Position numbers and translations under genes: made by a program
Assembly (NCBI GenBank): GCA_002269645.1
Contig: NIVC01001409.1
Location: 1-64,000 of the forward strand
Source of the DNA: Macrostomum lignano
Lineage: Eukaryota
Reading direction: 5' to 3'
DNA length: 64,000 nt
Notes under the pieces: model-generated
What the model saw: the letters and a program-made list of their open reading frames with translations, nothing else
Databases searched by the model: none
What the model was told of the DNA's origin: nothing
In this document: piece by piece, positions 1 through 64,000 of the stretch
How positions within the stretch are numbered: position 1 is the first letter of the stretch
How the letters are laid out: the number at the start of each line of letters is the position of its first letter

Positions 1-18
1 CCCTCCCCCCCCCCCTAG

Positions 19-349
19 CAACAAGCGTGTCCGGCACAGTCAAGTGGTTCAACGTGAAGAATGGCTACGGCTTCATCAACAGGGACGACACCAAGCAGGA
101 CGTGTTTGTGCACCAGTCCGCCATTGCCAAGAACAACCCGGCTAAGTGGAACGCAGCGTCGGCGAAAACGAACGAGTCGAATTCGACGTTGTACAAGGGC
201 CCAAAAGGCGAGGAAGCCACCAATGTGACCGGGCCGGACGGGCGCCGTCCAGGGCAGCGAGTACGCGTCCGAGAGGCGCGGCGGACGCGTTCAGAGGCGG
301 CCGCAGCCGTAGACGGCCCTACGGCGGTCGGGCGGAGACGGACCGCCGG
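19..349 (+). CDS. YBX: Y-box binding protein (YB-1/FRGY2 family), cold-shock-domain exon; 5' part lies upstream of the window; several apparent frameshifts
   Basis: Polypyrimidine tract plus AG at 17-18. Reads [41 protein letters not shown], then after frame changes [18 protein letters not shown] / [12 protein letters not shown] / [13 protein letters not shown]. This matches the YB-1 CSD and the VQGSKYA motif that follows it. GT at 350-351. Confidence 0.9.
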
Positions 350-359
350 TTAGAGCTCT

Positions 360-1610
360 TTGGTGCCTGCCCAGTTCCCCAATTCCAGTTCTCCAACCCC
401 AGTTCCCCAACCCCGGTTCCCCAATTCCAGTTCTCCAACCCCAGTTCCCCAACCCCGGTTCCCCAATTCCAGTTCCCCAACCCCAGTTCCCCAACCCCAG
501 TTCCCCAACCCGGTTCCCCAATTCCAGTTCTCCAACCCCAGTTCCCCAACCCCGGTTCCCCAATTCCAGTTCTCCAACCCCAGTTCCCCAACCCCGGTTC
601 CCCAATTCCAGTTCTCCAACCCCAGTTCCCCAACCCCGGTTCCCAATTCCAGTTCCCCAACCCCAGTTCCCCAACCCCAGTTCCCAACCCCAGTTCCCCA
701 ACCCCGGTTCCCCAATTCCAGTTCCCCAACCCCAGTTCCCCTACCCCAGTTCCCCAACCCCGGTTCCCCAACCCCGGTTCCCCAATTCCAGTTCCCCAAC
801 CCCAGTTCCCTACCCCAGTTCCCCAACCCCAGTTCCCCAACCCCGGTTCACCAATTTCAGTTCTCCAACCCCAGTTCCCCAACCCCGGTTCACCAATTTC
901 AGTTCTCCAACCCCAGTTCCCCAACCCCGGTTCCCAATTCCAGTTCCCCAACCCCAGTTCCCCAACCCCAGTTCCCAACCCCGGTTCCCCAATTCCAGTT
1001 CCCCAACCCCAGTTCCCCAACCCCAGTTCCCCACCCCGGTTCCCCAATTCCAGTTCCCCAACCCAGTTCCCCTACCCCAGTTCCCCAACCCCAGTTCCCC
1101 AATTCCAGTTCTCCAACCCCAGTTCCCCAACCCCGGTTCCCCAATTCCAGTTCCCAACCCCAGTTCCCCAACCCCGGTTCCCCAATTCCAGTTCCCCAAC
1201 CCCAGTTCCCAACCCCAGTTCCCAACCCCAGTTCCCCAACCCCAGTTCCCTAACCCCCTTCCCCCCCATCCCTAACCCCAGTTCCCCAACCCCCATACCT
1301 AACCCCAGTTCCCCAACCCCCCATAACCCCAGTTCCCCAACCCCAGTTCCCCAATTCCAGTTCCCCAACCCCAGTTCCCCAACCCAGTTCCCCAACCCCC
1401 ATCCCTAACCCCAGTTCCCAACCCCAGTTCCCCAACCCCAGTTCCCCAACCCCAGTCCCTAACCCCGGTTCCCCAACCCCCCCATCCGTAACCCAGTTCC
1501 CCAACCCCATCCCTAACCCAGTTCCCCAACCCCCCATCCCTAACCCCAGTTCCCTAACCCCGGTTCCCTAACCCAGTTCCCAAACCCCAGTTACCCGAAT
1601 CCCTAACCTT
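360..1610. repeat. C-rich degenerate tandem array (CCCCAACCCCAGTT / CCCCAATTCCAGTT modules) filling the Y-box intron
   Basis: Direct reading; drifts into CCCTAACCC variants after about 1248. Confidence 0.95.
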
Positions 1611-1667
1611 GCCGCTCCCTCAAACTCTTCCAGATCCCCAGTCAGCCGCCCCACTCTCCCATTTCAG

Positions 1668-2091
1668 ATGAAGCAGGGCCTGCCAGATGCGCCGCCCCCG
1701 CCTCCCAGTAGAGGCGGCGTGGCGCCCCGCCGCCGGCCCTACACGATGGGCCGCCTGCTGCTGCTGGCGGCGGCCGCGGTGGTGGCGGGCCCCCCTTCCA
1801 GCCGAGGCCTCCAGAGGAATTCAGCGATCGTGGCGGCTATAGCGGCGGTCGTGGTGGCTACGGCGGCGGCCGCGGTGGTGGCGGGCCCCCCTTCCAGCCG
1901 AGGCCTCCGCCAGAGGAATTCAGCGATCGTGGCGCTACGGCGGCGGCCGTGGTGGCTACGGCGGCGGCCGTGGCGGCTACGGCGGCGGCCGTGGAGGCTA
2001 CCGCGGCTATAGCGGCCGCGGCGGCCAGTGGAGCAGAGGCGGCGGCTCACGGAGACGCGGTAGTGGTCGCTATCCACTGCGGGGTGGAGAG
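1668..2091 (+). CDS. YBX: Y-box protein RGG/GY-rich C-terminal exon (apparent frameshifts)
   Basis: atttcAG acceptor ending 1667. Encodes RGGYSGGRGGYGGGRGG...GRGGQWSRGGGSRRRGSGRYPLRGGE. GTGAGA donor at 2092. Confidence 0.7.
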
Positions 2092-2119
2092 GTGAGAGTG
2101 AACCGCCCTCTGTTCCCTG

Positions 2120-2203
2120 AATAATCGCCCTCTGCTCCCGAATAATCGCCCTCTGCTCCTGAATAATCGCCCTCTGCTCCCCGAATATTCGCCCTCTGCT
2201 CCC
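2120..2203. repeat. Short ~20-bp array (AATAATCGCCCTCTGCTCC) in the last Y-box intron
   Basis: About 4 copies read directly. Confidence 0.85.
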
Positions 2204-2207
2204 TAAG

Positions 2208-2264
2208 CAGCAGCCGTTTATTCCCAACCCGCAGGGAGCAGCGCAGGGAGAGTCGGAGGCGTGA
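2208..2264 (+). CDS. YBX: Probable terminal exon of the Y-box gene (QQPFIPNPQGAAQGESEA*)
   Basis: ccctaAG acceptor; phase 0 matches the previous donor; TGA at 2262-2264. Confidence 0.5.
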   Translation, partial: QQPFIPNPQGAAQGESEA

Positions 2265-2744
2265 CCAGCTTAACTGGCTGCCCGCAGCTGAGCTGTCCGT
2301 GATGCACCGGACTGCGGCATTGCATGCGAACTCGTTCATACTCGACACTGGGACCCGTCCTTCACCCAGAGCTCCCCGGCCCGCTTGCCCAGGCTTCCCC
2401 CCACTCAGTTTTTCTATAGCTATTTGTATTGATGGTTAAATTGTTGCTATAACGAATTCATAAATATATTTGCAATCATATGCCGCTGGGTTAGTAGAGA
2501 GCCGACAGCTGCTCTGCAGACTGACTGCTTCACGGGCTGGCAGCTGTGATTTCAGTGTTGGACAATTGCTTAGAGCGGCGGCTTGGAACAAAAAGCAAAT
2601 CGAGTAAGGCTTGTTTTCTGAGTGCCTTTTGATTTTTACCTGCGCTTGCTAAACTGAAATATTCATGCGTCACTTAATCTCCTCAGTCTCGTTGAGAAAA
2701 CCTGCGGACTACTCGAAAGTTGGATTCGATCTTGATGAATTCAA

Positions 2745-3966
2745 CACACCAGGAGAATCGCCCTTCCATCCACCAGGAGAATCGCCCTTCCATCCACAGG
2801 AGAATCGCCCTTCCATCCACCAGGAGAATCGCCCTTCCATCCACAGGAGAATCGCCCTTCCATCCACAGGAGAATCGCCCTTCCATCCACAGGAGAATCG
2901 CCCTTCCATCCACAGGAGAATCGCCTTCCATCCACCAGGAGAATCGCCCTTCCATCCACCAGGAGAATCGCCCTTCCATCCACAGGAGAATCGCCCTTCC
3001 ATCCACCAGGAGAATCGCCCTTCCATCCACAGGAGAATCGCCCTTCCATCCAACAGGAGAATCGCCCTTCCATCCACAGGAGAATCGCCCTTCCATCCAC
3101 AGGAGAATCGCCCTTCCATCCACCAGGAGAATCGCCCTTCCATCCACCAGGAGAATCGCCCTTCCATCCACAGGAGAATCGCCCTTCCATCCACCAGGAG
3201 AATCGCCCTTCCATCCACCAGGAGAATCGCCCTTCCATCCACAGGAGAATCGCTCTTCCATCCACAGGAGAATCGCCCTTCCATCCACAGGAGAATCGCC
3301 CTTCCATCCACAGGAGAATCGCCCTTCCATCCACCAGGAGAATCGCCCTTCCATCCACCAGGAGAATCGCCCTTCCATCCACAGGAGAATCGCCCTTCCA
3401 TCCACAGGAGAATCGCCCTTCCATCCACAGGAGAATCGCCCTTCCATCCACAGGAGAATCGCCCTTCCATCCACAGGAGAATCGCCCTTCCATCCACAGG
3501 AGAATCGCCCTTCCATCCACAGGAGAATCGCCCTTCCATCCACCAGGAGAATCGCCCTTCCATCCACGGGAGAATCGCCTTCCATCCACCAGGAGATTTG
3601 CCCTTCCATCCACAGGAGAATCGCCCTTCCATCCACAGGAGAATCGCCCTTCCATCCACAGGAGAATCGCCCTTCCATTCACAGGAGAATCGCCTTCCAT
3701 CCACAGGAGAATCGCCCTTCCATCCACCAGGAGAATCGCCCTTCCATCCACGGGAGAATCGCCTTCCATCCACCAGGAGAATCGCCCTTCCATCCACAGG
3801 AGAATCGCCCTTCCATCCACAGGAGAATCGCCCTTCCATCCACAGGAGAATCGCCCTTCCATTCACAGGAGAATCGCCTTCCATCCACAGGAGAATCGCC
3901 CTTCAATCCACAGGAGAATCGCCCTTCCATCCACAGGAGAATCGCCCTTCCATCCACAGGAGAATG
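2745..3966. repeat. 23/24-bp minisatellite CCAC(C)AGGAGAATCGCCCTTCCAT
   Basis: Direct reading; frame-breaking unit-length variation. Confidence 0.97.
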
Positions 3967-4553
3967 GTTCTTCATGCCTCATCACTTAGAGTACATGACG
4001 AAGTACGGCTGTTCACCTGTAGATATCAAATCAGTCTGTAGATTAGAATCCCCTGTCTGCGCAAAACGGCCAATCCCGGGCAGAATCTGATTAAAAATCG
4101 CAGAGCCTGACGGCAGCTCGAGAGGGATGGGTGGCTTGAGCCCGGCTCAGTCTGCTTCATTCCCATCGAGTTTTTGCGCCGATATGCCTAAAAAATCGGG
4201 GGTCTGTGTTTTGCTGCCATGGAAACGGAAATGACGCGTGCCGATTGAGAGCTGGCGCGAGTATGCCGCCAGTTTCCGCGTGACCTGCTGCTCAAATTGC
4301 AGTCGAATTTGAGTCCCCTGCATTCGCCTGGCCATCTCCGGCCTCCGCACTCCCACCTGCGAAGGGAGCGCGCGGGAGGCGAGGCCGGCAGCTGATTGCT
4401 AACTGGGGGAGATGAGGCACGATCGAATGGGATGCTGGAGGGGGTGGGGCTCCCCGATCTCTCAAATGCTGTAGCCAGCGGGGCAGAAGCGGACTGTGAC
4501 ACAGACTGCACTTCACCTCTCCGGCGGGTGGAACTACAGCTCAGCGCAGCCCC

Positions 4554-4829
4554 ATGAACAGTAAGCAGCAGCCAAGCCAGATGCAGCAGCAGTCAACTCC
4601 AAAGCCGCTGCTACAGCCGCCCTTGCTCCAGCAGCAGCAGCAGGAGCGCTGCGCCCGCGACGTGCCGGGCATGGAGTCCGCGGCCGACGCCCTGCTGGAC
4701 GCGGTGACCCGGGGCAAAAGCCATCTGGTAAAGTTTCTGCTGGAGGCCTGCGAAAAAGAAGTAGAAGTGGCCACGAACTTTCGCGACTTCAAAGGCAAAA
4801 CGCCGCTCATCAGGGCCGTGTACATCACC
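4554..4829 (+). CDS. Ankyrin-repeat protein, ANKRD63-like, exon 1
   Basis: ATG at 4554, Q-rich N-terminus, then DALLDAVTRGKSHLVKFLLE...GKTPLIRAVYIT; GTAAGC donor at 4830. Confidence 0.8.
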
Positions 4830-5242
4830 GTAAGCGCCCGGCCTTGCTTCCCTCATTTTTTTCTGCGGCTCAGAGAGCTTTTTAGCTAATTAATTACTGT
4901 CACGGCCGTCGGCTCCGCCCGGACCACCCAGACTGCGCAGGGAGACAGAGTGGGCTGCCACACCGTGCCCGTGTTCGCGGTTTAGCAGCGGTGCTTACCT
5001 CGCGAACTAGGGATGGAATTTTTTAATCAGACTGGGAATTCGGGATTCTGAAATTTCCAAGGCGAGAATGCTGATAGGGATAGTGTAGCGTTGGGATTAA
5101 GGCGTGGAATTAAGGCTTTGATTAGCACTGAAATTTGTGTGGGAGGCTGGCTAGGCCCTTAATCGGCTGTAATTACTGCAGGACTAGGATTTGCGTTTCG
5201 CTTCAGGGTTTTTATAAGGGCTCTAGACAAGGCTGTAGTAAA

Positions 5243-5732
5243 GGTTATAGTCAAGGCTGTATAGTCAAGGCTGTATTGTCAAGGCTGTATTGTCAAGGCT
5301 GTATTGTCAAGGCTGTATAGCCAAGGCTGTATTGTCAAGGCTGTAGCCAAGGCTGTAATCAAGGCTGTATAGTCAAGGCTGTAATCAAGGCTGTAGCCAA
5401 GGCTGTAATCAAGGCTGTATAGTCAAGGCTGTAGCCAAGGCTGTAATCAAGGCTGTATAGTCAAGGCTGTAATCAAGGCTGTATAGTCAAGGCTGTAGCC
5501 AAGGCTGTAATCAAGGCTGTATTGTAGCCAAGGCTGTATAGTCAAGGCTGTAGCCAAGTCTGTAATCAAGGCTGTATAGTCAAGGCTGTAGCCAAGGCTG
5601 TAATCAAGGTTGTATAGTCAAGGCTGTAGCCAAGGCTGTAATCAAGGTTGTATAGTCAAGGCTGTAGCCAAGGCTGTAATCAAGGCTGTAATCAAGGCTT
5701 TAATCAAGGCTGTATAGTCAAGGCTATAGTCA
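5243..5732. repeat. 12-14-bp array (TCAAGGCTGTA core) in ANKRD63-like intron 1
   Basis: Direct reading. Confidence 0.95.
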
Positions 5733-5954
5733 ATACTGAATACTGTAGTCAGAGGCTCGTTCGCATTGACATAGAATGAAACAGCAATGTACAGGTGACG
5801 TACAAGCCGTGTGTTTACTAAACTTGGCCTCAGTTGATGGCGTTGTTAACATGCCTTTAATTGTCAAAAAAATTTTTTTGTAAAAGGGTGTGAAGCACCT
5901 TTTGATGCATTGTCCCACAACAGCGCTGAGGCAATTCAGCCCATTCCGCTGACT

Positions 5955-6170
5955 GTGATAGGGTTAATGTTGGGATGTGATAGGGTTAATGTAGGGATGT
6001 GATAGGGTTAGTGTAGGGATGTGATAGGGTTAGTGTAGGGATGTGATAGGGTTAGTGTAGGGATGTGATAGGGTTAATGTAGGGATGTGATAGGGTTAAT
6101 GTAGGTCTGTGATAGGGTTAGTGTAGGGATGTGATAGGGTTAGTGTAGATCTGTGATAGGGTTAGGGTAG
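5955..6170. repeat. 22-bp array GTGATAGGGTTA(A/G)TGTAGGGAT in ANKRD63-like intron 1
   Basis: Direct reading. Confidence 0.95.
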
Positions 6171-6261
6171 GGCTCTGGTAGGATTAGTGTAGGGCTCTGG
6201 TAGGGGCTAAGCCCCAGGAACAGTTTCCAGACCAATGCACGCAGAGCCGGTGCACCCACAG

Positions 6262-6436
6262 GAAGAGAAGTGCCGGCAGAGGATCATGGAGATGCTGCTG
6301 CGCCATGGCGCCGACCCGAACTCGCAGGACGACTCGGGCAGGACGGCTCTGAGCTACGCCTGCGAGCTGCGGCGCAACGACGTGGTCCGGATGCTGGTCA
6401 AGCACAACGTGGACCCGGAGCTGCCCGACAAAGACG
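6262..6436 (+). CDS. ANKRD63-like exon 2
   Basis: cacccacAG acceptor, phase 0. EEKCRQRIMEMLLRHGADPNSQDDSGRTALSYACELRRNDVVRMLVKHNVDPELPDKD are ankyrin repeats. GT donor at 6437, phase 1. Confidence 0.85.
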
Positions 6437-7394
6437 GTGGGATGCTTTGGGATGCTTTATGGCAACCACTTAGCAACTGGAATTATTCATTTTTGCGACG
6501 TTTTTGTTTGCTGCTCTCGTCCTGTCACCTGTCATCGCCTCCGAAACTCTTTACCTTCCACTGGTCTCCTTGGCTCTCCTGTTGCAATTGCAATTCGCCC
6601 TCTTCCAGTTCCGAATTTTACTAGAGCTTTTCCTCTCCTCTCTAATTTTCTGCCGCATTGCTGCAGAGCCGGGCAAGCAGCTACCGGCTGCTCCCCTGGG
6701 CAGAAGAGCTCCGATGAGGGGGAGGCGGTGGTGCGAAACAAGCAGTTTCTTGGGAAGAACTTCGAGTTCGGCCGGATTAAGGATGGCGGCAGCCCGGCTC
6801 GGTCTCTCTGAGCTCCTCTCCCGGGAAACAGCAAACTTGAGCACTCGCCTCTCCCGCCCTGGCCTGCAGCAACTTCCTTCTCAGGTGGGGGAGGGGGAGA
6901 TCCCGAGGCCGGCTGCAGCCTGCTGCCTGGACTCTACGCCGGGTCTGCGAGCTGAGTCTCCTCTCTTCGGTCTCCATGGCAACTCCCCTGGCTTCCTTTT
7001 GCTTCTCCGACTCCCGATCAGCTTTCTTACCTTACTGCTCCTAGAAGCAGAGGCTGTGGCTCCGTCACGCACAGGGCCAGCTGCAGGAAGTCACTTTGCC
7101 GCAATTAGCAGCCCGAGCTCCCATGGCTGATGGCACTCCGCGGCTCTTGAGTAGAGCCGATCTTTCTCCGGGCACCAGTTTCTGCTCCGCTCTTTTCTTT
7201 GGAGGAAAAAAGAAAAGTGGGGAAGGTGCTCTGTCTGATCTTCCCTATTCATTTTCGCTGCCCTCTTTGAGGCCGTCTTTTTTCGTAATCAAGAAAATTA
7301 GCTGGGACTAAATTTATCTGTTTACGATTCTGGACAGGTGCACATCAACTCTCTGTACGCTCTCTGTAAATACGATCGGTATGCCTCTGTATCT

Positions 7395-7732
7395 GTCTGT
7401 GTCCTTAGATTTCTGTCTGTGTCCTTAGATTTCTGTCTGTGTCCTTAGATTTCTGTCTGTGTCCTTAGATTTCTGTCTGTGTCCGTAGATTTCTGTCTGT
7501 GTCCTTAGATTTCTGTCTGTGTCCTTAGATTTCTGTCTGTGTCCGTAGATTTCTGTCTGTGTCCTTAGATTTCTGTCTGTGTCCTTAGATTTCTGTCTGT
7601 GTCCTTAGATTTCTGTCTGTGTCCTTAGATTTCTGTCTGTGTCGGTAGCTTTCTGTCTGTGTCCTTAGATTTCTGTCTGTCGGTAGATTTCTGCCTGTGT
7701 CCGCAGATTTCTGTCTGTGTCGGTAGATTTCT
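7395..7732. repeat. 20-bp array GTCCTTAGATTTCTGTCTGT in ANKRD63-like intron 2
   Basis: Direct reading. Confidence 0.95.
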
Positions 7733-7855
7733 AGCGATGTCCCTCCGTCTGGCCTCTGTGGGTCTGCTTTTACTGCAGGCCTGTTACTTAAGAGGCTGCA
7801 GTAAAATGAACCCGCAATTTCATTTGGATTGGTGCCATTATCGACCCGGCCGCAG

Positions 7856-8402
7856 GCAACACTCCGCTGATGCACTGCGCCCGCGTCGGAAACGACTCCG
7901 GCATTGTGGTGCTGCTGAAGTGCTTCCGCCGGCTGGGCCTCGACCCGGACAGGTGCAACAGGGCTGGCTGCACCGCTCTGCTCATCGCCGCCCGCGGCGG
8001 GTTCCTCGAATGCGCCGGCCTGCTGGCCAGCGAGGGCCGCGCCTCGGTGACCCGGGCTGACCCGAGTTCGGGCGCAACCCCGAGCAATGGGCCCGGGCGC
8101 AGGGCTGCACCACGCCGGAGGTGGCGCCGTTCAGCGCCGACAGGCAGACGGCGGCCAGGCGAGGCCGGGGCGAACCCCTGCCGCTCGACGCCAGCGGCAG
8201 CTGCAGCGAAGTGGACGACGATGACGACGACGATAGCGGATCATCGGCTTCGTCCGGCCCGACCGAGCGGGAGGCCCTCGGCGAGGTGCGGGCTTCCAGG
8301 AGCTCCACCCTGACCACGCGGGTTGGCAGCGTCGGCCGGGACGACGACTTCAGGAGCTCAGGAGAGGAGAACGGGCGGGCGAGAAGCGGCAGATCGAACT
8401 AG
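7856..8402 (+). CDS. ANKRD63-like exon 3 (one apparent 1-nt frameshift near 8080)
   Basis: ccgcAG acceptor, phase 1. GNTPLMHCARVGNDSGIVVLLKCFRRLGLDPDRCNRAGCTALLIAARGG resembles the ANKRD63 motif FRRLGLRLDRTNRAGLTALQLAAARG. The acidic tail is in a shifted frame and ends at TAG 8400-8402. Confidence 0.75.
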
Positions 8403-8848
8403 GGCTTGGGATTCAGGGAGAGTGGGGCTTGGGATTCAGGGAGAGTGGGGCTTGGGATTCAGGGAGAGTGGGGCTTGGGATTCAGGGAGAGTGGGGCTTG
8501 GGATTCAGAGAGAGTGCAGGGGCTTGGGATTCAGGGAGAGTGGGACTTGGGATTCAGAGAGAGTGCAGGGGCTTGGGATTCAGGGAGAGTGGGACTTGGG
8601 ATTCAGGGAGAGTGCAGGGGCTTGGGATTCAGGGAGAGTGCAGGGGCTTGGGATTCAGGGAGAGTGCAGGGGCTTGGGATTCAGGGAGAGTGGGGCTTGG
8701 GATTCAGGGAGAGTGCAGGGGCTTGGGATTCAGAGAGAGTGCAGGGGCTTGGGATTCAGGGAGAGTGGGACTTGGGATTCAGGGAGAGTGAGGCTTGGTA
8801 TTGAGGGAGCTTGGGATTCAGGGAGAGTGGGGCTTAGGATTTAGGGAG
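8402..8848. repeat. 23/26-bp G-rich array GGGCTTGGGATTCAGGGAGAGTG(CAG)
   Basis: Direct reading; begins at the stop codon. Confidence 0.95.
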
Positions 8849-10254
8849 TGATCGAAGTTAGTATTTAGGAAGAGTTAGTTTTTGCAGACACATCAGCATC
8901 TTTAGTAAACTTTTTAGTAAAGTTTTAAGTCAGACTTTTGCTTCAATACCCCATGCCATAGATAAAATATAGCAGCTTAAGCTTCAAATTTCTGAGCTTT
9001 CGCTTAATATTCACTTAATTTGTGTCCAATATGTGTTGTCGGATGCACCACACAGCACCCAACCTTATCGCAAATGTTTTCAGAACTAATTGTACTTTTT
9101 TGTCCATCTGCAGACAAATTTTCCCAGTTTACATTTAATTTCCCAGAGTTACATTTAATAAACAGATTAAATTATACGCTCATCTCCTGTCCGTAAATAT
9201 ATTGTTAATTACAATAACAATACATCACACCAGCAATGTTGTGCTGCCTTAAAAACTAATGGAGCGGATCTTTGCAAAGTCTTTGCTTCCCTGTCAGTTT
9301 TCATGGGATCCGGGCTGAACTGCAGTTACGCTCGTACAGGAAGCTTTGCTACTCATCTTGCAGGGCCACTTAGACAGGGGCAAAATGCGAACCCGTCAAT
9401 AGCGTGATCTGCCTGCTGCTGTGCGACCCCGGGGCGCCCGCAACCGCGGGTTTTAAAAAGATAATTGATTTTATACAGCCAATCTCAATGTTATCATAGA
9501 TGTACATGCATGTTAAGGCATTTAAGTAAAATTTGAAAATCCCCGCCTCTTGTTCAACCTCAAGAGTGCAAGACAACAAAAGGTTGGCCAATAGACGAGT
9601 ATGGTAAAACTACAAAACGTTTTGACATGCTGAACATGACAAACTTATAATAGGTGACAATTTCAATTTCCAAATGGTTTTGTAAAACCCATGCTAGCAC
9701 GTTTAAAATTGGTATAAGTTTTGCTCAGCATTTCAAGTCGTTTTGGCGCAGCTTTACCACTCAATATAAGAGCAGATTTGCAAAACAGCTTGGGCTAATT
9801 CGAACATTCCAGTCGTTCACAGTGAACACAATCCGGAAACTTTTGCAACAAGACTCTTATTTGACCATCTGACCAGCATTCACACGGCATTAAGGTTCAA
9901 GCCACAGCATCCATGGTTGAGCAGCTCCATTCCAAATCGAAGCGTATGGCTCTAAATCAAGGCCAGTAACAGTTGTAGCCAAATTGGCACAGCCCTACAT
10001 GTATTGAGCCATGCCTGCTTCAAGTTGCAACTTACGATGCTACGTTGCAACTTATCTCGTGTTTCCTGGCCCACCCTTCTGTATGTAAAATTCAAATCAT
10101 CAAAATGATTCAGTTCACTAATATTCATCACGTATTGCGATAAGTGTTGCAAAAAACTGGATAACAACTCGGCATCGGATGCAGGATTGACAGGTCATGT
10201 GATGGCATTAAGCTTGCATATAAGGTTATGAACTTTGAGCATTGGATTAAGAAT

Positions 10255-10705
10255 ACGGTATGGGGAATGGGTTATGAATATGGGATGGGACATGGGTATG
10301 GAGCATGGTTATGGGATGGGGCATGGGTATGGGATGGGGCATGGGTATGGGATGGGGCATGGGTATGGGATGGGGCATGGGTATGGGATGGGGCATGGGT
10401 ATGGGATGGGGCATGGTTATGGGATGGGGCATGGGTATGGGATGGGGCATGGGTATGGGATGGGGCATGGTTATGGGATGGGTAAGGGATAGGGCATGGG
10501 TATGTGTTGGGTATGGGATAGGGCATGGGTATGGGATAGGGCATGGGTATGTGTTGGGTATGGGATAGGGCATGGGTATGTGTTGGGTATGGGATGGGGC
10601 ATGGGTATGGGATAGGGCATGGGTATGTGTTGGGTATGGGATGGGACATGGGTATGGAGCATGGGTATGGGATGGGGCATGGGTATGGGATGGGGCATGG
10701 GTAGG
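10255..10705. repeat. 18-bp G-rich array GGGCATGGGTATGGGATG
   Basis: Direct reading. Confidence 0.95.
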
Positions 10706-11087
10706 TATGGCTCTAATATATGATACGGAGCAAAAGTTACAGTAGACCACATAATATTCATATCCATAGGGACCACATCCGATTCGGGTTGATGATTATC
10801 TTATCCTATACGCGCCAGATCTTACTGAATTCAATTCAAGCTGCAGGTTGCACAATTAAGACGAGTCTTAAGCCGATCCAGGCGACGCTACGCTACTGTA
10901 TACTTAGTCAAGTAGTACATGTATAAAAATAAACAAACAATAGAAGGCGATTTCTGCAATATCATTTTCTACACATCCAGTGATCTTTATTTTTGATTCA
11001 ATAAGCCCAATCAGCTGCAGGCAGCTGCTAAAATCTTGCACTGTCAACTATTCAAGCACAGAGTCTATCAGACAGCTTCTCAATTGA

Positions 11088-11501
<414 letters not shown>

Positions 11502-12626
11502 TTATCAGAAATTTTGTAACTGTCTCATTTTACTAAGGATACAAAACTTTTAATTTTACTAAGGATTGTTTTTTATCTTTTTTCTTTTAAGATAAAAAAG
11601 AAAAATGTCAAATTAAACTTAAATTAAATTAGTTTGCATACCTCCTATTGTAGCCAAGGGTTGAATTGTGCCAGATGATTCTTCAAATATACCAAATAAA
11701 TGTAGAAGTTGCACTAGGCAAAACCAATAACCTTTTCTTTCTTTGCTAGTCAATATATAGATATTTGCCAATGCCTATAAAAAATGAATTTATATTAATC
11801 AAATTTTAATTTGTGCTAGGTTGTTATCTATTAATAATATCCTTTGGTTTCAAAAATATATATATTCTAAAATTTCTTTGTAGGTCTAAAGGTAAGAGAA
11901 GATTAGAATAATAGATTTTAATTAAAATTAAATTGAGATTAGATTAGATTGAGATCCCTATCTTAGTACATAGATAGAGATTTAATTTATAATATATATA
12001 ATATCTAGTCATCTTGGCTAATCTAGAATATACAAGGTAAAAAGATAGAGAATTTTATAAATAGGCCTAAGAGAAAAATAAAAGAAAGAAAAAACTTTTA
12101 TAGAATAAATTATAAAAAGAAAAAGAATATTTAAATTATATATAAAATAAATTTTAAATATTATAAAAAGGCTTTTTTTATATAACTATACTTTAGAAAA
12201 AGTAGAACAATGTTGCAATAAGGTTTTTTACATATAGGCCTAGCCTAGCCACATGGTATAGATATATAGCATATTAATAGACTATCAAATTGACTAGCAG
12301 ACTAGGTAAGATTTAGGTTGCAAATATCTAGGCCCTAGGCTTAGCTTTAGCCTATACTATAAATGAGTTATTTCAATCCATCTAATCTAGTTCTACTTCT
12401 AAATAGGTTTGATATTTGATATTTAAAAAAATTCAAAAAGGTAAAAAAGGACAAAATTTGTGATTAATTTTTGTAATTTTGTAATAAAATTATATTACAA
12501 TTAGGATTTTTTATTAGGAAACTAAGATCTAAAGATTTAAATAGCCTATCAAGATCATAATGTATATCTATGTGTAATAGGGCCTAATACTATAGGTCTA
12601 ATTTATAATAATATAATAATGCTAAG

Positions 12627-12923
12627 CCCTATTGCAGCCAAGGTCTGAACCACGCCGGACGCCCCCCTTTCCCGCGCCAGACATCTACTCGTACCGCGCC
12701 AGGGCCAGTCCCCAGGATCAGTGATTTGCTTCAATATAACCCTCTATGCCCCTCCTCACGTGTGCCCCGCACCCCTCTCCCATGCCCCCGCGCCACGCTG
12801 CCGCGCGCCGCCGCCACACGCCATGCCACCGCGTGCCACCGCCACCGCCGCGCGCCACGCCGCTGCCAGGCCAAAATCCGCGCCGGATGCCGTCCACAAA
12901 AATGGCCATTGGCTGCAATAGGG
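12627..12923. mobile_element. Non-autonomous DNA transposon (MITE), 297 bp
   Basis: Perfect 15-bp TIRs CCCTATTGCAGCCAA / TTGGCTGCAATAGGG; exact 8-bp flanking direct repeat ATGCTAAG (12619-12626, 12924-12931); GC-rich interior in AT-rich surroundings. Confidence 0.85.
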
Positions 12924-13010
12924 ATGCTAAGCTATGCTAAAAATTGCAAAATATCATTATGTATATTAAATGTTAAATGTAGACTAATAATTTAGGCTTA
13001 AATAATATTA

Positions 13011-13403
13011 CGAAGAGCTTGCGTGCACGGCCGCCATTCACGTAAGCTCAGAATTGCGTGCACGGCAGAGCTATATCTTATAGGCTTATACAGTAAGTCA
13101 TATACTATTCGAATTAATATTCAAGTTAACAAAAAAACAATGAATTAAGATTACATTTGCAGTCCATGGTGTACGGGGGATAAAACATTATAAAACAATA
13201 TAGTAAAAATATTTTTTAATCAGGTTTGCCAATGCCAATGCGTGGATTTAAGGGCCCCAGTCCCGGCCAATTGCCGGCTGCCGTGCATGCAATTACAACA
13301 CTAGGTGTACGGCTGCATACATGCAAATAAAGCACTAGGTAGATAGCCGCCGTGCACGCAATTCTGAGCTTACGTGAACGGCTGCCATGCACGCAAGCTC
13401 TTC
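13011..13403. mobile_element. Mutator-like MITE with ~60-bp TIRs
   Basis: GAAGAGCTTGCGTGCACGGC...TTCACGTAAGCTCAGAATTGCGTGCACGGC at the left end and its imperfect reverse complement at 13343-13403; 10-bp direct repeat AATAATATTA at 13001-13010 and 13404-13413. Confidence 0.75.
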
Positions 13404-13745
13404 AATAATATTAAGAGATTAATCATACTTTTTGGATTATATTATAGACTAGGCCTATATCTACATCTACATTTGGCCCTCTAGCTCTAGAAAAATAAGC
13501 CTAGAACTTAGAAGTTTATATAAATATCATTTGATATATTAAGCAAACAAAAACGAAGGCACGTAGGCATATAGGGGGACTAGGCCTGACTATAATAGGC
13601 CTAGGCTACACAATCAATCCATCCACATATACCATACTAAAAATGATTCGGCGGTATCTAGGTAGGCATGTGATTGATTTCAGAAAAATGCCTCAACAAA
13701 ACTTTCATAACACTTAAATTTCAGATCTCTCTCTCTGACTCTTAC

Positions 13746-13771
13746 CGTTCTAGATCTAAGCCAATGAAAAG
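13746..13771 (-). promoter_or_regulatory. Candidate non-coding first exon / 5'TOP start of UBA52
   Basis: Minus strand CTTTTCATTGGC...AACG followed by a GTAAGA donor at 13745; ribosomal-protein genes typically start at a C plus pyrimidine tract; the link to UBA52 is inferred. Confidence 0.35.
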
Positions 13772-14079
13772 TCTATAATTTATAAAATTACAAGCTGTTG
13801 AAACCCGCGGATTTTGAACCCGGGGAATTCCAATACCCGGAACTACTTTTGCATGTATTCTGAAGTCTAAGGCCATACACAAACAAAAACTTGTTAATAG
13901 TTAGTAGGATAGAGGTAGACATTAAATGGAGCACATTCGTGTAAAATTAGGGTTTGAGACATTGTTGGCTGGGGTACTGCGCAGAATGTCAGGCAATGTC
14001 TGTCTGACTCTAAAACATATATTGCTAAACTCTGGTCTCTCCCTGACTCTCCCTACGTCCCTTGGATCCTTTAAAATTT

Positions 14080-14503
14080 CTATCGTCTCTTTGTTTCCTC
14101 TCATCTCTCTCGTCCCTCGTCTCTCCTCTCTCCTCTCTCCCTTTTCCCCTCTTCTCTCGTATCTTCCCTCATCTCTCTTCTCTTTCATCTCTCTTATCTC
14201 ATCTCTTGTCTCTTCTTTTCTCTCCCCTCTCCTCTCTCCTCTCTACTTTTTCGTTTTCTCTCTTCTCCTCTCTCTCCTCTCTCCCCTCTTCTCTCGTCTC
14301 TTCTCTCACCTCTTTCCTCTCTCTTTCCTCTCATTTCTTTTCTTGTTTTATCTCTTCTCTCTCCCCTCGTCGCTCGTCTCTTCCCTCACCTCTCTTCTCT
14401 CTTGTCTGCGTTTTTATCTCTCCTTTCTCTTCTTTTATCTTTTCTCGCTTATCTCTTCTCGTTTCTCTCTGCTCTGCGCTCTCTCTCTCTCTCTCTCTGT
14501 CTC

Positions 14504-14553
<50 letters not shown>

Positions 14554-15360
14554 TCTCTCATCTCTCCTCTCCCATCTCTCTTCTCCTCTCTACTCTCTCC
14601 CTTCTTCATTCTCCTATTTCCTCTTCTGTCTCCTGTCTCTCCTCTCTCCTCTAGTTTCTGTAATCTCTTCTCTCTTATCTCTCCTCTGTTCTCTCTACTC
14701 TCCCATCTCTCGTCTGTTCACCCTCATCTCTGCTCTCTCATCTGTCATCTTTACTCTCTAATACGTTCTCTCACTTATCTCCTCTGTACTCTTCTCTTTC
14801 ACCTCTTCTGACTCCTCTCTTTCATTACTCCTCTCTTCTTTTCTCTTCCCTCTTCTATACTCTCTCTCTCCTCTATTATCTTCTCTCGTCTCTCTGCACT
14901 CTCCTCTCACCTTTTTCATCTCTCATCTTTACTTTCTCATCTCTCCTTTCATTTGTCTCATCTCTACAATCTCATCTCTCCTTTCTCCCCTCTTCTTACA
15001 CCCCTCTCTTATCTCTATCTCTTCTCTTCTCACTCCTCTCTCCCCCTCTTATCTCCTCTCTTCTCTATCCTTTCTACTCTCTCCTCTCCTCTTGACCCTC
15101 TGTCATCTTATTTCTGCTCTCTCATCTCTACTCTCTTCTCACTCTTCTTTACTCTCCTCTCATCGATCCTCTGTCTCATCTCTCCCCTCTTCTCACCTTT
15201 ACTCTTTCCTCTCCCTCCTTTCTCCCCTCCTCTCGCTTCTTCCTCACTTCTTCTCTGCTCTCTCCTCACCACTTGTCTCTCCTCTTATCTTCCATGTTTT
15301 CTCTAATCCCCCTCTCGCCTCTCCTCTCTTCTAATAGTCTATTCCTTCTCCTTTCCACTC
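14080..15360. repeat. ~1.3-kb degenerate polypyrimidine (CT-rich) tract
   Basis: Direct reading; near-pure (CT)n core around 14478-14550. Confidence 0.95.
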
Positions 15361-16317
15361 TCATCTGGCCCGCACATGAGCTGGATTCTTTATCTGGCTT
15401 TTGAAGTAAAAGTCTGCCGATCCCTGCTTCGAAAGCCAGTTTGTGGGACGTACTACTCTCATCGTTGTTCTCATGCTTTGATCACGTCATCTTTCTTGCC
15501 AATTTGCAGCCCTGAAAGGAATTTGTGTAATCTTCAGCTCCACTGCAGTCTGGACTCTGGATCAGTCTAACAACCAAGGAAATACGCATTTCTTAGGAGG
15601 CCATTTAAAATTTACACACTACCTTTAAAAGAAACCTAAAATTTCCATGGTGTGGCTAATTTAGTAGGGTTGTATTGCACTGCATTGCCTTTTCATAAAT
15701 CTTTCGCTTTTACAAACCATGCTGGATTCCCTCGATTTGCCAATTGCCATCCACTGTTAAACTGCTGCAGAGTTTGCCAATACAGAGGGGAGGGCAGTGG
15801 TCTTATCTTCCATGTTTTCTCTAATCCCCCTCTCGCCTCTCCTCTCTTCTAATAGTCTATTCCTTCTCCTTTCCACTCTCATCTGGCCCGCACATGAGCT
15901 GGATTCTTTATCTGGCTTTTGAAGTAAAAGTCTGCCGATCCCTGCTTCGAAAGCCAGTTTGTGGGACGTACTACTCTCATCGTTGTTCTCATGCTTTGAT
16001 CACGTCATCTTTCTTGCCAATTTGCAGCCCTGAAAGGAATTTGTGTAATCTTCAGCTCCACTGCAGTCTGGACTCTGGATCAGTCAACAACCAAGGAAAT
16101 ACGCATTTCTTAGGAGGCCATTTAAAATTTACACACTACCTTTAAAAGAAACCTAAAATTTCCATGGTGTGGCTAATTTAGTAGGGTTGTATTGCACTGC
16201 ATTGCCTTTTCATAAATCTTTCGCTTTTACAAACCATGCTGGATTCCCTCGATTTGCCTATTGCCATCCACTGTTAAACTGCTGCAGAGTTTGCCAATAC
16301 AGAGGGGAGGGCAGTGG
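15283..16317. repeat. Near-identical tandem direct duplication, unit ~518 bp (15283-15800, 15801-16317)
   Basis: Copies match apart from a 1-nt indel (CAGTCTAAC/CAGTCAAC) and a substitution (GCCAATTG/GCCTATTG), found by eye. Confidence 0.9.
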
Positions 16318-16344
16318 TTAGAATTTCTCACTAAACTGTTATGG

Positions 16345-17115
16345 CTAAACGTAGCCTCTCCACTCTCGGGGTGCAGAGAAGGCTATAAATAAAGTTATTC
16401 CAAAACACTGTACATTTGCTATGTACATTCAGTCCTATCGCCTGACCCTTCGTCTGGCTCTGGGGGGAATGAGTGGAGTGAGTGAGCGGCACAAACAACA
16501 GAAAAAGCAGACAAACTTCACATGCTTACAGTTTCTGTCCTGATTGAGATACAGAGTTGAGACTTTACATGTAGGCAGAGAATGAGTCAATAAAGAATTG
16601 TGTCAAATTTGAAGTCAATCGCTTCACGTGGAGAAAAACTATGGCAGCTGAAAGTTAGTCAATTTTGAAACCCTTTTACACATCTGGGCCCAGATCGGTA
16701 TCGGGAAAGAGAGGCAGGCGGGCGGAGGTTGGGGTGGTTGCTACGCTGAAAAAAACAGCCTAACTTTAAAAGTGCACAGCACCGCTCAGGATTAACTTTG
16801 AGACTCAAAATTTTACATGATTGTGCCAAAATAGTTTAAGATTATCTGTGTCAAATTTGAAGAGAATCGGTAGAAGTGGAGCGGCGCTATGGAGGATTAA
16901 GTGAAAAAATCGCGCATTTTGAGCAGTTTTCTGTACTTTTAGGTAGGAAGACTTGAGTCTAGGAAATTTAAAGGTAGCCTAAGACATTCTCCGTAGTAAG
17001 TTTAGGGTGGGTGTAAAGTTTGGTGTAATTTGGTTGAGCGGTTTGGGAGTCCATAGCGATCAAAATTGTCCACACACACACACACACACAGAGTTTTGAT
17101 TTTTATAGGTAGAGA
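16345..17115 (-). mobile_element. Helitron/Helentron-like non-autonomous element
   Basis: Minus strand begins A|TCTCTACCTATAAAAATC followed by (TG)n, as in Lep1-type non-autonomous Helitrons; ends with hairpin AGCCTTCTCT...GAGAGGCT; no TIR/TSD. Confidence 0.45.
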
Positions 17116-18428
17116 TATAGCTGCTCAAGTTGAATTGCTTTTAAAAATTAATTCAACTGCCTACAGTAAAACAACAACTTAGGTAGTCTTTTAAGCCAGT
17201 GTAGGGCAAATAGAACATAATCAATGTAAAAAGCACTTTTCTACAAAATAATATTTTCGAGCCTTCACAGCGTCAGTTAGTGCGCAGTGCGTTATTGCGC
17301 TAAGCCAAGGAGTACTTATAAGTAGTCCTTGAAAGCAGCTGAAAAGCACCACACGCCAGGACTTAACTCATAACGTATAGTGCAACTGGGCAAGTGCATC
17401 TGGCTGTGCCTGTGGTAATTGATGGTTATTACTTATTGGACCTGGGCCTAGGGGCTGTGGCTAGCCCAGCTGTGGCCTAAACTAGGCCTAAACCCATTTA
17501 TCTAAATAATATGACTTAGTCTTCTTACACATGGGCTTAATCTACTTTCTACCTTGTCCTTAGCTTGGTCAGCCGAGGCGAGGGGCATATTAGGCTAATA
17601 TAATCTTAAATATTAGGCCTAGCTATTATTTGCTGCTGCTGGCATTAAGTTTAGTAGGCCCTATTTATTTAGTCTCGAACAATTATTAAAATGAGGATCA
17701 TAGGCCTATTCATACAATCATACATTAGAATAGAAAGTAGGCCTAGGCCTACTACTGGCCTAATACTAATAATAGGCAATAGCCAATAGGGGGTGTCTGG
17801 CATATATCTTATCAGATTAGAATTATGAAAAATAGAACTTTTAATTATGGACTATAGTCATAGACTTAGTAGCTTATGCTAGGTCTAAAGCCAAGGTTAG
17901 ATAGGATTGAATTTTAGTATTTAGGCCTAGCCTAGCCTTAAGTCTAGACTCTAGGATAGGATTGGGATCTTATCCTGATTCCTGCCTTGGTCTATGTCTA
18001 AACTCTATTCTAGGTCTAATTAGGCTTAAAATAAATATATTTTATCTTTCTTAAAGTTGAATTTGGATTGGTATAGCTATAGGCCTATATATTATATAAA
18101 TATTGATAAATAACAAGACTTAAGTCAAGAGCATTTTTATTAGTAAATTCAATAATGTTTAATGTTTAGTTTATTACTTAGCCTTAAACCTACCCTAATG
18201 TTAATAAGTTATAACTTTAGAATTAGAAATTAGGAAGTAAAAGAAATAAAAGAATAAAATTATATATTTAGTTTTAAAATTATGTATGTATTTGAAATAC
18301 TATAATAGGTAATATAATTTAATAAGTTTAATAATATATTATATTTTTTAGTTTTTTTCTTTTTTTTCATATAGCTAGGGTCTAGTTTTAAGTTTATTAA
18401 AACAAAAACTATTTATTTATGCATCAAA

Positions 18429-18471
18429 ATGAATAAGAAGAAACGCCAGTCAATGGTCCTTTCTGATTCTG
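18429..18471 (+). CDS. RFC1: Replication factor C subunit 1, exon 1 (probable)
   Basis: ATG at 18429, MNKKKRQSMVLSDS; GTATGC donor, phase 1. Confidence 0.6.
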
Positions 18472-18568
18472 GTATGCCTAAACATAACAATTATATTCTA
18501 TCATATTATGCTTTTAAATCATGCAGAGATATTTTTATTTTAAATCTTTGTTAACTTAATTTTTGTAG

Positions 18569-18688
18569 ATTCAGAATCGGAGAACTCAAGCCACAGGCAG
18601 GCTAAAAACTCAGAAAAAGCTTCAACCAGAGCCAAGCCATCTAGGAAGAAGCAGAAACAGCACCCTGAAACCATTTTTGTTGAGTCTG
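18569..18688 (+). CDS. RFC1: RFC1 exon 2
   Basis: tttttgtAG acceptor; open frame DSESENSSH...ETIFVES; GTAAGA donor, phase 1. Confidence 0.7.
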
Positions 18689-18784
18689 GTAAGACAGTTG
18701 GATTTGCTAAAATCAATCATGAAGCTAGAACCATTAATCAACTTGCTAGAATCATTATCACTCACATCACTAGAATAATCAATA

Positions 18785-19912
18785 ACATCACTTGAATCAC
18801 CAGTCACTGCTAGAATCATCAATCACATCGCTAGAATCATCAATCACATCGCTAGAATCATCAATCACATCACTAGAATCATCAATCACATCGCTAGAAT
18901 CATCAATCACACCGCTAGAATCATCAATCACATCGCTAGAATCATCAATCACATCGCTAGAATCATCAGTCACATCGCTAGAATCATCAATAACATCGCT
19001 AGAATCATCAATCACACCGCTAGAATCATCAATCACATCGCTAGAATCATCAATCACACCGCTAGAATCATCAGTCACATCGCTAGAATCATCAATCATA
19101 TCGCTAGAATCATCAATCACATCGCTAGAATCATCAATCACATCGCTAGAATCATCAATCACACCGCTAGAATCATCAATCACATCGCTAGAATCATCAA
19201 TCACATCGCTAGAATCATCAATCACATCGCTAGAATCATCAATCACACCGCTAGAATCATCAGTCACATCGCTAGAATCATCAATCATATCGCTAGAATC
19301 ATCAATCACATCGCTAGAATCATCAATCACATCGCTAGAATCATCAATCACACCGCTAGAATCATCAATCACATCGCTAGAATCATCAATCACATCGCTA
19401 GAATCATCAATCACATCGCTAGAATCATCAATCACACCGCTAGAATCATCAGTCACATCGCTAGAATCATCAATAACATCGCTAGAATCATCAATCATAT
19501 CGCTAGAATCATCAATCACATCGCTAGAATCATCAATCACATCGCTAGAATCATCAATCACATCGCTAGAATCATCAATCACATCACTAGAATCATCAAT
19601 CACATCGCTAGAATCATCAATCACACCGCTAGAATCATCAATCACACCGCTAGAATCATCAGTCACATCGCTAGAATCATCAATAACATCGCTAGAATCA
19701 TCAATCATATCGCTAGAATCATCAATCACATCGCTAGAATCATCAATCACACCGCTAGAATCATCAATCACATCGCTAGAATCATCAATCACACCGCTAG
19801 AATCATTAATAACATCGATAGAATCATCAATCACATCGCTAGAATCATCAATAACATCGATAGAATCATCAATCACATCGCTAGAATCATCAATCACATC
19901 GCTAGAATCATC
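18785..19912. repeat. 21-bp minisatellite CATCGCTAGAATCATCAATCA (RFC1 intron 2)
   Basis: Direct reading. Confidence 0.97.
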
Positions 19913-19947
19913 GTCAAAACGCTGTTTCCCCATTGCGCCGCTTCCAG

Positions 19948-20303
19948 ACGGCGAGGCCTCGCCGCCGCAGTCGCCCAGCAAGCGGCAAGGCAAGGCGGCC
20001 GGCGGTGCCAATAAGCAGGCCGGCTCATCCTCGGGCAAGAAGTCGGCGGCGGCTACAAAGAGTCCGAAGGCTGGCGGGCCGCCTGCGCAGAAGAACACTC
20101 TGGATAATTACTTCAGCAGGCTTGGAGGCGCTGCCGGTAATTCAGCCAAGCCAAGTGGCAGCGTTAGCGGCGGCGGCAGCAGCGCAGCTTCAGCCTCATC
20201 GGAGCGCGTGACAAAGAAGGTCAATCCGGCTGATTTTTTCACCAGCCCGCCAGCCAGCAGCTTGGCGCGCCAGAGTCCGACTGTTCAGTCTAAAAAAGCG
20301 TCT
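19948..20303 (+). CDS. RFC1: RFC1 exon 3
   Basis: cttccAG acceptor, phase 1; DGEASPPQSPSK...KNTLDNYFSR...KKVNPADFF; GTGAGT donor, phase 0. Confidence 0.8.
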
Positions 20304-20609
20304 GTGAGTCTCTTGGAATTTCTGCCAGCAACTTCTGCATAGGGCTTTCTTTTTTCCCCGTGTGACTAATAAGATGTGTGACTAATTCATCAAGCGATGC
20401 AAATGCGCTTCAAACACAACTACAGTGACTCTAGCGCCTTAAATACGACGAGTCTTTATACCGTCACCCCAGAGTCGCAGACAAAAAAACGCTTCAAAGT
20501 GACTCTTAGGCAACTTTTTGGTAACGATCTCGTCGTTTTACAGTCACTTCTTTCTTATTTTACATGTTATCTGCAACGACTCATTCATCCATTGTTTGGA
20601 TCCGGCCCT

Positions 20610-21005
20610 TGACCCATTAGATTCCTCTTGACTCTAATGAGATCCTCTTGACCCATGAGATCGTCCTCGATCCCCCCTTGGCTCATGGGATTGTCCTTGA
20701 CCTACCTGATCCCCCTTGACTCACGGGATCGTCCTTGACCTCCCTTGACTCATGGGATTGTCCTTGACCTACCTGATCCCCCTTGACCTCCCTTGACTCA
20801 TGGGATTGTCCTTGACCTACCTGATCCCCCTTGACTCACGGGATCGTCCTTGACCTCCCTTGACTCATGGGATTGTCCTTGACCTACCTGATCCCCCTTG
20901 ACTCACGGGATCGTCCTTGACCTCCCTTGACTCATGGGATTGTCCTTGACCTACCTGATCCCGCTTGACTCATGGAATCGTCCTTGACTCATACTCACTT
21001 CTTGA
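20610..21005. repeat. Composite CCTTGAC-module array (RFC1 intron 3)
   Basis: Direct reading: CCTTGACCTCCCTTGACTCATGGGATTGTCCTTGACCTACCTGATCCC repeats. Confidence 0.9.
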
Positions 21006-21079
21006 CTCAGACAGCGGCTTTGGGATTCAGGCTCTGAAGTGTCAAACTTTTGTGCATCGCAAATTCCCCCCCCCTGCAG

Positions 21080-21406
21080 ACTGCTTACGCGGAAGACCCC
21101 GACATCATCGAGGCGTCGTTTGTTGCTTCGCCGCCGCGGTCAGCGCGGAAATCGTCAGCATCCACCGCGGCGTCCTCGTCCGATTCTAGAGCGAAGCCCG
21201 GCCCAGCCCAGCATGAGAAGCCGCTCCTGACTCAGCAGCAGCAGCAACGCGGAAGCGAAGGTGCCTCCGCGCCGCAGCCACCTGCCGGGCCAGAGAAATC
21301 TCCGTTGAAACGGTCGGCAACAACGCCCGAGGCAAAGCGGTCCAGCTATCTGGCTTACCTGCATAGGGACGGGCCGAAACACCTGGGCGAATTGCGCCTG
21401 CCAAAG
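21080..21406 (+). CDS. RFC1: RFC1 exon 4
   Basis: ccctgcAG acceptor; ends YLAYLHRDGPKHLGELRLPK, like RFC1 YLNREGPKALGSKEIPK; needs the phase-0 GC donor AAG|GCAGGT. Confidence 0.85.
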
Positions 21407-21524
21407 GCAGGTGGATAGTTATTTAAAGTTTTATTGATCATAGCTGCTTTGTGCGGCTCGTAAGATTTGGTCGCAGCTCTCATAGATCCTTCACCGCAAC
21501 TCTCTCGGATACCGAAGCCATAGC

Positions 21525-22292
21525 CCTCCCAAATCCCTAAGATTCCACCCTTCCAGATCCCAAACATTCCACCCTTCCAGATCCCAAACATTCCACCCTT
21601 CCAGATCCTTAAGATTCCACCCTTCCAGATCCCAAACATTCCACCCTTCCAGATCCCTAAGATTTTAACCTTCCAGATCCCTAAGAGCCCCTTCCAGATC
21701 CCTAAGATTCCACCCTTCCAGATCCCATCCACCCTTCCAGATCCCTAAGATTCCACTCTTCCAGATCCCTAAGATTCCACCCTTCCAGATCCCTAAAATT
21801 TTAACCTTCCAGATCCCTAAGATTCCACTCTTCCAGATCCCTAAGATTCCACCCTTCCAGATCCCTAAAATTTTAACCTTCCAGATCCCTAAGATCCCCT
21901 TCCAGATCCTAAACATTCCACCCTTCCAGATCCCAAAGATTCCACCCTTCCAGATCCCAAACATTCCACTCTTCCAGCTCCTAAACATTCCACCCTTCCA
22001 GATCCCAAAGATTCCACCCTTCCAGATCCCAAAATTTAAACCTTCCAGATCCCAAAATTTTAACCTTCCAGATCCCTAAGATACCCGTCCAGATCCTAAA
22101 CATTCCACCCTTCCAGCTCCTAAACATTCCACCCTTCCAGATCCCTAAGATTCCACCCTTCCAGATCCCTAATATTCCACCCTTCCAGATCCCTAATATT
22201 CTACCCTTCCAGATCCCTAATATTCCACCCTTCCAGATCTCTAAGATTCCACCCTTCCAGATCTCTAAGATTCCACCCTTCCAGATCCCTAA
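21525..22292. repeat. 24-bp minisatellite CCACCCTTCCAGATCCCTAAGATT (RFC1 intron 4)
   Basis: Direct reading. Confidence 0.95.
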
Positions 22293-22332
22293 CCATATCA
22301 ACTCTCTTTACCCTAACGAATTCACCCCACAG

Positions 22333-23643
22333 GCGAAGCCAAACAGCCTCAGCGGCATGACAATCGTGGTCACTGGCGTGCTGGACTACGTCGAGAAGGA
22401 GGCCTGCGAAGCTCTGCTGCATCAGTGCGGCGCCAAGGTTACCAAAAGCGTCAGCAAGCGAACCAGCATGCTGGTGGTCGGCCGGGAGCCCGGAGCCAGC
22501 AAGCTGGACAAGGCCAAGCAGGCCGGGGTTCGCTGCTGCCCGGAGAAGGAATTCTACAGTTTCCTGTGCGAGAAGCTTGGACAGCCGCCAGAAGCTGATC
22601 CAGACGATGAGGCGGTGGAAATGATGGGCGTCGAACCCGGAGCTGGAACTGGAGCCGGCGCTGATCAGCGCAGCAATGGATCCTCGGGTGCTAGAGATGT
22701 GGAGCGCAGCGGAGGTGGCAGAAGCCACGCTGAGGAGCGCAGCGGCGGCGGCAGAAGCCAGGCTGAGGAGCGCAGCGGCGGCGGCAGAAGCCAGGCTGAG
22801 GAGCGCAGCGGCGGCGGCAGAAGCCAGGCTGAGGAGCGCAGCGGCGGCGGCAGAAGCCAGGCTGAGGAGCGCAGCGGCGGCGGCAGAAACCAGGCTGAGG
22901 AGCGCAGCGGCGGCGGCAGAAGCCAGGCTGAGAGGCGCAGCGGCGGTGGCAGAAGCCAGGCTGAGGAGCGCAGCGGCGGCGGCAGAAGCCAGGCTGAGGA
23001 GCGCAGCGGCGGCGGCAGAAGCCAGGCTGAGGAGCGCAGCGGCGGCGGCAGAAGCCAGGCTGAGGAGCGCAGCGGAGGCGGCAGAAGCCAGGCTAAAGAT
23101 CAGAGAGAGGGCGGGAAAGCCGGAGCGGAGGGCCAGCCGCAGCAGCAGCTGATGTGGGTGGACAAATACAAGCCGCGCTCGCTGAAGCAGATAATCGGCC
23201 AGTCTGGTCCGGCCAGCTGTGCCAGCAAGCTGGTGGCCTGGCTGTCCAGCTGGCACAGGCACCTGGCCAGCGGGGTGAAGCGCGGCGTGGCGCAGCCGTT
23301 TCAGCGCTTCAACAACGACGGCTCCGCCTTGAAGGCGGCGCTGCTGTCCGGTCCGCCCGGCATCGGCAAGACGACCACCGCCACTCTGGCCTGCAAGGAG
23401 CTCGGCTTCGAGTGCCTGGAGTTGAACGCCTCGGACACTCGCAACAAAAGATCTCTGCACGAGATTGTCGGCGAAGCGCTGGGCACCTTTTCTGTTGGCG
23501 CCATGTTCGGCGGCGGCGGTGGCGGAGGCGGCACCGAGGAAGGTCGCCGACGCTGCATCGTTATGGATGAGGTGGACGGCATGGCCGGCAACGAGGACCG
23601 GGGCGGAGTGGCCGAGCTCATCCAGCTGATCAAGGCCAGCCAG
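22333..23643 (+). CDS. RFC1: RFC1 exon 5: BRCT domain, repeat linker, AAA+ core
   Basis: BRCT (MTIVVTGVLDYVEKEACEALLHQCGAKVTKSVSKRT), LMWVDKYKP, Walker A GPPGIGKT, ELNASD, Walker B MDEVDGM; GTACGG donor. Confidence 0.97.
22700..23098 (+). repeat. Coding 33-bp minisatellite (EERSGGGRSQA, about 12 copies) inside RFC1 exon 5
   Basis: In frame between BRCT and the WVDKYKP box; no convincing splice sites around it. Confidence 0.85.
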
Positions 23644-23719
23644 GTACGGCGTGTACTTTTGTGAATTTTGCGGCGCACCTGGATCTCAAACCGAAGCTTT
23701 TCTATTGGGTCTGTCCTGA

Positions 23720-24008
23720 TGGCACCTGAATCTTGTCTACAAGCACCTGAATCTTGTCTACAAGCACCTGAATCTCCCCTAAAACACCTGAAGTTCTACT
23801 CAAACCCCTGAAGTTCTACTCAAGCCCCTGAAGCTCCACTACAACCCCTGAAGCTCCACTACAACCCCTGAAGCTCCACTACAACCCCTGAAGCTCCACT
23901 ACAACCCCCTGAAGCTCCACTAAAATCTCCTAAAGCTCAATTACAACCCCTGAAGCTCCACTAAACCCCCTGAAGCTCTACTACAACCCCCTGAAGCTCC
24001 ACTACAAA
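23720..24008. repeat. ~20-bp array CCCCTGAAGCTCCACTACAA (RFC1 intron 5)
   Basis: Direct reading. Confidence 0.92.
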
Positions 24009-24140
24009 CGCCTGCCCTGGATGTTCTCTGTCGGCCTCTAAATTTAATTTGTCACACCTGCTCCCAAACCTCTTAGACTCAGCCTAAACTGACTACTTAC
24101 AGGAGCTAAACGGCTAATTTTGCTAAATCATCTCTGCCAG

Positions 24141-24362
24141 GTGCCAATAATCTGCATCTGCAACGACCGCAACCACATGAAGATGCGGTCGCTGGCCAAC
24201 TATTGTTTCGATCTGCGCTTCCAGCGGCCGAGGCCGGAGCAGATCCGAGCGGCCGCCATGTCCATCGCCAGCCGCGAGGGCCTCAAAGTTGATGCGCAAG
24301 CCCTGCTGGACGTTATCAACGCTTCTAACAATGATGTCCGACAGACCATTCACAACCTGCAG
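24141..24362 (+). CDS. RFC1: RFC1 exon 6
   Basis: VPIICICNDRNHMKMRSLANYCFDLRFQRP...NNDVRQTIHNLQ (sensor regions); canonical AG/GT. Confidence 0.95.
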
Positions 24363-24467
24363 GTGAAACTGGGACTTCGTGTGCTGTTTTTTTGCGGATA
24401 CTGTTGCACTGTTTCAAGTTTTTGGATTTCAGACTTCGAAACTAAGATTTCGGGTTTCAGGATTTGG

Positions 24468-25110
24468 GCTTGGGATTCCAGGACTGGGACTTGGGATTCC
24501 AGGACTGGGCCTTGGGATTCCAGGACTGGGACTTGGGATTCCAGGACTGGCCTTGGGATTCCAGGACTGGCCTTGGGATTCCACATAGATAATAAAAACA
24601 GTGTTTTAGTATCTGTGGGATTCCAGGACTGGCCTTGGGATTCCAGGACTGGGCCTTTTTTGATTTCATCGGGACTCGGAATTCCAGGATTGAGATTTGG
24701 GATTCCAGGAATGAGATTTGGGATTCCAGGATTGAGATTTGGGATTCCAGGATTGAGATTTGGGATTCCAGGGTCGGGACTTGGGATTCCGGGATCAGTA
24801 CTTGGGATTTTGGATTTGATTGGGACTTGGGATTTTGGATTTGATTGGGACTTGGGATTTTGGATTTGATTGGGACTTGGGATTTTGGATTTGATTGGGA
24901 CTTGGGATTTTGGATTTGATTGGGACTTGGGATTTTGGATTTGATTGGGACTTGGGATTTTGGATTTGATTGGGACTTGGGATTTTGGATTTGATTGGGA
25001 CTTGGGATTTTGGATTTGATTGGGACTTGGGATTTTGGATTTGATTGGGACTTGGGATTTTGGATTTGATTGGGACTTGGGATTCCAGGATCGGTACTCG
25101 GGATTCCAGA
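24468..25110. repeat. G/T-rich 21-bp (GGGATTCCAGGACTGGGACTT) and 25-bp (GGGATTTTGGATTTGATTGGGACTT) arrays (RFC1 intron 6)
   Basis: Direct reading. Confidence 0.95.
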
Positions 25111-25458
25111 ATGGATTGTTTTAGGATTTTAATAATGGTTTCCTTTATTTCAGGAGTGGGAGTTTAGGACTATCCTAAAACCTTTTAAAATTTCTACTCT
25201 CGTAGGTGGATCGTAGGCACAGATACTATAATAACATACTATTATTACTACTATATTATTATTACTATAATAATAGTTATTATAGTATCTGTGATCGTAG
25301 GGGGGTTTAATTTCTACATTTCGATTTCGGGATTTTAGGATTTGCGGGATTTGAACTTTGTTCTTCACATTAGATGAGGACGAAACCAAATTTGAATTTC
25401 GTTAATGAGGAGCTGGCAGTTGCGGACTTCTAGACCCCGGCTGTTCCTCCCCCTTCAG

Positions 25459-25629
25459 GCCTGGACCAGCAACAGCGGAGGCTCCTCCGGTGCCGACCAG
25501 CTCCGCAAAGACGCCAGTCGGTCTCGCAAGGACCTCCGCTTCGGACCGTTCGACCTCGTCCGCAAGGCGCTGAGCTCGGACGAGATGGCCGACAAGTCTA
25601 TTAACCAGCTGTCCGACTTGTTCTTCCAG
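25459..25629 (+). CDS. RFC1: RFC1 exon 7
   Basis: AWTSNSGG...KDLRFGPFDLVRK...SDLFFQ; canonical AG/GT, phase 0. Confidence 0.9.
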
Positions 25630-25744
25630 GTAATGAATAAAATGGCTTTGAAGGATGCCCTGAATAATGTCCCTACAGGCATATAGTCGTCTTGCATACA
25701 GAATTAACTAGTTGGGTAATCGCCGTTCTCTTTACGAACCGTCC

Positions 25745-26920
25745 CTAGAGAATCACAGTTCTCAATAGATAATCGCTCTAGAGAATCACAGTCTCATTGG
25801 GAATCCCCCTAGAGAATCACAGTCTCATTGAGAATCCCCCCTAGAGAATCACAGTCTCATTGAGAATCACAGTCTCATTGAGAATCGCCCCCCCCTAGAG
25901 AATCACAGTCTCATTGAGAATCCCCCTAGTCCCTAGAGAATCACAGTCTCATTGAGAATCCCCCCTAGAGAATCACAGTCTCATTGAGAATCGCCCCCCC
26001 CTAGAGAATCAAAGTCTCATTGAGAATCGCCCCCCCCCTAGAGAATCACAGTCTCATTGAGAATCCCCCCCTAGAGAATCTCAGTTCCCATTGAGAATGC
26101 CCCCCCCCTAGAGAATCACAGTCTCATTGAGAATCCCCCCCCCTAGAGAATCTCAGTTCCCATTGAGAATGCCCCCCCTAGAGAATCTCAGCTCTCATTG
26201 AGAATCCCCCCCTAGAGAATCTCAGTTCCCATTGAGAATCCCCCCTAGATAATCGCAGTTCTCATTGAGAATCGCCCCCCTTAGAGAATCGCAGTTTCCA
26301 TTGAGAATCCCCCCCGTAGAGAATCACAGTCTCATTGAGAATCCCCCCCCCTAGAGAATCACAGTTTCATTGGGAATCCCCCCTAGAGAATCACAGTCTC
26401 ATTGAGAATCCCCCCCTAGAGAATCACAGTCTCATTGGGAATCCCCCCCTAGAGAATCACAGTCTCATTGGGAATCCCCCCCCTAGAGAATCACAGTCTC
26501 ATTGGGAATCCCCCCCTAGAGAATCACAGTCTCATTGGGAATCCCCCCCCTAGAGAATCACAGTCTCATTGGGAATCCCCCCCCTAGAGAATCACAGTCT
26601 CATTGGGAATCCCCCCTAGAGAATCACAGTCTCATTGAGAATCCCCCCCTAGAGAATCTCAGTTCTCATTGAGAATCGCCCCCCCCCCTAGAGAATCGCA
26701 GTTTCGATTGAGAATCCCCCCTAGAGAATCACAGTCTCATTGGGAATCCCCCCCTAGAGAATCACAGTCTCATTGGGAATCCCCCTAAAGAATCAGTCTC
26801 ATTGAGAATCCCCCCCTAGAGAATCTCAGTCTCATTGAGAATCCCCCCTAGAGAATCACAGTCTCATTGAGAATCGCCCACCCCCCCACCCCCCTAGAGA
26901 ATCACAGTCTCATTGAGAAT
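25745..26920. repeat. ~30-35-bp array CTAGAGAATCACAGTCTCATTGAGAATCCCCC (RFC1 intron 7)
   Basis: Direct reading; variable C-run. Confidence 0.95.
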
Positions 26921-26938
26921 CGCCGCCCCGTCCCGCAG

Positions 26939-27499
26939 GACTACAACATGGAGCCGCTGTTCATCCAGGAGAATTATCCCCTCACCGAGCCGGACTCGCT
27001 CCGCTCGCTGCCCTCCTCCAAGCGCGACCTTCGCCGCCTCCAGCTGCTCAGCCAAGCTGCCGACTCCATCGCCCTCGGCGACGTCTGCGGCCGCAGCGTC
27101 CGCTCGCAGGGCAGCTGGTCGCTGCTGCCCACCCAGGCCCTGTTCTCCTCCGTGCTGCCCGGCAAGTCCGTCTCCGGCCACTTCACCGGCCAGGTGGCCT
27201 TCCCGGCCTGGCTTGGCCGGAATTCCACAGCCGGCAAGTCGGCCAGGCAGCTGAGCCTGCTGGCCTGCCACCTGCGGCTGGCGTCCGGCGGCCTGGCCAG
27301 CCGCGACCTCGGCCTGGACATGGCGCAGCATCTGGCCGCTGCGCTCACCCGGCCGCTGCGGCAGGACGGAGCCGACGGCGTCCCCGGCGTGATCGGCGTG
27401 CTGGAGGCCTACGACCTGCAGCGGGAGGACATGGACTCCCTGCTGGAGCTGACGGCCTGGCCCGGGCAGCCCGACGCTTTGGCCGGTGTGGATCCCAAG
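26939..27499 (+). CDS. RFC1: RFC1 exon 8 (RFC1 C-terminal domain)
   Basis: DYNMEPLFIQENY...AADSIALGD...QGSWSLLP...FPAWLGRNS...YDLQREDMDSLLEL; canonical AG/GT. Confidence 0.95.
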
Positions 27500-27529
27500 G
27501 TGACCGTTGAACCTGTGCTGTCTGGGCTG

Positions 27530-28459
27530 TGACCAGTCACTGATCAGCTATGACCAGTCACTGATCAGCTATGACCAGTCACTAATCGGCTATGACCAGT
27601 CACTAATCGGCTATGACCAGTCACTGATCAGCTATGACCAGTCACTGATCAGCTATGACCAGTCACTGATCAGCTATGACCAGTCACTGATCAGCTATGA
27701 CCAGTCACTGATCAGCTATGACCAGTCACTAATCAGCTATGACCAGTCACTGATCAGCTATGACCAGTCACTGATCAGCTATGACCAGTCACTGATCAGC
27801 TATGACCAGTTACTGATAAGCTATGACCAGTCACTGATCAGCTATGACCAGTCACTGATCAGCTATGACCAGTCACTGATCAGCTATGACCAGTTACTGA
27901 TAAGCTATGACCAGTCACTGATCAGCTATGACCAGTCACTGATAAGCTATGACCAGTCACTGATCAGCTATGACCAGTCACTGATCAGCTATGACCAGTC
28001 ACTGATCAGCTATGACCAGTCACTGATCAGCTATGACCAGTTACTGATAAGCTATGACCAGTCACTGATCAGCTATGACCAGTCACTGATCAGCTATGAC
28101 CAGTCACTGATCAGCTATGACCAGTCACTGATCAGCTATGACCAGTCACTGATCAGCTATGACCAGTCACTGATCAGCTATGACCAGTCACTGATCAGCT
28201 ATGACCAGTCACTGATCAGCTATGACCAGTCACTGATCAGCTATGACCAGTCACTGATCAGCTATGACCAGTCACTGATCAGCTATGACCAGTCACTGAT
28301 CAGCTATGACCAGTCACTGATCAGCTATGACCAGTCACTGATCAGCTATGACCAGTCACTGATCAGCTATGACCAGTCACTGATCAGCTATGACCAGTCA
28401 CTGATCAGCTATGACCAGTCACTGATCAGCTATGACCAGTCACTGATCAGCTATGACCA
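27530..28459. repeat. Highly homogeneous 21-bp minisatellite TGACCAGTCACTGATCAGCTA (RFC1 intron 8)
   Basis: Direct reading. Confidence 0.98.
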
Positions 28460-28515
28460 GTTCTTTCCGCACTAAATGCAGCTGAATACGGCACAGCCAA
28501 ACAACCCGCATTCAG

Positions 28516-28737
28516 GTGAAGGCTGCGCTCACCCGGGCCTACAACAAGGCGGCCCACCTGACCCCCTACTCGCTGGCGCAGGCGCCCGCCAAGCGGAAGG
28601 CCGCCGCCAGTTCGGCCGGTGCGGAGGAATTCGACGAAGAGGCCGCCGACTATGGAGAAGGCGGCGGCGTCGCCGAAGAAGAGGCCGGCAGTGAGGAAGG
28701 CGAGGACGCCGACCCGACTGTCGACGCCATGATTAAG
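28516..28737 (+). CDS. RFC1: RFC1 exon 9
   Basis: VKAALTRAYNK (conserved in RFC1)...acidic stretch...DAMIK; canonical AG/GT. Confidence 0.93.
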
Positions 28738-28809
28738 GTGCGAGTGCTGAGCCTGCCGCAAATAAACAGCCCTCATGATCGGCGCAAACTGCGGTTGTAG
28801 TGCTTGCTC

Positions 28810-29352
28810 CAAAAATCGCCCTTAGAAAACCTTAAAAATCGCCCCTTGATCCTTGCTAGAAATTGCCCCAAAATCGCCCCTAAAACCCGCCCAAAATCTA
28901 ATCTAGGAATCGCCAATAAAATCACCCCAAACTCGCCTCTAGGAATCGCCCCTTAAATGGCCCAAAAATCGCCTCTAGGAATCGTCCCTTGATCACTTCT
29001 AGGAATCGCCCCTTGATCACCTCTAGGAATCGCCCCTTGATCACCTCTAGGAATCGCCTTTAGGATTTAGGAATCGCCTCGAAGAATCGCACCTTAAATG
29101 GCCCAAAAATCACTTCTAGGAATCGCCCCTTGATCACCTCTAGGAATCGCCCCTTGATCACCTCTAGGAATCGCCCCTTGATCACCTCTAGGAATCGCCC
29201 CTTGATCACCTCTAGGAATCGCCTTTAGGATTTAGGAATCGCCTCTAAGAATCGCACCTTAAATGGCCCAAAAATCACCTCTAGGAATCGCCCCTTGATC
29301 ACCTCTAGGAATCGCCCCTTGATCACCTCTAGGAATCGCCCCAAAATCGCCC
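28810..29352. repeat. 24-bp array CTCTAGGAATCGCCCCTTGATCAC and variants (RFC1 intron 9)
   Basis: Direct reading. Confidence 0.92.
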
Positions 29353-29425
29353 ATAAAGATCTCCTTAACAATCGCACACCGAACCGCCCAGAGCGCCAAT
29401 CGAATTCCCCATATCATCACCGCAG

Positions 29426-29536
29426 AAGCCGAAGAAGGCGGCGGCCACCAAGGCGAAACCTGCGGCGGCGACTGCCGGCCCCGCCGGTTCGAAGGCGAAG
29501 TCGACGGCGCCAGCCAAGGGCAAGAAAAAGAAGTGA
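29426..29536 (+). CDS. RFC1: RFC1 terminal exon 10 (K/A-rich tail)
   Basis: caccgcAG acceptor, phase 0; KPKKAAATK...KGKKKK*, TGA at 29534-29536; AATAAA at 29717-29722. Confidence 0.85.
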   Translation, partial: KPKKAAATKAKPAAATAGPAGSKAKSTAPAKGKKKK

Positions 29537-29879
29537 AACAGAGAAGCCCACTTGACCGAGGCGACTGCACTCGATTCTCTGCAACTGCAATGAAAGCTGA
29601 CGACTGCAACATTTCTGCCCATCTTGACTGCCTGTTTGTTATTATTTTTCCCGATGATTGGCTGTTTATCCGCTTGACCGACTGACTGACTGACCCTAAT
29701 CTGATCTGACAATATAAATAAACACATCATAGTAATTTGGCCAATGCATTTTTTATTCCCGTCTCCCGGGTCTGAAGCTTGTTTTCACATAATTGGCGTT
29801 TATTTTACTAATAAAAGTTTTGTGGAGCCTCTAAAAGTGTCTTTTTTACTTTCATTGCTACTGGGATACCGTAATTCCT

Positions 29880-30903
29880 CTGTCAGCTGTTTCACTGGCA
29901 GCGATTTTACTGTCACCTATTTCACTGTCCGCTATTTCACTGTCACCGATTTCACCGTCAGCTGTTTCACTGTCAGCTGTTTCACTATCAGCGATTTTAC
30001 TGTCAGCTGTTTCACTGTCAGCTGTTTCACTGTCAGCTATTTCACTGTCAGCTGTTTCACTATCAGCTGTTTCACTATCAGCGATTTTACTGTCAGCTGT
30101 TTCACTGTCAGCTGTTTCACTGTCAGCTGTTTCACTGTCAGCTGTTTCACTGTCACCTGTTTCACTGTCACCTGTTTCACTGTCAGCTGTTTCACTGTCA
30201 CCTGTTTCACTGTCAGCTATTTCACTGTCAGCTGTTTCACTGTCAGCTTTTTCACTGTCAGCTGTTTCACTGTCAGCTGTTTCACTGTCACCTGTTTCAC
30301 TGTCACCTGTTTCACTGTCAGCTGTTTCACTGTCACCTGTTTCACTGTCAGCTATTTCACTGTCACCTGTTTCACTGTCACCTGTTTCACTGTCACCTGT
30401 TTCACTGTCAGCTATTTCACTGTCAGCTGTTTCACTGTCAGCTGTTTCACTGTCAGCTGTTTCACTGTCACCTGTTTCACTGTCAGCTATTTCACTGTCA
30501 GCTGTTTCACTGTCAGCTTTTTCACTGTCAGCTGTTTCACTGTCAGCTGTTTCACTGTCACCTGTTTCACTGTCACCTGTTTCACTGTCAGCTGTTTCAC
30601 TGTCACCTGTTTCACTGTCAGCTATTTCACTGTCACCTGTTTCACTGTCACCTGTTTCACTGTCACCTGTTTCACTGTCAGCTATTTCACTGTCAGCTGT
30701 TTCACTGTCAGCTGTTTCACTGTCAGCTGTTTCACTGTCACCTGTTTCACTGTCAACTGTTTCACTGTCAGCTATTTCACTGTCACCTGTTTCACTGTCA
30801 CCTGTTTCACTGTCAGCTGTTTCACTGTCAGCTGTTTCACCGTCATCTGTTTCACTGTCAGCTTTTTCACTGTCAGCTGTTTCACTGTCAGCTGTTTTAC
30901 TGA
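29880..30903. repeat. 15-bp minisatellite CTGTTTCACTGTCA(G/C)
   Basis: Direct reading; downstream of the RFC1 poly(A) signal. Confidence 0.97.
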
Positions 30904-31100
30904 GTAGAAGTTTTCTGAACACTAAACATTCTTAAATCAAAGACCTGAGCATGAAGTTCAGCTAAACATTTATTTGTGGCGAAAATTGCAGTGCTCAAAG
31001 AACAGTCGTAGATATGCACCACCACCAAGAATGAAAATCTGTGGAATTCAATAATCTGCCACCAATCTGCTGAACTGATCAAATTTTTCACAATTTTCGT

Positions 31101-31292
31101 CAGGGGTGACGCCATGGATTATTTTGGTGGAGGGGACAATCCAAGAAATCTACATAAGAAAATTCCTACATTATTTTGGGAAACAGTTATAACAAATCAG
31201 CACTCATTTTTGCGCCACCAAATGTTTTATTTTTATAAAATATAAATGGTTCGTATTTTATTGCCTGGAGCAAAATTATTGATTTCCATAAC
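31101..31292 (+). mobile_element. Truncated copy of a CAGGG...GCCATGGATT MITE family
   Basis: Left end CAGGGGTGACGCCATGGATT matches the reverse complement of the 60116-60545 end; carries CACTCATTTTTGCGCC and GCAAAATTATTGATTTCC core pieces. Confidence 0.55.
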
Positions 31293-31700
31293 GGCTCACA
31301 AAAGCGTTCTTGAGATTCTGAGATCATGAGAGTTCTTGTATAAAGGATACTAAGATGATTTGAAGGCCCTACAGTGATTATTGCATGCTTTCACTTCACT
31401 CTTTAGTGTGAGTAAACTTGAGTCCCGAAATTCTTAGCCCAAATCGATCGCCGTGGCAACTATTCGCATACTTGAGGAGTTGCACATGTGGATCCTGCTG
31501 TCAAACAAGCGCCACTTCAGTGCTGTGTTTGCTCAGCACAGCGAAAGTCACCAAAACGACAAGGTCGTAAATGTCTTGAGAGCAAGGAGGAGTTTGACTA
31601 CTTTTGCACCAGTCAGCAGTCGAACCAAACAAACAGAATTGCCGAAAATGAACGGCATTCAAGCCGCCCGAACTTCAAGTGCAGAGCAGTGGGCAAACAA

Positions 31701-31799
31701 ATGTTAAAAATCCGACAATCTAACAGCTCAGCAGTTGCCATCCGACAGGTGAAGAAACGGCCACCCGCAGGGATGTCAAACTCCAACAACAGCATAAAA
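31701..31799 (+). CDS. Possible upstream exon of the Arg-rich protein
   Basis: In-frame ATG at 31701, GTAAGT donor at 31800 (phase 0) pairing with the tttcAG acceptor at 31994; the intervening 195 nt are also open in frame. Confidence 0.4.
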
Positions 31800-31994
31800 G
31801 TAAGTCCGTTTCGGGGCCTCCGAAATTCAATCCAGTCAGCACCGAAACAGCTCAAACATGAGACTTATTCTGTTGGCAGCTTGCGCCGCGCTGCTTTGCA
31901 CGCTAGTGGTAAGTTGAACTCTGTTGCACACAACTATTCAGCACTAACTCCAGCTTCAATTCGAATAATTACGAAAATCATTTGCACTTTTCAG

Positions 31995-34900
31995 CTCTCA
32001 GCGCCACCACCAAATGCGAAGAATAAGCTGAAGAAGCCAGCAGCCGCTAACGCTGCGGCCACCGCTGGATCCGCTAAGAAGCCCGCTATGGCTCAGAAGC
32101 CTTGCAAAAGACCGCCAAGGAGGAGCGCAGAGGAAAGACGGGGCAGAAGAAGCGAGAGGCGGAGTCGCCGCCAATCCAGGCGGCAGAACCGACGCGCCGC
32201 AAGACGTGCCCGCAGAAGCCGCGATGTGAGAAGAGGTGGTCGTCGTGTCAGACGCGCCAGACGTAACGGTAGACGTGCTGCAAGACGTGCTCGCAGAAGC
32301 CGCGATGTGAGAAGAAGAGGCGGCCGTCGTGTCAGACGCGCCAGACGTAACGGTAGACGCGCTGCAAGACGTGCCCGCAGAAGCCGCGATGTGAGAAGAG
32401 GCGGCCGTCGTGTCAAACGCGCCAGACGTAACGGTAGACGCGCTGCAAGACGTGCCAGACGTAACGGTAGACGTGCTGCAAGACGTGCTCGCAGAAGCCG
32501 CGATGTGAGAAGAGGCGGCCGTCGTGTCAAACGCGCCAGACGTAACGGTAGACGCGCTGCAAGACGTGCCAGACGTAACGGTAGACGCGCTGCAAGACGT
32601 GCCCGCAGAAGCCGCGATGTGAGAAGAAGAGGCGGCCGTCGTGTCAGACGCGCCAGACGTAACGGTAGACGCGCTGCAAGACGTGCCCGCAGAAGCCGCG
32701 ATGTGAGAAGAAGAGGCGGCCGTCGTGTGAGACGCGCCAGACGTACCGGTAGACGCGCTGCAAGACGTGCCCGCAGAAGCCGCGATGTGAGAAGAAGAGG
32801 CGGCCGTCGTGTGAGACGCGCCAGACGTAACGGTAGACGCGCTGCAAGACGTGCCAGACGTAACGGTAGACGCGCTGCAAGACGTGCCCGCAGAAGCCGC
32901 GATGTGAGAAGAAGAGGCGGCCGTCGTGTCAGACGCGCCAAACTTAACGGTAGACGCGCTGCAAGACGTGCCAGACGTAACGGTAGACGCGCTGCAAGAC
33001 GTGCCCGCAGAAGCCGCGATGTTAGAAGAAGAGGCGGCCGTCGTGTGAGACGCGCCAGACGTACCGGTAGACGCGCTGCAAGACGTGCCCGCAGAAGCCG
33101 CGATGTGAGAAGAAGAGGCGGCCGTCGTGTCAGACGCGCCAGACGTAACGGTAGACGTGCTGCAAGACGTGCCCGCAGAAGCCGCGATGTGAGAAGAAGA
33201 GGCGGCCGTCGTGTGAGACGCGCCAGACGTAACGGTAGACGCGCTGCAAGACGTGCCAGACGTAACGGTAGACGCGCTGCAAGACGCGCCCGCAGAAGCC
33301 GCGATGTGAGAAGAAGAGGCGGCCGTCGTGTGAGACGCGCCAGACGTAACGGTAGACGCGCTGCAAGACGTGCCAGACGTAACGGTAGACGCGCTGCAAG
33401 ACGTGCCCGCAGAAGCCGCGATGTGAGAAGAAGAGGCGGCCGTCGTGTCAGACGCGCCAGACGTAACGGTAGACGCGCTGCAAGACGTGCCCGCAGAAGC
33501 CGCGATGTGAGTAGAGGCGGCCGTCGTGTGAGACGCGCCAAACGTAACGGTAGACGCGCTGCAAGACGTGCCAGACGTAACGGTAGACGCGCTGCAAGAC
33601 GTGCCCGCAGAAGCCGCGATGTGAGAAGAAGAGGCGGCCGTCGTGTGAGACGCGCCAGACGTAACGGTAGACGCGCTGCAAGACGTGCCCGCAGAAGCCG
33701 CGATGTGAGAAAAAGAGGCGGCCGTCGTGTCAGACGCGCCAGACGTAACGGTAGACGCGCTGCAAGACGTGCCCGCAGAAGCCGCGATGTGAGAAGAGGC
33801 GGCCGTCGTGTCAGACGCGCCAAACTTAACGGTAGACGCGCTGCAAGACGTGCCAGACGTAACGGTAGACGCGCTGCAAGACGTGCCAGACGTAACGGTA
33901 GACGCGCTGCAAGACGTGCCCGCAGAAGCCGCGATGTGAGAAGAAGAGGCGGCCGTCGTGTCAGACGCGCCAGACGTAACGGTAGACGCGCTGCAAGACG
34001 TGCCCGCAGAAGCCGCGATGTGAGTAGAGGCGGCCGTCGTGTGAGACGCGCCAAACGTAACGGTAGACGCGCTGCAAGACGTGCCAGACGTAACGGTAGA
34101 CGCGCTGCAAGACGTGCCCGCAGAAGCCGCGATGTGAGAAGAAGAGGCGGCCGTCGTGTGAGACGCGCCAGACGTAACGGTAGACGCGCTGCAAGACGTG
34201 CCCGCAGAAGCCGCGATGTGAGAAAAAGAGGCGGCCGTCGTGTCAGACGCGCCAGACGTAACGGTAGACGCGCTGCAAGACGTGCCCGCAGAAGCCGCGA
34301 TGTGAGAAGAGGCGGCCGTCGTGTCAGACGCGCCAAACTTAACGGTAGACGCGCTGCAAGACGTGCCAGACGTAACGGTAGACGCGCTGCAAGACGTGCC
34401 CGCAGAAGCCGCGATGTGAGAAGAAGAGGCGGCCGTCGTGTGAGACGCGCCAGACGTACCGGTAGACGCGCTGCAAGACGTGCCCGCAGAAGCCGCGATG
34501 TGAGAAGAGGCGGCCGTCGTGTGAGACGCGCCAGACGTAACGGTAGACGCGCTGCAAGACGTGCCAGACGTAACGGTAGACGCGCTGCAAGACGCGCCCG
34601 CAGAAGCCGCGATGTGAGAAGAAGAGGCGGCCGTCGTGTGAGACGCGCCAGACGTAACGGTAGACGCGCTGCAAGACGTGCCAGACGTAACGGTAGACGC
34701 GCTGCAAGACGTGCCCGCAGAAGCCGCGATGTGAGAAGAAGAGGCGGCCGTCGTGTGAGACGCGCCAGACGTACCGGTAGACGCGCTGCAAGACGTGCCC
34801 GCAGAAGCCGCGATGTGAGAAGAAGAGGCGGCCGTCGTGTGAGACGCGCCAGACGTAACGGTAGACGCGCTGCAAGACGTGCCAGACGTAACGGTAGACG

Positions 34901-35237
34901 CGCTGCAAGACGTGCCCGCAGAAGCCGCGATGTGAGAAGAAGAGGCGGCCGTCGTGTGAGACGCGCCAGACGTAACGGTAGACGCGCTGCAAGACGTGCC
35001 CGCAGAAGCCGCGATGTGAGAAGAAGAGGCGGCCGTCGTGTGAGACGCGCCAGACGTAACGGTAGACGCGCTGCAAGACGTGCCAGACGTAACGGTAGAC
35101 GCGCTGCAAGACGCGCCCGCAGAAGCCGCGATGTGAGAAGAAGAGGCGGCCGTCGTGTGAGACGCGCCAGACGTAACGGTAGACGCGCTGCAAGACGTGC
35201 CAGACGCAACCGCAGGCGCGCTGCAACACGCGGTTAA
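31995..35237 (+). CDS. Giant arginine-rich repetitive protein, protamine-like (candidate sperm nuclear basic protein)
   Basis: Over 3.2 kb open frame. K/A/P-rich leader, then 84/81-bp units (RRAARRARRSRDVRR(R)GGRRVRRARRNG, 16/28 Arg) with optional 33-bp modules. All indels seen are multiples of 3. Unique non-repeat N- and C-ends; TAA at 35235-35237; AATAAA at 35300-35305. Confidence 0.7.
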   Translation, partial: LSAPPPNAKNKLKKPAAANAAATAGSAKKPAMAQKPCKRPPRRSAEERRGRRSERRSRRQSRRQNRRAARRARRSRDVRRGGRRVRRARRNGRRAARRARRSRDVRRRGGRRVRRARRNGRRAARRARRSRDVRRGGRRVKRARRNGRRAARRARRNGRRAARRARRSRDVRRGGRRVKRARRNGRRAARRARRNGRRAARRARRSRDVRRRGGRRVRRARRNGRRAARRARRSRDVRRRGGRRVRRARRTGRRAARRARRSRDVRRRGGRRVRRARRNGRRAARRARRNGRRAARRARRSRDVRRRGGRRVRRAKLNGRRAARRARRNGRRAARRARRSRDVRRRGGRRVRRARRTGRRAARRARRSRDVRRRGGRRVRRARRNGRRAARRARRSRDVRRRGGRRVRRARRNGRRAARRARRNGRRAARRARRSRDVRRRGGRRVRRARRNGRRAARRARRNGRRAARRARRSRDVRRRGGRRVRRARRNGRRAARRARRSRDVSRGGRRVRRAKRNGRRAARRARRNGRRAARRARRSRDVRRRGGRRVRRARRNGRRAARRARRSRDVRKRGGRRVRRARRNGRRAARRARRSRDVRRGGRRVRRAKLNGRRAARRARRNGRRAARRARRNGRRAARRARRSRDVRRRGGRRVRRARRNGRRAARRARRSRDVSRGGRRVRRAKRNGRRAARRARRNGRRAARRARRSRDVRRRGGRRVRRARRNGRRAARRARRSRDVRKRGGRRVRRARRNGRRAARRARRSRDVRRGGRRVRRAKLNGRRAARRARRNGRRAARRARRSRDVRRRGGRRVRRARRTGRRAARRARRSRDVRRGGRRVRRARRNGRRAARRARRNGRRAARRARRSRDVRRRGGRRVRRARRNGRRAARRARRNGRRAARRARRSRDVRRRGGRRVRRARRTGRRAARRARRSRDVRRRGGRRVRRARRNGRRAARRARRNGRRAARRARRSRDVRRRGGRRVRRARRNGRRAARRARRSRDVRRRGGRRVRRARRNGRRAARRARRNGRRAARRARRSRDVRRRGGRRVRRARRNGRRAARRARRNRRRAATRG

Positions 35238-36503
35238 ATGGAGTGTTTCCACGATAGCCATATGATTCGGTTTTGGACCTTTCTTTTGTGGGTGTTTTAA
35301 ATAAATGTTGGTTTATTTAAAATGTTGGTCATACGATGCTCGTACCTATTCTGTGTTTCTTTGTTTGCTTTTTCAATTTTATTGCTGGAAATCTGAAATC
35401 GGCCACCTTTTTTCAGCATGCGAGTTTCTGCAAACTGCGATATCGAGAAAATCTGATATGCGTTGCCTGAAATTTGATTGTACATGTAGAAGTACAGAAA
35501 ATTAAACCACTTTTGTTTGGTGTGATCGGCCAATGAATATATAATTATGTTTTGTGCCATTGTTATGCAATAATTTATAAATTTATTCCATAAGTGACAA
35601 GTAAAATGCGAACGAAAATTAACAGCAAAACAGCGAAAATTTTGTGTGTCCTCAAATTAGAATTTAAAATGAGCGAGTCAAACTAACAGACCAGTTAGTT
35701 CTAATTCGGTAAAATACATGTTGTTCACGTTTTTATCATTGCTTGGAAATATAACGATTTAACGTTATAGATATTAAGTTTCTTTAGTGTGCTGGTGAAC
35801 GCATCTCTGTCCTCCCGTCTGAATCAGATTTCCAGCTTTTGAGTTCTGGATCCCAAATTTATCTCTGTTATCTCAAAGCCTAGGTTTGGAACTCGGAAGG
35901 GCGACTAGTGCCCTAGCTTTAAATTTTATTTAGGAAACTCTTACACACACCTGGTCGTAAATCAATGTTATTAAGGTAACAATCATACTTTAATAGCATA
36001 ATTTGATAGTTTTACATCGCCTTATTGGCAATTCCTGTCTGAAAGCCAGATATGCTGGAGTGTTGAGTCGTCGGGGCAGATGAGCGTGGTCAGGGGCAGG
36101 CAGAGAGACTGAAAAGTAGAGCACACATTTATAAATGAACGGCATGCTGCGAGAGAGAGGACGAAAACTTCTCTTTACCATGGTATCGTTCCCGGGCAGG
36201 GGTTTCAGTGTACATGGCTTGGGGGGTGGGGGTAAAATTCTAACCCCAACCCTGCCTTCAACAAACGTACATTAAAAGCGCTCTAGCCGTCTGCCGTCTG
36301 TGGCCTTGCCCAAGTGTCCTATGTACATCTATTTGATTTCATTCTCTTACCAGTGTGTGGACCGCCCTTCCCTCCCCCACTAGGCTTAGAAAAGATTCCA
36401 CGGCAGCTAAACATGACGTGTCAGTAGAGACCTTTTTTCTCAATTCAATAACGTTGGCCTAACTGGCATAACTGCCTATTCTACTCGTGTATTTGAATTA
36501 AAA

Positions 36504-37166
36504 ATGAACTTCAATCTATTGATACTTTTGTCCCTATTGGGCGCGGCCACTGCGTTCGACAAATATCCGAAAGAATTTGTTTTCGAGCTACCAGATAATG
36601 AGGAATTTTGCTTCTACGAGGAATTCGCGCAGGACGCCGCAAAAGAAGCGTTTAACACAGTGTTCCGCGTGATTCGCGGCGGTAACAATGACGTGGACTT
36701 TGCAATCACTGCTCCGGACAACCAGAAAGTTTACGAGAAGCAGAAGCAACACTTTGATGAGCACGAGCACACTTTCCGTCCTGGCACTTATTCCTTCTGC
36801 TTTGGCAACAAGTTTTCAACCATCACGCACAAGCAGATCTACTTCGCCCTGAACCGCAAACGGCCGGAAAGTCTGGCTGAAGAGGCCGGAGCAACCAACG
36901 TACCGACAGCAATGTCTCTGCTGCAGACCAAGATGGAGGCCATCCACGAATATCTGGTCACTGTGGAGACGGTGCAGTCAATCTACAAGGTGCGCGAAGC
37001 CGAGGGACGCGAGATTAGCGAGGATCTGAACGAGCGCGTCATGGTATTCAGCGCCATTCTGGCCATGGCTGTGGTGGTTTGCGGCTTCGGACAGGTTGTG
37101 GTGCTCAGGACTTTCTTCTCAGACAAAAAATCCGTCTCTTATCCTCGCTATCCTACCAAGGCCTGA
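36504..37166 (+). CDS. p24/TMED family cargo receptor (gamma subfamily, TMED3/TMED7-like), intronless
   Basis: Signal peptide; GOLD domain (FELPDNEEFCFYE...GGNNDVDF...GTYSFCFGNKFSTITHKQIYF); coiled coil; TM helix; FF-KK-like tail. Confidence 0.93.
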   Translation: MNFNLLILLSLLGAATAFDKYPKEFVFELPDNEEFCFYEEFAQDAAKEAFNTVFRVIRGGNNDVDFAITAPDNQKVYEKQKQHFDEHEHTFRPGTYSFCFGNKFSTITHKQIYFALNRKRPESLAEEAGATNVPTAMSLLQTKMEAIHEYLVTVETVQSIYKVREAEGREISEDLNERVMVFSAILAMAVVVCGFGQVVVLRTFFSDKKSVSYPRYPTKA

Positions 37167-37399
37167 ATTGAAGGCGGCGGTTTTTCTGATCCCCTTTGAT
37201 CCTTTATGACTCTTAGGTGATTCCATAATCCGTTCATATTCCTCCTTCAGCTGACAGTGAAACCTACTTGCCAACAAACCCTTTAAATATGAAGTTCTAT
37301 CACCCGAATTCAGTTACTAGTTTCCACTGGTTCCAATCCAATTTCACTCATGATTTATGAACCCCAAGCTCAAACCTTGCAGCCCTCGTTCATAATTCA

Positions 37400-37790
37400 C
37401 CATCTCAGCTCCATCTCACCTTATCTCAGCTTCATCTCACCCTATCCCAGCTCCATCTCACCTTATCCCAGCCTCTATCTCACCCTATCCCAGCTCCATC
37501 TCACCTTATCCCAGCCTCTATCTCACCCTATCCCAGCCTCCATCTCACCCTGTCGCAGCTTCATCTCACCTTATCCCAGCTCCATCTCACCTTATCCCAG
37601 CCTCCATCTCACCCTATCCCAGCTCTATCTCACCCTATCCCAGCCTCCATCTCACCCTATCCCAGCTCCATCTCACCTTATCCCAGCTCCATCTCACCTT
37701 ATCCCAGCCTCTATCTCACCCTATCCCAGCTCTATCTCACCCTATCCCAGCTCTATCTCACCTTATCGCAGCTCCATCTGACCCTTCCCA
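37400..37790. repeat. 21/22-bp array CCATCTCACC(C/T)TATCCCAGC(C)T
   Basis: Direct reading. Confidence 0.93.
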
Positions 37791-38539
37791 AGTGTTCCCA
37801 AATTCAAAATCACATAAGTCTGTTCCTATTATGTGCATTCCTACAGACAGTCAGTCATGCAAGCAGGTAGTTAGAGCTCTGCTTAGTGTTTTTTTGTTTC
37901 CCAACATGTAGCGTTTCTGTTTTACTACAGAATCTGTTTGACTTTTTGACCTGTGGTATTTCTCATTTTTTGTTCTCTGTAACAGTAGGCCCAGCCTTAG
38001 AAGTTTTGAATGAAAAAATCAATCAAAAGATGTAGACTAAAGCGTCAGTGTGTGAACTTTTCCTAGAGGTCAGAAAATTCCTCTATTGCTGATGTTCTCT
38101 CATAACTGCTCGGTTTCCTAATTTCTAGGCAATTTTCTCACACAATTTTCCCCAATTGCCCCTAATTTCTTTGACCTTTGGTGTTTTTTATTCCTTCTGT
38201 TTTTAATTATTGACAGCGTTTTGCCATTCACTCACTATTAGTAGTAATTGTAGCTTATTTTAACTGGAGTGAAGCAGGAGCTGAGCTACAGACTGGCTGA
38301 TTTTCCTGTCCTAAAAATTCTTTAATGCGTTTAAAAGTTTGTGTTTTCAGACCCCCGATATACTAATAGAAGATTTTGCTTTTGTTGCTTCAATTTCAAT
38401 TCCTGGGGTTTCTTCTGCGGTTTCTGGCGTGCAAAGTTTTGTTCGCCTTGCTGAAATAAATATATTGGTTTGAAAACCATTGCCCTTGTTCACTTGCAGG
38501 ATGGATTTGAGTGGTCAAAATATGGCTTAGTATCGTATG

Positions 38540-39540
38540 GACTGACTGGTGCCTGGCACCCCTGTCTAACAGGTGGGCAGCGATGCCATAACAGGTGACT
38601 GGCACCCCTGTCTAACAGTTGGGTAGCGATGCCATAACAGGTGACTGGAACCCCTGTCTAACAGGTGGGCAGCGATGCCATAACAGGTGACTGGCACCCC
38701 TGTCTAACAGTTGGGTAGCGATGCCATAACAGGTGACTGGAACCCCTGTCTAACAGTTGGGTAGCGATGCCATAACAGGTGACTGGCACCCCTGTCTAAC
38801 AGGTGGGCAGCGATGCCATAACAGGTGACTGGCACCCCTGTCTAACAGTTGTGTAGCGATGCCATAACAGGTGACTGGCACCCCTGTCTAACAGGTGGGC
38901 AGCGATGCCATAACAGGTGACTGGCACCCCTGTCTAACAGTTGTGTAGCGATGCCATAACAGGTGACTGGCACCCCTGTCTAACAGTTGTGTAGCGATGC
39001 CATAACAGGTGACTGGAACCCCTGTCTAACAGTTGGGCAGCGATGCCATAACAGGTGACTGGCACCTCTGTCTAACAGTTGTGTAGCGATGCCATAACAG
39101 GTGACTGGCACCTCTGTCTAACAGGTGGGCAGCGATGCCATAACAGGTGACTGGCACCTCTGTCTAACAGTTGTGTAGCGATGCCATAACAGGTGACTGG
39201 CACCTCTGTCTAACAGGTGGGCAGCGATGCCATAACAGGTGACTGGCACCCCTGTCTAACAGTTGTGTAGCGATGCCATAACAGGTGACTGGAACCCCTG
39301 TCTAACAGTTGGGCAGCGATGCCATAACAGGTGACTGGCACCTCTGTCTAACAGTTGTGTAGCGATGCCATAACAGGTGACTGGCACCTCTGTCTAACAG
39401 GTGGGCAGCGATGCCATAACAGGTGACTGGCATTCCTGTCTAACAGATGGGTAGCGATCCCATAATAGGTGACTGGCCCGCCCCTGTCTAACGGGTGGGC
39501 CGCGATCCCATAACAGGTGACCCGGCACCCCTGTCAATGA
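38540..39540. repeat. 46-bp minisatellite GGTGACTGGCACCCCTGTCTAACAG(G/T)TGGG(C/T)AGCGATGCCATAACA
   Basis: Direct reading; head-to-tail with no unique spacers. Confidence 0.97.
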
Positions 39541-40508
39541 CTGCATGGCACCCCTGTCTGCATGACAGGCGGGCAGTGTCAGAAATGAAAATACTTAAAT
39601 TACAGTTCCCTACCTGCAACCGTTGTTCCCGAAGGTTACATGCATATGTGAGGTGATGGGGAACTGAGGGAGGAATTGTATATCGCAAAGTAATTCCTTG
39701 TCAGACGAATTTCGATGCCAAAATATTGAATTATACTCGGTGATTGTGCGACCAATACTCGAATAAACTGGTCTTTGTTACAGCCATACGAGTACATGGT
39801 ACTTGTACACAGGACAGTACAGTATATCAAGGCTTCTTTTCAATGCCATAAACCGATTTGCTTTATCAATGCGGGACAATACTACATGTAACTACATGGC
39901 AAATATTGCCTTGTGTATTATGCAATCAATATACCAGCAAAATACTAGCTAATGTATATCAAATCACCTGCATGCAAACTAGCTGTGGGGATTTTGGGTA
40001 TGGAGCTGATTTATTGCTATAATATAATGATTGGTCACCTGGGTGTAATTAGTCTCTTACTATACATGTGCATCCCAAAGCACCACATGTGTTTAGCGAG
40101 GTGGCGAATATGTATCCAGGTGAATTCATTTTTGAAAATCATAGAAAAATTGGAACGTTTCAAAATGCATTAGAAATATTGAAACAAATGATTAATGACG
40201 CCATGCATGCGTTGGGGGTAAACTTTCGAATACACTATATGTTTTGGCGGATCCGGGGGTGATAACAGTTGTTATCACCCCCAGGCGGATCCCTGGAATG
40301 ATAGTGAATCCCAGTGGGATTTTTTCCTGGGGAGGTCAGCCGACCCCTTTGACCTCCCAACGGATCCTCCAGTGGTGAATTTGACCCATGTACCTTATAG
40401 AGAATATCACGCAGCCTTAGATAAAGTTATGAAAGGATGGGCATTAAATGCATAATAATAATAATAATCATCATCATCATTGAATACACCGGCCCCAATG
40501 AGCAGATG

Positions 40509-40695
40509 CAGTAGCGCAACCAGAAATTTTTCAAGGAGGGCGGATTCTGAGGGTAAAGTCCCGGGAGGGGGGGCGGCGGAGGGGTAGCTCTGTTTTTGGC
40601 GAAAATTCGCTTGGTCCCCCCTTTGATTTTTTTTCGGTCCCCCGCCTAAGGGGGGGGGGCGACCGCCCCCCCGGCCCCCCCTGGTTGCGCCACTG
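40509..40695. mobile_element. hAT-type MITE, 187 bp
   Basis: TIRs CAGTAGCGCAACCAG / CTGGTTGCGCCACTG (14/15); exact 8-bp TSD AGCAGATG (40501-40508, 40696-40703). Confidence 0.9.
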
Positions 40696-40902
40696 AGCAG
40701 ATGTGCAACCGACAGCTCAGCCGCAGCTATTGCGCGGCGCATCTGAAGGCTGCGTACGGCTGTTCAGTCCAAGGACTGGGGGGGGGGGGGTCGCCACACA
40801 CTCTCAAGTAGCAAATGCTGCATGGTAACTCTGCACTTTACAGCTGGGTGAAAACCTTGAACCATGAAGCAATGTAGAGTTAAGTGTCCACAAATTGTTC
40901 CG

Positions 40903-41664
40903 AGTGCATGGGTCGATCGAATCGAACCCCCGACCTTTCAATCGTGATTCCGACCATAAGCGTAGGAACGTTTCAAAAAGTGGGGGGCAGGTTCAGTGAC
41001 AGATTTAGGGGGGGGGCACAGGGTGCACGCCCCATCGAGTTATATTTTTTTATACGGAAAATGCACATTATCATGTACCGATTATTTTCAGAATCAGTCA
41101 GCAGTCAGAAACTCATTTTATAAAGCACCGCAGGCACTCATTTTAGCGCCGTAGGCCCGCATTTTGGCGCCGCAGGCCCTTATTTTAGCGCCGCAGGCAC
41201 TCATTTTGGCGCCGCAGGCACTCATTTTTTAGCGCCGCAGGCACTCATTTTGGCGCTGCAGGCACTCATTTTGGCGCCGCAGGCCCTCATTTTAGCGCGG
41301 CAGGCACTCATTTTAGCGCCGCAGGAACTCATTTTGGCGCCGCAGGCACTCATTTTGGCGCCGCAGGCCCTCATTTTGGCGCCGCAGGCCCTCATTTTAG
41401 CGCCGCAGACACTCATTTTAGCGCCGCAGGCACTCAATTTGGCGCTGCAGGCGCTATGTTTTGTCGCCCTGCAGCAAAATGTATTCATGCAAAGCAGAAA
41501 AAAACCAAAAATAAGCAAGAAGTCTACATTTTACACTTAAAATGTGGAGGGGCCAGATACCATTACTGGCCCCCCCCCATTTTAGAAAGTGGGGGGGCAT
41601 GCCCCACTGCCCGCCCCCGTTCCTACGCCTATGATTCCGACGCTCTAGCCACTAGGCTAGGCTA
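40903..41664 (-). mobile_element. tRNA-derived SINE head (or tRNA pseudogene) split by a hAT MITE
   Basis: Removing 40955-41641 gives, on the minus strand, TAGCCTAGTGG (A box)...TCGGAATCACGATTGAAAGGTCGGGGGTTCGATTC (B box); no paired acceptor stem. Confidence 0.6.
40955..41633. mobile_element. hAT-type MITE carrying an internal 21-bp array
   Basis: TIRs CATAAGCGTAGGAACG / CGTTCCTACGCCTATG (15/16); exact TSD ATTCCGAC (40947-40954, 41634-41641); GCACTCATTTTGGCGCCGCAG array at ~41130-41455. Confidence 0.9.
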
Positions 41665-43489
41665 CAACCGGAATGCATTCATATTGCTAATAGCTCGGAT
41701 ATTTGAAGTTTAAAAATACAACTTCAACTTTAAATATTTGAGAATAAATTTTATCTTCGAACCCTTTGTATACAGAGACCGGCACTTCGGCATGCACATG
41801 CAAAACCAACTTATTACATAATGCAGTGAAGTGCCACGCGCTCCAACTCAAAGTCAAAAGCATAATAAGCATTAAGCAACAGACTACCGCCCGGTCCATC
41901 GATGGGATGGGACGGGATGGTTCAGAAGTCGGGAGGATATTATCACCTATCCTCCTCAATCCCTAATCCTCATCCTCATATTCCACGGAATCCACGTCAA
42001 TAACAATAACACTTAGGGTTCAAGCTTCACATGGAACAGATGGAATTTTATTGTTGAATAAAATCAACAAGTTGACACACAACTGAGGCGCGATCCAGAT
42101 TCTCGTATGGCTTTGCGTTTTGGACATTGAATGATGGTGTAGTTATTCGTAATCTTATCAATAATCCTATATACTAAAAGTAAAAATCTTGCTTGCTTGC
42201 TTGTAAAATATTCTTAATTTCTAGTCAAATTATAGAATAGAATGTTATTCATGATTCAAGAGAAGGTACAGACAGGTGGGCGGTTGGTAAATGCGATTCT
42301 GTGACTGTGAGTGAATCAATGAGTGTCCCTAGTCCCTGCTTACACTCACATTCACACATTACCTGTATGTCAGATTTGACAACTTGATGGTTCTTGACTG
42401 TAACTGTAACAGACTTCATTTATCATTATAGCCTACAACTACAATCCAGTCTGCTGCACCGTTATAAAACACTGCCCTGTTACTCGTAGTCATGAATCTA
42501 GTTTAACTTGATTATTTATAAACAAAGCTGAGGAACCAATAAGAATTAATTCAAATTAAATTGTTTCAAACAAATAAATTAAATACAAATACACTAACTT
42601 ACATATAATGCAATAACATAGTATAATATTACATGTACAAAGGCGTGAACAAGTTATTTTGGTTGGATTTTATACGTACACTTTCTACTGTCTTATTTGT
42701 CTCAGGGCTTATCTATGGGCACTGAGAGTCATAAAATCACTTTAAACCTCTTGGGGTAAATGAAATAGATTAGGCCCTCCTTTCCCTTTCGTCTTTGACT
42801 AGGTGGAGCTCCCTTCCTATCCTCGCCTGCCGATTGGTTGAGGGTGTCATTAAATCTCGGGCTTTGACCAGCCAATTAAAGAAGCGCGCCGGCCAAAGGA
42901 AAGCTGAAGGGGGAACCAGTCAGTCTAACTGAATAAAAGCCTTGCCAGTGCCCAGCACAGATTTCAATACCAAACCAATAAGAACAAAATCAGGCTACTA
43001 TAATTAAGTTAAATTAACTATACACTCGTGCGAGTATATTGTAAACAGCTTGTTAAAAAGCGATCGATTTTGAATTCAAGACTCAACGCGTTCTATCTCA
43101 CTAATGTAAGTGTTTATTTATCTATCTGGTATTTATCTATCTGGTATTCTTTACAACAGTTCATATACATAAATTTTAGGTGCTCTCTTAATTTAGATTT
43201 AGAACTTCCTGTAAATTACTACGAGGAATTATTGAATTAATGCCAATGGGTTTAATGGCTAGGGCCTATAATATTACTTACAAGTTACTATACTCAATGC
43301 GGTATAAATATAAAACGATTAGAGATTGGAAACTCTGTTTAACCTCTGTTCTCTTCAGCATCAGGCAATCTCCGGGGCGTCGACAGTTAGGACTTCTACT
43401 CGTACATTAATGGAATCGGAGTGTACCCTCTCCCGGGCATTATACTTATGCATGCATGTAATGAGTGCTTGCTTATCCCCCCGCCCATT

Positions 43490-43915
43490 CTACACAGTGG
43501 AGTGCTACCCTCCCCGGCCATTCTACACAATGGAGTGCTACTGCTACCCTCCCCGGCCATTCTACACAATGGAGTGCTACTGCTACCCTCCCCGGCCATT
43601 CTACACAATGGAGTGCTACTGCTACCCTCCCCGGCCATTCTACACAATGGAGTGCTACTGCTACCCTCCCCGGTCATTCTACATAATGGAGTGCTACCCT
43701 CCCCGGCCATTCTACATAATGGAGTGCTACCCTCCCCGGCCATTCTACATAATGGAGTGCTACCCTCCCCGGCCATTCTACATAATGGAGTGCTACCCTC
43801 CCCGGCCATTCTACACAATGGAGTGCTACCCTCCCCGGCCATTCTACATAATGGAGTGCTACCCTCCCCGGCCATTCTACACAATGGAGTGCTACCCTCC
43901 CCGGCCATTCTACAT
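43490..43915. repeat. 33/39-bp array GGAGTGCTAC(TGCTAC)CCTCCCCGGCCATTCTACACAAT, probably in a 5'UTR intron
   Basis: Direct reading; upstream of the acceptor at 44076. Confidence 0.93.
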
Positions 43916-44087
43916 ATTAATGCTACACTTGCTATTTACAATAAAGGTGCTCCCCTCCGGAACATGCAGTCAGTCTGTATCAAGAATGCGGAACTTTATA
44001 CATGAGTTGACGCCCCGCCCCAAGCATCCAACATTGTTACATGTACATCACAATACCGTATTTTCCCAATTCCCAGCAGCGGCCATC

Positions 44088-45053
44088 ATGCAGCAACAAC
44101 TCCTGCAGCAGATCAACGGCAGTGCAGGAGTAGCAAAGCGGCTGCACACCGACTCTGAAGACCAATCCGACACCGACTTGTCTGATAGTGAAGGCCGACT
44201 CGTCATCGACATGTCCAACTCCGCCTGCTCGACCAGCATCAATGTCACCGACTGCACTGAAAACGACATCCCAACGCCGCCGCCAGCGCCGCCTCCGTCG
44301 ATTCAGCCGAAGATAAAGTCTTCTGTTGACGAAAGTTGCACCTTCAACAGATGGTGGCTGACGACAGAGCAGCATTCATCAGCAGAATCTCAACAAGCAT
44401 CTCCACTGCCGGTGCAGATGCCGCCCCGTGTCCCAAAAACAGAAAGCAGCAGCGACTGGTGGTCCCAGTGGAACCTGCAGCAGCAGCAGCAGCAGCAGCA
44501 CCAGCAGCAATCTTCTCGGCGTTGGGGCCCGCCCCAGACTGTCAGCGACAGGCTGTGTGCCTGCATCGGTTGCGCCGTCGGCAGCTGGCCCTGTCGGGCC
44601 TGGCAGCCACAGCAGCCGCTTCAACCGCGGCATCAATCAGCGGGGTTTCAGCCAGTCGGATGGCAGTTCTCGCCGCCTTTAGCGCCACCACCCCAGCCGC
44701 CCGCATTGGCGTCTCAGCAGCAGGCAGCAATGGAGCCGCAGGCTAAAAGAAGTTGCGACCAGCCTCAAAGCATCGGGAACTTCGAATGCCGCTGGTGCAA
44801 CGCCGATCCGTTCCGTAGCTGTCGCCAGCTGGCGCAGCACATTCAGCGCGTCCACCAGCTGGCTAGCGGAGCCTGCGGCGTCTGCGGCTCGGCCAGGGTT
44901 GGACCCGGCCACTGCCGGCAGCACGCGGCCGAGTGTCTGACCGCGACCGGCCGGTCAGCCTTCCTCTGCGCCGCCTGCGAGGGCAGGATTTTCGCGTCCC
45001 GCTCCGCCTTGAAGCGGCACACCGAGCGGCACCACCGCAGCGGCAGGAGGTGA
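44088..45053 (+). CDS. C2H2 zinc-finger protein with Q/P-rich N-terminal region
   Basis: ttcccAG acceptor at 44076, ATG at 44088. Fingers CRWC...LAQHIQRVH and CAAC...LKRHTERHH, plus a degenerate CGVC...CRQH. AATAAA at 45303. Confidence 0.8.
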   Translation: MQQQLLQQINGSAGVAKRLHTDSEDQSDTDLSDSEGRLVIDMSNSACSTSINVTDCTENDIPTPPPAPPPSIQPKIKSSVDESCTFNRWWLTTEQHSSAESQQASPLPVQMPPRVPKTESSSDWWSQWNLQQQQQQQHQQQSSRRWGPPQTVSDRLCACIGCAVGSWPCRAWQPQQPLQPRHQSAGFQPVGWQFSPPLAPPPQPPALASQQQAAMEPQAKRSCDQPQSIGNFECRWCNADPFRSCRQLAQHIQRVHQLASGACGVCGSARVGPGHCRQHAAECLTATGRSAFLCAACEGRIFASRSALKRHTERHHRSGRR

Positions 45054-45829
45054 ACGGCGGGGCCTCTTCAATCATCTGAGCTCCTCAAAATGATCCGTTT
45101 TAATTTGGTGCGCAAAATGCAAGCCTTTGTACTGATAGTAGCAACCAATGTTCATGTATCGATTATTTCACAATTCAACTACGCTTAAATATCTGCAATT
45201 GTTAAAATGTATTTTTCCGGGCTTGCCGATCAAGTTAAATCATTAATTTATTTGCATTTGCGATCTTACCATTGTGCTATAAAAGCTTTTGCTTTTTTCT
45301 TCAATAAATTTTTCTCTAATAAAAAATTAAGACTGAGTTGGCATTACAAGATTTCTTTTCTTTAAGAGATCAAGTTGAAGAAGCATCAAAACGAATATTT
45401 ATTTAGTCGGAGCATCGGCAGCATTAATTAGAATATATCGACACAGAGATAAAGTGTATAAATATAATGTTGCACTTTCTAGATTTTGGACACGCGACAA
45501 TATCAGTTATGATATAACTCAGCTGCTATGTAAGTAGCATAGGATGCATTTAACTAGTTAAAAACTATTTACAAAGGTAAAAGACAAACAGAAATATAAA
45601 ATGACGCACAACAATATACGAGTATAAAAACTGAGTAAGCCTTTAATTTTTATGACAGTCTAACAGAACAGAACGCAGTTAAGCCAGCAAAGTTCTAGTG
45701 GCGGACAGAAAACCTGTACAAATTTTTTATCAGCGACTCAAAACGTAAGGTACAGAAAAAAACGCACTGCAATTCAGCAACTTCGCAGTTGTGTCATTGT
45801 GTGGGTCTGCTGCTCAATGCAGAAGTACT

Positions 45830-46892
45830 TACAACACCCCCGTTTCCGCTTGCCCTGATCATTACACCCCCGTTTCCGCTTACCTGATCATTACACCCCG
45901 TTTCCGCTTACCTGATCATTACACCCCCGTTTCCGCTTACCTGATCATTACACCCCCGTTTCCGCTTACCTGATCATTACACCCCCGTTTCCGCTTGCCC
46001 TGATCATTACACCCCCGTTTCCGCTTACCTGATCATTACACCCCCGTTTCCGCTTACCCTGATCATTACACCCCCGTTTCCGCTTGCCCTGATCATTACA
46101 CCCCCGTTTCCGCTTGCCCTGATCATTACACCCCCCGTTTCCGCTTGCCCTGATCATTACACCCCCCGTTTCCGCTTGCCCTGATCATTACACACCCCCG
46201 TTTCCGCTTGCCCTGATCATTACACCCCCGTTTCCGCTTGCCCTGATCATTACACCCCCGTTTCCGCTTGCCCTGATCATTACACCCCCCGTTTCCGCTT
46301 GCCCTGATCATTACACCCCCGTTTCCGCTTGCCCTGATCATTACACCCTCCGTTTCCGCTTGCCCTGATCATTACACCCTCCGTTTCCGCTTGCCCTGAT
46401 CATTACACACCCCCGTTTCCGCTTGCCCTGATCATTACACCCCCGTTTCCGCTTGCCCTGATCATTACACCCCCGTTTTCGCTTGCCCTGATCATTACAC
46501 CCCCGTTTCCGCTTGTCCTGATCATTACACACCCCCGTTTCCGCTTGCCCTGATCATTACACCCCCGTTTCCGCTTACCTGATCATTACACCCCCGTTTC
46601 CGCTTGTCCTGATCATTACACACCCCCGTTTCCGCTTGCCCTGATCATTACACCCCCGTTTCCGCTTGCCCTGATCATTACACCCCCGTTTCCGCTTGCC
46701 CTGATCATTACACCCCCGTTTCCGCTTGCCCTGATCATTACACCCCCGTTTCCGCTTGTCCTGATCATTACACACCCCCGTTTCCGCTTGCCCTGATCAT
46801 TACACCCCCGTTTCCGCTTGCCCTGATCATTACACCCCCGTTTCCGCTTGTCCTGATCATTACACACCCCCGTTTCCGCTTGCCCTGATCAT
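45830..46892. repeat. ~30-bp minisatellite ACACCCCCGTTTCCGCTTGCCCTGATCATT
   Basis: Direct reading; lies between convergent gene ends. Confidence 0.97.
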
Positions 46893-47030
46893 TGCAACCT
46901 GTCTCTACAATTCTGCATCCTGTACAGCCCCACGCAGGTCATGGTGACAGTGGAGTCACAGTGATCTGCTCGGTCAGAGCGTATTTTGAAAAAGCAGATC
47001 AACAGCCAAAGCATCTCTCGGGTCTCAGGG

Positions 47031-47534
47031 CTACTGACTGCTGAAGAAGTCAGCGTCAAATCCGCTGCTGACGACCAGCTCCGACTCCTTCTGCATGTCC
47101 TCCTTGATCTTCTGGATTGCAGCGCTGTCCGCGGTCTGCTGTTGCTGCTGCTCTGGCATCTGCGGAGGCGGCGGAGGCAGCGGCGGCGGCGGCGGCATTG
47201 ACGGGCCCGCCATCATGCGAGGGTCCTGCTGCTGCTGCTGCTGCGGCCAGGGCGGAGCCATCATCTGACCGCTGAAGCCGCCGCCGGAGCCGGGCCCGGT
47301 TGATCTCGGCGGCGGCGGCCGATACAGCCCCGGGCCGCCGGGCTGCTGCGGTGGCGGCGGCAGCCGCTGCTGCCCTCCGTTCGGCCCGACTGCCGGGCCT
47401 CTGACGCCGCTCGGCGACGACTGGGGTGGCATTGGCGGCGGCGGCGGAGGCGGCGGGAAGAAATCACCCGGCGGCGGCGGCGGTGGGTGCATCGATGGTG
47501 GCGGCGGAGGACCGCCGCAGGTGTTGGAAAAGTT
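47031..47534 (-). CDS. SSDP: SSDP/SSBP2-4 family, terminal exon 4 (Pro-rich)
   Basis: ctgcAG acceptor, phase 0; NFSNTCGG, poly-Pro, SAAIQKIKEDMQKE; TAG. Confidence 0.8.
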   Translation of the reverse strand, partial: NFSNTCGGPPPPPSMHPPPPPPGDFFPPPPPPPPMPPQSSPSGVRGPAVGPNGGQQRLPPPPQQPGGPGLYRPPPPRSTGPGSGGGFSGQMMAPPWPQQQQQQDPRMMAGPSMPPPPPLPPPPPQMPEQQQQQTADSAAIQKIKEDMQKESELVVSSGFDADFFSSQ

Positions 47535-47619
47535 CTGCAGAGCGAGTCGATGCGCGCGAATTGAAATACAGGTATGTTTAAACACTGAGAGTCTGGGAAA
47601 GCACACCACCGGCACTCAC

Positions 47620-47704
47620 ATAGTCGTGGAACGCTGTGGCCTCCCCCGAGTGCTCGCAGTTGTCTCGCCTCTCTGGCGCGGCGCAGTACAGATCCCAGAA
47701 TACG
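47620..47704 (-). CDS. SSDP: SSDP exon 3
   Basis: (C)[28 protein letters not shown]; canonical AG and GTGAGT. Confidence 0.95.
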
Positions 47705-47865
47705 CTGCGAGTTGATAAAAAATTAATTACTATTGAGAAGTGCCTACTCACTACTTGGAGCCAGAGAGTAGTACGATACGGATTTGTGGTAAAAATTTCT
47801 GTGTAATAATGCTAATTAACGAGATAAAATAATGAAGCAAAGCAATGCAGAGAAAAGCAGCTCAC

Positions 47866-48000
47866 CACCACCAGGAGCAGAGAAAGCCAGGCGGATCGCC
47901 CAGGGTGATGCTCTTGTCCCAGTGAATCTCTGACAGAAAAGTCTGTGCAGACTTCTGCGCCCCGATGTGCACCAGGTATTCATAGACATAAAGAGCAAGC
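47866..48000 (-). CDS. SSDP: SSDP exon 2 (LisH/LUFS domain)
   Basis: [44 protein letters not shown](C); canonical AG and GTGAGC. Confidence 0.97.
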
Positions 48001-48752
48001 CTGCAATGTGCAATCATGAGTAGGATAAAATCCAAGTCAATACAATCCAAGATATAAATTTTTCTAAGAAAGCATTTCATCTGGTTTTATTTGTAAATTT
48101 AATCCAATTTAACTTTTTTGGTCAAAATGGAAAACTATATTTTTATGGTATTTAAAAATACTTATTGATGCTGAGCAATACCTTCTGTAAGCCAAGTTGA
48201 AATACATTTCATTTAATAAACAAAACAAAAATTAAAGCAAAATATGATTATCATGTTTGAGCTTACATCTATAGAACTTTTGCCAGATGCTAAAGTCCAA
48301 TGAGCCTAGTTTTTTTAAGTCAAGCTCAAGTCAAGAAATAATAACAAAATTTTAGTAGTCAAATTATGCTCAAATAGTTGTGCTTGGCTATTATTAGACT
48401 ATTTAATTATAATACAATATGCATATACTTCAATAAAAGTTATTAACAAAGTATTACTTGATTTATATGGAAGAAGTACTATGTTTCTAGGAATGACTAG
48501 TTTAAAATAAGTGCAAAATATATATTTATTATAATGTATAAAATATTCTCAATTTATAAAATTTGTTAAAATACACACAATTTGTCTAGTATAAGAGTAG
48601 AATTTAGGAAGAAAGAACTAACCTTGAGCTAAGTTGCTCAAGCTTGCTAAAGCAAGTTAAATAAATTACTAAGCTTGTTAACTTGTGTTCTAGTTCAATA
48701 AATTCATTCTCAGACTTAAGTGTTATTCATTTATAGTAAAAGAGATTCCAAG

Positions 48753-49460
48753 CAGTCGCGGATTTAGAGGGGGGCGCACAGGGCATGCGCCCCCCATTGA
48801 GTTTGTTTTTTAAATTTTTTATATGGAAAATACACATTATCATGTACATATACTTGTACATGATATGAATATATATGTACCTTAGTAGTCTGCACCTAGG
48901 GATTGCAATCCCGGGATCCCGGGATCCCAAAATCCCGGGATTGGGCCTAAATCCCAGGATTTCCAGTCCCGGGATTCGGGACCCCAAATCCTGGGACTAA
49001 TATTTGTTAATATTTTTACAAAAAGTGTTGTAATATAAACATAATTAGGCCCTCAACTAGTTTATTATACTGCGCTAATTTCCGTTATTGCCTCACGTCA
49101 TGTGGCACCTTTTTAAACCCCGCATCACAGATTTAAATGTGAAATTAATTCCAATTTAAATTTTGATACGATTTGCTTCTTTACTACTAATTAGTACATT
49201 TATACTACTTACTTCAATAGGTCACAAGATAATGCTGTTTATCATCTACAAATAGATCATTATCCCTATAAAAATAAAAAAAGTAAGCAAAAAAGCATTT
49301 AGCGCACATTTTGCCTTAAAATTTCAACCTAGAAGCATAAAAATCTGTATTATTCTGATCCCGGGATTGGCCAAATCCCGGGCCAATCACAAATGATGAT
49401 TGCTCATTTTGCAATCCCTATCTGCGCCCCCCCGTTCAAAATTTTCTGGATCTGCTACTG
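48753..49460. mobile_element. hAT-type MITE (outer element of a nest)
   Basis: Ends CAGTCGCGGATTTAG / CTGGATCTGCTACTG; exact 8-bp TSD ATTCCAAG (48745-48752, 49461-49468). Confidence 0.85.
48897..49420. mobile_element. hAT-type MITE nested in the previous element
   Basis: Perfect 12-bp TIRs TAGGGATTGCAA / TTGCAATCCCTA; TSD TCTGCACC / TCTGCGCC (7/8); subterminal CCCGGGAT repeats. Confidence 0.85.
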
Positions 49461-49870
49461 ATTCCAAGGAGAAACAAGTTTAAAGAAATCTGCTAAAGAG
49501 GATTGGAAAACTTATGCAAAGACATACTAAGAGTACATTGTGACCCTCTAATCTTAGTAATGCCCAGACTAGAGAATTGTATACATACCATAAGACTACT
49601 TAGGCTAATCAGAATTATACCAAGATGCTATAACACTGCACTCTCAAATCTGTTATATGGTACACTGGAAAAGTGACCCCCTTCACCATATTTTAAGTTT
49701 ATACTAGAAAAACAAAGTTACTTATAGTACATATGCCAGACATTATCAAAGAAGTTGCAACAATAAAAGACCTTTCTTGCATTACAACATTTTGGTCTTT
49801 TGTATGCCAACAATTATGCCACTATATATAGGCTCTATGGTGCAATTTTCTGGTAGATTGTTCCCTATAC

Positions 49871-51244
49871 CAGACTTTATCTGCCACTGCCCAGTTTTCA
49901 CCAGGGCCAGGCTCATTCACCTCAGGCCAAACCCGGTGGTTCTCTCCGACATTTGCAGGCCTGAGAGCATCCCGCTGCTTGCCCGGTACCTCAGGGACAC
50001 GGGACAAGCTGATCTCTTCCCCACCACTGGTAAGGAGGACTACGCTGCAGGCGAGACTGACAGCGACATCACTTTGATGGAAGTCTTTGGTCGCCAGGGG
50101 CTAGTGGAATGGGTGGTCTCCAGTGGTGGGAGTGAGGAGTGCCCATTTTTTTCGCGCCTACGATTTTTTTTCGTGCCGCAAGTTTTTTTGTGTCAATCTT
50201 TTTTGCCATACATTGACTATATAATCCAGAACAGAATTTTCTAAGTCTGTGAATTTCTTGCTTGCGCTTTTCTCGTTTCGAATTTCGGAGAGGACACTCT
50301 TCTCGAGCTCTTCCCTCTTCTTGCGCTCCTCTTCTTGCTTCTCTTCTTCCAGCCGTCGGCGGTACGCAGCATAGGCGCTGTTGCACAGGTTCTGCAACCT
50401 AAGCAAGACTGGTAGCGTAGCAGCTGTCCAACATTTAGCAGCAAGGCAAGAGCGCGCAATGACTAGTGCCTTAATGGTGTGCACTCCAAGACTGGAGCGC
50501 TTCTTTGTAACGACATCATTAAGATTGCTGAAGTTACTAGCCAATTTGGATTCAATGTCTAACTCAGCAATCAGCACATCTTGTTGATGAGCACGAGCCT
50601 CAACTCACAATGTGTCGAGCTCGCTTGCTGTCATGATCGTTGGTAGCTGCCTGGCAATGGTATCAACCCACTGAACAAACCGATCGTTTGTCTGCTTTTT
50701 CGGATCCAGCAGTTGGCAGGCACGAAGAGTGGAGCTGCTCAGCGGCAAATATTCAAAGAGTTTCTCTGTTCCCTTTACAAAGAACGCTTTCACCGAAGCT
50801 AGACAGGCCTGTTGGTCACTAGCAGACATCTCAATGAAGAGACGCCTGGCCTGCTCCCCATGCCGATTTGCAGATGGGGCAGCCAAATCGAACTGTCCTT
50901 TAAATCCAGCTTCCAGACTTTGGCGGGTAGTTTGACTGGCGAGACAAAGCGCAACAGCTAGCAGCGTGTCAGGTCATTCAAGTTTACAAGTGAAAGTACA
51001 GCTGTAGGAGACACTGGGGTGTGGCAGTCACTGGCAAAGTAAAGCAAAATCAGCTAACATTTTTCGCACATTGAGCATTAAAAAAATCGCGCCTCGCCTC
51101 AGAAATTGCACATTCGCACCATTAATCCTGAAATTCGCACCAGGCGCGAATTTGCGCCTCACTCCCATCACTGGTGGTCTCCTCCGCCTCCTCGCTGCAT
51201 CCGCTGGACGCCCCCTGCACAGCTAAGTCAAGTAAGTCAAGTCT
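49871..51244 (+). mobile_element. 3' fragment of a non-LTR retrotransposon (R1/LOA/I-like), interrupted by a hAT element
   Basis: DFICHCPVFTRARL...LARYLRDTG resembles the C-terminal CCHC region of LINE ORF2; sequence resumes after 51173 and ends in an (AAGTC)-like tail at 51224-51244. Confidence 0.55.
50121..51173 (-). mobile_element. Internally deleted hAT transposon with transposase remnants
   Basis: TIRs CAGTGGTGGGAGTGAGG / CCTCACTCCCATCACTG (16/17); exact TSD GTGGTCTC. Minus-strand fragments FFVKGTEKLFEYLP...LDP and FSNLNDVVTKKRSSL...IKAL resemble the hAT dimerisation region. Confidence 0.88.
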
Positions 51245-52292
51245 CTATACTAGATATTTTATACTAACCCTTTTTCTATATCTATTCTACATCAGAATTT
51301 TCTAGCATATATATAAGATTTGGGAGTGGGAGTGGGATGCTATCAGAATTAACCCATAGTTTGGAAGGAAATATGTATGCTAGGAGGGTTTTTGCCATTT
51401 TTCAATGTATATCAATATATATCTTAGCATACATGACATATTAGAAATTTTTTGGCTTATATCTATGGTATACTTGTATACATATTAGAATCAAATGAAT
51501 TCACTTTATGTAAAAAATGCTTTATGCAATACCATCAATATGGAACAAGGAATAATATTTTTTTGCTTAAAAACTTTTTTTCAATTTTAAGCAAATAAAA
51601 ATTATTTAAAGTATTTTTTTTATAATTGTCCTTTCTCAATGCACATTGCAAAAGTGCATAATTTTTTAGTTTATCACTCTGCATAAATAATGAATTCCCC
51701 CCCCCACTGGACCTAGTATACACTAATATATGATCCAAACTATAGACTAACACACTACTAAATTATACTAAGATGCTTATTAAAACTATACTAAGATGCT
51801 TCTAGAACTATATGCTATTAGAAATATGCTGGGACTTATGCAAAGATCATAATAGCATAAGCCAGAACAAAAATTTAGGAAACAATCTGTATATTGATCA
51901 ATATCAATATCACTATCAGCATTATAATATAACCCTATTAATATTATAATTAGGCCTTTTTTGCAACTAAATTTTCAAACTTTTATTGCATTTTTTATTT
52001 CTAATAATATTTGATGTTTGCATATTCAGGCTGCAACAGCAAAAATTAGTTTTGTTAATGACAGCATCAAAAAATTCTAATGAATTTATTTCGTTTTATG
52101 AAGTTTTATCTTCATATCTTCATCTATTAAACTTGCAGAAAATGTAACTATGAAGCGACTATAAACAAATAATAATAAAGTCATGAATTCCTAAGGATAG
52201 CCTCCTTAACAAAGACATGCGGCCTAATGTCGAGTGGATTGTTAAATTAGGCCTACATACTAATAGAACAAGCAAGGCACAAGAACACTTAC

Positions 52293-52348
52293 TTTTCTTG
52301 AGCCTGGGCATCAGATGGTACACTGTTTGCTTTACCTTTGGCATACAT
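52293..52348 (-). CDS. SSDP: SSDP exon 1
   Basis: MYAKGKANSVPSDAQAQE(K), matching the SSBP N-terminus; GTAAGT donor, phase 2, fits exon 2. Total CDS 780 nt. Confidence 0.93.
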
Positions 52349-53056
52349 TTATTATTGTTACTAATAATTGATGTTTATCCTAATGAAATATTCCTGATTA
52401 ATCACACCAACTATCTCAACTTGACTAGCGAGCGCACTTGACTTGAATATTTGAAAAAAAGTAGTCCGTCTGCCCAAGGATCCATGAAAAATGAATCAAA
52501 AACGAAAAGTTAAAAAACAAAAAACACAAACTTTTTTATGTAATGGCTAGGGATACAAAGAAAATTAATTATGAATGAAAATCTATGAATAAAATGCATA
52601 TAGTTTGATTTTTGTTGCTATGGTAGTATAATATATTAAAAAGTTTGTTTTAACATCATCCGTGTCTTTTGGATCTTTTAGATTATATATATAATCTAAT
52701 AGAAATTTTCACACTATGGGTTGTTTTGTGCATTTCGATAAGAAGAAATAAATGTATATTTCGATCTGGACGGCCAGTCCGATTTGAAACGACGCAAACA
52801 ATGCCTACTCTACCGACATTACCGTTATATAGCTGCTGTTTGGCTTTTATTGATCGTCGTGGTGAAAAGACCAGTCAAGTCCATTAATTTTTTAATATTA
52901 TTGTATCAAGTTAAAAATGTTCAACAAGCTTTACCAAAATGAAGCGCTTATATCATAAAATAATCCGAAACTCTATGCATAGCAGAAAGCAGGAACACCA
53001 GCTCAAGTGATGATATATAGGACAGCACTTGGCAATTTACTCTCTCGCATTCCGAT

Positions 53057-53107
53057 CAGGCGCTGGCTTTGTCCCCCCCCCCAACAAAATCTATGGCGAC
53101 GCCCTTG
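53057..53107. mobile_element. 51-bp collapsed MITE remnant
   Basis: CAGG...TGGCGACGCCCTTG flanked by exact 8-bp ATTCCGAT (53049-53056, 53108-53115); right end matches 60505-60545. Confidence 0.7.
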
Positions 53108-53957
53108 ATTCCGATTACTTGCAGTACTATATAGCCTGACAAAAACGATACGACGCATTTTTCTGGGCCATCGATTTCTGTTATCTAAAATAGCTACTGA
53201 AATTATCATATTGTACACTTCCCCAAAAAAGTTTAAAACAAAGCTATGCAATAAAAGATTAACAGAATGGCGCGAAACGCGTGCTTAGCATTAGCAGCCT
53301 GTCTGACATTATATTTTCAATAATAAATAACGAACCAAAACTTATTTGGCGTGTGCGCGCTATGTTACAGGGTGGCATCAGTTCCAGTGCATCAGGTTGT
53401 TGCCAGCTGGACACAGCAGATTTAATTGGTGTTTAATCTACTGCACTCGAAACAATAGCAGGAATCAGTTGGTAAGTGGCCGGGCATTGCGCGCCAGTGG
53501 GTCAGAGGGTCATAATTAACAAGCAAGCCTATTTTACAAGAAACACAAAGACAATCATCAGAGAACTGCAAAATCTCGCGACTGGACTTGACAAATACAC
53601 TGTGTGACAGCAGAATTTGACAACAAAGGTGCACAGAACACAAATCAGTTCACTGTGACAAAATATGCAGCATCAACTATTTTAGGTAAAGCAGTTGTAT
53701 AAAATATATGTGGCATGCGTCTGTGCAAACAAGCGACAGGCATTTGCAGGCAAAATATTCTTTTATAAATTAACCAATTTAGAGCAATGGGAGCCGCTTG
53801 AGTGCCGCAATCTCAACTTCAACTCAGCAAACTGCGTGCGACACAATTAGCGTTACAAAAAAGAGATTTCTTGTGCAAAAGCTGTCACGGGTCAGGGGAA
53901 CTAACATCTCTGATGCCTCCTTTCCACCATCAGTGTCAGGGACAAGCCGTCAGTCAG

Positions 53958-55535
53958 TCACTCGGCAGCGCCAACGGGGCTGCCATTCCGCAGCTGTTCC
54001 GGCTCCGACTTCAGCTCGCCGCGGCTGCCGGCCACCGTCCAGATTGGCGGCGACGCTGATGGCGAGTCGCTGGCGCCACCGCCGCTGCTGCTCATCGACA
54101 CCGCGGCCGCGGCGGCTGCTGCTGCGGCTGCGGCTGCGGCGGCCGAAGGCTTGAGGCCGGCCGCCCACATCTGCTGTAGACCGGCCATGGGCACCATAGA
54201 CGGGAAGCAGCCCAGGTGGCCGGAGTGCGGCGGCAGCGTCTGCTGATGCTGCGAGCCGGCCAGCAGGGCCTCAGCCGACGGGCTGTGGGCGGGCGCCGGC
54301 CTCAGCGAGAAGTGCATCTTCAGGTGCGACATGATGTTGCTGACCACCGGGTACCGGTTCTTGGCCACGGAGAAGCGCACCGCAGAGGTGCGGTCCCGCT
54401 TCACCTTGCACAGGTGGCAGTGGTACACCCCCGACACCCGGCGGCCGCCGTCCTCGCCGCCAGGCTGCACCTCCAACTGAATGTCGAAGTCGACGCCCTC
54501 GGTGAGCTGGGCGGAGTCGAACTGCTTGGAGCTGAGCCTCAGCACGGAGGCAGCCGACCTGGCCCGCAGTTTCTCCAGGTCCACATCGCCGCCACAGCTG
54601 ATGCCGAAGTCCGCCAGCATCAGCGCCTGGGAGCCGTCGGGCGGGGAGCCCGCAACGCCGTTGCCACCGCCGCCGGTGCCTCCAACAGCTGCGCCAGCGG
54701 TCGAGGTGTCGCCGGAGACCGACGACGGCGTTTCGTCTGGAGTCAGCGGAGCCCGCGGCTGGGATGGCGGCGGCGGCGGCTGCTGGGGTTGATGGTGATG
54801 AAGACGCAGAGGCTGAGTTACAGGCAGCTGAGCCTGCTGAGTCGGGGAGCTTTGCTGCTGTTGCTGCTGTCTTCTAGCAGATGTAACTTGCTGCTGCTGC
54901 TGCTGTTGCTGCTTGCTAGTGAAGGCAGGCAATCCCAGCGGGTGCGATTGAAGATGATGATGCTGTTGCTGCTGCTGTTGTTGCTGCTGCTGCTGTTGCT
55001 GTTGGATCTGGTTGAAGAAATCCGAGATGCCGCCAGCGCCAACGCCGCCACCGCCGCCGCCGACGCCGCCCGCCATTACCGGCAGGGGCGGCAGGGGGAA
55101 GCCGCAGAGGGCGGGGTGGCCGCCAAGGCTCATGCAGGCCGCCAGGAGCTGCTGCTGCGCCTCCGCTGACAGGGCCTCCAGCCCGGTGCTCAGCTGCGGC
55201 TGCGGCGGACTCTCGGACTCAGACTCGGTCTGCGTGGCCTTGTCCAGCCGCTCCCGTAGTCCCTGTACGCCCACCAGGATGCCCTTCCTCGTCCCGGCCG
55301 GGAAGCGGAACTGGTCCGGACAGTCGGCGAAAATCTGGCCGACGTAAGCGACCCGCTCCTCCTGCGGCATCAGCTGACAGGCGTCGCGGACGAAGCGCTC
55401 AACGTTGTCGATCTCGGCGTCCGTCAGGCCCTGCAGGACGCGGGCGTTGGCGTAGCCGCAGAGCTCCAGGCAGTTGATGGCGGCGCTGGACTGGCCGGTG
55501 TAGCGGCCGAGCAGCTCTCGGCAGGTGTCGTCCAT
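53958..55535 (-). CDS. Uncharacterised Q/A/P-rich protein (525 aa) with an N-terminal helical domain and a BED-like C2H2 finger
   Basis: ccctacAG acceptor just upstream of ATG 55535; GC-rich codon style like the neighbouring genes; YHCHLC-x-SNIMSHLKMH finger; poly-Q and poly-A tracts. Confidence 0.8.
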   Translation of the reverse strand: MDDTCRELLGRYTGQSSAAINCLELCGYANARVLQGLTDAEIDNVERFVRDACQLMPQEERVAYVGQIFADCPDQFRFPAGTRKGILVGVQGLRERLDKATQTESESESPPQPQLSTGLEALSAEAQQQLLAACMSLGGHPALCGFPLPPLPVMAGGVGGGGGGVGAGGISDFFNQIQQQQQQQQQQQQQQHHHLQSHPLGLPAFTSKQQQQQQQQVTSARRQQQQQQSSPTQQAQLPVTQPLRLHHHQPQQPPPPPSQPRAPLTPDETPSSVSGDTSTAGAAVGGTGGGGNGVAGSPPDGSQALMLADFGISCGGDVDLEKLRARSAASVLRLSSKQFDSAQLTEGVDFDIQLEVQPGGEDGGRRVSGVYHCHLCKVKRDRTSAVRFSVAKNRYPVVSNIMSHLKMHFSLRPAPAHSPSAEALLAGSQHQQTLPPHSGHLGCFPSMVPMAGLQQMWAAGLKPSAAAAAAAAAAAAAAVSMSSSGGGASDSPSASPPIWTVAGSRGELKSEPEQLRNGSPVGAAE

Positions 55536-58500
55536 GGCGGGCTGTAGGGGTGAGAGGATTTGAGGGGCATCTTTGTTTGCGCTCTGCGATGTAATAAAAT
55601 AAATTTTCATCCCACAACCAGCGCTGACTCCTGCAGAGCACATGCGAGTGCGCGGACACTGTACACAAGCATGCACTCATTCACACGCTCACACAAGGTG
55701 TACAGTGGTCCGGACTTACTAATCATCAGGCATGTACACTTTCAGTGCCTTGGGGCTGGCTCTCTCGTCAAACTACGCTCGTAGAACTTTCAGAACCGGG
55801 GGGATCTGGACACCCCCAATTTTTGCTGGGATCTCGGGATTTCCGGGGCCGAAATCCCAGTCCTCTAGGACAGGGAATGGCAAGCTCCGGCACGCGAAGT
55901 CTCTATCCGGCCCTCGGGTCCTATGAAACTTCACAATGGGCATTAGCAATCCGGCCCGATCAAAGTTTGTATCTCTTCTCAGCTCTCTTCTCTCTCTATC
56001 ATGCGCGAGCGATGCGTCTGAGTGCAGAATCGAACCCGAGATCGCCACTGCGCTATACTCTGCTGCGATCGCTGCGAGTAAATAACACTAATGAGGGAGA
56101 CAGCGGCTTAATGACAAAGCAAAACTTAATACAGGACTTGAGACAACTTTGGCGGCAGAACTAAAAATATACCCGGATGAGCTGTTCCGTGCGTCAGTGA
56201 GCAACCGAGCAGCTGATTTATTGTTACAAAAGCGTCTTCTAGAAGCAAGCGGGCCGGTCAGGTTATAATTAGGCAAGACTGAGATTACAGGGCTCACAGC
56301 TGCGGTGTTCTAAAAAAATCTTGCAAAAGACAATCCAGGCAAAAAAAGATTTTTTTAACATTTTCAGATGTCTCGCTATTAAAATAGCAGAATACATGTT
56401 TGCGGACAGGCAGCGGGAGCTGGCCTGGGAGCTGCGCAATACGAACTGTGGATCTGCGACATCAAGATAGATGATTATCCCCCACCCCCCACCTTCGAGC
56501 TGCTCCGAATGTTTTGCGCGCAGCCGCCGTCTACCTGCGGACCCCTCGCCCATAACTACCTGGCTAATAAGCTGAATGAAATTGAACAGCAAACTTTTCA
56601 ATGGGGATCTGTGCACATCAATAATTGGGCATATGATGGAGCTGCGTCACGCAGGCTGCTGCAGAGTCTCGAGGCCAGCTCAAACTCGCCCCCACCCCCC
56701 AATTTGATTTGATGGAGCAAAAAAATGGAACACAAATTCGCCTCGGCGGCGGCTGCAAAAACATCCCTGAACTGGGTATGGCGCTTATTCTCATCCCATT
56801 TCCTTCAACTCACCCCCCAAAAAAGTCGAGCTAGGCTATAGGGGTGGCCAGCGCATGTAATAAATTCTGAGCAAAATCGCATGACAACCCGAGCGGGTTT
56901 AATTATTAGATTTACTGACTGCCTGAGCTCGGCGGAGGGTGGGGTGGGGGCGCCGCATAGGGAGAGAGTTATCCGGCATAATCACTCACTAACGGTAATA
57001 ATAATTACAGCCTCGGTATTATATTAATTATAGTTGAGGCAGGACCGATCGGAGGGGGGGGGGGTTGCGGCCACTGCGGCGCGCTTAATTACCATGTAGT
57101 TGATTGGATTTTTTGCCTGGGCCCACAGAGAGCGAATGTGTGTGTGTGTGTGCGCGCACACAGCAGAGCGACCTTGCGACTAGAAATTGTTATAACTAGC
57201 TCTAAGCCAGTGCAGTCACACAGAGCTCAGCCATCATCTTCTAGGCCTGCAGTGCTTGTTCAGTGGCTCCGAGCTGGATGGAGTGCTGCTGCTCCAGCTG
57301 AGTGAGTCAGCTGCCACTCGGTCCCTGATCCACTACAGCAACTTAACCGAGCCACTAACTGCTCTGAGTTGTAAGCTCGGGCGCAGTTTGCTAGTAATTA
57401 TATGACTCCAGTGACAAACTCGAAGTCATTATATTATTATATACTAAGTGGAATTAACTCAATTTGAGCCTAACAAAACCGAAATTCGAGTTTGTTTATC
57501 TGTGGCGCATTTCTATTCAGCCACAAATTATCGCTCGAAATTGAATTCAAATTGGCTCCAATTCGTAGAAAGCCAACAATTACGGGTATGCAAAGCCGGA
57601 AGAAATTTGATAATAAAATAATGTGATCGATAGTTGTACAATAAATGCCTGAGGCTGAGCAAGTGAGCTTAGTGGAGGCTGGTGGATCATTCTTCATCAC
57701 ATTACGCATAAAGGTTGCGGCCGCATCAACTTTGCTTGGCCGAACATTCGAAATCTAATTGGTGCTCTGCACAAGTTTTTGGTCTTCCTTCCTACAAGGA
57801 GCCCCTTTGCTCATCGCATTGCTCTCACGGCCAATGCAAAGCAATGACTTGCATAGTAAAAGGCGCAGGCCCAGGGGCGCATGTTTGTGTGCTAGCTGGA
57901 CTGACTTAATTTAATTAGCTCTTTGTCTGCCTTCTGTGCCTGTCTTTCGGGCCCTGCTTGCAAAGCAGTTTTGCACTGCCTCTGACTCGGCTCCTCTCCC
58001 TCTCTCCCCTCGCTTCTTTGGGTTCGAATTCGGGAGAGAGAGAGAGAATTGACTAAAACCTTTTCAGTTCGGTTCGGCCCGTCTCACTCCGCCGCGAGTT
58101 TTATTATTCAATTTATTACTGGTTATTGGAGTTAGTCATGGCTGCGGCGGAGGGGGGGGTTTCGGGCGGGGAATTTGATTAATTCCCCTCTTTCTCCTCT
58201 CCCGAGCGCGATGGGGGGTTTTTATTACCTAATTTATATTTGCATATGCCAGGCCTCGCATGTTTATCAGGGGGGTCGGGCGCGTGGGAATGGGGAGGGC
58301 GGCCCTACAGATCCCCCCAGTCCCATGTTGGCAATATTCTGGAGCCCCAAACAATTTTATAGGGCCCCAGGCCAGGCATCTGGGATCTGATCGGCTCTGG
58401 CAGGGATAAAACTGAATAAGGATTTCAAATATAGTTGAACTGACTGATTTCAGTTTGAGGTCAGGGAATTTTTAATGGCTAAGGTGTACCGCCCGGCCTG

Positions 58501-60115
58501 CAGTTCAAGTTGAAGGACCTGCAGTGATATGAAGGACGAGCGCGGTCCCAGCCTCCTTCACTGGCCCTCCATCAATTTATTGGGGTAGCTGTGTGTGTTT
58601 ACTAAGAAGTTGTGCAGCAAAGGGGATTTTCTAATGGCATTACACCGGCTCCCCTTGACTCCCGATTCCTCTGGCACTGAATGAAGGCTTACCACGGCTG
58701 GGGGTGGCCGGTTCCAAGCAATAAGTTGCGGCACTAAAGTTAATATGACCAGCCACTAACCCCCCCCCCCCAACAGACCACTTCCCAAACTGCTAATAAC
58801 AAAGGCAGATCTGTAGAAGAAGGAATTCCAAAATCTGTTTGACTGACACTGTCTAAATCTGCTTTTTTGACTGACTGTTTTTTTATCAATAAAGCCGAAT
58901 GAGTAATTGGGGCCTCTCCATATGCAATGCAACTCAATAATCAGTTCACAGTATGGTGGAGACTTACCGTTTGCAAGTGTGAGAAATTCCTGTTGTCGAG
59001 TTTGCAAAATTGCAACTGGCTGTCTTCTACTATCTAAAATTGAAAGCGCTTGCCCAATTCTTTACTCAGCAAAATTCGCGCTCAAGGGCACCTGTCACTG
59101 ACTAAGCAATATTGATTGATTGGTTGGTTGGTTGTCTGATTGATTTTTCAAAGCTGCAGATTTCAAATCGGCAAATTTGTTGGCTTGTGAAAGCAGAAAG
59201 GTGCCTTAATATCAAAATATTACGGGCGAGCGATGACCAGCTTGAAACTTAATGAAAGAGTGAGTGAGTCAGAGAGTCAGAGGGAAGTTTTGGTTAATAT
59301 CGGGGCGCCCCCCGGGGCCAATGACTCGGCCAAAACCCCCCTCTCCCTGTTTTTAACAAATAGCAAACCAGTGAACAGTGAGTGGCGGGGGTTGGCGGCC
59401 CTATTGGAATTGGAAATGATAGCGAGAGGCCGCACGCACTGTACAAATTCAATATATCAGTTGGTGCGGATGGGGGAGAGGGGCAGGGAGTTTGGATTGA
59501 AGGCGGGGTGGGGCGCGAATGACTAAAAAGAAGACTCGAATTAATGGCTGTGGGGGCCGGGGGTGTCTGTCTGTGTGCGCCCCGAACTGAGGGCTCCGGA
59601 GGGGGTTGGGCAGAGGCTGTCCAAGTAAGTGTCTTTCGAATCCCGGGATTTCGAAGGCTTGACAGGCCTGACTGGGGAACATACTAAGGCAATAAAGAAT
59701 TCGAAGAAAATTGAATAAATGATTGAATGAGTGAGTCAGCGCGATTGGGTTCAGGGGGGGGGGGGGGCTGGCCAACGTGTTTGTTCAGCTCGAATTGGCC
59801 CAATGAAAGCCGCGGGTCTCCCCATCCCCCTCTTCCCCGCTGCATCCCAGAGCATCAGCCACCATCCGGTCGGCCGACATGGCGCACCAGATGGGGCCGA
59901 CTGTGATTAAGGGGGGGGGACGGGAGTTAAGCTGGGCCAAGGAGACCCAGTTCCACAGCCTGGAGTGGCATTCTAGTAAAAAAATCAGTTAGTCTTGACA
60001 GAATTTAAAATAAAACAATAAACTTTCTCTTCAATGTCTCTAACTATTTTGATGTTGAAAATTCGGGAATTGGTCAAAGGATCTGCAGCGCAGACTCTTC
60101 CAGCTCCATGACTTG

Positions 60116-60545
60116 CAGGGACGTCGCCACCAGGGGGGGACAGGGGGGGGACATGTCCTCTCAGTAAAGTCTATGGGGGCACATGCCAGTGCTTTGTTCG
60201 TTATGGAAATCAATAATTTTGCTTCAGGGCGACAAAATATAGCGCCTGCGGGCTGCGGCACTAAAATGAGTTCCTGCGGCGCCAAAATGAACGCCTGCGG
60301 CGCCAAAATAGTGCCTGTGGCGACAAAATGAGTGCCTGCGGCGCCAAAATGAATGCCTGCGGCGCCAAAATGAGTGCCTGCGGCGCCAAAATGAATGCCT
60401 GCGGCGCCAAAATGAGTGCCTGCGGCGCCAAAATGAGCGCTGACAACACCGATTCTGAAAATAAGGTACATGTAGGAATTTTGACATGTACATGTAGAAC
60501 TCTTGGCTTTGTCCCCCCGCCATAAAATCCATGGCGACGCCCCTC
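60116..60545 (-). mobile_element. MITE with internal 21-bp array (same core as 40955-41633)
   Basis: Imperfect TIRs CAGGGACGTCGCCA / TGGCGACGCCCCT; CTGCGGCGCCAAAATGAGTGC array at ~60245-60440; no TSD found. Confidence 0.7.
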
Positions 60546-61574
60546 GGCACTCCAGAATGCGGCTCCGGACCTCCTTGACCTGCCGGGGGTGAGGCAGGCA
60601 GGGAACCAACCGGGGGGTCTGCGCTAAGACGCAAATCTGTCCGCTCCCATCCCACAGTTCCAGCAGCGATGGGGAAGAGAGGAGCGACCCCCCTGGCCCT
60701 CCCGGCCTTGCCCTCTCTTATTAGTAAAACTTGGAAAATGAATAAATTACTAGGGGCTCGGGAGAACGGGGACAGCGTCAGGGAAGGAGGGCTGACAAGC
60801 CCTGGGAAGGAATCGGGGGGGATTTCAGTTAGTTAGCTAAGCCTAAGGAAATAAGGGAATTGATTGAAGTGAATAAGTAATAAAATGCAGAGCAGCGAGG
60901 CCGACATGGTGCGGCCTGAGCCCACTCACTCACTCAACTACACTCCTTGCTCACTTCCCAAATGCTGCCCACCCAGCCAGTGAGATCTGGGGATTTTTAT
61001 TTTTGGGAAAGAGAGCAAGCAGATCTGGTGTACCAAGTGGATGGGCTGCTGTGGCTACACTTTCACTTTAACTGGAACTCAACTCTCTAAACTCTCAAGC
61101 CCTCAGATCCCTCTCGATCGCCCTCCCCGCGTCCCTGTCTCTCCCTGCTCAGTCGGGCCAGTTGCCACTGCAGGCTTCGGCTCGCTTATGGGTGGTTATT
61201 TGCAAAAATTGCAACTAGCGCTGTCCTCTTGCTGCTTTTGCTGGCCTGCAGGGAGTGGGGGGGGGGTTGAGACTGCGGTGCTCGATCGCTGCATGCTGCA
61301 GTGGCGAAATCAGGACTAAGGGCAAAGGAAATCTTCAAGTTCGCTTCTGCGACAAGTGTGTTGTTGCTTGCAAAGCAGATGTAGAAGATTAGAAATTATG
61401 CAACAATGTGAATTTGACTCAGACTGAACTCTCATCTGTTGCTGTTGACAAGACAAGCTCGGGTTAATAAGGGATTAGCCAGCTTATTTAAAAAATGTTG
61501 CATGTAGATAAATAAAATATTGGATTGCTCCAAAACATTCTTTAGCGTGATAGGAAATTTCAGGAAATCTTGAC

Positions 61575-63280
61575 ATTGGAAACAGATCCCAGGCGTGAGA
61601 TCCCAGTGGTATGATCAGATATCTTAGTGGCATGATCCAGTGACATGATCACAGATCCCAGTGGCATGATCCCATATCCCAGTGACATGATCCCAGATCC
61701 TAGTGACATGATTCTAGATCCCAGTGGCATGATCACAGATCCCAGTGGCATGATCACAGATCCCAGTGGCATGATCACAGATCGCAGTGACATGATCACA
61801 GATCCCAGTGGCATGATCACAGATCGCAGTGACATGATCACAGATCCCAGTGGCATGTTCACAGATCCCTGTGGCATGATCCCAGATCCCAGTGGCATGT
61901 TCACAGATCCCAGTGGCATGATCACAGATCCCAGTGACATGATCACAGATCCCAGTGGCATGATCCCAGATCCTAGTGGCATGATTCCAGATCCGAGTGG
62001 CATGATCCCATATCCCAGTGACATGATCACAGATCCCAGTGGCATGATCACAGATCCCAGTGGCATGATCACAGATCCCAGTGACATGATCACAGATCCC
62101 AGTTGCATGATCACAGATCCCAGTGGCATGCTCACAGATCGGAGTGGCATGATCCCAGATCCCAGTGGCATGATCACAGATCCCAGTGACATGATCCTAT
62201 ATCTCAGTGACATGATCCCATATCCCAGTGGCATGATCACAGATCCCAGTGACATGATCACAGATCCCAGTGACATGATCACAGATCCCAGTGGCATGAT
62301 CACAGATCGCAGTGGCATGATCCCAGATCCCAGTGACATGATCACAGATCCCAGTGACATGATCACAGATCCCAGTGGCATGATCACAGATCCCAGTGAC
62401 ATGATCACAGATCCCAGTGGCATGATCACAGATCGCAGTGGCATGATCACAGATCCCAGTGACATGATCACAGATCCCAGTGGCATGATCACAGATCGCA
62501 GTGGCATGATCACAGATCCCAGTGACATGATCACAGATTCCAGTGACATGATCACAGATCCCAGTGGCATGATCCCAGATCCGAGTGGCATGATCCTATA
62601 TCTTAGTGACATGATCCCAGATCCCAGTGGCATGATCACAGATCCCAGTGGCATGATCCCATAACCCAGTGGCATGATCACAGATCCCAGTGACATGATC
62701 CTAGATCCCAGTGGCATAATACCATATCCCAGTAGCATGTTCACAGATCCCAGTGGCATGATCACAGATCCCAGTGGCATGATCCCATATCCCAGTGACA
62801 TGATCCTAGATCCCAGTGGCATGATCCCATATCCCAGTGACATGATCCTAGATCCCAGTGGCATGATCCCATATCCCAGTGACATGATCACAGATCCCAG
62901 TGACATGATCCTATATCCCAGTGACATGATCCTAGATCCCAGTGGCATGATACCATATCCCAGTAGCATGTTCACAGATCCCAGTGGCATGATCACAGAT
63001 CCCAGTGGCATGATCCCATATCCCAGTGACATGATCCTAGATCCCAGTGGCATGATCCCATATCCCAGTGACATGATCCTAGATCCCAGTGGCATGATCC
63101 CATATCCCAGTGACATGATCCTAGATCCCAGTGGCATGATACCATATCCCAGTAGCATGTTCACAGATCCCAGTGGCATGATCACAGATCCCAGTGGCAT
63201 GATCCCATATCCCAGTGACATGATCCTAGATCCCAGTGGCATGATCCCATATCCCAGTGGCATGATCCCAGATCCCAGAT
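61575..63280. repeat. 21-bp minisatellite CCCAGT(G/GA)CATGATC(A/C)CAGAT with higher-order sub-blocks
   Basis: Direct reading. Confidence 0.97.
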
Positions 63281-64000
63281 GCGTGCACACTTGTGTCGAG
63301 AAAAAGCGAACTCATGAATCGCAACTAAAAAATCTGTTGTCTGAGAAGCTGACCGCACAGCTGTAGCTTCATCCCAGCAGCTCCACACGGCAGCGGCGGG
63401 GCTGGCCGCGCTGGTGCAGACAGAAACTAAAAAATTCAGAATATCTTTGAAGCCCGGGCTTTCAATTTCAGTGAAGTCCCGGCCAATATTGAATTACCGG
63501 ACAAGTTCGTTACCAACCTGAGGGTCTAATGTCATTATTGGCCTCGGGCTCTAATTCTGCACTCAAGCTCAACCGTAATTCAATAAGAGCAAGTTGGCAT
63601 GAATCGCCCCCCAGCTGACTACGGAGCGGAGGCCAAACACGGCCGTGGCGTGCAGGAATTAAATCAAATAGGACACTTGAGGCCGATGGCGATCCCAGTG
63701 AGCCCCAGGATTTCAGCTTTCGAGAGCTGCTGCAATCTATTTTAACAAATCGACTATTTTATTACTAGATTAGTTCCACTTTGTAATTGGATGACCAGGA
63801 GCCGAGGGGAAGCGGATTTATCAACGCCAAGGGATCATGGGACAAAATTTCGTGATGAAAAGTTTTCATCAGACCAAATTAATATTTTTCGTTTATTGTG
63901 TAAACAATGCAGTTCTCCGACTTCCCAAATCCCAAAAAATTATGGGATCTCACTGATGTCAAAGGATTGTGGGATTTCCCTGGTCTCAAAAGATTATGGG

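Follow-up and report, generated by a model that had tools for sequence, protein, structure and literature searches.

A very large arginine-rich repeat protein gene of Macrostomum lignano with a predicted secretory signal

Temporary adhesion in flatworms is explained by the secretion of polycations, so far Lys/Arg/Gly-rich ones, which a polyanion then inactivates. In the cement of the sandcastle worm, the polybasic proteins Pc1, Pc2, Pc4 and Pc5 pair with the polyphosphoserine protein Pc3 in complex coacervates. Protamines are nuclear, have no signal peptide and are typically 30–100 aa in length, while the PL-I types possess an H1 globular domain. In Macrostomum lignano, the KR regions of the adhesive protein Mlig-ap1 have a pI of >14 and interact with polyanions, and adhesion is blocked by heparin (PMC6410801). 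These regions flank a lectin/vWD/EGF core in a protein of >5,000 aa and contain Lys and Pro, e.g., SRKPRRKNRKSRKP. Tmed-ap3 of Theama mediterranea is a protein of 3,700 aa with a signal peptide followed by GRKHS low complexity, a pI of 13.2 and a K+R content of ~52%, with Lys at ~28% (PMC9229212). In Minona ileanae, RNAi of Mile-ap3 causes the adhesive vesicles to lose their electron-dense core (PMC6745481).

The window analysed here is a 64-kb stretch of DNA from M. lignano contig NIVC01001409.1 (assembly GCA_002269645.1, Mlig_3_7). GenBank annotates a + strand gene at 31837–35237 of this contig, and this annotation was derived solely from transcripts sequenced by RNA-seq, with stranded assembly and TransDecoder (PMC5730564). 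The locus is a genuine + strand protein-coding gene that is transcribed, as the transcript-based annotation indicates (Table 1). The transcript is assigned to the + strand because its intron is GT-AG, and the splice motifs of the species are GT[G/A]AG and CAG (PMC8629364). Removal of the 86-bp intron is implied at a paralogous locus, L003, where the annotated 465-aa product corresponds exactly to (7263–7346)+(7433–8746). The ATG at 31701, where the locus of the original prediction begins, is not the likely start. Instead, the annotation and the paralogues indicate the ATG at 31858, with the intron at 31909–31994 and exon 2 beginning at 31995. The + frame is in fact open from 31476 to the TAA, but its upstream extension is broken in a second paralogue, L002, by indels of 1 and 14 bp. 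The remaining elements of the predicted gene, namely a K/A/P-rich leader, splice sites, a clean stop and an AATAAA about 63 nt downstream, are all present, the last lying 62–63 nt beyond the TAA.

Table 1. Features of the arginine-rich gene, in window coordinates
Feature	Position	Strand	Basis or remark
TATA-like element CATAAAAG	31793..31800	+	Inferred promoter element; read from sequence
5' UTR	31825..31857	+	Called gene starts, converted to window coordinates
Coding exon 1, MRLILLAACAALLCTLV	31858..31908	+	Putative signal peptide n- and h-regions; identical in all three copies
Intron, 86 bp, phase 0, GTAAGT...TTTTCAG	31909..31994	+	Sequence; product length of L003
Exon 2 start: putative signal-peptide end and unique 65-aa leader	31995..32189	+	
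Tandem array, 45 modules (22 x 84, 8 x 81, 15 x 33 bp)	32190..35180	+	TRF, unit parsing, variant analysis
Degenerate last module (57 bp), RRAARRARRNRRRAATRG, including TAA stop at 35235-35237	35181..35237	+	Stop kept in 3/3 copies
3' UTR with poly(A) signal AATAAA at 35300-35305	35238..35325	+	

The annotated 5' ends of the transcripts or coding sequences in the three copies are equivalent to window positions 31825, 31837 and 31840. CAG motifs adjoin these ends, which may be either transcription start sites or acceptors for SL trans-splicing. The TATA-like element lies ~25–45 nt 5' of them, and no ATG occurs between any of the three ends and the start codon, whose context is AAC ATG A. In total, there are at least three near-identical genomic copies. 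L002 and L003 share with the window locus the ATG, the signal-peptide exon, the 86-bp GT-AG intron, the leader and the stop, and synteny is kept at both, with the Arg-rich gene lying between RFC1 and TMED. The block 31724–32190, which includes the TATA-like element, is almost invariant among the copies, and the only differences in the leader are a P>T replacement and an indel of 3 bp that keeps the frame. The intron and promoter are conserved to the same degree as the exons, a pattern that could reflect gene conversion instead of selection.

Splicing yields a product of 1,097 aa with a mass of about 130–133 kDa, and ~1,000 of its residues lie in Arg-rich modules. The leader is first K/A/P-rich, then R/S/E/Q-rich, and holds the only Cys that the mature chain has. 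Beyond it, modules of 11, 27 and 28 aa encode RRAARRARR[SRDVRR(R)GGRRVRRARR]NG. The consensus unit, RRAARRARRSRDVRRRGGRRVRRARRNG, contains 16 Arg in 28 residues and has neither Pro nor Lys. The overall composition is 53% Arg (572 residues), 17% Ala, 10% Gly and 1.6% Lys, with one Asp per long module, so that R+K reaches 54% and the net charge is about +556. Aromatic residues and His are missing from the whole product, and Pro from the repeats. The Asp-N peptides expected from the + frame product are DVRRRGGRRVRRARRNGRRAARRARRSR. Arg is encoded by AGA (273), CGT (148) and CGC (142), unlike the neighbouring genes, which mostly use CGG and CGC. The array of 84/81-bp units with 33-bp modules, their Arg content and the mixed codons thus agree with the original prediction, as does the presence on the + strand of a gene for a very large Arg-rich repeat protein; its description as a structural basic protein is still fair.

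Exon 1 is predicted to encode a classic N-terminal signal peptide. The N-terminus, MRLILLAACAALLCTLVLSA, has a mean Kyte–Doolittle hydropathy of >2 over residues 1–21, and exon 1 runs on into the LSA of exon 2. Here, a hydrophobic core of ~16 residues is followed by a small-residue motif (V-L-S or L-S-A) and a Pro-rich turn, placing cleavage at LS|A or LSA|PPP. The call is heuristic, being made from hydropathy and the (-3,-1) pattern. Hydropathy along the full chain reveals no further hydrophobic segment. The predicted signal peptide would direct the product to the secretory pathway rather than to the nucleus. When the flank on the C-terminal side of a hydrophobic core is the more positive one, however, topology can be inverted under the charge-difference rule, and here NAKNKLKK..., on that side, carries more positive charge than MR at the N-terminal end. 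The N-terminus could then be an uncleaved reverse signal anchor that tethers a cytosolic poly-Arg domain to the ER or another membrane, where it might bind RNA or acidic lipids, for example. This arrangement is very improbable, since the ~16-residue core, the good cleavage motif and the Pro-rich turn are typical of a cleaved signal, and comparable polycationic flatworm proteins are both predicted to be secreted and found secreted.

An open frame across the array means little by itself as evidence for a gene. Of the minisatellite arrays in the window, 13/26 have at least one open frame, and open frames are common in tandem arrays because copying a stop-free unit keeps it stop-free. Every unit has stops in both remaining + frames, and every unit-length variant is a multiple of 3, both as predicted. 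The claim of a single open frame stands only in part: the + frame is open, but so are two minus-strand frames across the entire array, one S/T/A-rich (31998–35312) and one L/R-rich (32093–35233). An excess of synonymous over replacement changes among units, which had been proposed as a check, was found: 14/25 distinct unit variants are synonymous vs 31% expected (p=0.007), and R>K accounts for 4/11 of the replacements. The antisense frame "-2" shows an equally strong excess (16/25), its third positions coinciding with those of the + frame, and therefore the synonymous test alone cannot choose the strand. Indels are informative in addition. Those in the ORF (3 bp, 33 bp and others) are all multiples of 3, whereas most of those in the flanks are not (1, 1, 1, 1, 2, 2, 4, 5, 8, 10, 14 and 14 bp, among others), including 2-bp and 14-bp indels in the 3' UTR of the paralogues directly beyond the ORF. 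Frame-breaking indels, which had been offered as grounds for refutation, are missing from the ORF of all three genomic copies, and no indel of 1–2 bp occurs in their ~6.9 kb of combined ORF. These patterns depart from a neutral minisatellite, which would have no constraint on frame or codon position, with power limited by the fact that module slippage itself yields multiples of 3.

Alternatively, there may be no functional protein, the locus being a transcribed minisatellite with an incidental ORF, or the true product may be the antisense L/R-rich frame. The abundance of minisatellites in the window, half of them with an open frame, is in keeping with this, as are the two open antisense frames, the synonymous excess of "-2", the atypical Arg codons and the finding that HMMER-based protein searches with this compositionally biased protein returned no homologue. 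It is nonetheless a highly improbable explanation. The + strand ATG and signal peptide, the in-phase GT-AG intron, the in-frame leader, the stop and the AATAAA are kept in three copies, and the transcript-based annotation of the + strand employs the 86-bp intron. The antisense frames, on the other hand, have no ATG, splice or poly(A) context, and the S/T/A-rich one has 4 synonymous vs 21 replacement variants. Finally, the ORF has only in-frame indels, while those of the flanks mostly are not.

The locus had been proposed to encode a "mega-protamine": a basic nuclear protein of sperm, protamine-like but giant, which would condense the chromatin and might be cleaved into Arg-rich peptides. The resemblance is real in part. 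As in protamines, Arg makes up ~50% or more of the chain (roughly ≥45% being protamine-class) in short runs interrupted by G, S, V or A, the chemistry needed to condense DNA would be at hand, and RRRGGRR-type motifs are reminiscent of fish protamines. In addition, the sperm chromatin of M. lignano is strongly condensed, and no protamine of this species was found in the literature searched. The proposal is nevertheless not supported, and a nuclear role of this kind is very improbable. The signal peptide on the overlooked exon 1, a length that is 10–30 times that of protamines and the missing H1 domain all argue against it. Pfam found no domain within the 202 aa that open exon 2 and the remainder is pure repeat, leaving no place for an H1/winged-helix domain, whose absence had been correctly noted. 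Processing into repeat peptides is also unlikely, because the dibasic and furin-type sites are too dense: the 106 R-X-[KR]-R sites would leave fragments of 1–2 residues. The same density bears on the idea of a polyprotein from which proprotein convertases and carboxypeptidases would release very small peptides or free Arg, to serve as a peptide signal or an Arg reserve. The signal peptide, the furin-type sites, the 286 dibasic positions and the NG-RR junctions, which look like amidation signals, fit such a precursor. Multi-copy neuropeptide precursors, however, have peptides of at least ~4 residues between dibasic sites, and the segments here (AA, A, S, DV, GG, V, A and NG) are shorter than known bioactive peptides and hold no conserved peptide core, making this idea extremely improbable.

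The preferred reading is that the expressed gene, with its signal peptide, leader and Arg-rich modules, probably encodes a polycation that is secreted and condenses polyanions. A role outside the cell or in granules, akin to that of the basic glue proteins of flatworms, is far more likely than one as a giant sperm protamine. The chain would enter the ER, and a gland cell would store it, intrinsically extended or prone to form helices, and later release it. The densely spaced guanidinium groups of this polycation would neutralise and cross-link polyanions, conjecturally glycans of the sulfated or acidic type, phosphoproteins or further acidic cargo of the secretory pathway. Condensation of these could give granules a dense core and, once released, form a cohesive matrix open to dissolution by competing polyanions. 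The same mechanism has been put forward for Mlig-ap1, in its Lys/Arg-rich regions, and for the ap3 proteins that stand alone in other flatworms. A secreted chain with so many furin-type sites must also escape proprotein convertases, which Mlig-ap1 and ap3 evidently do. The array probably evolves by unequal exchange of whole modules, with selection preserving the frame and the positive charge; the copies have 46, 31 and ~22 modules, every one in frame.

The nearest known counterparts are the secreted polycationic repeat proteins of flatworm adhesive glands (the Mlig-ap1 KR regions, Mile-ap3 and Tmed-ap3), and the similarity is one of architecture and charge. Like Tmed-ap3 and Mile-ap3a/b, the protein is stand-alone, with a putative signal peptide followed almost entirely by low-complexity repeat that is >50% basic, and those proteins have a pI of >13 (PMC9229212, PMC6745481). 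Like ap3, the gene is difficult to assemble from short reads. Unlike ap3, which is 3–4 times longer, Gly/Arg/Lys(/His/Ser)-rich and no poorer in Lys than in Arg, the M. lignano protein is dominated by Arg, departs from a "GRK" composition in its low Lys and its excess of Ala over Gly, and has Ala, Val, Asp and a well-defined 28-aa unit. With the KR regions A–C of Mlig-ap1 it shares the species, predicted secretion and extremely cationic repeats, but it is encoded by a separate, small locus and has no structured domain. The cement proteins of the sandcastle worm are also secreted, repetitive polycations that are packaged in granules with polyanions and condense by charge, although they are Lys/His/Gly/Tyr-rich, small and DOPA-containing and have no known sequence relationship to the Arg-rich protein.

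Whether the putative secreted polycation acts in adhesion is a narrower matter. It could belong to the tail adhesive gland cells as an analogue or divergent relative of ap3 or the Mlig-ap1 KR regions, where it would supply the temporary glue with its cationic, cohesive phase. The shared ap3 architecture and a polycation mechanism demonstrated in M. lignano itself speak for this role. Yet published adhesion screens of the species report no glue proteins other than Mlig-ap1 and Mlig-ap2, the protein is poor in the Lys that the Kringle-lysine model requires, and the Mlig-ap1 epitope SRKPRRKNRKSRKP has no counterpart because the repeats lack Pro; such a role is accordingly rather unlikely. Outside adhesion, and to be entertained just as tentatively, the protein could represent a new class of extracellular, near-pure poly-Arg macromolecule, e.g., in seminal fluid, in mucus or associated with eggs, whose protamine-like or cell-penetrating chemistry might condense nucleic acids or other polyanions or enter partner or microbial cells. 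Less likely than this is a genuine giant protein of the sperm chromatin that gets there by way of an unconventional N-terminus.

The locus is a cautionary case: in this minisatellite-rich genome a long repeat ORF should not be taken as evidence for a gene, nor "Arg-rich" as a synonym of protamine. The rapidly changing module number within one genome would make it a tractable coding minisatellite under charge-preserving selection. If the protein is a secreted polycation, then its clean 28-residue unit is a simple natural sequence for the design of coacervates and bio-glues, and an Arg-only polycation of ~133 kDa would broaden the class of flatworm adhesive polycations.

The Arg-rich gene is very probably a genuine protein-coding gene of the plus strand, a conclusion that combines its annotation, its structure, its paralogues and the indels and substitutions within it. 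The GenBank record calls a gene here, and the M. lignano annotation was derived only from strand-aware RNA-seq transcript assemblies and TransDecoder ORFs (PMC5730564). The splice motifs of the short intron agree with those published for the species (PMC8629364), and exon 2 begins LSAPPPNAKNK.... At L003, a paralogous locus of the same assembly and the sole copy annotated full length, the 465-aa product corresponds exactly to both exons joined over the predicted intron. The annotators' transcripts thus use the plus-strand GT-AG intron, and the strand is thereby fixed. The annotated products of the window copy (880 aa) and of L002, the other paralogous locus (324 aa), imply extra "introns" within the array; these were rejected as true isoforms and are most likely repeat-collapsed transcripts. 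Also rejected was an unspliced ORF starting at an ATG at 31701: at L002 the exon-2 frame, followed in the 5' direction, is interrupted by 1-bp and 14-bp indels upstream of 31650, and annotation places the 5' ends at 31825-31840.

Features of the window and their positions
Feature	Position	Strand	Description
Arg-rich gene (GenBank)	31837-35237	+	
Start ATG	31858	+	good context
Exon 1	from 31858	+	17 codons, encodes MRLILLAACAALLCTLV
Intron		+	86 bp, phase 0, GTAAGT...TTTTCAG
Open plus frame	31476 to TAA 35235-35237	+	
Tandem array	start 32190	+	22 x 84 bp, 8 x 81 bp, 15 x 33 bp, degenerate 57-bp end
S/T/A-rich frame	31998-35312	-	open over entire array
L/R-rich frame	32093-35233	-	open over entire array
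AATAAA	35300	+	3' of the ORF
p24/TMED gene	36504-37166		single exon, neighbour of the Arg-rich gene
15-bp minisatellite	29880-30902		CTGTCAGCTGTTTCA, directly upstream of the Arg-rich gene
Example minisatellite arrays	2750-3965, 18724-19912, 27526-28461, 29880-30902, 45834-46893, 61637-63278		
RFC1 ORF	22357-23664	+	contains the coding minisatellite
RFC1 coding minisatellite	22701-23094	+	33 bp x 12, in frame, EERSGGGRSQA
21-bp satellite	41124-41452, 60253-60437		AGCGCCGCAGGCACTCATTTT, inverted arrays
ORF, 575 aa	43326-45053	+	unique
ORF, proline-rich	47031-47615	-	PPPPPP runs, poly-Q
ORF, 572 aa	53958-55676	-	unique, poly-Q/poly-A-rich

The original prediction described an open plus frame built of 84-, 81- and 33-bp units, stops in the other plus frames, mixed Arg codons and an AATAAA, and all of these are present. 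The 84-bp consensus unit encodes RRAARRARRSRDVRRRGGRRVRRARRNG, in which 16 of 28 residues are Arg; the 81-bp unit is the same unit minus one AGA, and the 33-bp module encodes RRAARRARRNG. Stops occur in each unit in the remaining two plus frames, and Arg is encoded by AGA (273), CGT (148) and CGC (142). The frame had also been called single, but two antisense frames, one S/T/A-rich and one L/R-rich, are open throughout the array as well. In addition, at least one fully open frame is present in 13 of the 26 larger tandem arrays of the window, so that long ORFs in repeats are the norm here and many such "proteins" are spurious; in a 23-bp satellite all three plus frames are open. Because of the open antisense frames and the open frames in these other arrays, the 3-kb ORF, which effectively describes one 84-bp unit, is not by itself evidence of coding.

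The neighbouring TMED gene served as a handle to recover L002 (NIVC01001187.1) and L003 (NIVC01002996.1), and the gene order RFC1, Arg-rich gene, TMED is kept at both. Both also retain the signal-peptide exon and its intron, the leader and the TAA stop as in the window copy, and the number of modules is 46 in the window, 31 at L002 and about 22 at L003, always in frame. Frame-breaking indels, named in the original prediction as a sign against coding, are absent from the ORF of all three genomic copies: the leader differs by one AGA (3 bp) and the arrays by 3, 33 and 51 bp, all multiples of three, as module slippage by itself would also give. Most indel lengths in the flanks are not divisible by three (1, 1, 1, 1, 2, 2, 4, 5, 8, 10, 14, 14 bp and others), and a 2-bp indel lies directly 3' of the stop. 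The proposed comparison of synonymous and non-synonymous changes was borne out in part. Among distinct substitution variants of the units, 14 of 25 are synonymous in the plus frame versus 31% expected (binomial p=0.007), and R>K accounts for four of the 11 replacements, but the antisense L/R frame scores equally well (16/25). Because third-codon positions coincide in the L/R and plus frames, the test rejects only the S/T/A frame, a candidate "mucin" with 4 synonymous and 21 replacement variants.

Module number varies about two-fold among the three copies, and each has private unit variants: K, L, T and S in the window copy, including a block that recurs twice, RRTRR at L002 and L003, and RLARR and RRRSG at L003. 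Private variants in each copy indicate rapid unequal exchange after duplication. Among the three copies, 1 site of 467 bp is variable in block 31724-32190, which comprises a TATA-like element, the 5' UTR, exon 1, the intron and the leader; the adjoining upstream 775 bp have 49 variable sites and many indels, and the downstream flank differs at about 3.6%. The intron varies no more than the exons do, so gene conversion that spread out from the array may explain the pattern instead of selection; regulatory constraint is another candidate. The Arg codon usage of the gene is unlike that of neighbouring genes, probably because a single founder unit was amplified. The CTGTCAGCTGTTTCA array, in which all plus frames are open, occupies the same place at L002 (4530-5270) but differs there in copy number.

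Simple and tandem repeats account for 15% of the genome of the free-living flatworm M. lignano (PMC5730564), and the dozens of minisatellites that TRF detected in the window accord with this figure. Their density is extreme over the whole 1-64000 stretch; units of 14-46 bp form arrays of 0.2-1.6 kb, and many of the arrays lie in introns of RFC1, the replication factor C large subunit. RFC1 also carries the second coding tandem repeat of the window, within one exon and between its BRCT and AAA+ domains. The inverted AGCGCCGCAGGCACTCATTTT arrays lie about 19 kb apart, are about 90% complementary and flank a region with zinc-finger-like and poly-Q ORFs; they could delimit a mobile element or a large inversion, or a single satellite family may have dispersed by coincidence. 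The 572-aa ORF has no Pfam match, and the 575-aa ORF has a weak C-terminal C2H2 zinc finger and a 5' part that crosses a 33-bp repeat (PRPFYTMECY...); each is probably an exon of a real gene. The proline-rich ORF is similar to the proline-rich regions of formin- or WASP-type proteins.

After splicing, the precursor comprises 1,097 aa (about 133 kDa) and its net charge is about +556; it contains 572 Arg and 17 Lys against 3 Glu and 30 Asp, with one Asp in each long module. Aromatic residues, His and N-glycosylation sequons are all absent, and the mature chain has one Cys. After an N-terminal MR, residues 1-21 are strongly hydrophobic (mean Kyte-Doolittle above 2); next come V-L-S / L-S-A and a turn rich in Pro, and hydropathy reveals no second hydrophobic segment. 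Judged by sequence, the N-terminus is laid out as cleaved secretory signal peptides normally are. AlphaFold, run on the single sequence, gave a disordered leader and one continuous long helix for the repeats (pLDDT 80-93, pTM 0.28), which is read only as the helix propensity of Ala and Arg, not as structure.

The protein had originally been read as an Arg-rich mega-protamine candidate. That reading is now very improbable, as the signal peptide is incompatible with a conventional protamine, and the same holds for the length of the chain and its lack of an H1-type domain (Pfam found neither this domain nor any family in the first 202 aa of exon 2). Literature on Macrostomum protamine, arginine-rich seminal proteins, flatworm SNBPs and rhabdite arginine yielded nothing relevant. 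The suggested processing into repeat peptides is unlikely as well: the 106 furin-type sites are so dense that cleavage would leave fragments of only 1-2 residues. A protein search with the signal peptide, leader and repeats (202 aa) returned 8,000 word candidates, none of which scored; signal peptide plus leader (82 aa) gave no match at E<=10 and missed even the annotated proteins themselves; and the leader (65 aa) had 0 matches among 1.84 billion representatives. HMMER-based tools are uninformative for this protein, owing to composition bias or to the absence of low-complexity proteins from the index, and the lack of a homologue is weak evidence. A degenerate DNA pattern for RSRDVRRRGGRRVRR had 0 matches in metagenome contigs, in a type of search that is unreliable for biased sequence.

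Giant polycationic low-complexity proteins are already known as flatworm secretions. Mlig-ap1, a glue protein of M. lignano, has >3,600 residues of Lys/Arg-rich regions whose pI is above 14, and adhesion is abolished by heparin (PMC6410801). Stand-alone ap3 proteins of Minona and Theama combine a signal peptide with GRK(HS) repeats, Tmed-ap3 reaching 3,700 aa with a pI of 13.2 (PMC9229212), and knock-down of Mile-ap3 causes loss of the electron-dense core of adhesive vesicles (PMC6745481). The Arg-rich protein is like these in architecture and charge density, but it is almost Lys-free, contains Ala and is built from a discrete 28-residue unit. By analogy it might act in the adhesive organ, which is doubtful; it is not reported in the M. 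lignano adhesion literature examined. Candidate sources are the adhesive organ or another gland (prostate, cement, shell, rhabdite or mucus). Because architecture and charge density are alike, the same physical mechanism is proposed, in which the polycation would condense and cross-link polyanions by charge, in granules and after release. From this architecture and the precedent in the same phylum, such a general role as a secreted polycation appears rather likely.
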